Source: Phycisphaeraceae bacterium (GTDB lineage: Bacteria; Planctomycetota; Phycisphaerae; Phycisphaerales; Phycisphaeraceae). Taken from it: a stretch of 64,000 bases of DNA. The stretch spans positions 3,936,001 through 4,000,000 of the forward strand of contig OY771506.1 in assembly GCA_963674705.1 (NCBI GenBank), in the 5' to 3' direction. Below the pieces are notes generated by a model. The model made no database searches. It had not been told where the DNA came from and was given only the letters and a program-made list of their open reading frames with translations. This document shows positions 1 through 64,000 of this stretch, piece by piece (within the stretch, counting starts at the first letter, position 1; every line of letters begins with the position of its first letter). The position numbers and the translations under genes are program-made.

Positions 1-794
1 ACTTCATCTCAGGCCAGCGGTTCCATCCGGACTACACCCGCGTCGGCGGGACCATGATGGAACTGCCTGACGAGGCAATGTTCAAAAAGATGGTCAAGAA
101 CTTCATCTTCGATCAGCTTCCACCGGCGATAAACGACATCCGCACGCTGCTGACGAATAACCGCATCTTCCGCGAACGGACCGAAGGTATCGGGACGATC
201 ACGCATGATGAAGCGGTCGCCTGGAGTCTGTCAGGCCCAGTGGCACGAGCGGCAGGGGTACGAAGGGATCTGCGTAAGGATGAGCCTTACCTGTGCTATG
301 CCGACAACTGGGACGGCATGGGCGCGAAGCCTGTGGAGTTCAAAGTCCCGATCGCGACGACCGGCGACGTGTTCGCCCGCTACCTGGTGCGTCTGGAAGA
401 GGTCGAGCAGTCGGTCTCGATCATTAAGCAACTCATCGACAACATCCCGGGCGGGCCGATGAATGTGGATTCGGACGGCAAGGCGATCAAGCCCAGCAAG
501 GCCGAAGTGTATGGCTCGATCGAAGGATTGATTCAGCACTTTGAACTGGTCATGACCAATCGCGGCTGGGAAGCGCCGATTGCGGAGGTGTATGCAGCGA
601 ACGAAACCGCCAACGGCGAGCTGGGCTTCTACATCGTCAGTGATGGTGGGCCGAGGCCGTGGCGTGCCCGTTGCCGGCCGCCGAGTTACATCAACTACCA
701 GGTGTTCGCCAAGATGATGGAAGGGCACCTGATTGCGGATGCCGTGGCGATCCTGGGCAGCTTGAACATCATCGCGGCGGAACTGGATCGTTAA
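1..794 (+). CDS. nuoD: NADH-quinone oxidoreductase subunit D (5'-truncated by window edge)
   Basis: The frame is open from the window start (FISGQRFHPDYTRVGG...). Motifs SGPVARAAG, GDVFARY, GELGFY, PWRARCRPPS and a C-terminal ELDR match the 49 kDa complex I subunit. nuoE follows. Confidence 0.95.
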   Translation, partial: FISGQRFHPDYTRVGGTMMELPDEAMFKKMVKNFIFDQLPPAINDIRTLLTNNRIFRERTEGIGTITHDEAVAWSLSGPVARAAGVRRDLRKDEPYLCYADNWDGMGAKPVEFKVPIATTGDVFARYLVRLEEVEQSVSIIKQLIDNIPGGPMNVDSDGKAIKPSKAEVYGSIEGLIQHFELVMTNRGWEAPIAEVYAANETANGELGFYIVSDGGPRPWRARCRPPSYINYQVFAKMMEGHLIADAVAILGSLNIIAAELDR

Positions 795-850
795 CCGATT
801 CGTGAACTGTTCCGGCGATACCATCGCCGGCTTTGTAATGGGAAAGAACC

Positions 851-1375
851 ATGGCCTGGATTGCCAAAAACTCGGCGACGATGCAGATCGATCGACGGGA
901 TCAGCCTTACCTGACTGACGACCTGAAGCAGCAACTGGAGTCTGAGATCCTGCCACGTTATGACACGCGTCAGGCGGCGACGATGCCCGCACTGCACCTC
1001 GTGCAGGACACGCACGGCTGGCTACCGCACCAGGCGATCGAAGAGATCGCCGACTTCCTCGGGCTGACCTCTAGCCAGGTCATGGATACCGCAACATTCT
1101 ACGAAGAATACTGGCTCAAACCACACGGCAAGTACGTGATCTGGGTCTGCCAGTCGCTGAGCTGTGAATTGATGGGTCAACAGGAACTGGTCGCCAAGCT
1201 CGAGGCACATCTGGGGATCAAGGTTGGTGAGACGACCGATGATGGCAGGTTCACGCTGATGGATGTCGAATGCCTCGGCAGTTGTGGCACGGCACCGTGT
1301 GCACTGGTCAACCACGATCTGCACGAAAACATTAACGCGGACAACTTCAAGCGCGTGCTGGATGCATTGGAGTAG
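851..1375 (+). CDS. nuoE: NADH-quinone oxidoreductase subunit E (2Fe-2S)
   Basis: CQSLSC...ECLGSCGTAP Cys ligands and the ATFY motif; lies between nuoD and nuoF. Confidence 0.95.
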   Translation: MAWIAKNSATMQIDRRDQPYLTDDLKQQLESEILPRYDTRQAATMPALHLVQDTHGWLPHQAIEEIADFLGLTSSQVMDTATFYEEYWLKPHGKYVIWVCQSLSCELMGQQELVAKLEAHLGIKVGETTDDGRFTLMDVECLGSCGTAPCALVNHDLHENINADNFKRVLDALE

Positions 1376-1378
1376 TCG

Positions 1379-1564
1379 ATGGGCTGGTTCACCCGGCTGT
1401 GCCGGAACACGGGCCTGATGGTCCACCACATTGCCAAGCCCGCGAAGGGTGAGAAGCATGTAGTGAGACACGAGACCGAAGAAAAGCAGGTCAACGAAAA
1501 CGTGACCCTGCGACGAACCACGATCGAAGAGATTGAGGTCAGGAAAGATAATGCGAGAGAGTGA
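1379..1564 (+). CDS. Small hypothetical protein (61 aa) within the nuo cluster
   Basis: ATG 3 nt after the nuoE stop with GGAG upstream; fills the gap on the operon strand; no recognisable family. Confidence 0.6.
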   Translation: MGWFTRLCRNTGLMVHHIAKPAKGEKHVVRHETEEKQVNENVTLRRTTIEEIEVRKDNARE

Positions 1565-1612
1565 GTTAGAGCAATACTTGGTTGTTGATCAAGAAAACCC
1601 GGGAACAATCTT

Positions 1613-1828
1613 ATGCTCCAACTCGCCTTTGTTCAGATCGGTGATACTGAATTTGTACTGTTACTCGGCTTTGGGGGTATTATCGTAACGCTGGGCGTGA
1701 TGATTCTCTGGTTAAAGGCACTCGTTAAAACGATTGATTCCCAAAACGAACTCACACGCAGATTGATGAATGAACTTGTAAAAGCCTCCAGCAACAAGCC
1801 AGACGATGCGGAAAACGCACGGAAGTAA
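1613..1828 (+). CDS. Small single-pass membrane protein (71 aa)
   Basis: Hydrophobic helix FVLLLGFGGIIVTLGVMILWL; ends 6 nt before nuoF; visibly more AT-rich than the nuo genes. Confidence 0.6.
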   Translation: MLQLAFVQIGDTEFVLLLGFGGIIVTLGVMILWLKALVKTIDSQNELTRRLMNELVKASSNKPDDAENARK

Positions 1829-1834
1829 GAAGCA

Positions 1835-3208
1835 ATGACGACCCTGAAAGAACCCGTCCTGACCAAGCGCATCCCGACCCACCCGTGGGGTGATCCGGCC
1901 GACCGGAAAGTCGTGACGTATGACGAGTACGTGAAGACCGGCGGATACAAGGGGCTGGAGAACGCGCTGGGGATGGACCCGAAGGATGTGGTCGACCTGG
2001 TGAAGTCGGCCGAGGTACGTGGCCGCGGCGGTGCGGGTTTCCCGGCGGGGATGAAGTGGAGCTTCCTGCCGCCGGAGGATGGTGGGCGTCGTTACCTGAC
2101 GATCAACTCCGACGAGTCCGAGCCCGGTACGTTCAAAGACCGGCTGCTGATCGACTTCGATCCCCACATCATCATAGAAGGCATCGCCATCTGCATGCAC
2201 GCCTGCCGGCTGGATACGGCGTACTTCTACATCCGTGGTGAATATCATCATCAGCGAGAAGTCTTCGAGGCAGCGATCAAGGAAGCCTACGAAAACAAGG
2301 TACTCGGACCCGATTCCCGTCTGGGCAAGATCAACGACCGCTGGCCCGATCTGTTCCTGCATCGTGGCGCCGGTGCGTACGTGTGCGGCGAAGAGACGGC
2401 ATTGCTGGAATCGCTGGAAGGCAAGCGTGGTTGGCCTCGCATCAAGCCGCCATTCCCCGCGGTCGCCGGTGCGTTCGGTCGGCCGACGATTATCAATAAC
2501 GTCGAGACACTTGCGATCTGCACGCCGATCCTCGAACGCGGTGCGGACGGACCGAAGTGGTTCCAGTCGATGGGCACGCAACGGCCGGAAGGCGCGCCGC
2601 CACATGTCCCTGCCAGCTTCGGCCCGAAGCTGTTCGGCGTGTCGGGGCACGTGAACCGGCCCGGCGTCTACGAAGAAGAGTTGGGCATCACGCTCAAGGA
2701 TCTGATCGAAGGGCTCTGTCAAGGCATGCGTGGCGGTAAGAAGTTCAAATCCGCTATCCCCGGCGGCATCTCCACGGGCGTTCTCAGCACCGATGATTAC
2801 GAAGTCAAACTCGACTTTGATATCACCAAGTACGACACACTCGGACTCGGTACTGCGGGCGTCATGGTTATGGATGAAGACGTCTCCATGGTTGCTGTAG
2901 CCCGCAATATCGCAAGATTTTTCAGCCACGAATCCTGTGGCCAGTGCACGCCTTGCCGTGAGGGCACAAAGTGGATGTACAAGATGCTCGACCGCATCGA
3001 GGCCGGTGACGGCACGACCCACGACCTGGACCTGCTGCTGGAAATCGCCGGCTCGATGGGGGCGCTACCCTCCGGCCGTGGCGCCACGATCTGCGGCCTC
3101 GCCGACGGAGCGAACTGGGCGATCCGAACGATCGTAAACAAGTTCTGGCACGAATTCGAGGCGAAGGTCAGCAAGACGCATCTGGTGTCGCTGGCGGTCG
3201 TGAGTTGA
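1835..3208 (+). CDS. nuoF: NADH-quinone oxidoreductase subunit F
   Basis: RGRGGAGFP, DESEPGTFKDR, GAGAYVCGEETALLESLEG and ESCGQCTPCREG motifs. Confidence 0.96.
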   Translation: MTTLKEPVLTKRIPTHPWGDPADRKVVTYDEYVKTGGYKGLENALGMDPKDVVDLVKSAEVRGRGGAGFPAGMKWSFLPPEDGGRRYLTINSDESEPGTFKDRLLIDFDPHIIIEGIAICMHACRLDTAYFYIRGEYHHQREVFEAAIKEAYENKVLGPDSRLGKINDRWPDLFLHRGAGAYVCGEETALLESLEGKRGWPRIKPPFPAVAGAFGRPTIINNVETLAICTPILERGADGPKWFQSMGTQRPEGAPPHVPASFGPKLFGVSGHVNRPGVYEEELGITLKDLIEGLCQGMRGGKKFKSAIPGGISTGVLSTDDYEVKLDFDITKYDTLGLGTAGVMVMDEDVSMVAVARNIARFFSHESCGQCTPCREGTKWMYKMLDRIEAGDGTTHDLDLLLEIAGSMGALPSGRGATICGLADGANWAIRTIVNKFWHEFEAKVSKTHLVSLAVVS

Positions 3209-3321
3209 AATGTTCAGTGTTCGATAGGCAATGTTCAACCTGGATATAGCAAAAATTCCGGTTGATAATTGGAGTTTGGACTTTTCACATCCATAACACC
3301 CCGGCCTGCTATGATATCCAT

Positions 3322-3879
3322 ATGGACTCCCTCCAAGGCAAGCTGCTTTTAGCCGCGCCGGCGATGCAGGACCCGAACTTTGCACGTTCGGTGGTGCTGA
3401 TCGTTCGTCACGATGGAGACGGAGCGTTGGGCCTGGTGCTGAATCGGCCGACGGGGGCAATGGTGCGTGAGGCGATTTCGGATGAGAGTGGCTTCAAGTG
3501 CAGGACTGATGCGGTGCTGCTGCGGGGCGGACCTTGTGATGGACCTTTGATGGTCCTGCACGCTGATGAAGAGTTAGCCCAGGAGACGGTGCTGCCGGGC
3601 GTGTACTTCACGGTCGAGAGTGACCTGGTGCAGGAACTGCTTGGTAGTGAAGCGGAGGCGGTTCGGTTTTTCCACGGATACGCAGGTTGGGCGCCGGGGC
3701 AATTGGATGCCGAGTATGAGGCGGGGGGCTGGCTGCCATTAGAAGCGACGGTCGATAACGTGTTCGAGCCGGACATGGATACCGAGTCGTGGTCTGTCTT
3801 GATCAAGCAGCGTGGCCGGGAGGAGTTGAAGAATCAGATCAATCCCGATCTGATCCCACCGGACCCGTCGATGAACTAA
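3322..3879 (+). CDS. YqgE/AlgH family protein
   Basis: LLLAAPAMQDPNFARSVVL, GLVLNRP, GGP, GYAGWAPGQL and PSMN C-terminus. Start moved to ATG 3322. Confidence 0.92.
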   Translation: MDSLQGKLLLAAPAMQDPNFARSVVLIVRHDGDGALGLVLNRPTGAMVREAISDESGFKCRTDAVLLRGGPCDGPLMVLHADEELAQETVLPGVYFTVESDLVQELLGSEAEAVRFFHGYAGWAPGQLDAEYEAGGWLPLEATVDNVFEPDMDTESWSVLIKQRGREELKNQINPDLIPPDPSMN

Positions 3880-3979
3880 TCAACGTGCAAATAAATCTGT
3901 TTAGCGGGCGATCGCAGAACGCCGTGCAGAGTATTTGCATACGAGCGGATCTACGACCCGCTGCTAAACTGTCAGAACC

Positions 3980-5101
3980 ATGAGTGAAGATACATCACCA
4001 CACCTGGACGCGATTCCTACGGTTTGCAGCTTGATCGAGGATGGAATCAAGGCCGGCCGGCATCTGGGGGCACAAGTTTATGCATCGATCGATGGCAAAA
4101 CCGTCGCGGACGGTGGGATCGGATTAGCTCGACGCAATACGCCATTAACCAGCGATTCGATACCAATCTGGATGAGTGCGACCAAGCCGGTTACTGCGAT
4201 AGCATTAGCTCAGCAGTGGGAATTAGGCCGAATCGATCTGGATCGGCCTGTCGCCGATGAGATACCGGACTTTGCGCAGGGCGGCAAAGAGAAGATCACC
4301 CCTCGCCACCTGCTGACGCACACGGGTGGCTTTCGCGCTTCACGATTTCGTTCGCCTGATGATGACTGGGACAAGATTATCCGTCTGATCTGCCAGACGC
4401 CGATCGAGCACGGGTGGGTGCCCGGCGAGCGAGCGGGTTACCACATCCATTCGAGCTGGTTCATCATTGGCGAGCTGGTACGCCTCGCATCGGGCTTGGC
4501 TTATCGGGACTATGTGCGTGAGCAGATCTTGTTGCCGTTGAAGATGCAGGATTCCTGGATCGGCATGTCGCAGGAGTTTTATCAGGCTAATCGCAAGCGT
4601 ATCTGTGCGATGCCGAACATGGTGTCGAATCCTCCGACCCCGAGCGGTTTTGACACTGAGCGCTGGTGTATGGACTGTCGGCCGGGTGGTAGCGGTTATG
4701 GGCCCGTACGTGAACTGGTACGGTTCTACGAGATGATGCTCAACGGCGGAGAACTGGTTGGCGTTCGCATCATTGAGCCGGAGACTGTCGAGTTATTTAC
4801 AGATCGTCACCGGGAGAATATGCACGATCGAAGCTTCAACCACACCATCGACTGGGGGCTGGGCTTCACTATCAACTCGATTCATTACGGGGAATCCGAG
4901 CAGTTGCCTTACGGCTTCGGGCCTCACGCTTCACGGAACACGTTCGGTCATGCCGGTTATCAGTCTTCGATTGCGTTTGCGGACCCGGAACACAGGCTTG
5001 CTGCAGGCATCATATTCAACGGCATGCCGGGCGACCCGGCCCATCAGAAACGTGCTCATCAGGTGCTCGGCGCGTTATATACCGATCTGGGGCTGGTTTA
5101 A
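3980..5101 (+). CDS. Serine hydrolase, beta-lactamase/class C-like family
   Basis: SxxK (SATK), LLTHTGG, GY-H and FGHAG motifs; no signal peptide. Confidence 0.88.
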   Translation: MSEDTSPHLDAIPTVCSLIEDGIKAGRHLGAQVYASIDGKTVADGGIGLARRNTPLTSDSIPIWMSATKPVTAIALAQQWELGRIDLDRPVADEIPDFAQGGKEKITPRHLLTHTGGFRASRFRSPDDDWDKIIRLICQTPIEHGWVPGERAGYHIHSSWFIIGELVRLASGLAYRDYVREQILLPLKMQDSWIGMSQEFYQANRKRICAMPNMVSNPPTPSGFDTERWCMDCRPGGSGYGPVRELVRFYEMMLNGGELVGVRIIEPETVELFTDRHRENMHDRSFNHTIDWGLGFTINSIHYGESEQLPYGFGPHASRNTFGHAGYQSSIAFADPEHRLAAGIIFNGMPGDPAHQKRAHQVLGALYTDLGLV

Positions 5102-5105
5102 CGAA

Positions 5106-5312
5106 TCAGATAGGCACGTGTCGCGGCCCGGAAGGGCCATGATGGATACGCTGCACGGCCTCAGCGGTCAGGCTCATGAGCGTCTGCTCGTCCAGTTCGT
5201 TGATCAGTTGCTTGAGTTGGCGGTTAAGCGGGCGGTTTTGCCAGCGGTTGAATCCCGGCAGGTCTGAGATGAGGCGGTTAGCTGAAACATCCGTGTATGG
5301 GCGTGAATCCAT
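5106..5312 (-). CDS. Small hypothetical protein (68 aa)
   Basis: ATG 5312 preceded by AAGAAAGGA; converges on the hydrolase stop; helical composition. Confidence 0.45.
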   Translation of the reverse strand: MDSRPYTDVSANRLISDLPGFNRWQNRPLNRQLKQLINELDEQTLMSLTAEAVQRIHHGPSGPRHVPI

Positions 5313-5541
5313 CGGTGCCGATTCCTTTCTTAACTTGTCCCCTCCGCCCCGTTGTCGTTGGCCCCGTCTGTCCAAACACAATGATCGGCCCGTGATCTGT
5401 CGGGCTTAATCATGACACGAAGAATAAGTGAAACATCGCATCCATCTTGTCAATGTGCGTACGATTCGCGTATGCTTGTATAGTATTTGCGTATCAATAA
5501 AGACTTGAATTTAAAGGGAAAATGACGAGAGGTCGTGGGGT

Positions 5542-5973
5542 ATGAAAAGGCAAAGCATGAACCGGTCTATTGTGTATGGGCTACTTTTTATTTTATTCGG
5601 TGCTTATATCACCGGCTGCGAACCCAAGCCAAAGATTACGGATAAGAATGTTGAAGTGATTGATGATGTACAGGTTGCAGAGATGATCCAGAACAACGAC
5701 AAGCTTTTGATCATCGATACACGTCCGGATTACCGGTATCGCCTGGGGCACCTGCCCGGTGCGATCAATATCCCATTGCCTGAACTTGAACCAGATGACA
5801 GCCGGATCACGCCTGATAAGCACATTGTGGTCTATGGCGACGGCCCGCGCAACACGCTATCGCATGCGGCAGCGAAGAAACTCCTGACATCCAGTAAGTT
5901 AGTGGTTTACGACTTCCGCGGCGGCTACGAGTTATGGACCAAGAATGGGCGGGAAACCGTGGCGGGGTATTGA
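5542..5973 (+). CDS. Rhodanese-like domain lipoprotein lacking the catalytic Cys
   Basis: Lipobox ITGC; IIDTR, GHLPGAINIP and GGY..W motifs; the active-site loop reads VYGDG rather than VYCxxG. Confidence 0.8.
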   Translation: MKRQSMNRSIVYGLLFILFGAYITGCEPKPKITDKNVEVIDDVQVAEMIQNNDKLLIIDTRPDYRYRLGHLPGAINIPLPELEPDDSRITPDKHIVVYGDGPRNTLSHAAAKKLLTSSKLVVYDFRGGYELWTKNGRETVAGY

Positions 5974-5980
5974 TGATCAG

Positions 5981-6619
5981 CTAAGCGGCACGGATACGAA
6001 AGGGCGGTCGCGGCTGCTCTGGTTTGTCCGCGTCAACCTCAACCGCTTCTTCGATCGTTTCTTGTTCCGACTTCTCGGGCCATAGCCCGGCGATCAAGCA
6101 TATGATCGCAACCGCCAACAGGGCGTAGCGGCTAGGTCCACTCGTTATGCGTGTCATACGGGTATTGATCGGACGCAAGGGCTGGATGTCTTGGCCAACG
6201 ACCGGTAAAGGCGATGCCAGCCATGACTCAATTACTGCATCGTTTCCGGAGAAAGTTGGATCGTTAACTGTTACGTAGTTCGAACCTTGTACGCCTCCTG
6301 CAGGAGCGGATGCCAGCCACAGTCCGTCCATCAGCTTCTTATCAGCCGGTTTGTAGCGAAGGTGCGTGAACGCCAGACGTTCCAGCAGTGCCGGGTCATC
6401 AGATTCCAAAGCATCATAAAAGGCGGCGTAACGCTCACGTTGGGTCTGCATGCTCTCGGCTTGCAGTTTGAGCATGTCGCGTTGCCAGACCATCTCCCGC
6501 CAGCTTAGCCATTCGGGCGTGATCAGCGTCATCCCAAGCAAAATCAGTCCACCCAGCAGAGGTAACCACCCGGCCAGGGTGGAGAGCAATGTCTCAAGCG
6601 GATGTGGGCGCAACGACAT
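5981..6619 (-). CDS. Two-TM membrane protein with an FtsB/DivIC-like coiled coil
   Basis: N-terminal TM, heptad-like segment, DPALLERLAFTHL motif and a second TM near the C-terminus. Confidence 0.65.
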   Translation of the reverse strand: MSLRPHPLETLLSTLAGWLPLLGGLILLGMTLITPEWLSWREMVWQRDMLKLQAESMQTQRERYAAFYDALESDDPALLERLAFTHLRYKPADKKLMDGLWLASAPAGGVQGSNYVTVNDPTFSGNDAVIESWLASPLPVVGQDIQPLRPINTRMTRITSGPSRYALLAVAIICLIAGLWPEKSEQETIEEAVEVDADKPEQPRPPFRIRAA

Positions 6620-6832
6620 AAGCTAGTTATCGGCCGACCGGCATCTCTGGCAGTAGAAACAAACGATGTTCGCTACAGATCGAAAGCCAGCAATGCGCAA
6701 AAGACTTCATTAGTAGACTTGTTACTGACAACTTTTTGATTCACAAACACTTATTTACGTCATGCCGGACACCAAAACTCAAGCCTAATGAGATATACTC
6801 CGCATGTCACTTGAACATGGAGGCTATTCGGG

Positions 6833-8212
6833 ATGGCAAACGAAACCAGACGCGATTTTTTAAAACTTGCCGGCAGTCTTTCTGCCGGTGTCTTACTCGG
6901 GACAACTGGTTGTGCGAGCAGTTCCAAACCATTCGGGAAAATGCCCAAAGCTTCAGGCGGATCAGCGGTAGCTCTGACAGGCCAGCCGCTGGATACCGTT
7001 CGGGTCGGCATGATCGGTGTCGGTGACCGGGGCTCACAGCACATCCTCAAGCTTGTGCAGATCAAGCATGTGGAGATTGTTGCCCTCGCTGATCCCTATG
7101 TCTCCGCCGCCAAGAAGAATCAGATAATCTGCACCGAGCACGGGCATACCGCTCCGGACCTCTATACCAACGGGGAGCATGATTACAAACGCATGCTAGA
7201 ACGGGACGACATCGACGCTGTGTGGATATCCACGCCTTGGCGGTGGCATTGCCCTCAGGGGGTTGACGTCATGCTTGCGGGCAAGCACGCCTTCATCGAG
7301 GTGCCTATGGCTCTGACGATCGATGAACTTTGGAAGCTGGTCGATACCTGCGAGAAGACAGGTCAGCACTGCATGATGATGGAGAACGTCAACTTCGGCC
7401 GGGATGAGCTGCTCGCGCTGAACCTCTGTCGGCATGGCGTGCTCGGTGAGTTGACGCACGGTGAGGCAGCGTACATACATGACCTGCGCTACCAGATGAA
7501 AGATATCGACCACGATACCGGTTCCTGGCGTACCGCGTATCACACCAAGGAAAACGGCAACCTTTATCCGACCCACGGCCTTGGACCGGTCGCCCAGTAC
7601 ATGAATGTTGACCGAACTGATGACCGTTTCCATTCGATTGTGTCCATGAGTAGCCCCGCGCTAGGTCGGCAAAAGTTCGCTGAAGCAAACTTCCCGCCGG
7701 AGCATCCGAGGCGCAAGGCTAAATACATCAGCGGCGATATGAGTACGAGCATCATCAAGACGCATCTCGGCAGAACAATTATGGTGCAGTGGGACACAGC
7801 AACACCCCGGCCATACTCACGCCATAACCTGATCCAGGGGACGAACGGCATATTTGCCGGCTTCCCGACACGACTGGCCGTCGAAGGACGCGGCAGTTAT
7901 CACCACTGGACGCAGGGCGATGAGTTGAAGGAAGTTTACGAGGAGTACGAGCACCCGCTCTGGAAACGCATGGGCGAAGAGGCCGAGCGCGTCGGTGGGC
8001 ATGGCGGGATGGACTTCATTATGAACAGCCGGATCGTCGAGTGCCTGCGTAACGGCGAGCCGATGGATCAGAATGTGTATGAAGGTGCGAGCTGGTCATC
8101 AGTGCGGCCGCTTAGCGAGTGGTCGGTCGCCCATGGCGGGGCACCAATTATGTTCCCCGACTTTACGCGGGGCAAGTGGAAGAGCACGATGCCATTGGGA
8201 ATCGTTAGCTGA
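6833..8212 (+). CDS. GH109-type NAD+-dependent N-acetylhexosaminidase (Gfo/Idh/MocA fold), Tat-exported, probable lipoprotein
   Basis: TRRDFLK Tat motif and TTGC lipobox; IGVGDRG, STPWRWH, EVP, MMMEN, YPTHGLGP, GGHGGMD and FPDFTRG motifs. Confidence 0.9.
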   Translation: MANETRRDFLKLAGSLSAGVLLGTTGCASSSKPFGKMPKASGGSAVALTGQPLDTVRVGMIGVGDRGSQHILKLVQIKHVEIVALADPYVSAAKKNQIICTEHGHTAPDLYTNGEHDYKRMLERDDIDAVWISTPWRWHCPQGVDVMLAGKHAFIEVPMALTIDELWKLVDTCEKTGQHCMMMENVNFGRDELLALNLCRHGVLGELTHGEAAYIHDLRYQMKDIDHDTGSWRTAYHTKENGNLYPTHGLGPVAQYMNVDRTDDRFHSIVSMSSPALGRQKFAEANFPPEHPRRKAKYISGDMSTSIIKTHLGRTIMVQWDTATPRPYSRHNLIQGTNGIFAGFPTRLAVEGRGSYHHWTQGDELKEVYEEYEHPLWKRMGEEAERVGGHGGMDFIMNSRIVECLRNGEPMDQNVYEGASWSSVRPLSEWSVAHGGAPIMFPDFTRGKWKSTMPLGIVS

Positions 8213-8240
8213 CGATATCTTTCAAAGTATGCGCCATAGC

Positions 8241-8271
8241 AAAAGAAAAACCCCGGTGATGACCGGGGTCT
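8241..8271 (-). terminator. Intrinsic terminator between convergent genes
   Basis: ACCCCGGT-GATG-ACCGGGGT hairpin preceded by an A-run (U-run on the minus strand). Confidence 0.7.
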
Positions 8272-8319
8272 GGGGGGCATTCAGCCTGTGGTGGCAGGCT
8301 GATTGGTGGTATGTTTTTT

Positions 8320-9273
8320 TTAAAGATCAAGCTCGTTTTTGGCTGGCGGCGGTGGGGGAGGCGGGCCGTCATCCTGGCCACGCCGATTCCCTCGTGGGCC
8401 CTCGCCACGTCCTCGGCGATCGCCACGGTTTTCCTCACGGAACTTACGCATCTGCTCGATGTTCTTATCAAGCTGGGCCTGCTGTTCTTCGTTGAGGATT
8501 TCTTTCACCGCTTCGATCTTCTCATCGCGTGTCTTGTCGGAGCGGACGATATCACGTAATTGTTCCTTCTGTTCATCACTCAGGTTCAGGTTGCCGAACA
8601 GTCCGCCACCCGGGCCACGGCGTTGGGCGTCACGCGGCGGGCCGTCACCATCCGGCCCCATACCTTCACCTCGAGGTGGCCTATTGCCATCTGGGCCCAT
8701 CCCTTCACCCGGAGGCGGGCCATCGGGGCGACCTTCACGCATCTGCTCCATACGCTCACGTAACTTCGCGATCCGCTCGTCAAAAGTTGTTTGCTGTTCT
8801 TCGGTCAGCAGGGTACGGATCTGGTCATGTGTGGCGTCGGGCTTAGGCGCCGAATCCATCAACGCATGTACCTTCTCACGCAGGGCATCCATGGCTTCCT
8901 GATCGCCGCGTGCTTCTCGCATCTGCTCCCGAATCGCATCGAACTCTTCCTTGTGTTCTTCGTGCCAGGCGCGGCGTTCTTCGGCATGCGCCTTCATGAT
9001 CTCGCCGATCTGTGCCTTCTGTTCGTCTGTCAATTCCATCCCGGCAAACAGGCGTTTGAGAATTGCGCCGGGGTCACGTTGACCACGCATACCGCGTTCG
9101 CCCGCATCACCACCACGACGTGGGCCACGTTCGCCGTCGACCTGTTTACGCATAGGCCGATCGCCGTCCGGGGGGCCGTCATCTGCAGGTTGAGCAAGTG
9201 CGTATCCGCCACTTATTGCCAGCACGGAAGCAAGAATGAGTGTCCCGCCTTTGCTGTGTGTGTATCTGAACAT
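8320..9273 (-). CDS. Spy/CpxP-like periplasmic protein with LTxxQ motifs and Gly/Pro/Arg-rich linkers
   Basis: Signal peptide (ALA-QP); LTDEQ, LTEEQ, LSDEQ and LNEEQ motifs; duplicated GEGMGPDG. Confidence 0.8.
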   Translation of the reverse strand: MFRYTHSKGGTLILASVLAISGGYALAQPADDGPPDGDRPMRKQVDGERGPRRGGDAGERGMRGQRDPGAILKRLFAGMELTDEQKAQIGEIMKAHAEERRAWHEEHKEEFDAIREQMREARGDQEAMDALREKVHALMDSAPKPDATHDQIRTLLTEEQQTTFDERIAKLRERMEQMREGRPDGPPPGEGMGPDGNRPPRGEGMGPDGDGPPRDAQRRGPGGGLFGNLNLSDEQKEQLRDIVRSDKTRDEKIEAVKEILNEEQQAQLDKNIEQMRKFREENRGDRRGRGEGPRGNRRGQDDGPPPPPPPAKNELDL

Positions 9274-9460
9274 AATCTATTCCTTTCCAAGGTTGTGATG
9301 CTCTGTCTTAGTGCCCCAGTCAGGGGCTTCATACGGCATAACGGCCATACAAGCCCGTTATTGCATTCTTGTTTCATCTCATTGGTCTGTCGGCCTGACT
9401 GGCCTTATGATTGGCAAATTCACCCCGTGAAAACCTTATCGGTAATTTGGAGAAGTAACC

Positions 9461-10312
9461 ATGGCTAAGTCACCCCCGTCACAAAACGCACAATCCCAAC
9501 CACCGGCGCAATTACCCGGCGTAGACCGAATTATCGCTGTGGGGGCCGGTAAGGGGGGCGTAGGCAAGTCCACTATTTCAGTCAATCTCGCGGTCGGACT
9601 CGCACGGGCAGGGGCAAAAGTTGGAATCCTCGACGGTGATATCTACGGCCCGAGCCTGCCGACCATGCTCGGGATCAAAGGCCAGCAACCGCGTGCAGAC
9701 TGTAATGTGCTGATCCCTTTCGATGTCCACGGCTTGGAAGCGATGACGCTCGGTGCTCTGGTCGAAGAAGAAAAACCCTTGATCTGGCGCGGCCCCATGG
9801 CCCACGGGGCGTTCCAGCAGATCGCAACCCAAACACGCTGGGATAATCTGGATTACCTGATCATCGACCTGCCGCCGGGTACGGGTGATGTGCCGTTAAC
9901 CATGAGCCAGTTGTTGCCGCTGACCGGTGCGGTCGTCGTCTGTACGCCACAGAAGGTGGCACAGGATGATGCACGGCGAGCGGTGCGAATGTTCCAGGCG
10001 CTGGGCGTCGAGGTGCTTGGCGTCGTTGAAAACATGAGCTACTTCATCGGCGACGACGGCAAGGAATACGACATCTTCGGCAAGGGCGGCGCCGAAGCGA
10101 TGGCCGCGCAGATGGGCTTGCCTTCACTCGGCGCAATCCCGATCAACATGGCTCTGCGTCACAACTGCGATGCCGGTGACCCGACCGCAAACTTCACCGC
10201 GGGCGACAAACTAACTGAAGAGTTGGAAATGTTGGTTAAGAAGTTCAGCGAGCGTGTGGAAGAGCACATCGCCTCCGGCGGCACCGAGCAGCCGACGATT
10301 ACGGTGTCCTGA
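9461..10312 (+). CDS. mrp: Mrp/NBP35 (ApbC) family P-loop ATPase
   Basis: GKGGVGKST, DGDIYGPS, IWRGPM, DLPPGTGD and ENMS motifs. Confidence 0.93.
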   Translation: MAKSPPSQNAQSQPPAQLPGVDRIIAVGAGKGGVGKSTISVNLAVGLARAGAKVGILDGDIYGPSLPTMLGIKGQQPRADCNVLIPFDVHGLEAMTLGALVEEEKPLIWRGPMAHGAFQQIATQTRWDNLDYLIIDLPPGTGDVPLTMSQLLPLTGAVVVCTPQKVAQDDARRAVRMFQALGVEVLGVVENMSYFIGDDGKEYDIFGKGGAEAMAAQMGLPSLGAIPINMALRHNCDAGDPTANFTAGDKLTEELEMLVKKFSERVEEHIASGGTEQPTITVS

Positions 10313-10334
10313 CAACGGTCATTACAAGGGATCT

Positions 10335-10402
10335 ACACAGATAAACACAGATGAAGAAATAGGCTTATTGTCCTATGCCATTCATTTGTGTTCATCTCTG
10401 TT
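10335..10402. repeat. Imperfect inverted repeat of ACACAGAT units between convergent genes
   Basis: ACACAGATAAACACAGATGAA ... TTCATTTGTGTTCATCTCTGT. Confidence 0.55.
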
Positions 10403-10428
10403 TTAAATTTCTATGTGATTCTGCAGCA

Positions 10429-10977
10429 TCACCGATTCCACGGCATCTTGGCAAGGACCACGCTCATGCCGCACCAGTCGGTGATGCCGGCGAAGATCAG
10501 GCCGCAGCCGACGAAGCCGCAGATCGCATAGAACCACGGATTGACCAGTGTACCGAGCAGCACGCCGGTTAATACGAATGCGCCAGCTCCAATACGGACC
10601 TGTCGATCCAATGGTATCACGTTCTTTTCGTGAATAATGGGCAGGCCTGCTTCTTCACAGGCTTTGGTGCCGCCCTCAACACAGATCGCGTTCACACCGG
10701 CTTTGATCAGCAGTTCACAAGCGTTCTTGGCGCGTGCTCCACTGTGGCAGATGACATACAACGGCCTGTCATTACCGTCTGGTTGGAGTTCTTGTGCTGA
10801 ATGAATACTCAACTTATCCAGCGGGAAATTCCGCGCGATGCTTACACGCTTGCCGCGGTACTCTCTGGGTGTACGGACATCGATCAGGTTAATCGAGCCG
10901 TCTTTTTCAATCTTGATTTTCAGGTCGGTTGGGGCAATCGTTTGCACCTTGGTGGGTGCGGACATCTTTGTGGTCAT
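10429..10977 (-). CDS. Rhodanese plus C-terminal DUF2892 membrane domain (YgaP-like)
   Basis: IDVRTPREY and CHSGAR catalytic loop; RQVRIGAG...GLIFAGITDWCGM...MPWN. Confidence 0.9.
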   Translation of the reverse strand: MTTKMSAPTKVQTIAPTDLKIKIEKDGSINLIDVRTPREYRGKRVSIARNFPLDKLSIHSAQELQPDGNDRPLYVICHSGARAKNACELLIKAGVNAICVEGGTKACEEAGLPIIHEKNVIPLDRQVRIGAGAFVLTGVLLGTLVNPWFYAICGFVGCGLIFAGITDWCGMSVVLAKMPWNR

Positions 10978-10982
10978 AGGTA

Positions 10983-12674
10983 CTACTTATCCTGGGTACG
11001 AAGTTGTTTGGCAGCTAGCGCGTGTACGCGCATGAACACACCGCCTGTCATATTGGAAACGTCTTTGAATCCGTGCTGCATCAGCATGCGGCAGGCAACA
11101 TACGAGCGTGGCCCGGTTGCACAGGTCACGATAGTTGGCTTGGATGGGTCCAGTTCACCGATCCGTTGACGCAGTTCATCGACCGGTATATGGATTACAC
11201 CATTGGCTTCCGGTACAGGTTTACGATTCACTTCCGGTGCGGTTCGTACATCGAGAATCTGCTTACCGTTAAGATCTGCATCCGGTGCGGCGAATTTAAC
11301 GAGGCCATCGAGTATGTTGCATGCGGTGAAGGCCGCCATATGCACCGGGTCCTTGGCTGCACCAAAAGGCGGGGCGTAGGTCAGGTCCAGGCCAGTCAGG
11401 TCACGTACGGTTGCGCCGAACTGCATCGCAGTCGCGATCACATCGATTCGTTTATCGATGCCCTCCGCGCCGACAGCCTGCGCGCCGAGCACTTTGCCTG
11501 TTCCGGGTTCAAAGATCAGTTTCAAGACCATCTGCATCGCGCCGGGGTAATAGCCGACGTGATGGTTTGCCAGAATCGTTACGCTTTCTGCCTTCTGACC
11601 GAGTCTGTCAGCCATCTTTTCGGATAAGCCTGTACTGCCAGCAGCCAGACCGAAGACACGCGCGATGGCGGTGCCTTGAACCGGAGCCCAGCTATCCGCC
11701 GAACCGCTTGCCGCGTGCTGGCCCGCCAGTCGACCGGCGCGGTTTGCCGGGCCTGCCAACGGGACGCGCATGGATCTACCCGCCGGGCCGTAAACGTACT
11801 CTGCCGCATCACCGACCGCGTAGATATCCGGATCATCGGTCTTGCCATCCGCATCAACCGCTATCCCGCCGGTCTCGCCTAGAGACAAGTCGGCATCTTT
11901 AGCAAGCTGTACATTCGGGCGAACGCCGACACCGAGAATCACGAGGTCCGTCTCAACGACCGCACCACTATTAAGAACAACAGCCTCAGCCTTGCCCTCA
12001 CTGACGCGGATATCATTGATCCCATCACCCAGATGCAGAGCGATCTTGTGGGCTTCCAGTTCTTCCTTCAAGAGGTGCGCCATCTCCGCATCCAGCGGCG
12101 GCAGCACCTGGTCGGCCAGTTCGACCAGTGTTGTCTCGATACCAAGACCATGGAACTGCTCGACCATTTCCAGGCCGATGAAGCCGGCGCCGATCACGAC
12201 CGCACGTTGGGGTTTCTGAACATCCAGGTAATCCTTGATGCGGTCCGTGCCTTCAACGTTGCGGACGGTAAACACATTAGCCGCGCCCGCCCCGCCGATG
12301 GGAGGGATGATCGGCGAGGCGCCGGGCGCGAGGATCAACTTGTCATACGCCAACTCATACGTTTCCCCGGACCGATGATTGAGCACTGTGACCACTTTCC
12401 CGGGGCGGTCGATCGCGGTGACTTCGGAGCGCGTACGCACATCGATGTTGAATCGTTCAGCGAACAACTCCGGCTTGGCGACCAGCAATTTGTCACGCTT
12501 GACGATTTCGCCGCCCAGGTAGTAGGGCAGACCGCAGTTGGCGAAGGATACGTCCCGGTCCTTCTCCAGCATGATAATCTGTGCGTTTTCATTCATGCGC
12601 CTGGCGCGGGTCGCAGCCGAGGCTCCGCCTGCGACACCGCCGACGATCACAATACGTACTACTTCACTACTCAA
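10983..12674 (-). CDS. CoA-disulfide/persulfide reductase with C-terminal rhodanese (CoADR-RHD/Npsr-like)
   Basis: GGVAGG, SFANC, GAGFIGLE, YAVGD and YAPPF motifs, then DVRT...CATGPRS; TTG start overlaps the upstream stop. Confidence 0.92.
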   Translation of the reverse strand: MSSEVVRIVIVGGVAGGASAATRARRMNENAQIIMLEKDRDVSFANCGLPYYLGGEIVKRDKLLVAKPELFAERFNIDVRTRSEVTAIDRPGKVVTVLNHRSGETYELAYDKLILAPGASPIIPPIGGAGAANVFTVRNVEGTDRIKDYLDVQKPQRAVVIGAGFIGLEMVEQFHGLGIETTLVELADQVLPPLDAEMAHLLKEELEAHKIALHLGDGINDIRVSEGKAEAVVLNSGAVVETDLVILGVGVRPNVQLAKDADLSLGETGGIAVDADGKTDDPDIYAVGDAAEYVYGPAGRSMRVPLAGPANRAGRLAGQHAASGSADSWAPVQGTAIARVFGLAAGSTGLSEKMADRLGQKAESVTILANHHVGYYPGAMQMVLKLIFEPGTGKVLGAQAVGAEGIDKRIDVIATAMQFGATVRDLTGLDLTYAPPFGAAKDPVHMAAFTACNILDGLVKFAAPDADLNGKQILDVRTAPEVNRKPVPEANGVIHIPVDELRQRIGELDPSKPTIVTCATGPRSYVACRMLMQHGFKDVSNMTGGVFMRVHALAAKQLRTQDK

Positions 12675-13276
12675 GCCGTACCTCCGGTCAATTTAGTTTC
12701 TTTGGGCGCGCTGGAGTCCGTCCGTTTGGCGCCTGATTCAAGTAAGAAAAAGATGACACCCGCAATGATAGCCAGCCCGAGGATGAACCACCAAGGCGAA
12801 ATGCCCGTTACGTCCGCAAAAGTCACCTTGCCTTGGTCCGCCACCTTCAGGAAACCATCTTTGATGTAGGGGTAGACCTCGGCATAAATCCCGGCGCCGA
12901 CAACCATTCCAAACAGGCCCGGCCAGGCATGCCGCGAACCATCACCCAGCGCCGCGACTCCCGTCCCCGGGCAGTAGCCCAGAATCGCCATACCCACGCC
13001 AAAGATCAACCCGCCCACGATGTTGGCAAGTAGCGTAGCGTTCTTGATGTGCAGGCCGGTCGGCTCAAGCATACCCAGTTGCAGCATGCCCCAGATGCCG
13101 ATCGCGCCAACGATGATGGCGGTCAGCATGGTCTTGAGCACGGTGAAGTCCTTCATCAGGAATTGCCCGATGATGACGTTGTACCGCGTCACACCACCAC
13201 GCTGTAGAAGCAGCCCGAATACCAGGCCGGTGACAAGCCCGGCAATCAACATCGAACCAGAATCAAAGCTCCACAT
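12671..13276 (-). CDS. YeeE/YedE family sulfur-compound transporter subunit
   Basis: GLVFGLLLQRGG and GGLIFGVGMAILGYCPGT; multiple TM helices. Confidence 0.9.
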   Translation of the reverse strand: MWSFDSGSMLIAGLVTGLVFGLLLQRGGVTRYNVIIGQFLMKDFTVLKTMLTAIIVGAIGIWGMLQLGMLEPTGLHIKNATLLANIVGGLIFGVGMAILGYCPGTGVAALGDGSRHAWPGLFGMVVGAGIYAEVYPYIKDGFLKVADQGKVTFADVTGISPWWFILGLAIIAGVIFFLLESGAKRTDSSAPKETKLTGGTA

Positions 13277-13859
13277 GATCGCGTCCTTTCATACCGAATA
13301 ATGCGAATGCCGTGACGACGCCCGATGCAAACATCGCAAAGAAGAAGGTCCATGAACCCACTGTTAGCTGCAGCCCGCCGGAGATGCCGTGCCCTGAAGT
13401 GCAACCGCCCGCCATACGTGCGCCGAACAGTAGCAGCACGCCACCGATAAACGCCGCGATATACCGCTTCATCTTACTGGGCCCAAACCGAGCCGCCCAG
13501 ATACTCGGCACATGCTCAACAAACTTATCCCTTGCCAGCAGCTTCGATCCAACCAACGCGCCGCCGACCAGTCCGATCACCAGCATGAACTGCCAGTCGA
13601 ACATGTTCTTCTTAGGCGGGGCAAAGTACTTGGCGTAATAAGCATTGGATTCGACATGCTCCGGCGCGACGATACCCGTCACGCAGCCGGAGATATGGGC
13701 CATGGTCGTGCTGGTACCCAGCGCTTTACCCATGCCATAGAACGTGACCCAACTGAGTACACCGATCAATGCCCCGACAAGGTAGGGGCTCCATCGTTTT
13801 CGTCCGAGTAATGTGCACGCAATCGGGCAGGATTGTTCCTGGTCTGCTTGCATTTTCAT
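13263..13859 (-). CDS. YeeE/YedE family sulfur-compound transporter subunit
   Basis: WSPYLVGALIG and FGARMAGGCTSGHGISG; overlaps the next YeeE gene. Confidence 0.9.
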   Translation of the reverse strand: MKMQADQEQSCPIACTLLGRKRWSPYLVGALIGVLSWVTFYGMGKALGTSTTMAHISGCVTGIVAPEHVESNAYYAKYFAPPKKNMFDWQFMLVIGLVGGALVGSKLLARDKFVEHVPSIWAARFGPSKMKRYIAAFIGGVLLLFGARMAGGCTSGHGISGGLQLTVGSWTFFFAMFASGVVTAFALFGMKGRDHVEL

Positions 13860-13952
13860 GCTCCGTAAGGGGTAGGGGATAGTCTTGTAGGACGATCCGA
13901 GGCAGCACGAATACTCGCCGTAGGATCGCGTTGTATATCAGCAGGCCTTGGC

Positions 13953-14264
13953 CTATTCGGCATTACACCTGTGTCTGTGGATACATTGGATCACGTTGAT
14001 CGCATTGGGATTGTCCACCCGGTAATAAGCCGTGCGTCCTTCGCGCTCGACATCGAGGATGCCATGGGCCCGCATGTGGTTCAGATGTTGACTGACCGCG
14101 CTCGGCGCAAGGTCGACCGCTTCGGCCAACTCCCCGACGCTCAGGCGTCCACCCATCAACAGCTCAACAAACTTCAGCCGATGCGGGTGCGCCAGCACAC
14201 GCAGCACGCGTGCGGATTCCTCAAGCATCTCAATATCCAACGGCGGTTTGATCGCTTGGCTCAT
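13953..14264 (-). CDS. ArsR/SmtB family repressor
   Basis: LAHPHRL, SVGELAE, SAVSQHL and REGRTAYY; heads the sulfur operon. Confidence 0.92.
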   Translation of the reverse strand: MSQAIKPPLDIEMLEESARVLRVLAHPHRLKFVELLMGGRLSVGELAEAVDLAPSAVSQHLNHMRAHGILDVEREGRTAYYRVDNPNAINVIQCIHRHRCNAE

Positions 14265-14270
14265 AGTGTC

Positions 14271-14298
14271 AATATATCAATGGATTATGATATGTCAA
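14271..14298 (-). promoter_or_regulatory. sigma70-type promoter with overlapping ATATCA-N8-TGATAT operator
   Basis: Minus strand TTGACA (14298-14293), 16 nt, TGnTATATT (-10 at 14276-14271); palindrome at 14274-14293; 6 nt separate the -10 from the ATG. Confidence 0.75.
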
Positions 14299-14345
14299 GG
14301 TGTGGATTGGGGAAATATAACAAGGAGGGGCGTATCTATATGATA

Positions 14346-14852
14346 TTACTTGGCTTGCGCAGATGTCAGATTAATAGGCTCGCCACATTCTGGGCAGGTT
14401 GCGGCATCGCTTCTACCTCGTAAGTTATAGCCACAGCTATAACAATCACCAAGCCTGGGTTTCCTGGTCAATCTAAAAGCGATGTGAGTCAGAGGTAAGG
14501 CTATGAGCAATAGCAGTAGGATCCAAGATGGAAACGTGGTTTCCCACTCATATTGATCCGCTTCCCAGTCAAAATGCCACCAACCTGATTTGTATCCATC
14601 TGCCATCGTTTCTGAAATTGGCCTGATGTAAAAGCATCCTGTTGGTATGCGTCCCAGATCGCTGTCCACAACCGTTACCAAGCCAGGTGACATTTCAAGC
14701 ATGTGGTAGCCAATCGGTGACTTGTGTATGAAAATATTCAGTTGATAGAAGTAGGACGTGACCCAAAGTGCGAAGCAAACGGCTATACATAAACTGCTAA
14801 TACATAAAGCTACTGAGCGCCCTCGGCCATGTTCCTTCAGCACCCGTCTCAT
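14346..14852 (-). CDS. Membrane protein with C-terminal CxxCGYxLxG...CPECG zinc ribbon (array member 3)
   Basis: ATG 14852 overlaps the upstream stop (ATGA); TM...WVTSY, loop, FPSWI TM, then CYSCGYNLRG...CPECG. Confidence 0.8.
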   Translation of the reverse strand: MRRVLKEHGRGRSVALCISSLCIAVCFALWVTSYFYQLNIFIHKSPIGYHMLEMSPGLVTVVDSDLGRIPTGCFYIRPISETMADGYKSGWWHFDWEADQYEWETTFPSWILLLLLIALPLTHIAFRLTRKPRLGDCYSCGYNLRGRSDAATCPECGEPINLTSAQAK

Positions 14853-15330
14853 ATCACTTCCCCGCACTCCGGGCAGGTTGTAGACTCTTTGCTGCCACGC
14901 AGGTCGTAGCCGCATTCGTTGCAACAGCCAGTATTAATTGTATATGACCGTCTGTAAAGCAAAGCAAAAATCGGCCAGATACTTGATACCACCACGAAAA
15001 TCCACAGCGGAATAACATTGATCAAAACCCCGCCCGCATCTATGAAATCAAACCATCCGAAGACTCTTGATGGCGTAAGCCCTGCGATACTGAAGTGGAA
15101 GTGCATGCTCTTGTATGTCTCTCCGGCATTCGCAAAAACAACACACAGTTGCCCATGATTTAATTCAATCGCGATGCCCGGATAGTAGATCACGGTGTAC
15201 GAAACCAGAGATAACAGCCATATCCCGTGAACGAATACTGCAAACAGTGACGTTATGATGAGAACGCACCGAAAGACCGATCCGGTACTTCTCGGCTGAT
15301 ATCTCATATCACCTCGCCACACTCCGGGCA
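14847..15330 (-). repeat. Two 29-bp direct repeats at gene junctions (14847-14875 and 15302-15330)
   Basis: TGCCCGGAGTG(T/C)GG(C/G)GA(G/A)GTGATATGAGA, 26/29 identical; a degenerate third copy lies at 14379-14396. Confidence 0.85.
14849..15307 (-). CDS. Membrane protein with C-terminal zinc ribbon (array member 2)
   Basis: ATG 15307 overlaps the upstream stop (ATGA); TM...WLLS, loop, IPLWI TM, then CNECGYDLRG...CPECGEVI. Confidence 0.8.
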   Translation of the reverse strand: MRYQPRSTGSVFRCVLIITSLFAVFVHGIWLLSLVSYTVIYYPGIAIELNHGQLCVVFANAGETYKSMHFHFSIAGLTPSRVFGWFDFIDAGGVLINVIPLWIFVVVSSIWPIFALLYRRSYTINTGCCNECGYDLRGSKESTTCPECGEVI

Positions 15331-15630
15331 CTCCAGCTTCGACAAGCCCTTGAGGATATAGCCGCACTGCCTGCAGCGGCATTCGCGATCGTACTTCGGC
15401 CGCAGTATGAATATGAATGCGAGCACGCTCGTCGCACAGGTCAGGGCGGTCATGGGGATGCCGATCAGGCCTATTCTTATCAACTGCATCCACCAGAATC
15501 CCGGAGGCAGAGGGGCGTTCGCGACCTTGAGTTGGATAAACATAAGCAGATTACTGAACGCGACGCCCACCACCGTGCCGCATGCCACCGCGATCAGGAA
15601 CCGGCCGACGCCGCGTCTGGTTATCTGCAT
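15304..15630 (-). CDS. Two-TM protein with C-terminal zinc ribbon (array member 1)
   Basis: GGAG RBS; two TM helices; CRQCGYILKG...CPECGEVI. Confidence 0.8.
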   Translation of the reverse strand: MQITRRGVGRFLIAVACGTVVGVAFSNLLMFIQLKVANAPLPPGFWWMQLIRIGLIGIPMTALTCATSVLAFIFILRPKYDRECRCRQCGYILKGLSKLECPECGEVI

Positions 15631-15764
15631 GTCGCTCCAATCAACAGGAATAGATCATATCGTCTGCCTAAGACATACCCGGATGCCCATACGTAGCCTC
15701 CGGCATGAGGTTCATCATGATTCCGGCGATTCAAGCCGTCAAGATATGTGGTCCAGACCACCCA

Positions 15765-15794
15765 TTGCATACCCCCGGGCCAATCGCCTATACT
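15765..15794 (+). promoter_or_regulatory. Putative sigma70 promoter of tRNA-Cys
   Basis: TTGCAT-N18-TATACT, ending 13 nt before the tRNA. Confidence 0.55.
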
Positions 15795-15807
15795 TTCCTA
15801 ATTGGCC

Positions 15808-15891
15808 GGCCGCGTGCCCGAGTGGACTAAGGGGGCTGATTGCAAATCAGCTAGGCTTCGCCTGTCGTGGGTTCGAATCCCACCGCGGCCT
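15808..15891 (+). tRNA. tRNA-Cys(GCA), 84 nt, long variable arm, CCA not encoded
   Basis: Acceptor GGCCGCG/CGCGGCC plus U73; anticodon arm GCTGA-TTGCAAA-TCAGC; 15-nt variable region with an AGGC/GCCT stem; T arm GTGGG-TTCGAAT-CCCAC. Confidence 0.95.
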
Positions 15892-15895
15892 TTTC

Positions 15896-15923
15896 GACCC
15901 GCTTTCATAGCGGGTCTTTTTTT
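15896..15923 (+). terminator. Intrinsic terminator after the tRNA
   Basis: GACCCGCT-TTCAT-AGCGGGTC followed by a T-run. Confidence 0.9.
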
Positions 15924-15932
15924 GTCGTGTGT

Positions 15933-17528
15933 CTACTCGCCCGCCAGCCTCATGAGTTCGGTTTCGACCGCGTCAAACATGTAGCCGATCATCAGGGCCC
16001 GGCGGTTCGGGCGGATCATGCCGGCGTAGACATCTTCATATTCGGCGTGCAGTGCCTGCATGTCTTTCAGGATGGCGTTGACTCGGTTGCGATCTGCCTC
16101 GGGAGAGTAGCCATCCGTACGGCTTTGCAGGATCACCTCGACTGCCTGGGCGCGGTTAATGAGGTTGCGTGCCGCCAATTCCCAAAGCCTGAGTACCTCA
16201 TCACCTTTCGTCGTGTCCTGGCGAAGCGTCCGGAATAGTTCAAGGCTTTGCGTATAGTCCTGGGCACACTTCTGCGCCCGCATGATTTCGATGTCTAATC
16301 TGTCTGCCTCGATCATTTTTACGATGGCATTTTCGATATGGTCCTTACTGACAGGCAAGCAGGCCTTATCGTATCCGAGCGAGCGCGAATTGCTGAATTG
16401 GCAAAGGCCGGCCAGCCCATCGGCGGCTTTCCAGAATCGGTCGTCCTGTAAGCCATAGGCATCATTCACATACCACGCTCGGAAGTCGCTCAATGACTTG
16501 CCGGGGTTGCGCGACTGGTAGCCGAAGGCGGCGATCTGGGCGTGCTGCAATTCCCAGGGATGCAGGTGCATAGACCAGCTTGTCAGCACCGAGCCGCTTA
16601 ACCCGGGAGTCTGCATGCCTTTTTCGGCTGAGTCCCATGCGTTCCACAGGTGCAGTTCATGACGTGGTGCAAAGACATTGTCGCCGAAGCTGCTCGACCC
16701 GGGGCAGGTGACGGTGGCAAATCCCTTGTCAGCCAGGAAGTCAGCCGAGTAGAACGTCTCGGGGTCGACACCCGGCGCGTCGCCGTTGGGGAACAGGTAC
16801 TTGCCGAAGAGTTCCAGGGTTTCAGGGTTGAGTTGATCCCGCGTGCGTAAGCCGCGGTCGTCGCCCCAAATAAACACCTTGCCGTTGCCTCGCCAGATGT
16901 CGTACATCCAGTCGAACAGCATGATGTCCCGCGACAGTTCATCGATCGCCTCGTGGTGGTGCAGCACCATGTCTGCCCAGATGATCGGCGTGACGCCTCG
17001 CTCAAGCAATGGCTCTGAGACCGCGTTGATGTGCCGCATGAATATCTGCGACACGTTCAGGCCTTCCTTGTTCCATTCGCTTTGCTGGATGAAGTCGAGC
17101 TCCCGTGCTTCGTCGGCGCCGATATGAAAGTACTTGACATCCCCAAACAGGTCCATGTACTCGGCGATCCAGGCGTGGATAAGCGGGACCACCTCCGGGT
17201 GGAACGGGTTGTACTGCGAGGTATTCTCCGGATTGGCACGCAGGTGCTTGTATTTGTCGTATTGAAGCAGGTATTCGACATGCCCCAGCGTCTGGAGCAG
17301 CGGGATGTGTTCAAGCCCGAGCCCACGCGCATGTTCCAGAACCTCACGGAATTCTTCTTTGCTTAACGCATCGGGCTGGCTCGCTTCTGGTGCGGTCTCC
17401 CATACGACACTGTCCTCCATCTCCCAGACGATCGTGTTGTAGCCCATGCCCGCGAGTTCGGTCAGCCAGGCCTTGAGGTAGTCGGCCTTGTATAAGGCCA
17501 TGTTCATGTCGATGTGGAAACCAATCAT
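15933..17528 (-). CDS. GH20 family beta-N-acetylhexosaminidase-like protein (no signal peptide)
   Basis: GFHID, IPLLQTLGHVE, FHIGADEA (catalytic DE pair) and IWADM motifs. Confidence 0.85.
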   Translation of the reverse strand: MIGFHIDMNMALYKADYLKAWLTELAGMGYNTIVWEMEDSVVWETAPEASQPDALSKEEFREVLEHARGLGLEHIPLLQTLGHVEYLLQYDKYKHLRANPENTSQYNPFHPEVVPLIHAWIAEYMDLFGDVKYFHIGADEARELDFIQQSEWNKEGLNVSQIFMRHINAVSEPLLERGVTPIIWADMVLHHHEAIDELSRDIMLFDWMYDIWRGNGKVFIWGDDRGLRTRDQLNPETLELFGKYLFPNGDAPGVDPETFYSADFLADKGFATVTCPGSSSFGDNVFAPRHELHLWNAWDSAEKGMQTPGLSGSVLTSWSMHLHPWELQHAQIAAFGYQSRNPGKSLSDFRAWYVNDAYGLQDDRFWKAADGLAGLCQFSNSRSLGYDKACLPVSKDHIENAIVKMIEADRLDIEIMRAQKCAQDYTQSLELFRTLRQDTTKGDEVLRLWELAARNLINRAQAVEVILQSRTDGYSPEADRNRVNAILKDMQALHAEYEDVYAGMIRPNRRALMIGYMFDAVETELMRLAGE

Positions 17529-17778
17529 GTGTTACTCCGATGTACCTTCAGCCCCAGCTTTGTAGTCGTCACTGCACGCAACAGTACCAATGCGGCAGAT
17601 GACTTGCATTGGGACTTGAACCAATCTTAATGGTAGTCGAAATGCCTAGCGAACATCAGGTACTAGAGAACGAGGGCATTTGGCTATTCACTCACCCCAA
17701 TAAAAGACTTAACCCCCACGCCAGTAACGAACGTGAGGGCTAAGTGCGTACCACGCAAAGTTAAATAGGCCTCGTCGG

Positions 17779-18852
17779 TCAACTCACCGTCTGGCAGAGT
17801 TGGTCCTGGGCCTGCATGTAGACAAGCTCGTGTAACGGCTTGTCGCAAACGATCAGGGCAGGCTCGCAATTGGTTGCTTTTCGCAACTGATCGCTGAGCC
17901 ATTTGCCCAGATCGCGGGTATAGATCGAGCCTCGGCCGCAGAAGACGATGGCGTCGAGTCCGCTCATCGCCGCCACGGCTGCGCCGCATTGACGCATGAG
18001 CTGGTATTGGAATATCTCACGGGCTGACTTGATCGATTCATTGGCATCATCAAGCACGGCTTCCCACGTGACGGGTTGGCCGATCAGACCGAGCATGCCG
18101 CTTTCCTGGCCCAGGCAGCGGTTGATGCGGTCGGCGCCCCAACCTTGTGTGCGTGCCAGTTCGAGGACGATGCCGGGGTCGATATCGCCGCAGGCTGTCA
18201 GGCCGCACAGCCCTTCGAGTGGCGTCATGCCGCTGCTGATCATCACGGGCTTGTTCGCGATGGTCGCAGCTAGCTCGGGTCGTGGTTCGAGGCAGATTGA
18301 GATGATCTTGCCATCTGCTTTGCCGATCTGATCCGATGCCATTCGGCAGGCGTAGTCGTGATAGATGCCGTGGAACCCGCAGCGACGGGCCCGCAATTGC
18401 TGCGACAGCTTGAAGTCGATCGCATAATGGACTTCGTGCTCGGGCAGCGGCTTGTAGAAGCTAGACTTCGAAACCACGACTACAGGCGCATCCTGTGCGA
18501 CCTGCATGCATGCGCGGATCAGTCCGACCGAGCGAGGCAGGTGCAGGGGGGCTGCGGGGATAAGCGATTCAAGTTTCTCTAGTAATGCCTGATCCGCGAT
18601 CATCGGGCCGCCCACAGCGTCCGCACTATACGGCACGCACACGACGTAACCGGTGTCCTGCGGCTCCCAATGCGGGCGATTGTCCTGCTGTTCGATAGCG
18701 CGGATGATCCTGCCGAAGTCGCTGTCGTCGGCGGGGGCGTGCAACGTGCCGCTTACGACGGGCTTGCTCAATTCCGCATCGAACATCGCGTATTCAATCG
18801 TCTTGGCGGCCGGGATGAGAACTACTGTATTCATGGATCGATCTTTCTTCAC
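17779..18852 (-). CDS. Degenerate acetate-kinase-family protein (probable pseudokinase)
   Basis: Keeps APLH, GFHG, MTPLEGL, GDIDPG and ESGMLG; has lost NxGSSSxK, HR.VHGG, FDT, TRSG and TxEE. Confidence 0.8.
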   Translation of the reverse strand: MKKDRSMNTVVLIPAAKTIEYAMFDAELSKPVVSGTLHAPADDSDFGRIIRAIEQQDNRPHWEPQDTGYVVCVPYSADAVGGPMIADQALLEKLESLIPAAPLHLPRSVGLIRACMQVAQDAPVVVVSKSSFYKPLPEHEVHYAIDFKLSQQLRARRCGFHGIYHDYACRMASDQIGKADGKIISICLEPRPELAATIANKPVMISSGMTPLEGLCGLTACGDIDPGIVLELARTQGWGADRINRCLGQESGMLGLIGQPVTWEAVLDDANESIKSAREIFQYQLMRQCGAAVAAMSGLDAIVFCGRGSIYTRDLGKWLSDQLRKATNCEPALIVCDKPLHELVYMQAQDQLCQTVS

Positions 18853-20049
18853 TCAGACTGCTACGGAATCAACGGTCCGCCACGCCATTCTTGCAAGGGC
18901 CAGCTCTTCGTCCGTATGGATGACCCAGATTCTTACGGGGCTGTCGTCTGTCGCGATGTCGGCAGGCAGTTCGCCCGGATTGTTATTACGCTCAAGGTCC
19001 AGCTTGACACCAAAGCATTCCATCTCGCGGCAAGCCATCTCGCGCACCACCGGCACGGTTTCGCCAAGCGTATCCGTGAAGATGATCGTGTCGGCATTCC
19101 CGACGACCGTCAGGAACGCGCCGAGATACTTCCGCAAACGCCAGGTCGAGACACGCAGCGCCAGATCCGGCTCATCTTGCCTGGCATCATCACCGAGCAG
19201 GTCACGCAGGTCGGCAGAAGCTTGAGTCATGCCGAGGATGCCGCTGTTTTTATTGAGTAATTTTTCGGTCTTGTTGAAGTCGCCGTCCGCCTGGTGGATC
19301 AGGCGCAAGACCAGGCCGGGATCGATGTCGCCGCTGCGTGTGCTCATGACCAAGCCTTGCAGCGGGGTCAGGCCCATCGTGTTGTCTACGGAATGCCCAT
19401 CACGGATCGCACACAGGCTTGCGCCGCCGGAACCAAGGTGGCAGCTTACCGCGTTGAGTTGATCGAGCGGCTTACCAATCAGCCTCGCTGCTTCGGTGGC
19501 GACATACTCATGGCTGATGCCGTGGAATCCGTATTTGCGGATACCCATCTGCTCGGTCAACTCACGCGGAAGCGCGTAGGAGGATGCGTACTCAGGGATC
19601 GACGCATGAAAAGCCGTGTCGAACACACAGATCTGCGCCAGATCGGGTAACTGCTCACGACAGATCTTCAGCATCGTGATAGCAGGGGGGTTATGAATCG
19701 GAGCCAGGTGCTGGATCGCTTCGAGTTCGACGACGATCTGATCGTCAACGATTTCAGGTTCTTTGAAACGCGTCCCGCCGTGCACGATCCGGTGCGAGAC
19801 CACATCGGGGCGAGTGGACTTATCGCTCTGCAGTACTTCTAGAATCGCAGCGAGTGCGGGGGCGTATTCATACGAATCCAGCGTGGTGGTCGTAGTTTTA
19901 CCATTGGCGTGATGGACGAACTCAGGCGGTTGGGCGGTAGGGGCTCCGATGCGTCGTGCTTCGCCGTGGCAAAGTACGACTTCATCAGGCATCTGCCGGA
20001 TACTGTACTTCAGCGACGAACTACCGGCATTTAAAGACAACACATTCAT
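18853..20049 (-). CDS. ackA: Acetate kinase
   Basis: NAGSSSLK, HRIVHGG, APIHN, FDTAFH, YGFHGISH, TRSGDIDP and TDEE; GGAGGT RBS before ATG 20049. Confidence 0.92.
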   Translation of the reverse strand: MNVLSLNAGSSSLKYSIRQMPDEVVLCHGEARRIGAPTAQPPEFVHHANGKTTTTTLDSYEYAPALAAILEVLQSDKSTRPDVVSHRIVHGGTRFKEPEIVDDQIVVELEAIQHLAPIHNPPAITMLKICREQLPDLAQICVFDTAFHASIPEYASSYALPRELTEQMGIRKYGFHGISHEYVATEAARLIGKPLDQLNAVSCHLGSGGASLCAIRDGHSVDNTMGLTPLQGLVMSTRSGDIDPGLVLRLIHQADGDFNKTEKLLNKNSGILGMTQASADLRDLLGDDARQDEPDLALRVSTWRLRKYLGAFLTVVGNADTIIFTDTLGETVPVVREMACREMECFGVKLDLERNNNPGELPADIATDDSPVRIWVIHTDEELALARMAWRTVDSVAV

Positions 20050-20119
20050 GGCCAAACTACCTCCAAGGGCCGCCAAGCAGCCGCATCACTCCAGGTACTG
20101 TCACATCAAGGGTATTGAT

Positions 20120-21334
20120 TCAGATCTCGTCGGATGTCCAGCCGAACACAGGCACGCCGATCAGGCTATGGATGATGGCGGACAGGCCGTACATCGCCTT
20201 TTCGATATTACCGGTCAGCACGTACTCACCCGGGCTATGGATCACTTGCTCATCACCCGGGCCGTAACCGATCGTCGGGATCATGAACTCATTGGCGAAC
20301 ACACCGCCTGCGGTACCCGTGCCGAACATGCCTAATTGCCAACGGTCGACAGGGGCTGGCGCCCCTGCCGCGTCGAGGGCGCGACGCGATTGCTCGACCA
20401 GTTGGCTATTGGGGTCTGTGTTCCAGGCGTTGACCACGCGATGCACCGGTGTCACACGGCCGGTGAAGTGGGGCAATCGCTTCTGGGCAATACCAACATT
20501 AACCGTCACGTGTCCAGCATCTGTAACCAGTTGCTTGACCTCATGTCGCAGGTTTTCAAGGAACTGCTCGGGCTGCACAGCAATGGGCAGACGCTCATTA
20601 ATAACCACCGTAGCCGAATCCTTTTCGAACTTGGGCGGGTGCACTTCAAAGCAGCCGAAACCGATACGGCTGTTATCACGAGCCGATTTAGCGCTCAGCC
20701 CGTTGTAGACAAACATCGCCGCGTCCCGGACCTGCTCCCTGTCTGCGCCTTCGACCCGTACTTCGACCTGCATCCAGCCGTCGTGGCCGCAATACAGACC
20801 CAGGTCGGTCGGCTCAGCGAGTATCACAAAATCAGGAGACAGGCCGGCGGCTGGGAGGGTGTGTTTCATCAGGTGGCGCACACCGACGCTGTCTCCTAAT
20901 TCTTCTGCCGTCGTAGCTGCAAAAATCAGGTTGCCACGTAGAGGAAGCATGCTGCGCTTCAACAGCTTCACCGCATACAGACAAGCGGCGATGCCGGATT
21001 TGCAGTCACTGGCGCCCGGACCATACAGGCGATCTTCTTTGATAGAGCCCGGCTCAAGCAGGTCCTGCGCCGTGTCTTCCGCCAACTCGGCGGTATCCAT
21101 ATGAGCGTTCAACATCAGCGTGGGCGAATCTTCGCGGCCGCGCAGAATGCCGACGACGTTCCCAAGCTCATCACGAAGCACTTTATCAAAGCCGACCGCT
21201 TGCATCTGTTGGGCAACCAGGTCAGCAACTTCTTTTTCATCGCCACTGGTGCTGGGGATCTGAACGAGTTGTTGCGTTAGCCGCACTGCTTCTGCTTTGA
21301 GCAGTTGGTTCTTACTTTCAAGGATGCTGTACAT
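20120..21334 (-). CDS. M20 family metallohydrolase (ArgE/DapE/YgeY-like)
   Basis: NAHMDT, GASDCKSG, AEE, AEPT and IHSPGE metal-site motifs; AGGAGG RBS. Confidence 0.88.
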   Translation of the reverse strand: MYSILESKNQLLKAEAVRLTQQLVQIPSTSGDEKEVADLVAQQMQAVGFDKVLRDELGNVVGILRGREDSPTLMLNAHMDTAELAEDTAQDLLEPGSIKEDRLYGPGASDCKSGIAACLYAVKLLKRSMLPLRGNLIFAATTAEELGDSVGVRHLMKHTLPAAGLSPDFVILAEPTDLGLYCGHDGWMQVEVRVEGADREQVRDAAMFVYNGLSAKSARDNSRIGFGCFEVHPPKFEKDSATVVINERLPIAVQPEQFLENLRHEVKQLVTDAGHVTVNVGIAQKRLPHFTGRVTPVHRVVNAWNTDPNSQLVEQSRRALDAAGAPAPVDRWQLGMFGTGTAGGVFANEFMIPTIGYGPGDEQVIHSPGEYVLTGNIEKAMYGLSAIIHSLIGVPVFGWTSDEI

Positions 21335-21397
21335 CGCATGCCTCCTGACATTACGTCTGGGTGTGAATGATTAGTTGCGAACAACCGCATCACACAT

Positions 21398-21415
21398 TGC
21401 GAAATGCATGCCAAA
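21398..21415 (-). promoter_or_regulatory. sigma54 (-24/-12) promoter of the M20-ackA operon
   Basis: TTTGGCATGCATTTCGCA = GG-N10-GC; a near-identical copy lies at 23317-23334; a bEBP gene is adjacent. Confidence 0.8.
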
Positions 21416-21526
21416 GAAGTGGCATAGTAGTCAAGCCAAATGGGTCAAAATGGGGTGCTGTGAGTGTGATAACCACGAAAATCAACCGTTTGACCGCCTC
21501 TGGCATCAGTCTGTTCGAGCATAGAC

Positions 21527-21840
21527 TCGCGTTTTGCATTGCATGGTTAATCGATTCGGTTTATTGGACTATCATCCCGGGCGGGCAAGCTCTCAATCGC
21601 ACGGTTGAGATAATCCAAAATCTTCATAACCACGCTTAAACAACCAAGATGTGCACAATTGAAGCTGGATGTTTGCTGGTCACACACACAAAGGGGTGCG
21701 TCAAATCCGCAAGGGTTCCGGCATTAAACCGGGTCAATAATTATCGCCTATGATACGAAATCAAGCCTGAACCACCATGGCAAAATGCCCGATACTCGCA
21801 AAATGAAAGACTAGATGGTGGATCCATCGCAAAATGCGAT
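21527..21840. promoter_or_regulatory. Candidate activator-binding sites (GCAAAA(T/C)G core)
   Basis: ATCGCA-AAA-TGCGAT (21826-21840), GGCA-AAA-TGCC (21779-21789), TCGCAAAATG (21796-21805) and minus-strand ATGCAAAACGCGA (21527-21539). Confidence 0.6.
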
Positions 21841-21879
21841 ATAATGCTGGTCAGGACAACCCAGCCAAGATCGGGATTC

Positions 21880-23292
21880 ATGACCATGACAGGACCCTGT
21901 GACCACGCATCTACGGGCTCAAGATCGGACGATACGTTCGTTAAACCCCTAATCTGCCGAATGATAATGGATTCGGTGGCTGCCGGTATCTTTACTGTGG
22001 ACCTGGATTGGAATATCACCTTCTTCAATCGCGAGGCCGAGCGTATCACCGGGATCAGTAGTGACGAGGCCATGGGCCAATACTGGGCGGATGTCGTCCA
22101 CGCCAGCGATGCGGAGGAAGATTGTGCCCTCAAACACTCCCTGAGGACCGGCGAACCCGTCATCAACCGCGCGATCTACCTGATCGACAAAAAGGGCCAG
22201 CGCATCCCTGTCAGCATCACCACCGCGGTTCTGCGGGATGAGCAAGATAAGGTGATTGGCTGCGTCGAGTCTTTCCGTGACCTGAGCCGGGTGGAGGAAC
22301 TGCAGAAGCGTCTGCTTTCTCAATACACCTACGAAGACATCATCGGCCGAAGTGCATCTATGCGGAAGGTCTTCGAGCTATTGCCGGTCGTTGCCGAGAG
22401 TGACAGCACCGCCTTGATCGAAGGTGCAAGCGGCACAGGTAAAGAACTGGTCGCCCGTGCGATCCACAACCTCTCTTCACGAAGCAAAAAGCCGTTCGTC
22501 GCGATCAACTGCGGCGCACTGCCGGACACGTTGCTTGAGTCCGAGCTGTTTGGCTACAAGAAAGGTGCATTCACCGGTGCCGACAGAGATAAGCCCGGTC
22601 GATTCGCCCTAGCCGAGGGTGGCACGATTTTTCTCGATGAAATTGCTGATATTTCCCCAGCAATGCAGACACGTATGCTGCGTGTGCTGCAGGAGCGCGT
22701 CTACGAAGTTTTAGGCTCGGTGACCCCGGTCAAGTCCAATGTGCGTATCGTCGTCGCAAGCAACCAGAGCCTGAACAAGCTTGTCCAGGAAGGAAAATTC
22801 CGAGAGGACCTGTTTTATCGTGTCAATGTCATCCGTATCGAATTGCCGCCATTACGTGATCGACGCGTCGATATTCCGTTACTGATTGACCACTTCCTTC
22901 ACCGATTCAATCGTCTTAAAGGCAAGGATATCCACGGCGTATCGCCCGGCGCGATGTCTGTGCTGATGAGCCACGATTACCCCGGCAACGTGCGTGAGCT
23001 TGAGAACATCGTGGAGCACGCTTTCGTGCTATGTTCCAGCGGGATGATCCAGTCACGGCACCTGCCTCCCTGGCTCGAAGGGGTCACCCCGTCCGCGATC
23101 AACCAGGACGTGCTCGGCCGGATGACATTGGAACAGATCGAAAAGATGGCTATTACCGACGCCTTACGTCGGCAGAAGGGCAACCGACACGCCGCGGCAC
23201 GGGAACTCGGTATCCACCCCAGCACGCTGTTCCGCAAGATCAAATCGCTGCAGATCGACCTGCCCGACCGCGATGGGCGGAATAATAACTAG
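21880..23292 (+). CDS. PAS-domain sigma54-dependent transcriptional activator (bEBP, Fis-type HTH)
   Basis: PAS (FFNREAERITG), GASGTGKE, ESELFG, GAFTGA, FLDEI, YPGNVREL and C-terminal HTH; start uncertain (21844, 21880 or later). Confidence 0.95.
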   Translation: MTMTGPCDHASTGSRSDDTFVKPLICRMIMDSVAAGIFTVDLDWNITFFNREAERITGISSDEAMGQYWADVVHASDAEEDCALKHSLRTGEPVINRAIYLIDKKGQRIPVSITTAVLRDEQDKVIGCVESFRDLSRVEELQKRLLSQYTYEDIIGRSASMRKVFELLPVVAESDSTALIEGASGTGKELVARAIHNLSSRSKKPFVAINCGALPDTLLESELFGYKKGAFTGADRDKPGRFALAEGGTIFLDEIADISPAMQTRMLRVLQERVYEVLGSVTPVKSNVRIVVASNQSLNKLVQEGKFREDLFYRVNVIRIELPPLRDRRVDIPLLIDHFLHRFNRLKGKDIHGVSPGAMSVLMSHDYPGNVRELENIVEHAFVLCSSGMIQSRHLPPWLEGVTPSAINQDVLGRMTLEQIEKMAITDALRRQKGNRHAAARELGIHPSTLFRKIKSLQIDLPDRDGRNNN

Positions 23293-23316
23293 GGTGTGAC
23301 CATCGTAAATCGCAAG

Positions 23317-23334
23317 TTTGGCATGCACTTCGCA
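23317..23334 (+). promoter_or_regulatory. sigma54 (-24/-12) promoter
   Basis: TTTGGCATGCACTTCGCA, 17/18 identical to the site at 21398-21415. Confidence 0.8.
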
Positions 23335-23347
23335 TCAAGAAAAGTGT

Positions 23348-23653
23348 ATGAAAATTGCGATCAACAGCAGTGACGGCCGCGTCTGCCCGGTCTTCGGGAG
23401 CAGCCGTGCATTTCTCGTCGTCGATCTCGTGGACGGGCAGGAGGTCTCGAGGCAAACTTACGACCAGATCGGTGAGTCCGTTGCCCAGCAGATACTCTGG
23501 CTCGAAAAAAATGAAATAGACGTCGTGATCTGTGGTGCAATCATGAACAGTATGACCGAAATGCTGCGTGCCGCCGGAATCGGTGTGCTGGACCGCGTCC
23601 GCGGCTCAGTCGACGTTGTGCTTCAACAATACCGCACTCAGACCATAATATAA
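23348..23653 (+). CDS. NifB/NifX (dinitrogenase FeMo-cofactor-like) family small protein
   Basis: MKIAI...VCPVFG...FLVVD...DVVICGAI...AGI pattern. Confidence 0.8.
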   Translation: MKIAINSSDGRVCPVFGSSRAFLVVDLVDGQEVSRQTYDQIGESVAQQILWLEKNEIDVVICGAIMNSMTEMLRAAGIGVLDRVRGSVDVVLQQYRTQTII

Positions 23654-23827
23654 AGAAGAAAAACATATCTTCTGATGACCGATCCTGCTGTGTAAGTCTG
23701 GTCAATCATTCAATTTATCCGACTCGCCGGTTGACTTTACCCCATCAGCCTGCCATATCATTGCATCCACGGCGACTAATCCATAAATTCAACGCATGAC
23801 ACGTATGCCCACAAGCATGGGAAGACA

Positions 23828-24307
23828 ATGTTCGACTGGCTAAGCAACAGTAATGTCTGGTGGTACCTGACAGGTGTCTCGATCGTCACCTTCCTGATCA
23901 GCATCATTCTGCTACCGATCCTCGCAGCACGTATCCCGGTCGATTACTTCGAGCGTGAGGTGCGCCCGCCCAGCCGGTTCGCAGCCCTTCACCCGGTCTT
24001 GCGCATCTTCTTCATAATCTTGAAAAACACCTTTGGGGGTCTGCTCTTCCTGGCGGGTGTCGCGATGCTGGTGCTGCCCGGCAACGGCATACTTGCGATC
24101 GCCATTGCGCTTCTGATGATGGACCTGCCTGGTAAGTACAAAATCGAACGCTGGATGATCATGCGCGCCCCGGTCCGGAAATGCATCGGCTGGGTGCGGC
24201 AGAAAGCCGGACGTCCGCCGTTAATCATCCCGGATGATCTCATGCAACGCCCAAAACCCAGGACCGAATCCCTTGCCAGAGGGCGCGCAACCAGCCCGGC
24301 AAGTTGA
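23828..24307 (+). CDS. PGPGW-domain-like membrane protein (paralog 1)
   Basis: IPVDYF, KNTFG, MLVLPGNG, DLPGKY and RQKAGRPPL. Confidence 0.8.
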   Translation: MFDWLSNSNVWWYLTGVSIVTFLISIILLPILAARIPVDYFEREVRPPSRFAALHPVLRIFFIILKNTFGGLLFLAGVAMLVLPGNGILAIAIALLMMDLPGKYKIERWMIMRAPVRKCIGWVRQKAGRPPLIIPDDLMQRPKPRTESLARGRATSPAS

Positions 24308-24342
24308 CCAATCACCATATGCATCAATAATCCGGGGCATCT

Positions 24343-24768
24343 ATGCCAGACTGGTTTACCGAATACGAAACGCTTTTCTGGTGGTTGACCGCCGTGTCGG
24401 CTGTCTTGTTCATCCTCACGTTGATCGCAACACCGATGCTTATCGCTCGGATACCGGAAGATTATTTTTCGAAAGAGGATCGCCCAGCAAGCCAGTTTGC
24501 GAAATTACATCCTGCATGGCGCATCTTCCTGATGGTCATTAAAAACATCCTGGGGGTGATACTCGTGATCGCTGGCCTGGCCATGCTGTTATTGCCAGGC
24601 CAAGGTCTGCTGACGCTGCTTCTTGCACTGATCCTGCTGGATATTCCCGGCAAATATCGCTTCCAACGCTGGCTGGTCTCACGCCCACGCGTCAGCAAGT
24701 CGGTTAACTGGATCCGTCAACGTGCGGGCCGACCACCGCTAATATTAACCGCCCAGTCACCCGCATAA
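24343..24768 (+). CDS. PGPGW-domain-like membrane protein (paralog 2)
   Basis: IPEDYF, KNILG, MLLLPGQG, DIPGKY and RQRAGRPPL; colinear with the upstream paralog. Confidence 0.8.
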   Translation: MPDWFTEYETLFWWLTAVSAVLFILTLIATPMLIARIPEDYFSKEDRPASQFAKLHPAWRIFLMVIKNILGVILVIAGLAMLLLPGQGLLTLLLALILLDIPGKYRFQRWLVSRPRVSKSVNWIRQRAGRPPLILTAQSPA

Positions 24769-24836
24769 CAGCAATACGATCACGGCAGACCTGGCTGACA
24801 TATTATGATGCTGGTCGATCATCAGGAGGCTTTGCC

Positions 24837-25088
24837 ATGGGTGACATCACCAGTCCGACGCTGCTCTACATCAAGGGGGGCTTGTTCCTATTGCTGGGTA
24901 TTCTGGCGGTAGGAGGGATGTTATTCATGTTCCCTGACCTGCGCCTCGCAGCTTTGCTGGCGATCGCGATCTGGGCGTTCTGCCGGGCGTACTACTTCAT
25001 CTTCTACGTGATTCAGCAATACGTCGATCCGAGCTACAAATTCGCCGGCCTGATCGACTTTGCGCGATATGTATTGCGTCGCCGTTAA
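24837..25088 (+). CDS. Small membrane protein (83 aa)
   Basis: AGGAGG RBS; two TM helices; WAFCRAYYFIFYVIQQYVDP. Confidence 0.75.
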   Translation: MGDITSPTLLYIKGGLFLLLGILAVGGMLFMFPDLRLAALLAIAIWAFCRAYYFIFYVIQQYVDPSYKFAGLIDFARYVLRRR

Positions 25089-25954
25089 AAGTCAGATGGT
25101 TTTTCCAGGCTGATCTGCCCGAGCTTGCCACCACGCAACTCGCGCAAGACTAATTCACCAGCACGAGAGTGATCCACTTCACCGCCGCCGATCAGACAGC
25201 CGCGTTTCTTGCCGATCGTTTCGAGCAGATGCAACGGCTCATCTTCCGGTTCGCCAAGCTTGTAGCGTTCGCGTAGCGCTTCAGGGTATTGCTTCGCGAG
25301 ATACCGTAGCGCGATTAACGCCACCTCGGCGTAATCCACTACCGTATCCTTGATCGCGCCGCTGACCGCGAGTTTGTCGCCGACGCCCGGATCGTCAAAC
25401 TTGGGCCAAAGGATGCCGGGGGTATCCACCAGTACGATCCCGCCCTGCAGTTTGACTTCCTGACGCCCCTTGGTGACCGCAGGTTCATCCCCGACCTTCG
25501 CCACCCGTTTCCCACGCAGCGCATTGATGAGGGTGGACTTGCCCACGTTCGGAATCCCCACGATCATCACGCGGATCGGTTTGCCATGCTTTGGCATCCG
25601 CACCACCGATTTGCGGATCAGGTTAGGCAATCGTTTGACGCTCTTGTTATCGCGCACATCCAGTGCCAGTGTTTTCACACCACGTACTGTCTCGAAGTAC
25701 TCCCGCCAGGTTTTGGTGATCTCGGGATCCGCCAGGTCTGACTTAGTCAGCAGCGTAATACAAGGTACATCGCCGTGCACTCCGTTTTCGCCTTTACCGG
25801 GGATATTCCTCCGCAACTCATCCAGCAGGGGATTGCTAGAGGACATCGGCAGCCGCGCATCAAGCAGCTCGATCACCACGTCGCAAGTCGGCATCAACGC
25901 CTCAAGCGATTGGCGGGTTTTATGCATGTGGCCGGGGAACCAGTTGATCGTCAT
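25085..25954 (-). CDS. rbgA: Ribosome biogenesis GTPase RbgA/YlqF
   Basis: INWFPGHM, DARLP, TKSDL, GIPNVGKS and DTPG (circularly permuted GTPase). Confidence 0.95.
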   Translation of the reverse strand: MTINWFPGHMHKTRQSLEALMPTCDVVIELLDARLPMSSSNPLLDELRRNIPGKGENGVHGDVPCITLLTKSDLADPEITKTWREYFETVRGVKTLALDVRDNKSVKRLPNLIRKSVVRMPKHGKPIRVMIVGIPNVGKSTLINALRGKRVAKVGDEPAVTKGRQEVKLQGGIVLVDTPGILWPKFDDPGVGDKLAVSGAIKDTVVDYAEVALIALRYLAKQYPEALRERYKLGEPEDEPLHLLETIGKKRGCLIGGGEVDHSRAGELVLRELRGGKLGQISLEKPSDF

Positions 25955-26039
25955 ACGGATAATCTACCAGCTACCGCGATTTGTGTTGACCGGATACTCA
26001 AATACGACGCAAAATACACATCGGGCTATAATCTCCGCC

Positions 26040-27230
26040 ATGAAGAAACTGCTGCTTATCGTGCCATTGGCCCTGATGCTGGTTCTTGTCCTTACGCCGA
26101 TCGCTCGCTGTGCTGATCCGGTCGACGACAGCCGGTCTGCTGACGATATCCGCCAAAGCGTCAGGACGATGGAGGCGGAACTCGTGAAAATCAGGCAATC
26201 GCTGCGCGAGCTTGAGGCTCAAGCCCGTCAAGGCGATGAATCGCTTCCCACCAGACTTACGAAAGATCAGATCGAAGTCTGTGAAAAGCTGAAGATCGAT
26301 CAAGATCAACTTCTAGGATTGTTGCGTAAACCACTGTATGAATTCAGTGAATCGGAAGTTGATCTGTACCTGCGTTATCTCCAGAAGTTCATGCCCAAGC
26401 TGTCCGATCGCGTCAGGCACCTGGCACGAAAGAACATCGGCCAGCCTTACGATATCTACCTGCTCGGTGAGATGCCTTTCGAGCATTACGATCCCCAGCC
26501 GATCTACTGCCTGACCAAGAGCGACTGCCTCGTGTTCTGCGAGCATACCTATGCCATGGCCCTGACCGACAGTTGGCCACGCTTTATCCGCATGCTCCAG
26601 CGCATCCGCTATGCCGACGGCCAGATCGGCGTCGCGACACGCAACCACTACACCGAAGCCGACTGGAATCCCAATAACAACTGGCTCGTTCGTGACATGA
26701 CCGAGGACCTCGCCAAACAGCACGGGGTCAAGTTCAAGCAGAAGATCAACCGCTCAAAATTCCTGCGTGGCCGATACAACCTTGAAACCGACATCCCGGT
26801 CGAAGAGCGTGTTGATACATATCTGCCTTACGAATACATCGATCAGGCCAAGTCGCACCTGCGTGACGGCGACTTCGTCAACATCGTCCGCGGCGTCGTG
26901 CCCAAGTCTGACAACAACGCCAAACCCGGCAGCATGGAGGATATCTTCGGCGGTAGCGCCTGGGTCGGCCACACCGGCATGATCGTGATTGACGAAGACG
27001 GCGAAGTCCATCTCATCCACTCCACACAGCCCCAGGTCCGTGAAGAACCGATCGACGAGTACATTGCCCGGTCCACGGAAAACAACGCAGAACGCGACGC
27101 CGCCGGCAAAGCACGCTTGCTAGGCTTTAAGTTCCTGCGTCTTCAGAATAATCCACTGGATAATCTCCAACGCATTGACGGGCGTGATGCCCCGAAAGTC
27201 ACCTTGCCCGAAGGCGGCTTGTTGCGTTGA
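26040..27230 (+). CDS. Secreted DUF1460-type (NlpC/P60 superfamily) amidase-like protein with N-terminal coiled coil
   Basis: Signal peptide MKKLLL; GQPY, SDCLVFCE (Cys), RNHY, GHTG (His) and IHS motifs. Confidence 0.78.
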   Translation: MKKLLLIVPLALMLVLVLTPIARCADPVDDSRSADDIRQSVRTMEAELVKIRQSLRELEAQARQGDESLPTRLTKDQIEVCEKLKIDQDQLLGLLRKPLYEFSESEVDLYLRYLQKFMPKLSDRVRHLARKNIGQPYDIYLLGEMPFEHYDPQPIYCLTKSDCLVFCEHTYAMALTDSWPRFIRMLQRIRYADGQIGVATRNHYTEADWNPNNNWLVRDMTEDLAKQHGVKFKQKINRSKFLRGRYNLETDIPVEERVDTYLPYEYIDQAKSHLRDGDFVNIVRGVVPKSDNNAKPGSMEDIFGGSAWVGHTGMIVIDEDGEVHLIHSTQPQVREEPIDEYIARSTENNAERDAAGKARLLGFKFLRLQNNPLDNLQRIDGRDAPKVTLPEGGLLR

Positions 27231-27275
27231 CGATTTTTAAAATGCACGCACGATCAGCAGGCTCTGGTTCCGACA

Positions 27276-27312
27276 CCCTCTCACCGCAGGAGAGGGCCGG
27301 GCTGAGGGCCGG
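27276..27312. repeat. REP-like element CCCTCTC..GAGAGGG..TGAGGG (copy 1)
   Basis: Matches 61997-62034; both copies lie between convergent genes. Confidence 0.7.
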
Positions 27313-27345
27313 CTTCCTCGTGTGTAATGATTGATAAAAACCAAC

Positions 27346-28008
27346 TCACACTACTCGCCGTCGTGTCAGTATCACCAGCAACCCAATCACCCCCAATCCT
27401 GCCGGCTCAGGCACAGAACTAACTTCTGAAGGCGGGGTACCCGCGTTCCAATTGTTCAGAACAATATCCAGATCGTCCAAGCCGACATAACCGTCTCCGC
27501 TCGGATCAGCAATGATTTGAGCATTGGGTACAGATTTATTCCAATTATTGAGGATGATGTCCAGATCGTTCAATCCAACGAAAGAGTCACCATCTAAATC
27601 GCCCGGCAGGAGGAACTCCCCCGAGCCGAAGTTGGCACTGAAGTCGACACACCAGACGGCAATCCCGTTGTAATCATCGAATACTTCGCCGTTCGGCAGA
27701 TCGTAAAACAGGGGGCCCTGCGTGCCGTCATATGCCGTACCCGTAAGAATCGGCAGGATGCCTAAACCATTGACATAGGCAGAGGCATGGTTTACCGCAC
27801 CGAGATAGAAGTACACCGCGGGGCCAAGGCCGTCGTATGTGAAGTTGTCAACTCTGAATGTATCTTCGTCCACAACGGTGACCGTCCCGCTGACGTTGTG
27901 GAAACGCGTGCTTAATTCCGCCACCGCCCCGGTTACCGCCGCATCAACCCGCTGACTGACTAACAACACAACCAACAGTATCCCTACCCATAGTTTGCGC
28001 TTCTTCAT
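27346..28008 (-). CDS. PEP-CTERM protein with DM13 domain and dockerin-like repeat pair
   Basis: Signal peptide; HNVSGTV, FTYDGLGP, AVWCVDFSANFG; two DG.VGL.DLDI.LNNWN repeats; VPEP-TM-RRR. Confidence 0.82.
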   Translation of the reverse strand: MKKRKLWVGILLVVLLVSQRVDAAVTGAVAELSTRFHNVSGTVTVVDEDTFRVDNFTYDGLGPAVYFYLGAVNHASAYVNGLGILPILTGTAYDGTQGPLFYDLPNGEVFDDYNGIAVWCVDFSANFGSGEFLLPGDLDGDSFVGLNDLDIILNNWNKSVPNAQIIADPSGDGYVGLDDLDIVLNNWNAGTPPSEVSSVPEPAGLGVIGLLVILTRRRVV

Positions 28009-28306
28009 GATTCCCGCCTTTTTAATGTGGACTCGTTCAATGTGCCTTTCCGATCGTATGGATTCCCCTGTAAGAGCAAGCGTTTTGTGTGCATTTAACA
28101 ATCTGATATTGGCCTGAAACGATAAAGAACTCACGTTTCCAGGCCTGCAATATCTACACCATACATATGCACTATCACTCAATGCCCGGTTTTATTCAGT
28201 CGAATTCATCAAACGAAGAAAAACATCCGTTGCTTAGAGCACTCGGGAATCATCAACTTCATACCAATGTGTATATTGATGTACAAAAGAGATGATAGAG
28301 AAGTAC

Positions 28307-28804
28307 TTACATCACAGATTTAGTCATAAAGACATCATCGATCTCAAACTCACCGATCTGGCGATGAATTGTCCCGGCATGCTCGAAGCCCATACGCTCA
28401 TAGGCCGCGATCGCATCGCTGTTGCCGGGGTAGACAGTCAACACAATATCGCCAAGCCCCGCTCCCCGCGTCCTTTCTTCCACAAACGCTAACGCCTGTC
28501 GTGCAAACCCTCGTCCGCGATAAGCTTTGAGGATGTACAACTTACTTAACAGCATGCGAGATGGGTCTTTCTCCTCGCAAAACGCAACGTACCCAACCGG
28601 GCTGTCATGACCATCAGGCTGAATCAGGTAATAATGATAACCTTGCCTGATCTGCTCACGCACCGCATACGCACTCTGCAATCGCTCGAGGATATGTTCC
28701 ACCGTCTCGCGGCCTATCAGTGGCGTAAAGTGACGCAGCCAGATCTTCCTTGCGAGTCTGGCAACCGTATCGATCTGTCTAGGCGTTTCTACAAGCTCAA
28801 ACAT
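28307..28804 (-). CDS. GNAT family N-acetyltransferase
   Basis: LSKLYI...RGRGFA and N..AIAAYERMGF. Confidence 0.9.
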   Translation of the reverse strand: MFELVETPRQIDTVARLARKIWLRHFTPLIGRETVEHILERLQSAYAVREQIRQGYHYYLIQPDGHDSPVGYVAFCEEKDPSRMLLSKLYILKAYRGRGFARQALAFVEERTRGAGLGDIVLTVYPGNSDAIAAYERMGFEHAGTIHRQIGEFEIDDVFMTKSVM

Positions 28805-28820
28805 GATTAAACATCAAGCG

Positions 28821-29897
28821 TTATAGGCTCAGAACATTGTGACGACGGCAAATACCGATGATCTGATCGATCGGCAACTCGGGCACGCTGTGCCCATCAC
28901 GGCCGGTCGTCGTCGTAGCCATGAATAGAGAATTAAACACGGCCTCTTCCGTTGCCTCAACGACCGCTTTAAATAGCGGGCTCATCCTGCTGTTCGGCAC
29001 AACTGCAACGGCTGGATCGAGTTTGTCATCATGTGTCGGCACACGGAAGCCGGTTGAAAAGGCGATCGCATAATCCCCCGAACCATTGGACATATACGAT
29101 CCTGTCCGCCCAAGCCCCAGCATGGTTCGTGCCGCCATGCGTTTGAGGTTGCGTGCACAAAGCGGCGCATCTGTAGCGACGATGATCATGCATGATCCGT
29201 CCGCTGAGGCCGGTGTCTTAGTGCGTTCCAGTTCACGCCCGACAGGCGCCCCAAGCAGCGTCATGTCTCCGCCGTAGTTCGTCTGAATGAGTACACCGAT
29301 GGTGTAACCGCCATCGGCTTCACTGAGTTTGCGTGACGAGGTGCCGATACCGCCTTTGTAGCTGAAACAAACGGTCCCCGTCCCAGCACCGACACAACCC
29401 TCTTGAATCGACCCGCTTTTGGCATCCTTGATTGCTGCCAATACATCCTCAACAGTCACACGCAGCATGCGGATATCATTCAGATACCCGTCGTTCGTTT
29501 CGCCAACAAGCGCATTGACCGACCGCACCTTTTCATTGCCCGGCAAATCAAGCGTGTATCGGATCAACGCTTCCATACCAGTAGACACGCTCAGCGTGCT
29601 CGTCAAGACGATGGGGGTTTCCAGCGTCCCCAGCTCTTCGACTTGTGTCGAACCCGCCAGTTTGCCGAAGCCGTTGCCGACGAACACCGCCGCGGGCACT
29701 TTCTTGCGATAGAGATTCCCATCATGTGGCAGAATCGCGGTGACGCCCGTGCGGATACGATCGCCCTCGATCAGCGTCCGGTGCCCGACTTTCACACCCG
29801 CCACATCCGTGATTGCATTCAAAGGCCCGGTCGGCACCGTTCCGAATCGCAGGCCGTAGGATCGTGCTCGTTGACGTGTGTTGGTTTCCGACGGCAT
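28821..29897 (-). CDS. dmpA: DmpA-like aminopeptidase (P1/S58 family)
   Basis: NAITDVAGVKVGH, NGFGK, GETNDG, GAGTG, KGGIGTSSR, DGS autocleavage site and SGD. Confidence 0.9.
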   Translation of the reverse strand: MPSETNTRQRARSYGLRFGTVPTGPLNAITDVAGVKVGHRTLIEGDRIRTGVTAILPHDGNLYRKKVPAAVFVGNGFGKLAGSTQVEELGTLETPIVLTSTLSVSTGMEALIRYTLDLPGNEKVRSVNALVGETNDGYLNDIRMLRVTVEDVLAAIKDAKSGSIQEGCVGAGTGTVCFSYKGGIGTSSRKLSEADGGYTIGVLIQTNYGGDMTLLGAPVGRELERTKTPASADGSCMIIVATDAPLCARNLKRMAARTMLGLGRTGSYMSNGSGDYAIAFSTGFRVPTHDDKLDPAVAVVPNSRMSPLFKAVVEATEEAVFNSLFMATTTTGRDGHSVPELPIDQIIGICRRHNVLSL

Positions 29898-30042
29898 TGA
29901 TTACTCTCCGGTACCAGGATCGTACATCATACAACGCTCGCCGAGTTTGACAGCTTGACCGCGAGCCCCCAAAGTGACGCACGATATTCATGTAATCGCA
30001 TCAGAGAGGAACCAGCACTCGCTTGTTCCGGAGAAAACTTAG

Positions 30043-31500
30043 ATGGCATTTGCAATCGGTCCGATCCTGCTGCTTGGGCTGCTGATCTCCTGGCTTGTAG
30101 CGACGATCACCCTGATCGTCCTCGGCTTCCGCGGTAAAGCCCAATGGTCCAGCCCGTACTGCATCGCCTGCAAATACGACCTGCGAGGCCGCGTCCCCGA
30201 AGACACGGTAACTTGCCCGGAATGCGGTGCCGACCTGACTCGCCCAAAGACGGTCGGTTTCGTCAGGCAAGGCAAACGCCCCATGCTGATCGTGTTTGGC
30301 GTGATCGTATTCATCCTGCCGTTTCTACTCTCGATCATTGCCTGGTTCTTCCTGTCCAGCACCCGTCCTATGGGGCCTTCCATACTCGCCAGTCAATCCA
30401 ACAGCACCGTTCTGACAAACGCACAAAGGAATATCAACCAGCCCTGGGCTTGGAACGAATTAGCCAAACGTATCACCAACGGCACGCTCACCGCCGCGGA
30501 ATCCGAACAGGCCCTCAATGACCTGACCGCGTACATCAAGGTGCAATATCCCACCGGCATGGATTCACCCCTCTCATGGCAGGACGGTTTCCTGAAAGCC
30601 GGATACCAGGCAGGCCACTTCAGCGACAAGGCCCTGACGGACTTCGCATTGGCCTACTACGGCGCAAAACCCACAATCCTCGGCATCCCAAGATTACCGC
30701 ACGATCAAACCCGTCTCTCTTTCAACGTGGAATTCGGCAACCACTGGGCACTTACCAACCATGGCGGCATCCCTGTCGAGCTTTTCTGGGTGATCGAGCG
30801 CGTTGAGATAGATGGCAATCCCGTCAAACTGGATAGCACAAACTCAACATCGAATAATCGTAATGTTTCCGTCGATGTCACATCACTAGCGCCCGGCGAA
30901 CATGAGCTGAAAGTTCAACTCAGCGCCGCGCTCATCGATGTTTCCAGCAACAATCCACTGGTGCCGCATCCGGACACCAAGAATCGCTGGCCCAACGCGA
31001 TGCATAGCTGGACCGCTACTGCGGATGCAAAATTGATCAAACTTTCGGAGAAAGACCAACCGGTGTCCTTGTCCACCGATCCCTCTCTAGCGCCGGGCCC
31101 TGATGACATCACGGTCAATTACATCCTGGCCCAGCCTGAGGGGAACCGATTGCACCTCAGCCTGGAATTAAAGGTTAAAGATGAATATATCGGAGCACTG
31201 AGCTGCGATGTTTCCCTGATGTTAAACGAGCAGGAACTCAAGCTGAGCCACATGATGTACATCGCAAGCGGGAGCGGCCGATCGTATGGCAATATGCGGC
31301 AAAATCTATACATCGATGGCCTGGACCCACAGATCAAGACCGCCGACGTCATCCTGACGCCCAATCCCCGCTACGTATATAGCCGCACCAACATCGAAGC
31401 GATCTGGGGCAAACCGATCACGATCAAGGATGTGCCGATCTACCGATATGACCTGCAGGAACAGGCTACCGATGATCCCGATCTGCCGACTCAAGATTAG
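30043..31500 (+). CDS. Membrane protein: TM, CxxC/CPECG zinc ribbon, TM, large soluble region
   Basis: CIACKYDLRG...CPECG between two hydrophobic helices; helical then beta-rich C-terminal part; GGAG RBS. Confidence 0.8.
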   Translation: MAFAIGPILLLGLLISWLVATITLIVLGFRGKAQWSSPYCIACKYDLRGRVPEDTVTCPECGADLTRPKTVGFVRQGKRPMLIVFGVIVFILPFLLSIIAWFFLSSTRPMGPSILASQSNSTVLTNAQRNINQPWAWNELAKRITNGTLTAAESEQALNDLTAYIKVQYPTGMDSPLSWQDGFLKAGYQAGHFSDKALTDFALAYYGAKPTILGIPRLPHDQTRLSFNVEFGNHWALTNHGGIPVELFWVIERVEIDGNPVKLDSTNSTSNNRNVSVDVTSLAPGEHELKVQLSAALIDVSSNNPLVPHPDTKNRWPNAMHSWTATADAKLIKLSEKDQPVSLSTDPSLAPGPDDITVNYILAQPEGNRLHLSLELKVKDEYIGALSCDVSLMLNEQELKLSHMMYIASGSGRSYGNMRQNLYIDGLDPQIKTADVILTPNPRYVYSRTNIEAIWGKPITIKDVPIYRYDLQEQATDDPDLPTQD

Positions 31501-31583
31501 TCTGTTGTTTATCACAATAGGCTGACATATTTCAGCACAGACTACGTCCACCCTCATATCGCCACGTTGCTATCATCTACCCC

Positions 31584-32117
31584 ATGCTCGATACCACGCT
31601 GTTAATCACGTTTTCGGTCCTGCTGCTGCTGGTCAACGCGGTGGGGGTGGTGCTGGTATTGCTCCAGCTTCCCGGCACGTGGCTGATGCTCGCGGCGACG
31701 GCTTTGATGGCGTGGTGGCGGTGGGATGGGCAGCTCTTTACCGTCTGGTGCCTGGGCACGCTCGTTGTCCTCGCGATCATCGGGGAGATCGTGGAGTTCA
31801 TGGGCTCGGCCGTGGGGGCGGCCAAGGAGAAGTCCTCCAAGCGAGCGATCGTGCTGTCGATCGTCGGTGGTGTGGGGGGGGCGTTAGTCGGCACAATCGC
31901 ACTGGCATTTATTCCCATCATCGGCACGCTCATCGGCGCGGTGGTCGGCAGCGGTGTGATGTCCATGCTCGGCGATCTCTGGGCCGGCCGGGAGCCGGAA
32001 GTGGCCTGGCGGGTCGGTAAAGGCGCAGCGATCGGGCGATTATGGGGCTCGGTCGGCAAGGTCTTCATCGCGGCGCTGATGTGGCTGGTCGTCGCGGTCG
32101 GTCTGGTCTGGGTCTGA
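31584..32117 (+). CDS. DUF456 family membrane protein
   Basis: LPGTWL, Gly-rich TM helices, IPIIGTLIGA and GAAIGRLWG. Confidence 0.82.
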   Translation: MLDTTLLITFSVLLLLVNAVGVVLVLLQLPGTWLMLAATALMAWWRWDGQLFTVWCLGTLVVLAIIGEIVEFMGSAVGAAKEKSSKRAIVLSIVGGVGGALVGTIALAFIPIIGTLIGAVVGSGVMSMLGDLWAGREPEVAWRVGKGAAIGRLWGSVGKVFIAALMWLVVAVGLVWV

Positions 32118-32282
32118 GAAAATCCCTGTAACGTGCGTCTAAACGCATCTGAACGGCATCAGCATTGCAATTTCGCAATAAACCGCCATAATTAACCGTC
32201 ATATAATATGTTGCATCGATAGCCGGGTGATTGGCCCAACAGCCTTATTGATACCGTTATCCCTCGTGTTGATTGCTGAACG

Positions 32283-33890
32283 ATGCTGAAGTTTCTGGTT
32301 TTTGACAACGGCCGACCGGCTGAAGAATGGCCGTTACGCAACGCCTACCTCGTAGGCGCTGACGGCAGCGCGATCCGTGCGGATATCACCACCGAGCGCG
32401 GCGCCATCATTTGTGAAAAACGTGAGTCCGGGCCGGCCGCCCTCTGCCTGCTGCATCCCATGGCAGACCTGGGTGAAATGTCCATCCAGACCTGTCTACT
32501 GCCCGAACGGATCGAACCCTACATCCTCACTATCGAACTGGCTCGTCATCGGATGATGACGCTCTACTCCAAGCTCGAAGAGTGGACCATGTTCGACCTT
32601 GAGCCGAACCACCCCGTCACCAAACGTGGCAACCAGGCCCGTGAGCACTTCATCCAATCGCTGTGCCTGCAGCAGGACGACCAGGTCAAAGCCTACGAAA
32701 CCGCCCAGCGTGCCCTGATGCTCGCGCTTGATGCCAGTGAGGAGCTGGCCCTGGCGCATTCCCGGCTGCTGCTGGATCGACGTGTCGCAACAGGGGCGCT
32801 TCCCAAGGCCCCGATAGGCTGCGGCGTCTGCCTGTCACATACCCACGAGAATCTGCGAACCGGTCTGGCGACCAACTTCGACTACATCCAGGTCCCCATG
32901 CCCTGGAAGCAGCTATCCCCGCATGAAGGCGACCAGAAGTGGGAGCAGACCGACGACTGGGTCAACTGGATCGCACGATCGAAGGTCCCCGCGGTCGTCG
33001 GGCCGTTGATCAGCTTCGAGCCCAGCAACCTGCCGGACTGGCTCTACATCTGGGAACATGATTACGACACGGCACGCGACATGGTCTATGAACACGTCGA
33101 GCGCGTCGTCGAACGATACAAGGACCGCATCAGCGTCTGGAACGTCGTGTCCGGCCTGCATGTCAACAGCCACTTCACGTTCAATTTTGAACAGCTCATG
33201 GACCTGACGCGCATGACAACCATGCTCGTCAAGAAGCTGCAATCCAATGCGAAGGTGCTCATCGAGTTGCGTCAGCCGTTCGGCGAGTATTACGCCAACA
33301 ACCAGCGCTCGATCCCGCCGTTGATGTATGCCGATCTGATCGTGCAATCCGGTATCCAGTTCGACGCTTTCTGCATGCGGTTGCTGATGGGCCAGGCTGT
33401 TTCCGGTCAGTACACGCGCGACCTGATGCAAATCAGTCAGCTTCTGGATCAGTTCTCCATCTTTGACAAACCGCTTCATCTGACGATCGCCTCGCCCAGT
33501 TCGACGGTGACGCAGATGATGATCCCGACCTCGGAGACCGGCGAACCGATCGATCCGGTCAGTGGCCATTGGCGCAGGCCCTGGTCACAGCAGGTTCAAA
33601 GCCACTGGCTCGAAGCCGTCATGCAGGTCGCGGCCAGCAAGCCTTACATCGATGGTATCGCCTGGCAGGAACTGGCGGATCATCCGGATGTGGAATTGCC
33701 GCTCAGCGGTTTGCTCGATGATGAATTCATCCCCAAGGGGTCGCTACGCCGGATCATCGGTTTCCGTCGCAGCATCCTGACAGGGGCCGGCAACACTACC
33801 CCGAAACCGCCGGTCTCCGCTCCGCCGACGCCCGGTATAGTTTCTGACCCCGACGACGTCGCGGAGGTCAACAACGGCGAAGGTATCTAA
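32283..33890 (+). CDS. GH10-like TIM-barrel protein with N-terminal extension, catalytic residues apparently absent
   Basis: LPDWL, HVERVVERYKDRISVWNVVSG (cf. WDVVNE), KPLHLT, GIAW and GLLD...PK. Confidence 0.72.
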   Translation: MLKFLVFDNGRPAEEWPLRNAYLVGADGSAIRADITTERGAIICEKRESGPAALCLLHPMADLGEMSIQTCLLPERIEPYILTIELARHRMMTLYSKLEEWTMFDLEPNHPVTKRGNQAREHFIQSLCLQQDDQVKAYETAQRALMLALDASEELALAHSRLLLDRRVATGALPKAPIGCGVCLSHTHENLRTGLATNFDYIQVPMPWKQLSPHEGDQKWEQTDDWVNWIARSKVPAVVGPLISFEPSNLPDWLYIWEHDYDTARDMVYEHVERVVERYKDRISVWNVVSGLHVNSHFTFNFEQLMDLTRMTTMLVKKLQSNAKVLIELRQPFGEYYANNQRSIPPLMYADLIVQSGIQFDAFCMRLLMGQAVSGQYTRDLMQISQLLDQFSIFDKPLHLTIASPSSTVTQMMIPTSETGEPIDPVSGHWRRPWSQQVQSHWLEAVMQVAASKPYIDGIAWQELADHPDVELPLSGLLDDEFIPKGSLRRIIGFRRSILTGAGNTTPKPPVSAPPTPGIVSDPDDVAEVNNGEGI

Positions 33891-33911
33891 ACGATCCAAC
33901 CGGACAAGCTC

Positions 33912-34244
33912 ATGTCCGCTTCAACTCAAGCCTACCTGATCCTGCTCGCAACGTTCCTGCTTGTTGTTATTGCTTGGTTCGCCTCGCACCCTCAACCTCG
34001 GGCAACCGCTCCGTATTCAGTTCAACCGCTTGCGACCAACCTGAAGATCAACGTCAATCAAGACGACGCCGCAACTCTCTCGCTCTTACCCGGCATCGGC
34101 CCCGGCATCGCCGAGCATATCATCGAAGCAAGACATCACGGTGCTGTGTTCCACTCGCCGCAGGACCTGGAAGAAGTGAAGTTCATCGGCCCGAAAACCA
34201 TCCAACGTATTGATTCCTGGGTCACTTACTCGACCTCCAAATAA
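33912..34244 (+). CDS. ComEA-like helix-hairpin-helix protein
   Basis: N-terminal TM; INVN, LPGIGP..A..II and L.EVKFIGPKT. Confidence 0.88.
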   Translation: MSASTQAYLILLATFLLVVIAWFASHPQPRATAPYSVQPLATNLKINVNQDDAATLSLLPGIGPGIAEHIIEARHHGAVFHSPQDLEEVKFIGPKTIQRIDSWVTYSTSK

Positions 34245-34398
34245 ACAACAATGTTGCGCGATATTAACGGCAGGTTGCGCATTCTTATCGTCAGACTTGG
34301 TGTACGATGTCTGCGAATGAAATTGCCATGTGCTTCGCTAGTGATGTAAACCGACATTTATCGAGCAGACATTTTCCACTCAATCTGGGAACCGTAAC

Positions 34399-35820
34399 AT
34401 GGGGGTACAACCAGCCGCCATAGTGCCATCTGCATCATCCTCTCGGCTTGTTGCTTTGGATTACTTCCGAGGGCTGACCATGGCCGCCATGCTGCTGGTC
34501 AACAATCCCGGCAACCGTCCCACCACCTACGGCCCGCTGCTGCATTCACACTGGAACGGCTGCACGCCCACGGACCTGATCTTCCCGTTTTTCTTGTTTA
34601 TCGTCGGCGCGGTGATTCCACTGGCCCTGACCCGCAGCGGTAACACGCTAACCAAACGCACGCAGTTCAATCATATCGCGACGCGGAGCCTTGCTTTGTT
34701 GCTGCTCGGTTCTTTCTTTTATGCCATCCCCAAACCAGCAGCAGCAGGCCCGTCGGCAGGAACGCTGATGAGTGTACTGCGTGTGGGGAGCAGCATGTTC
34801 TTGATCGCCGCATTCATTCTGCTTCTGTACCCCTGGAAACGTCGCCGCCTGACTTTAGCAATGCCGGTGATAGTCGCGGTTGTGTACGTCGTTTTGATCT
34901 CGATCATCTGGAACGTCAACAACCATGCGATAAGCAGCGGGGCAATCGGCGCCGACTACAACTTCGGCGGCGGCATGTGGGACCCGGCACATCAACGCTG
35001 GACAGGCATCCTCCAACGCATCGCGATCTGTTACTTCGTCACGGCCACACTTGTGTTATGCGTCGGATGGCGAAGCGTGGCTACGATCAGCGGTATGATC
35101 CTTACAGGCTATGCGCTTGTGGTTCTGGCCGTTCCCCATCCTTCACTCGTGCACCCGGATCAGATGGTATGCGGCGCACTCGATGCTGAGGACAACCTGG
35201 CCCGATACATCGACACAAATTTACTCGGTCCGCACCTTCGCCAACCGCTGGAAACCACCGGCCTGTTCGCCACTATCCCCGCCATCGCCAACACCATGCT
35301 GGGCGCGCTGATAGGTTACTGGCTGTTGACCGACAAGTCCCCAAACGAAAAATGTGCAGGCATGCTGGCTTTCGGCGTGCTGCTGGCTTTGACAGGCTAC
35401 GTACTCGATCCGCTTCTCATGCCGATGAACAAAGTGCTCTGGTCGTCGACTTATGTCCTGTACTCGGCAGGCCTGGCGATGCTCGGTCTTGGCACGTTCT
35501 ACTTTCTCAGCAACATTCATGACATTCATCGGCCGTTTGTCCCGCTGAAGTGGTTCGGTATGAACGCCATCCTCGCATACTGCATCGACCAGGTCGGTGG
35601 CACTTTGTTGGAGATTATTCCCTGTCACGGCTGGAGCGATCCGACCCAAACCACAACACTTGCCCGCTACCTGCGTGACGCCGTCGGCACACTCGGCCAA
35701 TACTGGCCTATAGGCGACCCGGCAAAGAACGCATCTTTGGCCTACGCCATCACATGGGTCATCGCCTGCGGCCTGATCCTCTGGATGCTGCACCGCCGCC
35801 GTATCTATCTGAAAATCTGA
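34399..35820 (+). CDS. HGSNAT/NagX-like (DUF5009) membrane acyltransferase
   Basis: RLVALDYFRG, VNNPG, HSHWNGCTPTDLIFPFFLFIVG, GILQRIA, NKVLWS and FGMNAI. Confidence 0.87.
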   Translation: MGVQPAAIVPSASSSRLVALDYFRGLTMAAMLLVNNPGNRPTTYGPLLHSHWNGCTPTDLIFPFFLFIVGAVIPLALTRSGNTLTKRTQFNHIATRSLALLLLGSFFYAIPKPAAAGPSAGTLMSVLRVGSSMFLIAAFILLLYPWKRRRLTLAMPVIVAVVYVVLISIIWNVNNHAISSGAIGADYNFGGGMWDPAHQRWTGILQRIAICYFVTATLVLCVGWRSVATISGMILTGYALVVLAVPHPSLVHPDQMVCGALDAEDNLARYIDTNLLGPHLRQPLETTGLFATIPAIANTMLGALIGYWLLTDKSPNEKCAGMLAFGVLLALTGYVLDPLLMPMNKVLWSSTYVLYSAGLAMLGLGTFYFLSNIHDIHRPFVPLKWFGMNAILAYCIDQVGGTLLEIIPCHGWSDPTQTTTLARYLRDAVGTLGQYWPIGDPAKNASLAYAITWVIACGLILWMLHRRRIYLKI

Positions 35821-35962
35821 CCAACCATATAGCCAGACGATCATGGTCGGGTCTGAGTTTTTTATTGATAAAAGTCGATCCAAGAACATCGACTCGCCAT
35901 AATGGCCCGCAGTATCATGCTTGCAAGATCCCTGCCTAGCTACACTTAAACAAATATTTGTA

Positions 35963-35990
35963 TTGCACCTCACGGTGAATCTGATACAAT
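35963..35990 (+). promoter_or_regulatory. Putative sigma70 promoter of the PEP-CTERM gene
   Basis: TTGCAC-N16-TACAAT with an extended -10 TG, in an AT-rich intergenic region. Confidence 0.5.
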
Positions 35991-36088
35991 CTGCTGAATC
36001 CTAAATACCGTTCTTAGTCCGGCGGCTCGTATTTTTTATACTCGCGATGCCGACTCCAGAAACGAATCGGCGTTGGTTGGAGGATTGA

Positions 36089-36931
36089 ATGTTGCGTTCT
36101 CTTGGCCGATTTTGCCTGACATCACTCCTGCTTACTCCGATATTTTGCTGTAACACGGCCCGCGCCGAACTGCTCTACGGTGTTCTTGATGGTTATGTGC
36201 TGGTGACCATCGATACGGATACACGCGCCGGTAATGTCGTCGGTACGCTGGGCGGTTTTTATGATGTGGGTGGCCTGACATTCGACAACAACGGCATCTT
36301 GTACGGCGTTTCTTCAGAAGGCCGATTACTTACGATCAACACCACCAATGGACATGGGACGCTTGTCGGCAACATCCCCGATCTACTGAGCTACTCCACC
36401 GGCCTGGCAAATGATCCCACCACCGACATGCTCTACGGGATCACCGCAGAAGGGGCGAGTGTCAGCAGCTATCTCGTCAAATACTCAAAAGCCAATGCCG
36501 CGGTCACGCCGATCGGTGATACTTCCGCCATTGCGATTGTCGGCCTGTCCTTCGATGCTACCGGCCAGCTATGGGGGATCGACGGCAGACCCGGTAACGA
36601 AGAACTGATCAAGATCAACAAGAACACCGGCGATTCAGCCGTGATCGGAACCGGCGGGCTTAGCGATTTGCCTTACATCGGCTCGCTCGCGATCGGAAAC
36701 GACGGCACGTTCTATGCCATCCATAACGGTGATGACGATCTGGAACTAGTTACCATTGATCCGGCTACCGGGACCCCGACCGTCCAAGGCGTAATCACCG
36801 GATTGGATATCGTTACCACCTATCAGGACATCGTCGGCCTGGCAGCAGCACCAATCCCCGAGCCCACCGCTGCAAGCCTTCTACTTTTGGGTAGCGTTGC
36901 CTGTTTGAGACGCAACACTCGACGTGCTTGA
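36089..36931 (+). CDS. PEP-CTERM protein with beta-propeller-like repeats
   Basis: Signal peptide; about five repeats of GL.FD..G.LYG...L..I...TG; IPEP-TM-RR. Confidence 0.82.
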   Translation: MLRSLGRFCLTSLLLTPIFCCNTARAELLYGVLDGYVLVTIDTDTRAGNVVGTLGGFYDVGGLTFDNNGILYGVSSEGRLLTINTTNGHGTLVGNIPDLLSYSTGLANDPTTDMLYGITAEGASVSSYLVKYSKANAAVTPIGDTSAIAIVGLSFDATGQLWGIDGRPGNEELIKINKNTGDSAVIGTGGLSDLPYIGSLAIGNDGTFYAIHNGDDDLELVTIDPATGTPTVQGVITGLDIVTTYQDIVGLAAAPIPEPTAASLLLLGSVACLRRNTRRA

Positions 36932-37032
36932 ATCAACCACTACCAACCCGCATATCCACATGCGCTAAATCAAGCGGGGCACAGTAGCACTACGTGCGAA
37001 CAAACCTGTAAACGGATTGGCAACAACCCGGA

Positions 37033-39894
37033 TCAGCAGCGACGTAGTACAACAACACAACCCAAGCCCAGGATCAGCAGCGAGGCCGGTTCCGGGATGG
37101 CAGCATATTCCGCAGGCGGCGTTCCGGTATTCCAGTTTGCTAGCACAATATCCAGATCGTCGATGCCGATATAGCCGTCACCGTTTATGTCAGCCACGGG
37201 ATTATTAGCCGAACTGGTATTCCAGTCAGCAAAGATGATGTCAAGATCAGCTATGCCCACAAAACCGTCACCGTTCAGATCGGCGATAGGATTGTTTGAC
37301 GTGCTGCTGTTCCACAAACTCAGCAAAATGTCGAGGTCATCTATGCCGATGTAGCCGTCAAGGTTCAGATCGGCTGCAGGATTAGATTCTGAACTTTTGT
37401 TCCAACTGGCAAGCAGGATGTCCAGGTCATCCAAACCAACGAAACCGTCACCATTTATATCCGCTGGCGGATGGACCAACCGCTTGGTATTCCAGTTACC
37501 AAGCAAAATGTCTATGTCCTGTAAACCGACAAAGCCATCACCGTCCAGATCGACAGCGGCTATGGATGGGGTGTTGGTGTTCCAGTTAGCAAGCAGGATG
37601 TCCAGGTCGTCGATCCCGACATAACCGTCGTCGTTTATATCACCGGGCAGGCTGCCGACGATAGCGTGATAGCTTGTCAGCAAATCGGCTGCGTCCAGAG
37701 CGTAGTTGTAGTAGTTGAGAATCGACAACTCACCTACAAACCCGCCGCCAGAGAACGGCAGATCGCCAGCACCACCGTTGGCGCCCAATCCACCACCCGC
37801 CATGTTTCCCAATCCAGCATCATCGAAACCGTCCCAGTCAATCTCATCCATGCCCAGTACACCGTACACGCGGGTCTGTAGCAAGCCGTTGAGATAAATA
37901 TCGACATAACGATCAGCCGGATTGTCTGAGAAGACCGCCGCTAACTGGATGAATTCCTCGGTAGGGTCGACATGAACATCGATGTCGGTAGTCACGGTCA
38001 GTGACTGTCCATCGAGCCCAAGTACGCGGAAGCGGATCTCATTGAACGTTCCATCATTATCCGCATCACCGAGTGTAAGTGAGAGACCAGACGTGCCGTC
38101 GCCTGATTCAAAGAGTATCTGCTCCCGGTCCAACGCATCCATACGGAGCCACATTTCCACACTCACGGAATGGTCGGCATCGTACTCATCGGGTGCACTC
38201 GGATCGGACACACGGAAGAACGTGTGAGACATCACATCGCTGCCATCAAAGTGAAATACTTTCGACGAGAGCCCGAGGGGCTGGCCTGATGTAATAGACA
38301 GCACCGGCTCACTGAGGTAACCGTCTCGCTGCCAGTTTTCACGGTTGTACTCATCCACATCAATCGTCGAACGCCACCTCGAGCTGTTGCTGCCCGGATT
38401 GCTGGCATCCCACTGCAATTGGATGGGCGCGGCCACATCGTAGGGAAGTGAAGCATCAACAGCGTCGAGCCACGCATCGAGCTTCGCGACCAATTCCGCT
38501 GCCTTGCTGGGCATGTCGTCGGCCAGGTTCAAGGGGGAATCCGGATCATCGCTTTCCGTCAGGCTTTGCGACAGATCGAACAGGAATATCTGGTCGGGTT
38601 GTCCGTATTCACCGTAGATCCTGACGAGTTTATAGTCGCCATCCCTGATGGCAGACGAGGGAACGCCGACTCTGCTGTAATGCGGATAGTGAAAGAACAG
38701 CTCGCCATTCGGCCCGTAAGCACGTGATAATGAATCCATCCCGTTGGGCAGGTTACCGTCGTTTTCCAGTATCGGTACAAGGCTGGTCCCCTCAACGCCG
38801 TCCGGCAACGGGGCTGTGATACCGGCCAGGTCCGCAATCGTCGGCAGGAAGTCATTCGATGTGACCGGTACATCACTGATCGTCCCCGCGGTGATTCCGG
38901 GTCCCTTAACGATCATCGGGACTTTTATCCCACCTTCCCAGAGTGTCGCCTTCCCGGAGAACAGCGGGGTGTTTACCGTGGTGTCTTGGGTTAACGTTCC
39001 GCCGTTATCCGAATAGAGTATCACGTAGGTGTTGTTGGCCAGACCTAACTCGTCCAGCTTATCCAGGATCATCCCGACGCCTGTATCCATTGCTTCGACA
39101 TACGCGGCATATTCAGGGTTGTCATGCCGTTCTCCGGGAGTCTTGGCCTCATACTTTGCAAGTGTTTCTGGCTCCGAATGAAGCGGAAGATGCACCGCGA
39201 AGTAAGACGCCTGTGCATAGAAAGGTGCACCGTCCGCCGCTCGTGCTTCCAGGAAGGTATTAATGCTATCGGAGATGGTGAAAGTTTTACCTGGGTCTTC
39301 TTCATCAGGCAGACCACCACCCGGCTGCCAGTAATCGTATCCCTGGCTGCTGAGGTCTGTAGCCTCCCGGTTAGTGGCAGTATTCAGGTGCCACTTATTC
39401 GTATGAGCAGCAAGGTAGTCTGGATAACTTGCCTTGAGCACTTCCGGGATGGTTACCTCTTCAGCGGGCAACTTGTCCAGTGGCAGGGGCGCTGTCAGGG
39501 GAAGTCCCTGATAGAACATCTGGAATCTGCTATCCGATGTATCACGCGATTCGGTGATATCGGTCATCTGCAGTTGAGCGGGGCTCTTGCCGGTCTGGAT
39601 CGACGCCCGTGTCGGTGAGCAGACGGGAGCGGCTGTATACGCATTGGAAAAGACCATGCCTTCGGTTGCCAGCTTTTCGAGCGTGGGTGTCTCGTGGTAA
39701 TCGCTTTTGGATTCGGGTACATCCGGATCGATCTGGATGGAGGTGTCGGTCCACCCCAGATCATCGACCAGGATAAACAGGAAGTTAGGCTGATCAGATG
39801 CCTGCGCATAGGCAACTGGACCGGTTACAAAAACCAGCCAGAGCAGGGCGGTTACAACAACACACCCGCGCCGGAAATACTTCAGCGACATCAT
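37033..39894 (-). CDS. Sulfatase + LamG-like domain + six dockerin-like repeats + PEP-CTERM
   Basis: NFLFILVDDLG, CSPTR, KWHL, SDNGG and GKATLWEGG; SVEMWLR LamG-like segment; six D.N.DG.(V/I)G..D.DI....WN repeats; IPEP-TM-RR. Confidence 0.9.
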   Translation of the reverse strand: MMSLKYFRRGCVVVTALLWLVFVTGPVAYAQASDQPNFLFILVDDLGWTDTSIQIDPDVPESKSDYHETPTLEKLATEGMVFSNAYTAAPVCSPTRASIQTGKSPAQLQMTDITESRDTSDSRFQMFYQGLPLTAPLPLDKLPAEEVTIPEVLKASYPDYLAAHTNKWHLNTATNREATDLSSQGYDYWQPGGGLPDEEDPGKTFTISDSINTFLEARAADGAPFYAQASYFAVHLPLHSEPETLAKYEAKTPGERHDNPEYAAYVEAMDTGVGMILDKLDELGLANNTYVILYSDNGGTLTQDTTVNTPLFSGKATLWEGGIKVPMIVKGPGITAGTISDVPVTSNDFLPTIADLAGITAPLPDGVEGTSLVPILENDGNLPNGMDSLSRAYGPNGELFFHYPHYSRVGVPSSAIRDGDYKLVRIYGEYGQPDQIFLFDLSQSLTESDDPDSPLNLADDMPSKAAELVAKLDAWLDAVDASLPYDVAAPIQLQWDASNPGSNSSRWRSTIDVDEYNRENWQRDGYLSEPVLSITSGQPLGLSSKVFHFDGSDVMSHTFFRVSDPSAPDEYDADHSVSVEMWLRMDALDREQILFESGDGTSGLSLTLGDADNDGTFNEIRFRVLGLDGQSLTVTTDIDVHVDPTEEFIQLAAVFSDNPADRYVDIYLNGLLQTRVYGVLGMDEIDWDGFDDAGLGNMAGGGLGANGGAGDLPFSGGGFVGELSILNYYNYALDAADLLTSYHAIVGSLPGDINDDGYVGIDDLDILLANWNTNTPSIAAVDLDGDGFVGLQDIDILLGNWNTKRLVHPPADINGDGFVGLDDLDILLASWNKSSESNPAADLNLDGYIGIDDLDILLSLWNSSTSNNPIADLNGDGFVGIADLDIIFADWNTSSANNPVADINGDGYIGIDDLDIVLANWNTGTPPAEYAAIPEPASLLILGLGCVVVLRRC

Positions 39895-40150
39895 ATGCCC
39901 CCTTGGAGTGCACTTATTTATTACGTAATAATAGTATATACCACTTTTTCTCAGAAGAAGCCATAAATAAAGATGTATTTAGCACAGATTAAACCCATGC
40001 TAGTCAAGCTGTTGGCATGGCTAGAACGCAAATGGATTGGCGATTTGGGCAAAATAGTGGATTGCGAAGAGCAGGGAAAAATCGTTTTATTGGATTTCTG
40101 CTACTTCATAAGGTTTTTCCGTTTGTCAACCGGCCTGATAAGCTTTTTGT

Positions 40151-40985
40151 ATGTCTGACCGGCCGAACGTCGTTTTAATATGCGTCGATCAATGGCGAGG
40201 TGACTGCCTGGGCATCGCGGGGCACCCGGTGGTCCGCTCGCCCTATCTGGACCACTTTGCTTCCAGTGGTACGTTTCAGCAGGGCCTATTCGGCATGTCC
40301 CTCCTGTATCCCCGCTCGGGCATCGCTGTATACCGGTCTGACTCCACAGTCGCACGGACGGGTCGGGTATCGAGACTGCGTACCGTGGAACTACCCCGTC
40401 ACGATTGCATCTTCATTCGCCGATCACGGCTACCACACACAGGCTGTCGGCAAGATGCACGTCTATCCCGAACGCAGCCTGCTTGGTTTCCACAATGTTG
40501 TTCTGCACGACGGGTATCTGCATGCGGCGCGACGGCGTGAGTATGACCTGCGCACCCGCGATGACTATCTTGCCTGGCTTCAAGAAAAACACGGGTCGGA
40601 TGCCGACTACTTCGAGCACGGCTTGAGCTGTAATGCTTACACCACTCGTCCATGGGACAAACCCGAATCACTGCACCCGACAAACTGAGTGGTATCGCAT
40701 ACGGGGCACTTCGGATCATCCCACTACATCACCGATGGCAAACACAAATACATCTGGTTCAGCCAAACGGGTCACGAACAATTGTTCGACCTGGCAACCG
40801 ACCCGAACGAACTGACCGACTTGGCCCGCACATCAGCAGGGGAGTCTTTGGTCTCTCGCTTCCGCGGATACCTGATTAAAGCATTGAAAGATCGCGAAGA
40901 GGGCTTCACGGACGGCCAAAAACTCATCCCAGGCCGGCCTGTGAAAGCGGTTCTATCTCATTTGAACAGTAACTCGCTGCATTAG
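40151..40985 (+). pseudogene. Arylsulfatase pseudogene
   Basis: RPNVVLICVDQWRGD start, frame change near 40270 into CPSCIPARAS/GKMH, in-frame TGA at 40686-40688, then a direct jump to the C-terminal TDGKHKYIW...EQLFDL..DP.E segment. Confidence 0.88.
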
Positions 40986-41010
40986 TCACATCGCCGCCTA
41001 TCGATAATAT

Positions 41011-41041
41011 AAAAGGCCGTGCCCAATGAAGGACACGGCCT
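41011..41041 (-). terminator. Probable terminator of the bactofilin genes
   Basis: AGGCCGTG...CACGGCCT stem preceded by an A-run. Confidence 0.6.
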
Positions 41042-41081
41042 CGAGATTTGCGCGAACAACTCTCGTACGTTGCGACTGCGG

Positions 41082-41600
41082 CTAGACCATGGGGCGGAAG
41101 CCCTTGGGGCTGACCGCAGCGATGCGCGGGATTAACTTCTTGGAAGGGCGTTCTGGCATGTGCCCGTTGTTCGGCCCGAGTCTGGGTTTGGGACGGATCG
41201 TGGCTTTGCCTCGTATTGTGGCACCATGCTCGATTACCAGGCTCTTGCCTGTCAGTTCGCCGACCGTCAGGCTGCCGCTGGTCAGGGTGATCTGTCCGTA
41301 GACGATCGCCTGGCCCTCGAATCGGCCTGTATTGGTGAACTTGCCGCAGACCAGCCGGCCGATCATCTCGCTGGGGCCGTCTAACTCGACGTGACCCATC
41401 GTAGAGACATCGCCTTCCATCCGCTGACGGAGGGTAAGGTCCTTGAACTCCAGCGGCCGGGTGCATGCAGGACAGCGCACCGACATCGCACGGCTCGAGA
41501 CTTCGAAAGCTCGACCGCAATGAGGGCACAACACCCTTCGCATGCTCCTCGGCGCCGGCTCACGGGGATGAATCGTGGCCAGGGCCGGTCGCAGTGGCAT
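41082..41600 (-). CDS. Bactofilin with N-terminal zinc ribbon
   Basis: CPHC-x14-CPAC followed by beta-helix repeats ending LVIEHGATIRG. Confidence 0.82.
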   Translation of the reverse strand: MPLRPALATIHPREPAPRSMRRVLCPHCGRAFEVSSRAMSVRCPACTRPLEFKDLTLRQRMEGDVSTMGHVELDGPSEMIGRLVCGKFTNTGRFEGQAIVYGQITLTSGSLTVGELTGKSLVIEHGATIRGKATIRPKPRLGPNNGHMPERPSKKLIPRIAAVSPKGFRPMV

Positions 41601-41621
41601 GGTGTGTGTATCCGCTGGGGT

Positions 41622-42158
41622 TTAGCCGATTCCGTTGCCGTTGCGTGAAGAAATCACCTTCGGACGACGACGCTGAAGGATCTGGTTCACCGAACCCGGC
41701 ATCGTCGTGACATGGCTCTCTTCATCCTGCTCCTCTTCGTGATGAGACTGGCTCATCGAGGGAGCAGGGCTGGAGAATGCCTGGCTGTTGTCGCCCTGGT
41801 TGAGGGCTTCCTTGGCAGCCTGGATGGCTTTAGGACCAACACAGACGTCGCCTTGGAAGGTTGCACCTTCGACAACGTTCAGCCGGCTGGTGTAGAGCTG
41901 GCCCACCAGCTGGGCGCCCGGCAGCAGCTCAACCGCGTCCTCAGCCACCACGTCCGCTTCGGCGTGGCCGGCCAGACGCAGGGCGCCGGCGATGATCATC
42001 CCCGAAACCTGGGACGATTCGCTCAGCTCCAGCGTGCCGCTGACTCGCAGCGTGCCAGTGAATTCACCCATAATCAGGGCGTCGTTGTCGAGCGCCAACT
42101 CACCGCTGATACGGCAGTCTGGGCCCAATACAGTCTTGCTTGTTCGCGCGTCGCTCAT
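41622..42158 (-). CDS. Bactofilin (polymer-forming cytoskeletal protein)
   Basis: TVLGPDCRISGEL...I.GEFTG...LNVVEGATFQG; AGGAG RBS before ATG 42158. Confidence 0.88.
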   Translation of the reverse strand: MSDARTSKTVLGPDCRISGELALDNDALIMGEFTGTLRVSGTLELSESSQVSGMIIAGALRLAGHAEADVVAEDAVELLPGAQLVGQLYTSRLNVVEGATFQGDVCVGPKAIQAAKEALNQGDNSQAFSSPAPSMSQSHHEEEQDEESHVTTMPGSVNQILQRRRPKVISSRNGNGIG

Positions 42159-42339
42159 TTCAAAAACTCCTTCTGTGGTTACCGCCGAACCTCCTCGGCA
42201 GAGCATCCCCTTCATCGGACGCTAACGCGGTTTTGTCCAAAACTATTTTCTCATTCCAATTAATGGCTGAATCAGGGGTTATTCTCGGACACATAAAAGG
42301 TTATCGAACCACTGGTGCGCCTGAGTAATTCCCGTTATC

Positions 42340-43080
42340 GTGCCCATCATGGACGCAATGCGAAGGATGCGGATACTCAAACAGCACGTTCAAACCGACC
42401 GACTGCTGGGCGTCGGGGCCGTGCCGGTAGGGCAGGCAGTAGCCCAGTTTGAAACCGACACTGCGCCGGCAGCAACGGCAAGCAGGGCGGTTTCGTTGCC
42501 TGTTTTAAGCCTGGACCAGAAGACCGAACTGCTGTCGCAGATGGACGAACAGGAAGTCCGCACCTGCACCGCCTGTGTGCTCTGTGAAAGCCGAATCCAG
42601 ACTGTCTTCGGCGAGGGCGATCCGGACGCGGATGTCATGTTCGTCGGTGAAGGCCCGGGTCAGAGTGAAGACGAGCAGGGCAGGCCTTTCGTCGGCCGAT
42701 CGGGAGAACTGCTGACCAAGCAGATCGAGGCAATGGGCTTTAAGCGATCGCAGGTCTACATCGCGAATGTCGTGAAGTGCCGTCCACCCAAGAACCGTAC
42801 GCCCCTGGCAGACGAAGTCGCCGCATGCTCCGGTTACCTGCGGCGGCAGATCGAAGTCATTCAGCCCAAGGTCATCATCACACTCGGTGGCCCGGCAGCT
42901 AAACTCCTGCTCAACATCGAGCAGGGCATCACACGCGCCCGCGGCATCTGGCATGAATACAACGGCGTCCCCGTCATGCCCACTTTCCACCCGGCCTATC
43001 TCTTACGCCAATACACCAAAGAAAACCGCGCCAAGGTCTGGTCCGACCTCAAAGCGGTAATTAAACGCATGCAGGGATAA
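42340..43080 (+). CDS. Uracil-DNA glycosylase, family 4 (Fe-S)
   Basis: CTAC, VGEGPG, GRPFVG, NVVKCRPP and FHPAY; start may be 42349. Confidence 0.93.
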   Translation: MPIMDAMRRMRILKQHVQTDRLLGVGAVPVGQAVAQFETDTAPAATASRAVSLPVLSLDQKTELLSQMDEQEVRTCTACVLCESRIQTVFGEGDPDADVMFVGEGPGQSEDEQGRPFVGRSGELLTKQIEAMGFKRSQVYIANVVKCRPPKNRTPLADEVAACSGYLRRQIEVIQPKVIITLGGPAAKLLLNIEQGITRARGIWHEYNGVPVMPTFHPAYLLRQYTKENRAKVWSDLKAVIKRMQG

Positions 43081-43146
43081 ACGCTCAGCTACGACCCGAG
43101 TGAGTCAGTCAGAAGGCTTACGGTTCTGACTTCAGGAGCAGGAGTC

Positions 43147-43965
43147 TCAAGCGGTACAGATTTGTTGGTTGGCCTCGAATTGCCGGGAAACCTGCTCGCT
43201 TGCATCAATCCGTTCCAGCAATACCAGCAATTCCCGGCGATTGTTCACACGCAGCTTGCGGTAGATACTCTTGACATGCACGTGAACCGTGTTCGGTGAA
43301 CGACTCAACGCCTCAGCTACCTGCTTCTCAGTCTCCCTTTGCGCCAAACGATCCAATACCAGCCGTTCAGTACTGCTGAGTTGATCGAGCGAGTGAAACT
43401 TCGACGCTTCATGGTGTTGTGCCAGGCTGAATGGGATCGGTCCATTCAGGCTCGCGTTTTCCTGCTGCGCACCGATACGGATGATCTGGCCGCATTGTTG
43501 GACATAACGTAACGCCCGGTCACAATCTTCCTCGGTAAAAGCCGGTTGAGCCGCATCACGTATGAACAGCATGTAGCAATCGGGCGCAGTTGCGAATGTA
43601 ATTCCCATGCACCTCGCTTCTTGACGCACTTCAGGCACGCCCGTCATCGTGGCAATCTCAGCACAGACCTTCATATTCATTTGTGGATAGAACAACACGG
43701 CTCTATCGCCTGTTGGCTCCGGCAGGCTATGCCAGACAGCCGAGGAGGGGTCATCCGGCCACTGATACATCCGGTTGCACTCATGCGAATCGCTGCTGTG
43801 GTTGCATTGGTGAATAAATACCGTACTTGGTGTGGCAACCTGACCCCGAAATGCGGCTACCACACCGCTTGCTCGTATGACCCGTGACATCACACCCACT
43901 ACGTGCGACATGGCGCCGTAGATCGTTGATTCCAGGTCTCGATTTACTCGTGTCAGATCCAGCAC
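43147..43965 (-). CDS. LuxR-type HTH regulator with uncharacterised N-terminal domain
   Basis: LSSTERLVL...EKQVAEAL.RSPNTVHVHVKSIYRKL.V. Confidence 0.82.
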   Translation of the reverse strand: MLDLTRVNRDLESTIYGAMSHVVGVMSRVIRASGVVAAFRGQVATPSTVFIHQCNHSSDSHECNRMYQWPDDPSSAVWHSLPEPTGDRAVLFYPQMNMKVCAEIATMTGVPEVRQEARCMGITFATAPDCYMLFIRDAAQPAFTEEDCDRALRYVQQCGQIIRIGAQQENASLNGPIPFSLAQHHEASKFHSLDQLSSTERLVLDRLAQRETEKQVAEALSRSPNTVHVHVKSIYRKLRVNNRRELLVLLERIDASEQVSRQFEANQQICTA

Positions 43966-44243
43966 TGTTCTATTCCTTTTATAATTAAGCCTCTTTTACT
44001 TGTCTCCACTGAGAATAGAAAGGTTCTTACTCAACCGTTACTAAGAATCGGTAAATTATTTGGATAAAAATATTCTGGTGTCAGACCCGTGGCACGCCGA
44101 AGTATTAATATCATGTCGACAATTAATTCGGATGTGCTATAGCTGATGTCAGGAAAAGCAGTTACAATAGCTTGTGCCAGACATTTTTTTTGAGTATCTT
44201 CCCCTAGCTTTGTACATATGTGAGCACGGATCAAGGGCAATTC

Positions 44244-45413
44244 ATGAACTACAACCAGCTTATGCGCTTTCTTACCATCTCCTTTCTTGCCTTTGGCCTG
44301 AGCTTCCTGCCTGTTACGCCTACGCTCGCCCACGAGGTCGACCACTACACCGTCCCCACGGGACAGGAGTTTGTCGATATGGGCGACTATCTCAATGAAT
44401 ATTTTGTCAGCGCGATCGAAGAGGGGGTCCGTCGGACCAATCGGCGTATTGATATCGCGTTGGGCAACGACGGCAGCCGATTCGACCCGGCCGATCCGCA
44501 CTACGGCGCCGGCGAACTGAAAACCTACGACCACCGACCAACCAATCAATCCCTGGATTACCTGCAATCTGATAAAGCCGTTGTCTCCTACGTACGCAGT
44601 TCCATTCCCGATGCGGTCACGCTTATCGAAGGCATGGAACGCGAATTCCACCGCGATTCCTTCAAAAAGCTATACCCCGACGGGCTTGTCGCTTTCCACC
44701 CATCCGACTTCGATTGCGTCTTCGCCAAAGTGCACTTCCCACTCGACCCCCGAGCCCTGTTCCGGATCTGGCGCTCCAGCTCATTCATGGCCTACGACAC
44801 CTATCTCGGGACTGATAAAATCGGCCACTTCGTCGATATGGGCTACCACTATTACAACGAATACCACCGCCTCCACGACGACCTGGGCTACGGCGAACGA
44901 CGTGCCATGCACGACACGCCATTCAATATCAACAACGGCCTGCTCAGCGAAAAATCCATCCTCGGCTACGCCTCGGCCGGCGCATACTCTAACGCCGACA
45001 TGGCGGCAAACTATGTCGGCTGCCTCTTCTACCGCAACCTCACTGAACCGGTTCGCCTTAAAGGCAAGATCGTGCCGCCGGCTGTGGTTCGTGATGGTGA
45101 ATACTGGAAGTTGAACGACCACGTCAGGGGCGAACCTGACTTCTTCGCATGGTTTATCTCCGATCACTATGACGAAGCGCTCAATCCCAGCCACTACGAG
45201 AAGGGTATGCAGGGGGCCATGCGCCGCGCCATCAAGGACCGCTGCGAGAGCCTGATGGACTGGTACGCCGATGAAAACGGCCATCACAGGCCCGTGGGCT
45301 ACTTCGAGTACAAGATGTACGACCTGATGTCTTACTACAACACCGACTACGGCCACAGCCGGCTGTTCGATGAAATACTGAACATGGATCGCGTCTGCAA
45401 GAAGCGGCAGTAG
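44244..45413 (+). CDS. Secreted hypothetical protein with DKIGHF motif
   Basis: Signal peptide ending TLA-HEVDHY; strong coding codon bias; His/Asp/Glu-rich motifs. Confidence 0.78.
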   Translation: MNYNQLMRFLTISFLAFGLSFLPVTPTLAHEVDHYTVPTGQEFVDMGDYLNEYFVSAIEEGVRRTNRRIDIALGNDGSRFDPADPHYGAGELKTYDHRPTNQSLDYLQSDKAVVSYVRSSIPDAVTLIEGMEREFHRDSFKKLYPDGLVAFHPSDFDCVFAKVHFPLDPRALFRIWRSSSFMAYDTYLGTDKIGHFVDMGYHYYNEYHRLHDDLGYGERRAMHDTPFNINNGLLSEKSILGYASAGAYSNADMAANYVGCLFYRNLTEPVRLKGKIVPPAVVRDGEYWKLNDHVRGEPDFFAWFISDHYDEALNPSHYEKGMQGAMRRAIKDRCESLMDWYADENGHHRPVGYFEYKMYDLMSYYNTDYGHSRLFDEILNMDRVCKKRQ

Positions 45414-45588
45414 GCTAGCCTGCACCCGCGATATCGCAAATGACTGGCTGGTAAACACATAAAAATACCGCAACGCCTTGGCCGCCTGACCGATACCGCC
45501 TCACTCTCTCAAGTTGACCCCCAACAAGGGTCGATAATGTTTGAGAAGTGGGGATGGATATCAGTCCACACAAACCGAGGCACTACGT

Positions 45589-48500
45589 ATGGGTACGATC
45601 ACCACAGGCACCGGCCTGATCAGCGGTATTGATTATGCCAGCCTGATCGACCAGCTTATCCAACTGGAATCAGGCTCCGTCAAGCTGGTCGAGAAACGCA
45701 ATACCGTCCTCACCGCGCAGCAGACCGCGCTTCAGGACGTCAATGCAAAGCTGCTCGCGCTGAAGTTCAGCACCGACAGCCTCACCTCCTCCACGGTCTT
45801 TAATTCCTCCATTTCCACCAGCAGTAACGAATCGGTCCTCACCGTCACCAGCGGCTCCGGTGCCGTCCCCGGCAACTACAACTTCACCGTCGATAAACTC
45901 GTCTCCAGCCAGCAGGTCCTGACCAAGGGTTTTAAGGACACCGACAGCTCATCCATCGGTTCGGGCACACTCACCTTCGACAAGGGCAACTCCCGTCTGG
46001 ATTCCGATACAAAATTGTCAGACCTCAACGGAGGCAACGGCGTCACGCGCGGTATGATCCGCGTCACCGACCGCTCCGGCGCTGTCGGACTGATCGACCT
46101 GTCCAAAGCCGTCACCATCAACGACGTGATCGAGGCCGTCAACAGCGCCACCAATGTCAGCGTCCGCGCCACCGTCACCGGCGACGGACTGACCATCACC
46201 GACAATACAGGCCTCAGCTCCGGCGACCTGACCATCACCAACGCCGGCATCACCGAATCCGCCTCCAGCCTTGGTATCGCCGGCACCAGCGCAACCGGCG
46301 CAATCACCGGCTCGCAGATCAACTACGTCGGCGAAGACACGCTCCTGTCCTCACTCAACGACGGGCAGGGGATCTATATCAGCGACTCGCAGCACGAATT
46401 CACCATCACCGACGGTGCGAGTAACAGCTTCAACGTCGATCTGCTCAACGAGACGACCCTCGGGGAGGTGATCGACACCATCAACGCCGCCAGCACAACC
46501 GCAGGCGCGGGCGTCACCGCCTCTATCGCCGCGGACGGCGTGAGTATCGAACTGACCGATTCCAACGGCGGCGGCGTTGACTTCAAGATTACACCCAATG
46601 GCACCTTCTCCACCGCCGCCGACCTGGGGCTGTCAGGTGCCGATGACGACGGCGACGGCGTGATCAATGGTTCACGGATGGTCGCCAATATCAATTCCAA
46701 ACTATTAAGCAAACTCAACGGCGGGCAGGGCATCGGTGAAGTGAGGGTCTTATCATCCTCTACTGAACTCACTGATTTGTTTGACGGTGCCGGAGTTACC
46801 ACAAGTGGTAACGGGCTGAGGGAACTAGTCATCTTCGACAGAACAGGGGCTAGTTACACCATCAATCTGGACCCCTCGTCCACAGCCGGCGATCTGATCA
46901 GCCTTGTGAATACAGCGACAAGCGGGAACGTGACATTGTCGATTTCCGGCAATAGCTTCGTGCTGACGGATAATACGGGCGGAGCAGGACCCTTTCGTGC
47001 CTATGATAATCCCGGGTCCGGTTCCACAATCATCGCAGATCTTGGATTGACTGTTAATGCAGCCGTTGATTCTGTGACCGGCACAGATACATTCCCTGTC
47101 GCAACAGAGCCCGGCTCAGGCACGTTCTCTATACAAGACCGAGACGGTGTATCCTTCAACGTCGACCTCAGTTCCGCCAGCAGTGTCAGCGATATAATTA
47201 CAGGTATCAATGAAGCCAGTGAAGCCGCTGGCGCGGGTATCACCGCCAGCCTGAATAGGGCGGGCAACGGCATACTCCTTGAAGATTCCACCGGTGGCAG
47301 CGGGGATATTGTCGTTGCTGATGTGGATGCGACAACCGCCGCTGTCCTCGGTATCGCCGGCACCTTCTCCGATGATGAGGTCGACTCGGGCAACCTGCAA
47401 TACGCCTATATCAACGAAGGCACCTTGCTGGACAGCATCGACTTTGTCAGTGGTGACATCAAGATCACCGACAGCCGGGGCGTGTCACAAAAGATCAGTT
47501 TCAAAGAAGGTGAAAGGACGATTGCTGAAATCCTCCAGGACATCAATGGCACAAGCCTGGCGATCAATGCACGCGTCAACGACACCGGTGACGGCATCAT
47601 CCTCGAAGACACCAATACCGGGACGCCGGTTAGTGCGATCAAGGTCGAAGAGTCTGGTTCCAGTACGGCAAGAAGCCTCGGGTTGCTCGGGGAGGCCACG
47701 ACCGCTGGCGATGACCTCAACGGCAGCTTTGAGACCACGATCGAGTACGTCTCCGACTCCATGGATGGCACTACCCTGCTTTCGGCGCTCAACTCCGGTA
47801 ACGGCATCGATTACAACGACTCCAAGACCGACATCAAGATCACCACATCCGACGGCACCGAATACGAAGTCGATATCACCGACGGCACCAACACCGTGCA
47901 GGACCTGATCAACGCCATCGAAACAGCTACCGATGGCCATGTCTCCGTGACATTCAACGGCGAATCCAACCGCCTGCTCTTTACCGACGATACGTCCGGC
48001 TCGGGCGAGCTGTCTTTCGAGGCCATCAATGATTCTGAGGCGCTGGGCGATCTGGGCTTTAAACTCAAGGACACCGGCGTCTATCAGTCGAACAAACTTG
48101 TCCAAAGCACCACGCTCAAAGACCTCGTCGAACTGATCAACGAATCCAACGCGGGTGTCACCGCATCCATCATCAACGATGGCTCGAGCGGCACGCCGTA
48201 CCGCCTGATCTTCTCCGCCGATGAAACAGGCTCGGCAGGCGCTTTTGTTTTCGACGACGGTGGGGCGGGTTTCAAAGCTAACACCTTCTCCGAAGCGCAG
48301 GACGCGGTCGTCTTCTTCGGCTCGACCAACTCCGCACTGGCGCAGGTCATCACCTCGACCAGCAACACGCTCGAGGACGTCGTGCCCGGCTCCACGATCA
48401 CCTTACTGTCAACCAGCGACTCACCTGTGCAGGTTACGATCTCCGAAGACGACGGGGCCGTCACCGCCGCCGCCGAATCCTTTGTCACCAGCTTCAACAA

Positions 48501-49077
48501 CCTGATGACTACGATCGACAACTACGACAGCTACAACAGTGAGAACGAAGAACGCGGGCTGCTGCTGGGCGACCCCGCCGTGGTCCAGCTTAAAAACCGC
48601 CTGTTCTCGATCCTCACACGACGCACGAATGATCTGTCCGGCAGTTTCACCTCGCTGGCGGAAGTCGGGCTGACCGTCGGCTCCGGCGGCACGCTCAGGC
48701 TGGATGCCAACAAGTTCTCCGCTGCCATGCAATCCGACCGCGACGCCGTCAAGAACCTGTTCACCTTCGTTGAAACCGAGACCGACGACGATGGCGAAAC
48801 CGTCACCACCGCCCAGGGCGTCGGCAAGATGATCGATGCGCTGCTCGAGCGGTTAACCGATACCGACTACGGCATCATCGAATCTCGCGTCTCCACGCTT
48901 CAATCGCAGATTGACCTCAACGAAGACCGTATCGACAGACTCAACGAACAGTTGGATGAGAAGCGGACCCGCCTGGAGAAAGAGTTCGCCGCGATGGAAA
49001 CGGCGCTAGCCTCGATACAGAAACAGAGTTCATCCCTGACCACACTCGCCTCGCTGGCCAGTAGTACCAGCAGCTAA
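45589..49077 (+). CDS. fliD: Flagellar filament cap protein FliD, extended (1162 aa)
   Basis: N-terminal GLISGID...LIDQL, AQDAVV, SNTLEDVVPG, GLLLGD and C-terminal RLEKEFAAME; followed by fliS. Confidence 0.93.
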   Translation: MGTITTGTGLISGIDYASLIDQLIQLESGSVKLVEKRNTVLTAQQTALQDVNAKLLALKFSTDSLTSSTVFNSSISTSSNESVLTVTSGSGAVPGNYNFTVDKLVSSQQVLTKGFKDTDSSSIGSGTLTFDKGNSRLDSDTKLSDLNGGNGVTRGMIRVTDRSGAVGLIDLSKAVTINDVIEAVNSATNVSVRATVTGDGLTITDNTGLSSGDLTITNAGITESASSLGIAGTSATGAITGSQINYVGEDTLLSSLNDGQGIYISDSQHEFTITDGASNSFNVDLLNETTLGEVIDTINAASTTAGAGVTASIAADGVSIELTDSNGGGVDFKITPNGTFSTAADLGLSGADDDGDGVINGSRMVANINSKLLSKLNGGQGIGEVRVLSSSTELTDLFDGAGVTTSGNGLRELVIFDRTGASYTINLDPSSTAGDLISLVNTATSGNVTLSISGNSFVLTDNTGGAGPFRAYDNPGSGSTIIADLGLTVNAAVDSVTGTDTFPVATEPGSGTFSIQDRDGVSFNVDLSSASSVSDIITGINEASEAAGAGITASLNRAGNGILLEDSTGGSGDIVVADVDATTAAVLGIAGTFSDDEVDSGNLQYAYINEGTLLDSIDFVSGDIKITDSRGVSQKISFKEGERTIAEILQDINGTSLAINARVNDTGDGIILEDTNTGTPVSAIKVEESGSSTARSLGLLGEATTAGDDLNGSFETTIEYVSDSMDGTTLLSALNSGNGIDYNDSKTDIKITTSDGTEYEVDITDGTNTVQDLINAIETATDGHVSVTFNGESNRLLFTDDTSGSGELSFEAINDSEALGDLGFKLKDTGVYQSNKLVQSTTLKDLVELINESNAGVTASIINDGSSGTPYRLIFSADETGSAGAFVFDDGGAGFKANTFSEAQDAVVFFGSTNSALAQVITSTSNTLEDVVPGSTITLLSTSDSPVQVTISEDDGAVTAAAESFVTSFNNLMTTIDNYDSYNSENEERGLLLGDPAVVQLKNRLFSILTRRTNDLSGSFTSLAEVGLTVGSGGTLRLDANKFSAAMQSDRDAVKNLFTFVETETDDDGETVTTAQGVGKMIDALLERLTDTDYGIIESRVSTLQSQIDLNEDRIDRLNEQLDEKRTRLEKEFAAMETALASIQKQSSSLTTLASLASSTSS

Positions 49078-49204
49078 CGAACCGTACGTCCGCGTTCGCT
49101 TATCGGTCCTCATGCAACCACTTAGCTAACGCGACCCCCCAATCCATGCCGATAGAAAAGGCTGTTGGGGAACCGTTATTTGCTCGTTAGGAAGTCTTAA
49201 TCGA

Positions 49205-49654
49205 ATGAGTCAAAAGCAGGTCAATCCGTATCTCAAGACCAAAATCATGACCGCCAGCCCGGAAGAGCTGCGTCTGATGCTTTACGACGGCGCGCTGAAG
49301 TTCTGCCGACAGGCACGTCTCGCGCTTGAGAAAAAGAGCTACGAAGACAGCTACAACAACCTCATGCGGGCCCAGAAGATCGTCCTCGAGCTGTCCACCA
49401 GCCTCAATCACGACGCCGACCCGCAGCTCTGCCAACGGCTCAGCGCCCTGTACACCTACGTCTACCGCCTGCTGGTCGAAGCCAATATGAAGCGGGAGAT
49501 CGAGACCGTCGACGAAGCGATCAAGCTCATCGAGTACGAACGCGAGACATGGCAGATGCTCATGAAGAAGCTCGCCGGCGAAGGTAAACCCAGCGACACC
49601 TCGATCACCACCGCCCAGCAGACCGCCATCAGCAGCCTTTCGCAAAGCGCCTGA
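49205..49654 (+). CDS. fliS: Flagellin export chaperone FliS
   Basis: Y...IMTASPEEL.LMLYDGA, AQKIV.EL, L.ALY.Y and RETW. Confidence 0.95.
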   Translation: MSQKQVNPYLKTKIMTASPEELRLMLYDGALKFCRQARLALEKKSYEDSYNNLMRAQKIVLELSTSLNHDADPQLCQRLSALYTYVYRLLVEANMKREIETVDEAIKLIEYERETWQMLMKKLAGEGKPSDTSITTAQQTAISSLSQSA

Positions 49655-49688
49655 ACCGGCGGACCCCACCAGATAATACAACCTCACC

Positions 49689-49714
49689 ACGCCCCGGCAA
49701 TCGTCGGGGTGTTT
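49689..49714 (+). terminator. Probable terminator after fliS
   Basis: ACGCCCCGGC-AATC-GTCGGGGTGT hairpin with a short T tail. Confidence 0.55.
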
Positions 49715-49780
49715 GCTTAATACCCATAACCACACCGCCGATAGCTCCGACGTACATCCGCCTTATCTCGGGAGTTGTCG

Positions 49781-50695
49781 ATGCGCAAGGTTCTGTCACT
49801 TCTGGCCGTTGTCCTGCTATCCGTTTCCAGCACACTGGCGTCTGACGATGGCAACCTGGTCGCACGCTCGATCCAGACCTATGAACAGATCGAAGCCATC
49901 CGGGAGCAGATGCGCGACGCCACTGCCGACCTGGAGGCCGAGAAACGAGCCTACGAATTGGCGATCCGTGAAGCCAACAGCGGCGCCAAAACCGAGCAGC
50001 AACTCAAGGAACTGCGCACAGAACTCGAACGTCATCAACAGATTCTGATAAAAGCCGAGAAGAACAACACGCCCGCCGCATCGACAGACTACAGCCGCAA
50101 ACGCGTCCGCGACCTGTCACTGATGATCGAAGCCGGATCACTACAAACCGATGTCCAGCGTAAAGCCTTCAAGATCAAGTATCAGCCGAAGATCGATCGC
50201 TTGAATAAGCAGATCAAGCGTATCTCCACGCCATACAACAAACGTATCAGCGAGCTTCAGGATGCTGCCCAGGCCGAAAGCGATGCACTTGTGGGCCTGC
50301 TTCGTCCGTACCTTAAAACACCTGGCGCCAATTACACCGGCTCGCGCGTCGACGCCGTCAACGCAGACATGTCCAACGCCTTCGGCTCAAGCAACTGGAA
50401 CGACAGCGACGACCATCGCATCGCCTGGGCGCACATCCGCATCCGTTCACAGGACGAGATCGAAGACTATCACCGGCAGAACCTGCTCGACGGCAAATAC
50501 CCGATCCAGTCGCTCAGCGACGGCAGCATCTGGGTCTGGGCGGGCAACTTCCTGATCACCTTCGTCGCCGATGACGAGGCTCTCAAGGGCAAAGACAATA
50601 TCCAGCAAGCCATCCACGACTTCATCGACCTGGAAGGCCTCGCGTCCATCCAGATCGAATCCACCCAGGTCGCCACCGGCGAACAAACCAATTAG
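49781..50695 (+). CDS. Secreted hypothetical protein with long coiled coil
   Basis: GGGAG RBS; signal peptide MRKVLS...TLA; charged helical N-half and alpha/beta C-terminal domain. Confidence 0.78.
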   Translation: MRKVLSLLAVVLLSVSSTLASDDGNLVARSIQTYEQIEAIREQMRDATADLEAEKRAYELAIREANSGAKTEQQLKELRTELERHQQILIKAEKNNTPAASTDYSRKRVRDLSLMIEAGSLQTDVQRKAFKIKYQPKIDRLNKQIKRISTPYNKRISELQDAAQAESDALVGLLRPYLKTPGANYTGSRVDAVNADMSNAFGSSNWNDSDDHRIAWAHIRIRSQDEIEDYHRQNLLDGKYPIQSLSDGSIWVWAGNFLITFVADDEALKGKDNIQQAIHDFIDLEGLASIQIESTQVATGEQTN

Positions 50696-50757
50696 CCTAT
50701 AGCCAAGATTGACCTTCCCCCGTTTAGCGAGGCAGCTTGCTGCCGCATGCCTTTACC

Positions 50758-51345
50758 TCAGTCGTCCGTCATGCTCGAAATAATCATGATGGCAAACCCC
50801 ACACCGATGATGCCCCCGGGGACGGCCAGTTCGTGTAAAAACACCGCATCGTCCTGCGCGTAGAACGTCGCGCCGCCAACCAGGCAGAAAAGAATCCCCA
50901 GCATCAGCAGGCACATGCGCTTGTTTATGATGAGCCGCCCGCCCTGGCGCTCGATGAGTTTGAAGCTGCGTTTCTTGTTCTTTTTCGCTTCGACCTCGGA
51001 CTTCGCCACCCACCGCACCATCTGCCGCCAACGATCGTCCCCGCAGAGGTAGCAGACAAACAGGTTCGTCGTTACGTCCAGCGACAGCGCTTTGTCCGCC
51101 GCGACGAACGGCTCCGCGCTAGCGCCTTCACAGTATTCGACTGTGTACCCACCCTCACCGTCGCCCGTGCACTGCATGTAAAAACCCCGACCCCGCAGAA
51201 GCATCATCGTATCAGCCGGGTCGGTCAACATCTCCAGCCGCCAGCGCATATCTCCCGGCTGCGGCATACCCGCGACCGGCCGACCACGCTGGATCAGCCT
51301 GATAGTCTGCTCGTTTTCATATCCCATGCCCATCCGAACCCCCAT
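50758..51345 (-). CDS. Hypothetical protein with two C-terminal TM helices
   Basis: Long ORF filling the gap downstream of trpS; two hydrophobic C-terminal segments; start uncertain. Confidence 0.65.
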   Translation of the reverse strand: MGVRMGMGYENEQTIRLIQRGRPVAGMPQPGDMRWRLEMLTDPADTMMLLRGRGFYMQCTGDGEGGYTVEYCEGASAEPFVAADKALSLDVTTNLFVCYLCGDDRWRQMVRWVAKSEVEAKKNKKRSFKLIERQGGRLIINKRMCLLMLGILFCLVGGATFYAQDDAVFLHELAVPGGIIGVGFAIMIISSMTDD

Positions 51346-51399
51346 AGATGTCTCATGAATGCATCAAACACAATGTATGGAAACCTGGTATATGATAAC

Positions 51400-52386
51400 T
51401 TACAGCCCCGCCGCCTCACGCGCACGCTTAGTCACTTCAGCGACCTTCGCCTGCGCCGCGGCCGCGCCGTCCGCCAGGACCTTGTCGACGTAGCCCGGGT
51501 CGTTCATCAACGCTTCCCGGCGCTTACGCGCTTCGCCGAAGTGGTCCATGATCAGTTCAAACAGCGCCTGCTTGGCGTGGCCGTAGCCCATGCCGTTCTC
51601 GCCCGTCGCGCGGTAGCGATCGGCAAGCTCCAGCGTCTTCGGATCATCACGCCCGGCTAAACCACGGAAAATCTGGAACACCGTGCACGATTCCGGGTCC
51701 TTCGCTTCCTCGACCGGAGTCGAATCCGTCGTGATCTTCATGATCCGCTTGCGCAGCGGCTTCTCAGCCATGAACGGATCGATGTAGTTGTCGTACGACT
51801 TACTCATCTTCTGCCCGTCCACGCCCGGCAAAACCTCCGCGTCGTCACGCAACTTGTACGCGGGGATCTTGAACACCTCGCCGTACGCGTTGTTGAACTT
51901 CTGCGCCAGGTCGCGCGTGATCTCCACGTGCTGCACCTGGTCCTTGCCGACCGGCACGAGGTCGGGATTCACGCTCAGGATATCCGCCGCCTGCAGGATC
52001 GGATACGTGTATAGACCGATCGATGCGGACAAACCCCGGGCCGTCTTGTCCTTAAAACTGGTCGCCTTATCCATCAGGTGCTTCGGGCACACGCAAGATA
52101 ACAGCCAGCATAATTCAGTCACCTGCGGCACATCCTGCTGCAGATAGATATGTGTCTGCGGATACTTCTCCGGGTCGAGTCCAAACGCAAGATAATCAAC
52201 AACGACCTGCCGGATATTCTTGCGCAGCTCCGCCGGCTCACGCGTCGATGTGAGCGCATGATACGAAGCCACGAAGATAAACATTTCGTGGTCGACCTGC
52301 ATATCTACAAACTGCTTGATCGCACCGGCATAGTTGCCGATGTGCAATTGTCCGGATGGTTGGATACCTGAAAGAACCCTTTTCAT
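51400..52386 (-). CDS. trpS: Tryptophan--tRNA ligase
   Basis: SGIQPSG.LHIGNY, YPILQAADIL, VPVGKDQ.QH.E and KMSKS. Confidence 0.97.
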   Translation of the reverse strand: MKRVLSGIQPSGQLHIGNYAGAIKQFVDMQVDHEMFIFVASYHALTSTREPAELRKNIRQVVVDYLAFGLDPEKYPQTHIYLQQDVPQVTELCWLLSCVCPKHLMDKATSFKDKTARGLSASIGLYTYPILQAADILSVNPDLVPVGKDQVQHVEITRDLAQKFNNAYGEVFKIPAYKLRDDAEVLPGVDGQKMSKSYDNYIDPFMAEKPLRKRIMKITTDSTPVEEAKDPESCTVFQIFRGLAGRDDPKTLELADRYRATGENGMGYGHAKQALFELIMDHFGEARKRREALMNDPGYVDKVLADGAAAAQAKVAEVTKRAREAAGL

Positions 52387-52543
52387 GGTTCGAAAACCTC
52401 GTAATGATGAATATGTCGGGAGTATGGTACAGGATTATGCGGCGCAGGGAGATTAGTCAGGCGCAGCAGCGCCAACGCCAGGAATTTGCCGAGATGTTGG
52501 AACCGATCAGTACCATAAGGTTAAGTCTAATCCAGGAACCATC

Positions 52544-53203
52544 TCAGTCAAGCTCGCTATCGGCTGATTTGACGGCTTCGATAAACCGGCGGATCAGCTT
52601 CGCATCCTTTACACCCCGAGAAACCTCCACTCCGCTGGATACATCCACCGCGAACGGCCGAACCACGCTGATCGCCTCGCCCACATTCTCTGCCGTCAAT
52701 CCCCCGGCCAGCATGATCGGCGGCAGGCCCGCACGGTCCAGGTTTGCAAACGCCTGCCAGTTGAACACGCGCCCCGTCCCGCCGGTCAGTTCACCCGGCA
52801 GCGTCGGTGCATCCACCAGCAGGGCGGCCACGTTCTCCGGCGGATTCCGCCATTCGTCAATCTTCTCCGGATCGAACGGCACCGCCTTGAACACCTTCAA
52901 GTCGTCAAGCTGCTCGACATACACACGGTCCTCATCGCCATGCAATTGCACATACCGGAAGTCCACGTTCTCCAGCACTTCATCCACAAACTCGATCGAC
53001 TGATTGGAAAAAAGCGCCACCGGCTCCACGCACTTTGATGTCGAAAACAACGTCGCCACCAGCGTCCGCGCCTCGGCGATCTGGACCTGCCGCGGCGAAC
53101 CTTCCGCAAACACCATCCCCACATAATCCGCGCCACAATCCACCGCGCACTCAATATGCTCCGGTTCCCGCAGACCACAGATTTTGATTTGTGTTCGCGC
53201 CAT
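52544..53203 (-). CDS. trpF: Phosphoribosylanthranilate isomerase
   Basis: IKICGL, SPR, VQLHGDE, GGTG..FNW, LAGGL and DVSSGVE. Confidence 0.96.
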   Translation of the reverse strand: MARTQIKICGLREPEHIECAVDCGADYVGMVFAEGSPRQVQIAEARTLVATLFSTSKCVEPVALFSNQSIEFVDEVLENVDFRYVQLHGDEDRVYVEQLDDLKVFKAVPFDPEKIDEWRNPPENVAALLVDAPTLPGELTGGTGRVFNWQAFANLDRAGLPPIMLAGGLTAENVGEAISVVRPFAVDVSSGVEVSRGVKDAKLIRRFIEAVKSADSELD

Positions 53204-53289
53204 ACTTCACACCCCAATACGCCCGTTTAGCGGTCGAGCTTACTCGACCATATGGAAGCAAGCTCCCACGCTAAACATCATACAAATCA

Positions 53290-55593
53290 TCAATACTCCA
53301 CAATCTCCAGTCTCGCATACTGCAAGATCAGCGTCTTCGTCCCGGCGGTATTAAATGCGATCCTTGCCCGTGTGTGCGACCCCATCGGATGTATATCGAT
53401 AATCCTGCCCATACCGAACTGCGGATGCCGCACCAAGGTGCCCGGCGGATACTTCGCCGCCTCTCGGCCGACCAATGATCGCTGCACCAAGCCGTCCGAC
53501 AAGCTATCGGCGTCATCCTCGGTCGCGTCCACCTCCTCGTAACAATCCTTCGGCATCTCACGGAAAAACCGGCTCGGGATCGTCGCGTTTGACATGCCGA
53601 ACACCGTGCGATACCGCGCGTGCGTCAGGTATAGTTGCCGCATCGCGCGTGTGATCCCCACGAAGCACAGCCGTCGTTCCTCTTCCAGTTCCTGCTGATC
53701 GCCGTTGGCTCGTTCGTGCGGCAACAGCCCGTCTTCCACGCCGATCATCGCCACAACCGGGTACTCCAGACCCTTAGCCGCGTGCAAGGTCATCAGCGTC
53801 ACCGCACCCTGGTCCGGATCGACCGCATCGACATCGCTGACCAGGCTGATCCTTTCCAAAAACGCCAGCAGTTTCTCCGCCAGCGTCGGCGTGTGGTCGC
53901 TGCCATCAAGCTCAACTTCCAGCTCGTATTCCTCCTCGAACTGCTGCGCGCTGGTCACCAGTTCGCCGAGATTGGCAAGCCTTTCGTGATCCGGATCGGA
54001 CTTGTCGTTTCGGCAAGCATCCTCCAAACCCGATTGCCGCAATACATCCTCGACAAACCCGCGCAGCGTCGTTGATGCGATCGGATCACCTACGACCGTC
54101 GGCACCTGCGGCCCGAACCCCGCCGCCTGCCGCCAGGTATCCAGCAGCTTGCCGAACTTCGCGACCGACGTCTGCGCCCGCGTATTGACTGCAGTCAGTT
54201 TCAACGGATCACCCAGCAGCGTGTCGATCTGCACGTTATTGGCTAGACAATACGCCTGCATCGCCTTGACCGTCTTGTCACTGATGCCGCGTGTCGGCGT
54301 GTTGATAATCCGCAGCAGACTCACCTCGTCGGCCGCGTTCACCACGCAGCGCAGATACGCCACCGCGTTCTTGATTTCCGCACGCTCGTAGAACGCCGTA
54401 CCCCGCGCGATCTGGTAGGGCACGCCCGCATTGCGCAGTGCATCTTCCATCACTCGGCTCAAACTGTTGATCCGGTAAAACACCGCCATCTGGCCCCACG
54501 CGACGTCCTTCTCATCGTGCAGCTTCTGGTACGCATCGACGATCCAGTTCGCCTCGTGACGTTCATCGCTGCACATCACGATCTGCACCGGATCGCCCTC
54601 ATCGTTATGCGTCCAAAGCTCCTTGTGCTTGCGGCGAGAGTTGTTGCGGATCAGCCCGTCGGCCAGCGAAAGGATCTTCTTGGTCGACCGGTAATTCTGC
54701 TCAAGCCGAACCACCTTCGCATCCGGGTAATGCGCCTCGAAGTCGAGGATGTTTTTGATATTAGCGCCGCGCCAGCCGTAGATCGATTGGTCCGGGTCTC
54801 CCGTCGCGCAGATATTTTTGTGTCGGCTCGCTAAGGCATTTGCGATCATGAACTGCGCGTGGTTCGTGTCCTGGTACTCGTCGATCATCACGTACTGATA
54901 CTTATCCTGCAGCATCTTCAGCACATCCGGGTGCTCTCGGAATAGCTGCACGACCTTCAATAGCAGGTCATCGAAGTCCAGCGCGTTGTTTCTCGTCAGG
55001 ATCTCGGTGTACTTCGTGTACACCTTCGCAACCGTCCGGCTGTAGAAGTCGCTCGCCAGCTTCTGGTACGCATCGGCATCAACCAGCTCGTTCTTCGAGT
55101 TGCTGATCGAGCTGAGCAAGCCGCCCGGCGGGAAGTTCTTCGTGTTGATCTCCAGGTCAGTCAGCGCCTGCTTCACCGCACGCTTCTGGTCTGTCGTGTC
55201 ATAAATCGAATAACCCGGCGGCAGGTCCAGCCGCTCGGCAAACTGACGCAGCACGCGGGCACACAAACTGTGGAACGTACACACCGTCAGCGCCCGCGCC
55301 TGCCGGTCCGTGACAAGCTCGGCTGTACGCGCGTGCATTTCCCCGGCCGCCTTGTTCGTAAACGTGATCGCCAGCACCTGCCAGGGCGGTATCCCCACCC
55401 GCGTTACCAGGTGCGCGACCCGGCTGGTAATGACCCGCGTCTTTCCCGAGCCCGGCCCGGCCAGCACCAGCATCGGCCCGTCCACGTGCGTCACCGCCTC
55501 ACGCTGCGGCTCGGTCAAACCCGCCAGCAGCGGATCGTTGTCGTCCGCAGCAGGTGCAAAGGATTCTGTATCTCTGATCGATGGTTCAGCCAT
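53290..55593 (-). CDS. pcrA: UvrD/PcrA ATP-dependent DNA helicase
   Basis: AGPGSGKT, TFTNKAA, DEYQDTN, GDPDQSIYGWRGA, NYRST, HAAKGLE, EERRL and C-terminal Tudor-like HPQFG.G. Confidence 0.96.
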   Translation of the reverse strand: MAEPSIRDTESFAPAADDNDPLLAGLTEPQREAVTHVDGPMLVLAGPGSGKTRVITSRVAHLVTRVGIPPWQVLAITFTNKAAGEMHARTAELVTDRQARALTVCTFHSLCARVLRQFAERLDLPPGYSIYDTTDQKRAVKQALTDLEINTKNFPPGGLLSSISNSKNELVDADAYQKLASDFYSRTVAKVYTKYTEILTRNNALDFDDLLLKVVQLFREHPDVLKMLQDKYQYVMIDEYQDTNHAQFMIANALASRHKNICATGDPDQSIYGWRGANIKNILDFEAHYPDAKVVRLEQNYRSTKKILSLADGLIRNNSRRKHKELWTHNDEGDPVQIVMCSDERHEANWIVDAYQKLHDEKDVAWGQMAVFYRINSLSRVMEDALRNAGVPYQIARGTAFYERAEIKNAVAYLRCVVNAADEVSLLRIINTPTRGISDKTVKAMQAYCLANNVQIDTLLGDPLKLTAVNTRAQTSVAKFGKLLDTWRQAAGFGPQVPTVVGDPIASTTLRGFVEDVLRQSGLEDACRNDKSDPDHERLANLGELVTSAQQFEEEYELEVELDGSDHTPTLAEKLLAFLERISLVSDVDAVDPDQGAVTLMTLHAAKGLEYPVVAMIGVEDGLLPHERANGDQQELEEERRLCFVGITRAMRQLYLTHARYRTVFGMSNATIPSRFFREMPKDCYEEVDATEDDADSLSDGLVQRSLVGREAAKYPPGTLVRHPQFGMGRIIDIHPMGSHTRARIAFNTAGTKTLILQYARLEIVEY

Positions 55594-55625
55594 GGACTAG
55601 GAGTTTAGCAACTCCCCCGGATTGT

Positions 55626-56600
55626 TCAGCTACCGCCGAGGCTTTGACGCCGATCGGCCGAACTTTCCGTGAAGATCGCTTCCAGACCCGCCTTGTAGTC
55701 TGTAAATGCAGGCGACCAGCCCGTCCGTTTTCTTGTTACTGCGTTATCCAGTGCCTTATTCGACGACCGCGCCAGCCGATCAGCGTTCACACCGAAGATC
55801 GTCGCCGCTGTATGATCGTCCACAACCTGGGGCACGGGCAGCTTCAACCGGTTCGCCAGGTACGTGTAATACGAAAGCCGGCCCACCGGATGCCCGTCAC
55901 ACCCAAGCTCGATACGCCCGGCCCCCGAACCATCCACCATCGCAAGCAACAGGTCTACCGCATCCTGAACATGCACGAGATTCAACATCGCTTCAGGATT
56001 ACCCAATAAAGGCGAACACTGACGTAGCGCCCGCATCCCGACGATCCGCCCCGGCCCATACAACCCCGCCAAACGCAATACGGAATACGCATCCCCGCCG
56101 TCAAGCCATAGCTTCTCGCCTTCAAGCATCAACTTCGCACGTTCGCCATTCGGCTCAGCCGGCGTATCCGCATCCACACGCTGCCCATCCGCCTGGCCAT
56201 ACACCGCTGAACTTGAAACCATCACCGATTTGCGAACGTTCGCTCGTTTCAGCGCCTTGATGACATGTGCCGTCCCGCACAACATGATCTGTTTTGTCGA
56301 AGGCTCATCGTTCAACCGCCCCGGCGGAACCATCAGGTACACATCCAACACCTCGGCCGACAGCGCGGGTGTCAGCGACGCATACGTCAACGGCTGCGTC
56401 AGCTCCAACAACAACGGCCTTACACCCATCCCCGCCAACAGCTTCGCATGTTTCTCGCTGCGCGTCGTCCCAAACACCGTCAGCCCGCGCGCGATCAACT
56501 GCTGCGCCAATCGCTTGCCGAAATACCCACAACCAACGATCAAAGCCGCATGAGCAGGGGAATCCGGGGGGTGCGGGTTGTCAGAAGCAGGGGGATTCAT
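55626..56600 (-). CDS. NAD-dependent epimerase/atypical SDR
   Basis: GCGYFG, SSSAVYG, LRLAGLYGPGR and NLVHVQD. Confidence 0.87.
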   Translation of the reverse strand: MNPPASDNPHPPDSPAHAALIVGCGYFGKRLAQQLIARGLTVFGTTRSEKHAKLLAGMGVRPLLLELTQPLTYASLTPALSAEVLDVYLMVPPGRLNDEPSTKQIMLCGTAHVIKALKRANVRKSVMVSSSAVYGQADGQRVDADTPAEPNGERAKLMLEGEKLWLDGGDAYSVLRLAGLYGPGRIVGMRALRQCSPLLGNPEAMLNLVHVQDAVDLLLAMVDGSGAGRIELGCDGHPVGRLSYYTYLANRLKLPVPQVVDDHTAATIFGVNADRLARSSNKALDNAVTRKRTGWSPAFTDYKAGLEAIFTESSADRRQSLGGS

Positions 56601-56656
56601 TACTCGATGATAGCAGGTGAACAGGATGCGTGAGGGCAGCGATTGGCCGATCCCTC

Positions 56657-56733
56657 TGTAAAGCCGCGACCATTGGTCGCGCTCTTCAAAGATAAATTAG
56701 CTACCGGGCGCGGCCAATGGTCGCGGCTATACA
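56657..56733. repeat. 77-bp REPIN-like element (copy 1)
   Basis: Inverted pair of CGCGACCAnTGGTCGCG palindromes with TGTA..TACA ends; a second copy lies at 61853-61929. Confidence 0.85.
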
Positions 56734-56764
56734 TTCTTTAAGAGAGGACGGGAGTAATGCCGTT

Positions 56765-57442
56765 TTAATTCAGCGCCAAACCTTGCTCGCTGACGGAGCA
56801 GCCGAAGCTTTGGGCGCGGTAGAAGGTCTTGCGTGTCTGTTCGAGATGCTTCTGGACCCACTCGGCTCGCTGGCAGGGACATGGCTCAGCCAGCATTGAA
56901 TAGCGTTGCTCGGTACAACGACACAATGAAAGGACCATCTGATCGATCAACGCCACCGTCGGTATCTCACTGCTGATCCAGTTACTCACCGCTTGTGCCT
57001 TGGACCACTGTTTTAACAGCGGATCGGCAAGAAGCTTCTCGATCTGTTCCCGGCAGGGTGCGAGTATGTCCTCGCCCGGCAGTTCTTTTTCCACCGGCCG
57101 GAGGATCGCTTCACGGTAGGAGGCGCCGAGGATCTCCTGTGAGATCTTTGCACGCGATACGCCTTGCAGCAGGATGTTGTATCGGCCGTCGGGCAGACGT
57201 TCGTGCTGGAGGATGTAGCCGATGCAGACGCACGGTCGGATCGGCGGGTTGCCTTCATATTCCTGACGCCAGCGTTCACCCTTGAACGTCGCCATCGCGA
57301 TCAGCCCGTTACTGTCAAGCGCCCGGCTGACCATCTTGCGGTAACGATCTTCAAAAATATGCAGCGGCGTCAGCGTGTTCGGCAGAAGCACACACGCGTT
57401 CAGCGGGAACAGGGGGATCGGGATGTTATAGTCGATGTGCAC
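56765..57442 (-). CDS. Stand-alone Lon substrate-binding (LON N) domain protein
   Basis: IPLFPL..VLLP...PLHIFE.RY..M and DGRYNILLQG..R; GTG start. Confidence 0.88.
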   Translation of the reverse strand: MHIDYNIPIPLFPLNACVLLPNTLTPLHIFEDRYRKMVSRALDSNGLIAMATFKGERWRQEYEGNPPIRPCVCIGYILQHERLPDGRYNILLQGVSRAKISQEILGASYREAILRPVEKELPGEDILAPCREQIEKLLADPLLKQWSKAQAVSNWISSEIPTVALIDQMVLSLCRCTEQRYSMLAEPCPCQRAEWVQKHLEQTRKTFYRAQSFGCSVSEQGLALN

Positions 57443-57466
57443 GGCTGTAGCTCCCGAAGTGGCCCA

Positions 57467-58444
57467 TCATTCGGTGGGCAGTCGGTCCTTCTTGTTGACG
57501 TTTGTATTCCGCATCGCTCGCAGTTGTGGCTGCGGGTGATCGATCCGTACGGTATGCCCTGGCTGGACGCTGTGCGTTAAGAACGCGCCGCCGTTAACAA
57601 CGCAACCCTCGCCGATCACGGTCTCGCCGCCGAGGATTGTCGCGTTGGGATAGATGGTAACGTTGTCTTCGATCGTGGGATGACGCTTCATCCCGCGCCA
57701 CGCCTGCCCGCCTTTGGTCGATAGCGCGCCGAGTGTCACGCCCTGATATATCTTCACATGGCGACCGATCGTGGTTGTTTCCCCGATGACAACACCCGTG
57801 CCGTGATCGATGAAAAATGCATCACCAATGACCGCGCCGGGGTGGATATCGATACCGGTTTCGCTGTGCGCAACTTCCGTCATGATGCGCGGGATCAGTG
57901 GGACATCAAGCTTGAATAGTACGTGTGCCGCCCGCTGGATAAAGATCGCGTCGATGCCTGGGTAGCTGAAGATCGCTTCGTCGGTCGACTTCGCCGCCGG
58001 GTCGCCATCGAACGCCGCTTCCACATCAAGCGCCAGCCTGCGTCGAAGCTCGGGAATGGTCTTGAGGAACGTCGAGGTGATCTCGTGAGCCTTGCACTTG
58101 CAGTTCTCGTCCGCCGGCGCTGCCGTGCCCGCACCGATGTTGCTCTTGTAGCACAGCGACTGCAGTACCTGCTCGTACAACACGACCTGCACCTTGCTCA
58201 GCAGTTCACCGATATGCCAGCGAGCGTTATCGGGCGTTACCGGCTGTTCATCGAAAAAGCCCGGGAACACGATTTTCCGCAATAGCTCGATGAATTCGAT
58301 AACCCGCGCCCGCTTGGGCAGGAACGCCTGATTGATATGCTGAAGATGGTCCTCGGAGCTGTAACTGCCCACGAGCTGATCGACCAGGCCTTCAATCAGG
58401 CCGGGGCGGTCTTTTTTTTCAGGTTGATGCGGGTCCTCACTCAT
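57467..58444 (-). CDS. cysE: Serine O-acetyltransferase (long EpsC/CysE type)
   Basis: GDPAA, SYPG, GIDIHPGA, FFIDHGTGVVIGET, YQGVTLGA and KRHPT. Confidence 0.93.
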   Translation of the reverse strand: MSEDPHQPEKKDRPGLIEGLVDQLVGSYSSEDHLQHINQAFLPKRARVIEFIELLRKIVFPGFFDEQPVTPDNARWHIGELLSKVQVVLYEQVLQSLCYKSNIGAGTAAPADENCKCKAHEITSTFLKTIPELRRRLALDVEAAFDGDPAAKSTDEAIFSYPGIDAIFIQRAAHVLFKLDVPLIPRIMTEVAHSETGIDIHPGAVIGDAFFIDHGTGVVIGETTTIGRHVKIYQGVTLGALSTKGGQAWRGMKRHPTIEDNVTIYPNATILGGETVIGEGCVVNGGAFLTHSVQPGHTVRIDHPQPQLRAMRNTNVNKKDRLPTE

Positions 58445-58494
58445 GCTTAGACACTATAGCGCGTGGTTAGGCTCGATGCCTGTTTTATAATAAT

Positions 58495-58526
58495 AAAAAA
58501 ACGGCCCGTCCGAGCTGACAGGCCGT
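58495..58526 (-). terminator. Intrinsic terminator of 6S RNA
   Basis: Minus strand ACGGCCTGTC-AGCTCG-GACGGGCCGT followed by a U-run. Confidence 0.85.
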
Positions 58527-58534
58527 GTCAAAAG

Positions 58535-58750
58535 CGTTTCCACGCTCAAGCTTGATCCCAAGCGGTGCGGAACTTGCTCGAACCCCAATTGCAGGTGGGT
58601 GCGTTCCCAAGTCGTCCCGGCCTTCCACTCTTTGGAGGCTTGGCCTTCGCGCTCGATCAACGCTCCCTTGGGGTTCTTAAAGGTTCGAGCAAATCTGCCA
58701 CACCGTACCGTTTTCGGTTGCCCAGGGCTTGATCCGTGTCTTCACTTTCC
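58535..58750 (-). ncRNA. ssrS: 6S RNA (ends approximate)
   Basis: Long self-complementary rod (TTGCTCGAACC/GGTTCGAGCAA, CGGTGTGG/CCGCACCG, CAAGC/GCTTG) around a central bubble; CACCCACCTG...GGGTTC signature; own TATAAT (58763-58758) and terminator. Confidence 0.8.
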
Positions 58751-58841
58751 AGCCCCAATTATACGACACGAACCGGCCCGGTCCAGAAACATTTTGAAGT
58801 TGGGTAAGATTGTGGAAATCCACCGAAAAGGCGAACCTTGT

Positions 58842-59876
58842 TCACCTTGCGCCGCTTACCGGAGGCGGGATCCGCAGCTCCATCCCCGCCTTGATCGCGT
58901 TGGGATTCTTGCCGATTAAATCGCGGTTAAAATTATAAATCTTCCGCCACTGCGTCGGGTCGCCCTTGTAATACACCTCTGAAATACTTGACAGACTGTC
59001 ACCAGCCTTGACGACATGAATCCTCACACCCTCCGGCAGCGGTATCACTTCCTGCTCACTTTTAATGGCAACCGCCATCGCAGGGATCCGAAGTTCCTGA
59101 CCTACTTGTAAGCTGAGTGGTTCAACAAAATTCTCCTCACCGATCACATGCCACTTCGACTCATCGCCGTAGAACTTCTTGGCGATCGAACTGAGCGTAT
59201 CACCGGGTTGGATGATATACGTCCCGCCGGGATAACCGCTCGCAGTAGTCGGCTTCGTATCAATTGCTGTGACAGCCGTCGTCAACGAAGTATTCGCGCC
59301 GCTGGTCGTTGTTGGCCCAGGCGTGCCCGATGTCGTCGTGGAAGAACCGCCCCCCAGTATCGCTTCTAACTCCGCGCGGCTGACCGTCGGCGTTTTCTTG
59401 GGTTCTTCCGTAACCACCGGCTTGCCTGCATCGGCATCCGTCCGGTTCAGCGCGATCGCCTCGGGTGTATTGGCTTTGGCGGTCTCATCAACGGGCTTTT
59501 CAGCTTCTGCCGTCGTGGCTTCGGTATCAACCGGTTTACCTGCCGCGTTCTCAGACGCCGCCTTTTCCGCGGCCGCCTGCTGTTGATACTTCCGGATATC
59601 CGCAGCCAGACTGCTGGTCGGTGTAGAGGCGCCGCCGCCAACCGGCTTCTCAGCATTGGCCGTCGTCTTGCTACCGGCTTGCGTCGTGCCGCCATCCTCA
59701 GCCTCCGATGATTCACTCACCAAAGACTTACGCTGGTTCTGGTCGGTTTGTGTTGAGTTATCCGCGGTATCTGTCGTTTCATCCCCGGACCCACCGGAAC
59801 CGCTTATCAGCAGTACCGCCACCAAGAACAGGGCAGCAGAAACGATCAGTGCGATTTTGTAAGACAGCTTCATCAT
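58842..59876 (-). CDS. Membrane-anchored protein with two C-terminal LysM domains
   Basis: AGGAGG RBS; N-terminal TM; T/A/E/S-rich linker; YIIQPGDTLSSIAKKFYG and HVVKAGDSLSSISEVYY. Confidence 0.9.
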   Translation of the reverse strand: MMKLSYKIALIVSAALFLVAVLLISGSGGSGDETTDTADNSTQTDQNQRKSLVSESSEAEDGGTTQAGSKTTANAEKPVGGGASTPTSSLAADIRKYQQQAAAEKAASENAAGKPVDTEATTAEAEKPVDETAKANTPEAIALNRTDADAGKPVVTEEPKKTPTVSRAELEAILGGGSSTTTSGTPGPTTTSGANTSLTTAVTAIDTKPTTASGYPGGTYIIQPGDTLSSIAKKFYGDESKWHVIGEENFVEPLSLQVGQELRIPAMAVAIKSEQEVIPLPEGVRIHVVKAGDSLSSISEVYYKGDPTQWRKIYNFNRDLIGKNPNAIKAGMELRIPPPVSGAR

Positions 59877-60010
59877 CAGCCTCCTTGCAACGGCGACATT
59901 GTAACAACCGACCCGGCCCGTGTAAGCATCCCGTTTATCTCCATGTATAACTGCACCCGGGCAAACCCTCATTTGGCCGACGATCCCCACCGAGCGTAGA
60001 CTACTGCCCC

Positions 60011-60790
60011 ATGCCCGAAATATCCGTCATTATCTGCTGTGCCAACGCCGAGGACACCCTTGGCCCCGCCTGCGAATCCGCCAAGTGGGCCGACGAGTTG
60101 ATCGTCGTGGATTCCGGCTCACAGGACCGCACACCGCAAATCGCCCAGAAGCACGCCGACCGCTACGTCGTCGAGCCTTGGCGGGGCTACATGGGCCAGA
60201 AAAAGTTCGCCTCCGAGCTTGCCCGTAACGACTGGGTCTTCGTTCTGGACGGCGACGAGGAGATTTCCCCCGCGCTTGCCAAGGAAGTCGCCTCTTTGAC
60301 CCCTCAGCAACTGGATAGCCACGATGTCTTCCTGCTTCGGCGTCGAAATTACCTGATGGGCCGGTTCGTCCGTGCCTGGTGCCCCGACTGGCAATCCCGC
60401 CTGATCCACCAGAAACGCTGCTCCTGGCCCGATGAAGTCCTCCACGAGGCCCGCCAGGCGTCCTCACCCGACCGCTGCGGCAGGCTCAAGGGCCATATCG
60501 AGCACAAACGTGTCAGCGACGCCGGGTTCAGCGACTACTTCTCGGGCGAGCGTATGGATGAACGCCTGCTGATGGTCGCCCAGCAGATGCACGACCGCGG
60601 CAAACGGGCCACCGGCCTGGACCTGCTCCTCCGTCCATGGTTTGCCTTCTTCAAGTTCTACTTTCTCAAGAAGGGCTTCCTCGATGGCGCGTTCGGCCTG
60701 CTGATTGCTCAGAAAGCAGCCGTCAGCACCCAGCTCAAATACGCCGCCCTCTGGTATATCCAGCACAACAAAAGCCAAGACCCGAAGTAG
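60011..60790 (+). CDS. Glycosyltransferase family 2 (WaaE/KdtX-like)
   Basis: VVDSGSQD, WVFVLDGDE, LHE and GFLDG..G. Confidence 0.9.
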   Translation: MPEISVIICCANAEDTLGPACESAKWADELIVVDSGSQDRTPQIAQKHADRYVVEPWRGYMGQKKFASELARNDWVFVLDGDEEISPALAKEVASLTPQQLDSHDVFLLRRRNYLMGRFVRAWCPDWQSRLIHQKRCSWPDEVLHEARQASSPDRCGRLKGHIEHKRVSDAGFSDYFSGERMDERLLMVAQQMHDRGKRATGLDLLLRPWFAFFKFYFLKKGFLDGAFGLLIAQKAAVSTQLKYAALWYIQHNKSQDPK

Positions 60791-60927
60791 CCGATATTTA
60801 TTCACCCATACCGATGTGTACCAACCCCGAATTACTGATAAGATAGGACATATGGGCGCTGGGGACGCGCTCAGGGACAGGGCTGTCATGTAGTGCCACT
60901 TCCTGTCTGGCGGATGGCTGTAAATGT

Positions 60928-60956
60928 TTGACACCCAAGGACGAAGCAGATAACTT
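60928..60956 (+). promoter_or_regulatory. Putative sigma70 promoter of the STAS/anti-sigma pair
   Basis: TTGACA-N17-TAACTT, upstream of an AGGAG RBS. Confidence 0.55.
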
Positions 60957-60989
60957 CGACCCCTTGACCCGACGATTAGGAGACGGTTG

Positions 60990-61349
60990 ATGACCACCAA
61001 GGATTCACGCCTGGTTGTGAGTGAGGAGAACGAGATCACCAAGATCCGATTCCTCGACCGCAACATCCTTGAGGAAGCAAATATCCAGCAGATCGGTGAC
61101 GAGATCCGCCAACTGATCGAGGCTTCGGACAACCCCAAACTGTTGATCGACTTCGACCAGGTCGAGCACCTGTCTTCCGCTGCGCTGGGCACCCTGATCA
61201 CCATCAATAATCAGGTACGAAACAAGAGCGGACAGCTGAGGCTGTGCAACATCGATCCTCAGATTTATGAGGTCTTTGTCATCACCAAGCTCAATAAGCT
61301 GTTCCAGATCCACGAGGACGCTCCCAAGGCGTTGGCGAGCTTTAAGTAA
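60990..61349 (+). CDS. STAS-domain anti-anti-sigma factor
   Basis: LLIDFDQVEHLSSAALG.L, LRLCN and EVF.ITKL. Confidence 0.9.
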   Translation: MTTKDSRLVVSEENEITKIRFLDRNILEEANIQQIGDEIRQLIEASDNPKLLIDFDQVEHLSSAALGTLITINNQVRNKSGQLRLCNIDPQIYEVFVITKLNKLFQIHEDAPKALASFK

Positions 61350-61425
61350 AACTGCTCCACCGGCCCGCCCCGCGCAGCCTCGCTGGGTAGTGGCGCGGCG
61401 GTTCGCTTTGGCAGGGGCCTGACCA

Positions 61426-61842
61426 ATGCCCAAGATGGTGATCCCTAGCAAGCTGACAGAGCTGCCCAAGGTTCAGGAAACCATCATCCGGGCAGTTCAA
61501 GACAAAGGCTTCGGCAAGGACGAAGTCTTCGCCATCCGTCTCGCCCTCGACGAGGCCATCTCAAACGCCATCCACCACGGCAACAAGAACGATCCCGCCA
61601 AAAACGTCACCATCAAATACGCCTGCACCAACAAGAAAATCACGATAGACGTTACCGACGAAGGTGACGGGTTCAACCCCAAATCCCTTCCCGACCCGAC
61701 CAGCGAAGAAAACCTCACCACACCTCACGGCCGCGGCGTCATGCTCATCGAAGCCTACATGACCGACGTCCACTACAACGCCAAGGGCAACCACCTGACC
61801 ATGTCAAAACAAAAAGGCTGCAAACTCCCCAACCGGGACTAA
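61426..61842 (+). CDS. Anti-sigma factor / Ser kinase (RsbW/SpoIIAB-like)
   Basis: LALDEAISNAIHHGN, DEGDGF and GRGVMLI. Confidence 0.9.
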   Translation: MPKMVIPSKLTELPKVQETIIRAVQDKGFGKDEVFAIRLALDEAISNAIHHGNKNDPAKNVTIKYACTNKKITIDVTDEGDGFNPKSLPDPTSEENLTTPHGRGVMLIEAYMTDVHYNAKGNHLTMSKQKGCKLPNRD

Positions 61843-61852
61843 GCAGCCCTTT

Positions 61853-61929
61853 TGTAAAACCGCGACCATCGGTCGCGCTCTTCAAAAGTAAATGAACACT
61901 CCGGCGCGACCAATGGTCGCGGCTATACA
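61853..61929. repeat. 77-bp REPIN-like element (copy 2)
   Basis: Same length and arm sequences as 56657-56733, including the TCTTCAAA spacer start. Confidence 0.85.
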
Positions 61930-61931
61930 CA

Positions 61932-62090
61932 GATTAATTACGCGCACTTGCCCGAATCTGTAATAGCTGCGTTGCGACGCAACACAGACCTCTTATCCCC
62001 TCTCCACCCGGGAGAGGGCCAGGGTGAGGGCCGGATTGATTACGCGAAATTAAACCAGCTCTTTATCAGCTGCGTTGCGACGCAACGCAG
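61932..62090. repeat. Two direct copies of a palindrome-bearing unit flanking a REP-like element (copy 2 at 61997-62034)
   Basis: GATT(A/G)ATTACGCG...AGCTGCGTTGCGACGCAAC(A/G)CAG at 61932-61987 and 62034-62090. Confidence 0.75.
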
Positions 62091-62124
62091 GCAGTCAACT
62101 GCACCCGCCAAGAGTCCACCCCAA

Positions 62125-63138
62125 TCACTTCACCTCAAACGTATCTCCCGAATTCAACAACTGCTCAAGCGTCCCTTCCCCGCGCTGCTTCCGCGCATCA
62201 GTCACCTGCTGCGTCAGCAAATCTTCATAGCAGGCATCCTTCACGCAGTAGTACACGCCCATCGGCTCGGGGAATTCCGGGTGCTCCATTCGGCTTAGCA
62301 TGAACGCCAGCTTCTCATCTTCCTCATCATGGAAGATCAGGTCGTCTTCCTGGTAGGCCTTGCCCAGTTCAACGATCTCCAGCTTATGGTCTCCGGTCAT
62401 GCGGATGCCTTTGTTCATCTCCTTGCCGAACACCAACGGCTTGCCGTGCTCTAACCTGATGATGTTATCTTCCTTGACCGCCTTATCCGTCGCATGCTTG
62501 AACGCGAAGTGGTTGAACACGTTGCAGTCCTGGTAGATCTCGACCAGCGCCGAACCACGATGCTGCGACGCCCGCTCCAATACCTCACCAAGGTTCTTAT
62601 CAACGTCAACGCAACGCGCTACAAAGCTCGCCTCCGCCGCCAGCGCGACAGATAACGGCGTCAACGGTAGATCGATCGAACCCATCGGCGTCGACGGGCT
62701 CTTCTTACCCGTCTCACTCGTCGGCGAGTACTGACCCTTGGTCAACCCGTAAATCCGGTTGTTAAATAACAGGATTTTCACGTTAACGTTTCGCCGCAGG
62801 ATGTGCATCAGGTGATTGCCGCCGATGCTCAGCCCGTCGCCGTCGCCGGTGATGACCCACACGTTCAGGTCCGGGTTCGCGATCTTGATCCCCGTCGCAA
62901 ACGCCGGGGCACGCCCGTGGATCGAGTGCATCCCGTACGTGCTCATGTAGTAGGGGAACCGGCTCGAACAACCGATCCCCGCAACAAAGACGGTCTTCTC
63001 ACGCTCAGCCCCCATCTTCGCAAGCACACGCTTCACCTGGTTGATGATCGCGTAATCCCCGCAACCCGGACACCAGCGGATGTCCTGGTCGGAGGCAAAA
63101 TCTTTCGGGCTCAGCACGGGTAACGGATTGGCGCTCAT
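62125..63138 (-). CDS. 2-oxoacid:ferredoxin oxidoreductase subunit beta
   Basis: WCPGCGD, GIGCSSR, HGRA, GDGDGLSIGGNH and NNRIYGLTKGQYSPT. Confidence 0.95.
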   Translation of the reverse strand: MSANPLPVLSPKDFASDQDIRWCPGCGDYAIINQVKRVLAKMGAEREKTVFVAGIGCSSRFPYYMSTYGMHSIHGRAPAFATGIKIANPDLNVWVITGDGDGLSIGGNHLMHILRRNVNVKILLFNNRIYGLTKGQYSPTSETGKKSPSTPMGSIDLPLTPLSVALAAEASFVARCVDVDKNLGEVLERASQHRGSALVEIYQDCNVFNHFAFKHATDKAVKEDNIIRLEHGKPLVFGKEMNKGIRMTGDHKLEIVELGKAYQEDDLIFHDEEDEKLAFMLSRMEHPEFPEPMGVYYCVKDACYEDLLTQQVTDARKQRGEGTLEQLLNSGDTFEVK

Positions 63139-63163
63139 CGCCTATTCTCCACGTAAATGATTC

Positions 63164-64000
63164 TCAGGCGTTGATTCCGCCATCGATTTTTGAAAAGTCG
63201 TATTCCTGATCCTCCAGCCGCACAACACCGTGGTGCGGTCGCAGGTATTCACGGTCGCCGTACTTATCCGCGAGCATCAGGTCGATCGCCTCCTCGATTT
63301 CTTCAACCAGGAAAGGCCGGCCTTGCATCTTGTTCAGACCGCGAGCGTCCACCAGATACTTGCCTCGGATCACCGTCCGCAACTGCCCCATGTTCAGTTC
63401 GGGTACAAGTACGCGCTTGTATTGCTTGAGCAGCTTGCCGAGGTTCTTCGGCATCGGATTCAGGTAACGCAGATGCGCTCCGGTCACCTTCTTGCCCGCT
63501 TCGCATGCACGGGTCACCGCGGTGAGGATCGAGCCATACGTCCCGCCCCAGCCGAGCACCAACAGTTCATCTCCGCCGTTGCCGTAGGTCTCTTGCTCAG
63601 GCAGGTCGTCCGCAATCTTTTCAACCTTCTGCTTACGAGCTTCGATCATCAACTGGTGATTGTCCGGTTCGTAACAGACGTTGCCTGTGATGTTCTGCTT
63701 CTCAAGCCCGCCGATACGGTGTTCCAACCCGGGTGTACCGGGTAAAGCCCACGGCCGTACCAGATTCTCATCACGGTCATACGCGTGGAACGTCTCAGGA
63801 TCAGACGGATGCTTGATCTCGATCTTCTCAAATGAACTGGCATCCGGGATCTTCCAGGGCTCAGAACCGTTACCGAGATAACCATCTGTCAACAGGATCA
63901 CCGGCACGCGCCGCTGCATCGCGATCCGACAAGCCTCAATCGCAGCATAGAAGCAATCGCCCGGTGACTTGGCGGCTAACACCACCGCGGGGCACTCACC
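63164..64000 (-). CDS. 2-oxoacid:ferredoxin oxidoreductase subunit alpha (5'-truncated by window edge)
   Basis: Frame open to the window end; PVILLTDGYL, HRIGGLE, GWGGTYG and PELNMGQL; directly upstream of the beta subunit. Confidence 0.93.
   Translation of the reverse strand, partial: GECPAVVLAAKSPGDCFYAAIEACRIAMQRRVPVILLTDGYLGNGSEPWKIPDASSFEKIEIKHPSDPETFHAYDRDENLVRPWALPGTPGLEHRIGGLEKQNITGNVCYEPDNHQLMIEARKQKVEKIADDLPEQETYGNGGDELLVLGWGGTYGSILTAVTRACEAGKKVTGAHLRYLNPMPKNLGKLLKQYKRVLVPELNMGQLRTVIRGKYLVDARGLNKMQGRPFLVEEIEEAIDLMLADKYGDREYLRPHHGVVRLEDQEYDFSKIDGGINA

Follow-up and report, generated by a model that had tools for sequence, protein, structure and literature searches.

A long-arm, class II form of the regular tRNA-Cys in Phycisphaerales, most likely ordinary in function

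What is a tRNA that carries the cysteine anticodon on a body with a long variable arm? The window analysed here is a stretch of 64,000 nucleotides from a Phycisphaeraceae bacterium, and its sole tRNA, identified by ARAGORN at 15808-15891 (+), is a tRNA-Cys(GCA) of this kind. The passages on long arms in PMC4033280, PMC9976931, PMC7609411, PMC13433404, PMC5766645 and PMC6933170 limit them to Ser, Leu, bacterial Tyr and Sec tRNAs, to selC* and allo-tRNAs, and to nev-tRNAs. A preliminary description of the locus had proposed either a lineage-specific class II tRNA-Cys that may need an adapted CysRS, or a tRNA charged by SerRS, LeuRS or TyrRS that would mis-decode UGY codons. From comparative sequence evidence we consider it very probable that the gene is a dispersed, likely housekeeping tRNA-Cys of a Phycisphaerales-type bacterium, an orthologue of short-arm genes with a conserved hairpin of 2-4 bp, which is most likely charged with Cys by an ordinary CysRS and would read UGU and UGC as Cys.

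The gene is 84 nt long up to the discriminator U73 (15891), has acceptor and T stems of 7 and 5 bp and an anticodon stem of 5 bp, and does not encode CCA. The Rfam model RF00005 scores it at 56.5 bits (E 1.6e-9) and accommodates the additional nucleotides by an insertion within the variable region. The minimum free energy structure is a cloverleaf that includes the variable hairpin (-39.4 kcal/mol, z -2.49, with 3 of 200 shuffles equally good). The 5’ strand of the acceptor stem (15808-15814, pairing with 15884-15890) begins with G1-C72, G2-C71 and C3-G70, three pairs that are invariant across 36 long-arm sequences. Positions 15815-15834 hold U8, G9, the D arm and G26, and in a position-by-position parse, which also gives U73, the D arm has a 3-bp stem with G13·A22, together with G15 and G18G19. 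The anticodon GCA (15842-15844), as called by ARAGORN, reads UGC/UGU. The 15-nt variable region (15852-15866) consists of U44, a 4-bp stem (15853-15856 with 15860-15863) closed by a 3-nt loop, two unpaired nucleotides and C48, which is a register of the tRNA-Tyr type. It is longer than 10 nt and folds as a stem-loop, as in class II, and it falls outside the 4-5 nt of a class I loop. ARAGORN, Rfam and the fold agree on the 84-nt tRNA with GCA, U73 and a 4-bp variable hairpin that had been described, and the parse agrees on its D arm.

The preliminary description had also named a promoter and a terminator. A putative sigma-70-type promoter at 15765-15794 (+) (TTGCAT, an 18-nt spacer and TATACT, 13 nt 5’ of G1) matches the loose motif TTGnnn-16/18-TAnnnT, but a stricter sigma-70 scan does not list it, the -35 box matching at 3 of 6 positions, so that the promoter stands in the loose sense alone. 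The loose motif also occurs 5’ of 23 of the 48 dispersed tRNA calls (counted by eye) in the genome from which the window comes (G000), and 5’ of 69 of 121 long-arm loci, against a mean of 1.8 in 500 shuffles. For the terminator there is a counterpart: an intrinsic-terminator-like hairpin (15896-15916) with a T run, together 15896-15923 (+), lies between the tRNA and a convergent GH20-family gene (15933-17528, -); one terminator-like hairpin was found and 0.3 were expected. The neighbours of the tRNA are unrelated to translation, with the GH20-family gene on the 3’ side and small ORFs without Pfam match on the 5’ side. These ORFs are three tandem, small and hydrophobic ones (14346-15630, -), each ending in a CxxC...CPECG zinc-ribbon-like motif, and ORFs resembling them also lie 5’ of the tRNA in the three same-genus loci compared. 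Elsewhere in the window, a tandem pair of acetate-kinase-family genes (17779-20076, -), the second of them divergent, sits behind an M20 peptidase-family gene.

The extra hairpin is conserved in about a hundred related genomes and is a trait of the lineage. Among 251 genomes of the order Phycisphaerales, 89 match a long-arm pattern, 128 a short-arm pattern, one matches both (G357) and 35 match neither, and the two forms are mutually exclusive in 250 of the 251. By family, leaving out G000, the numbers of long-arm, short-arm and all genomes are 56, 16 and 74 in f1; 29, 27 and 75 in f2; 1, 63 and 74 in f3; 0, 10 and 11 in f4; 1, 12 and 15 in f5; and 1, 0 and 1 in f6. Unpublished genomes are part of this survey, G384 among the 89 with a long arm and G302 among the genomes of the class without a long match. 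Within the class but outside the order, one genome of 253 (G089) matches the long pattern, with a sequence that is not a tRNA; a length-free tRNA-Cys pattern matched 269 of 301 genomes of the class. For the other classes of the phylum the long pattern was run alone, without a short-pattern control, and matched 0 of 236 genomes. In the Planctomycetota genomes surveyed, the long form is concentrated in one order, as expected of the lineage-specific class II tRNA-Cys that had been suggested. A stricter pattern, which misses lineages with other loop sequences, found 119 loci in 25 of the 64 parts of the GTDB contigs, and 101 of these have an intact long-arm tRNA-Cys; the 18 dropped are five half or gapped Phycisphaerales genes (L041, L074, L098, L102 and L107) and 13 chance, degenerate or short-arm matches. 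By title, 99 of the 101 belong to Phycisphaerales, Phycisphaeraceae, Phycisphaera, Phycisphaerae or Planctomycetota, one is unlabelled and one is a Saccharibacteria bin. In this Saccharibacteria-titled bin, which also has a short-arm tRNA-Cys, a 2.2-kb contig (G517 C15, loci L135/L154) carries a long-arm tRNA-Cys beside a tRNA-Gln, and may be phage or misbinned DNA. Two loci, L037 and L118, each have two long-arm tRNA-Cys genes about 200 nt apart or less. The pattern matches 15 loci in IMG/VR, and 8 of them can be parsed as tRNA-Cys with a long arm. Of these, one belongs to the Phycisphaerales type; the seven others, which are viral (L222-L226, L228 and L231), have variable regions of 14 or 20 nt, and their arms and bodies differ from that type.

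The arm behaves as a maintained structure. We fetched 129 long-arm genes, 90 of them distinct, with 51 distinct variable regions; across the 129 the variable region is 12-18 nt long. At least two Watson-Crick pairs form in 43 of the 51 distinct arms in the register with one unpaired base 5’ and two unpaired bases 3’ before C48, where 2,000 shuffles average 3.7 such arms and never exceed 10, and the other 8 arms misfit this simple register by having bulged or shifted stems. In a covariation alignment of 36 genes, hand-picked to span the arm types with the bulged type omitted, the two outer arm pairs are paired in 36 of 36 genes and show 13 and 6 two-sided changes, respectively; taken together, the outermost three pairs are 95% paired with 32 two-sided changes, where slid registers are 29-57% paired. 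The tertiary core goes with the arm. All 90 distinct genes have G15-C48, 82 have G9 with G13 and 8 have A9 with A13; since the class II core features G9/G13 accompany the arm in 82 of 90, the core has been remodelled and the arm is not a mere loose insertion. In short-arm genes, G9 and G13 are common in f1 and f2 and occur together in only 1 of 85 genes of f3-f5 (by eye), and on the tree the association between arm and G13 is weak (12 independent pairs, median sign-test p 0.375).

In orientation, the arm of the G000 tRNA-Cys has the same register as that of the G000 tRNA-Tyr. The four dispersed tRNA-Ser of G000 have arms of 18-21 nt with no unpaired base before position 48, and G73, and its long tRNA-Leu have one unpaired base and A73. 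To our knowledge, the register with two unpaired bases before position 48 is specific to Tyr in bacteria generally. The arm of tRNA-Tyr hardly varies (13-14 nt, with 3 bp in each of the 28 genes parsed), whereas the Cys arms vary in length and sequence and keep their pairing, which points to selection on pairing and orientation and away from recognition of the arm sequence. The arm thus appears to be selected for pairing and register rather than for sequence.

The window gene is the only tRNA-Cys in the dispersed tRNA set of G000, but not formally the only one of the genome, as ARAGORN finds two GCA tRNAs among 79 tRNA genes. The second, the class I tRNA-Cys for which the preliminary description had advised a search, has an A2·C71 mismatch (C1:622805-622877) and lies inside a block of 30 tRNA calls. 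In this block (C1:622407-634804) most amino acids are represented, ORFs are interspersed and the GC content is slightly lower; it looks like a horizontally acquired long tRNA array. Such arrays are described in PMC8421152 as spreading horizontally, generally silent, stress-induced and reported in Planctomycetes. Among the other near-closed long-arm genomes, 8 of 10 have no second GCA tRNA by a looser pattern, and G004 and G412 carry an array-type copy. Two further observations concern tRNA-Leu in G000: two of the array genes (CAG, CAA) have short variable loops, and a dispersed tRNA-Leu(UAA) at C1:4149863-4149935 (-), of 73 nt with a 5-nt variable loop, is a type I tRNA-Leu, the reverse oddity. 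With its -i option, ARAGORN also reports an intron-containing “tRNA-Cys(ACA)” at C1:2934235-2934392; the acceptor stem of this call is broken, and we judged it spurious.

Long and short forms occupy one locus. With the tRNA masked, flanking genes are common to the long-arm and short-arm loci in all three same-genus pairs (G161/G383, G445/G407 and G055/G206), and between genera, two short-arm loci have a downstream gene in common with two long-arm loci. The body of the window tRNA, compared without the variable region and the D loop, is identical to three short-arm orthologues of the family at 54 of 58 positions and to 28 tRNA-Tyr at 37-45 of 58. The shared locus and the Cys-like body argue for descent from tRNA-Cys and not from tRNA-Tyr; as judged from these alignments, the gene is a tRNA-Cys by descent whose core has drifted toward that of class II. 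We selected 67 genomes to balance long and short arms (34 and 33), and on their RpoC tree the arm state changes at least 17 times (shuffled labels give a mean of 22.7, with 3 of 300 as low), and the CysRS tree gives 17 changes too. The direction depends on the costs assigned: 11 gains and 6 losses, 1 gain and 21 losses, or 21 gains and no loss. Many of the short loops inside long-arm families equal the out-group loop, and a few resemble deletions of the hairpin. In evolutionary terms, the arm is dispensable.

Where the arm came from is a separate matter. A plausible origin, to which we give tentative credence, is that a Cys body received its arm, perhaps with G9/G13, from tRNA-Tyr by recombination or gene conversion, once or repeatedly; it would explain how the arm arose and does not conflict with the explanation as an ordinary tRNA-Cys. 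The identical register and similar stem speak for copying, as does the arrangement in G044, where a tRNA-Cys stands directly 5’ of a tRNA-Tyr (L351, C24:127500-128000); this tRNA-Cys is a short-arm one with G9/G13, and exchange would be possible there. If the 17 or more state changes on the 67-genome tree are gains, they also need a recurrent mechanism. However, the Cys and Tyr arms of one genome are often unlike, as in G000 (others by eye), the Cys arms range over 12-18 nt where those of Tyr have 13-14 nt and 3 bp, small stable hairpins can converge, and a single gain with 21 losses fits the tree if a gain costs twice a loss.

A second question is whether the arm requires a co-adapted CysRS, which we hold to be very unlikely. 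There is a precedent for a dedicated enzyme, since PMC5389517 describes a CysRS* for selC* tRNA-Cys with A1:U72 in some Desulfobacterales. G000 has a single cysS above the cut-off, its closest solved relatives are ordinary CysRSs including 1U0B, and no sepS/SepRS lies above the cut-off in G000. The catalytic motifs of CysRS are kept equally in long-arm and short-arm genomes. Among 34 long-arm and 35 short-arm sequences, no column of CysRS, residue or gap, tracks the arm beyond permuted labels: the best p is 0.002 in 1,380 column-residue tests on the 69 sequences, 121 of 200 label permutations are as good, and the RpoC control has a smaller best p of 7.7e-5. The arm also changes state 17 times on the tree of the enzyme itself. 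As an aside, the cysS of G161 (C52:115366-116951) is read in two frames with one TGA, from a frameshift or an assembly error, in a genome rated 100% complete.

Still less likely is a dual identity, in which the tRNA would be mainly cysteinylated and charged by SerRS (or TyrRS or LeuRS) often enough to make UGY ambiguous. According to PMC9976931, bacterial SerRS relies on the long arm and tertiary shape and ignores the anticodon, and G2-C71 with a long arm are SerRS features; the window tRNA-Cys has both, and shares G1-C72 as well as G2-C71 with tRNA-Ser. Its arm differs from those of the G000 tRNA-Ser, however, in having 2-4 bp in the long-arm set and two unpaired 3’ bases, where the Ser arms have the length, pairing up to position 48 and G73 given above. 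The codons tell the same. We aligned two proteins, RpoC (34 long-arm and 33 short-arm genomes) and CysRS (34 and 35), in a test that detects reassignment and not a few per cent of mischarging: in columns where short-arm genomes conserve Cys, long-arm genomes have Cys in 448 of 454 cells (347 of 353 in RpoC, 101 of 101 in CysRS), and of the 5,087 long-arm cells in conserved Tyr, Ser or Leu columns, one has a UGY codon. UGY faces Ser no more often in long-arm than in short-arm genomes (2.4% against 4.5% in RpoC, 1.4% against 3.1% in CysRS), and it faces Tyr, Ser or Leu about equally in both. Reassignment of UGY is therefore rejected, conserved-Cys columns keeping UGY as Cys, and the mis-decoding feared in the preliminary description leaves no sign in these two proteins. 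With UGY read as Cys and no CysRS column following the arm, both recoding and an adapted CysRS are unsupported.

Lower again we place the idea that the whole gene is a tRNA-Tyr switched to Cys by U35C and A73U, which would have replaced the old tRNA-Cys. The resemblance is real in the arm, whose register equals that of tRNA-Tyr in G000 and in all 28 Tyr genes parsed, and the common Cys arms resemble the Tyr arm in their 3-bp GGC/GCC stem and tetraloop. At 21 positions that separate tRNA-Tyr from eight out-group tRNA-Cys genes, the long-arm consensus is Cys at 14 and Tyr at 7. The Cys-like positions include 3-70, 32, 35, 51-63 and 73, and 4 of the 7 Tyr-like ones (4-69 and 10-25) are already present in short-arm genes of sister families. 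A within-family test gives 14 of 15 positions as Cys-like, possibly by circularity, as the short-arm reference is from the same family. Together with the one locus that both forms occupy, these positions lead us to reject a whole-gene origin from tRNA-Tyr. The “tyrosine-like body” of the preliminary description is thus overstated: it holds for the arm geometry and G9/G13, but the D arm of the window type is also found in short-arm orthologues of 74-75 nt, and the body is Cys-like at the 14 of 21 positions. In G418, a second tRNA-like sequence with the GUA anticodon and a divergent body (C1:2432203-2432269) lies about 70 nt 5’ of the ordinary tRNA-Tyr.

To an assembly error or a pseudogene we attach practically no probability: G000 does have a second tRNA-Cys, but the identical 84-nt gene is present in G004 and G009, the 90 distinct long-arm genes are intact, the arm covaries, and the arm reads letter for letter the same in contigs from two other studies (runs X3 and X6) and in one X8 contig, which refutes the assembly-error reading that had been named as fatal to the case. 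Run X1 is left out of this agreement as it may be the source of the assembly, and another X8 contig, which probably comes from a relative, differs in its long-arm sequence. At 15876-15894, the 3’ end of the tRNA-Cys gene, the sequence resembles an integration site. Run X3 has two pieces here that share a 16-nt overlap, with about 1.65 kb between them, the X6 contigs break there too, and at the GTDB loci L074, L098, L102 and L107 only the 3’ half of a long-arm tRNA-Cys is present.

The reading as an ordinary tRNA-Cys implies a simple mechanism. The gene would be transcribed from the upstream promoter, CCA, not being encoded, would be added post-transcriptionally, and CysRS would charge the product through GCA and U73. 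The face of the tRNA to which class I synthetases bind lies opposite the variable arm, and CysRS probably accommodates the arm since the variable region is not among the parts that it reads. Himeno and colleagues reportedly found in 1990 that E. coli tRNA-Tyr with a re-oriented arm becomes a SerRS substrate; here SerRS is probably kept off by the Tyr-type register, in which two bases before C48 are unpaired, and U73 and C35 likely exclude LeuRS and TyrRS. In the account of PMC9976931, GCA and U73 are the major determinants for CysRS, TyrRS needs U35 and A73, and LeuRS needs A73 and A15-U48. The CysRS of D. tiedjei is reported to work in an assay built around a selC* tRNA-Cys with a long V-arm (PMC5389517).

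Set beside known tRNAs, the window gene is closest to the canonical class I bacterial tRNA-Cys (E. coli cysT; PDB 1U0B; the 73-77-nt genes of other Phycisphaerae) in its GCA and U73, its first three acceptor pairs, a D stem of 3 bp with mismatched purines at 13·22, 7/5 stems, the locus of the short-arm orthologues and a standard cysS. It differs in having a covarying 15-nt hairpin for a variable region of 4-6 nt, G9/G13 for A9/A13, and G15-C48 for the G15·G48 of E. coli; by PMC9976931 and PMC13433404, G15·G48 is found in E. coli and a few other species only and is not a general feature of tRNA-Cys. With class II tRNA-Tyr(GUA) it shares a short arm that leaves one base unpaired on the 5’ side and two on the 3’ side before C48, a 3-bp D stem and G9/G13 (19 of 28 parsed Tyr genes), and it differs by C35 for U35, U73 for A73, C3-G70, and a Cys-descended body with freely varying arms where the Tyr arm is fixed at 3 bp. 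Bacterial tRNA-Ser has no unpaired base before position 48 and G73, in contrast to two unpaired bases and U73 here, and bacterial tRNA-Leu has A73 and A15-U48, in contrast to U73 and G15-C48.

Three systems combine a class II arm, or a change of class, with an unexpected identity. The selC* tRNA-Cys (Mukai et al. 2017, PMC5389517) is likewise a bacterial tRNA of Cys identity (GCA or UCA, U73) with a long V-arm, and is charged by CysRS there; as described, however, selC* genes are tRNA-Sec-like with longer stems (8/4 in some delta-proteobacteria) and are extra species, sometimes accompanied by selB*/cysS*, whereas the window gene is a regular 7/5 tRNA-Cys with a 5-bp anticodon stem and a short Tyr-type arm. 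The nematode nev-tRNAs (PMC3333845; PMC4033280) also join a class II arm to an anticodon other than Ser, Leu or Tyr, but these reports present them as eukaryotic, weakly expressed extras that are leucylated, while the tRNA-Cys of the window type retains the identity elements of its own isotype, and its codons usually have no other tRNA. The type I tRNA-Leu of Streptomyces coelicolor (PMC6614811) is a natural switch of the variable arm within one isotype under one synthetase, in the opposite direction, the arm being lost from Leu, and both types are reported to coexist.

In the open full-text literature, the scope of our search, we found no description of a 7/5 long-arm bacterial tRNA-Cys, and the text of PMC8762117 contains neither “variable” nor “V-arm”. 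The regular tRNA-Cys thus has an apparently undescribed class II variant, conserved and evolutionarily labile and most likely of ordinary function; automatic annotations probably list such genes without comment. The reach of the finding is limited in that it reveals no new genetic code or enzyme. A bolder account, which we think unlikely, is that an essential tRNA repeatedly switches between class I and class II within one order without a change of synthetase, the arm having come from tRNA-Tyr, being kept in a register that SerRS and LeuRS reject and serving a purpose of its own, such as escape from a tRNA-cutting toxin or phage nuclease, or replacement of a class I core modification. If true, and with parallel long-arm tRNA-Cys in phages and other lineages, Cys would be a fourth, overlooked isotype capable of class II form. 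The ordinary tRNA-Cys that we prefer has consequences of its own. A long arm with an anticodon other than Ser, Leu or Tyr does not alone signal recoding, which is a warning for the reading of such genes. In about a third of the sampled genomes of the order, the usually sole and regular tRNA-Cys breaks the rule that long arms belong to Ser, Leu and Tyr. The origin of the class II form is an open question for bacterial tRNA-Tyr, according to PMC13433404. The same-genus pairs that differ essentially by the arm alone are a natural minimal test of how class II tRNAs originate, and also of arm orientation as an anti-determinant against SerRS and LeuRS.
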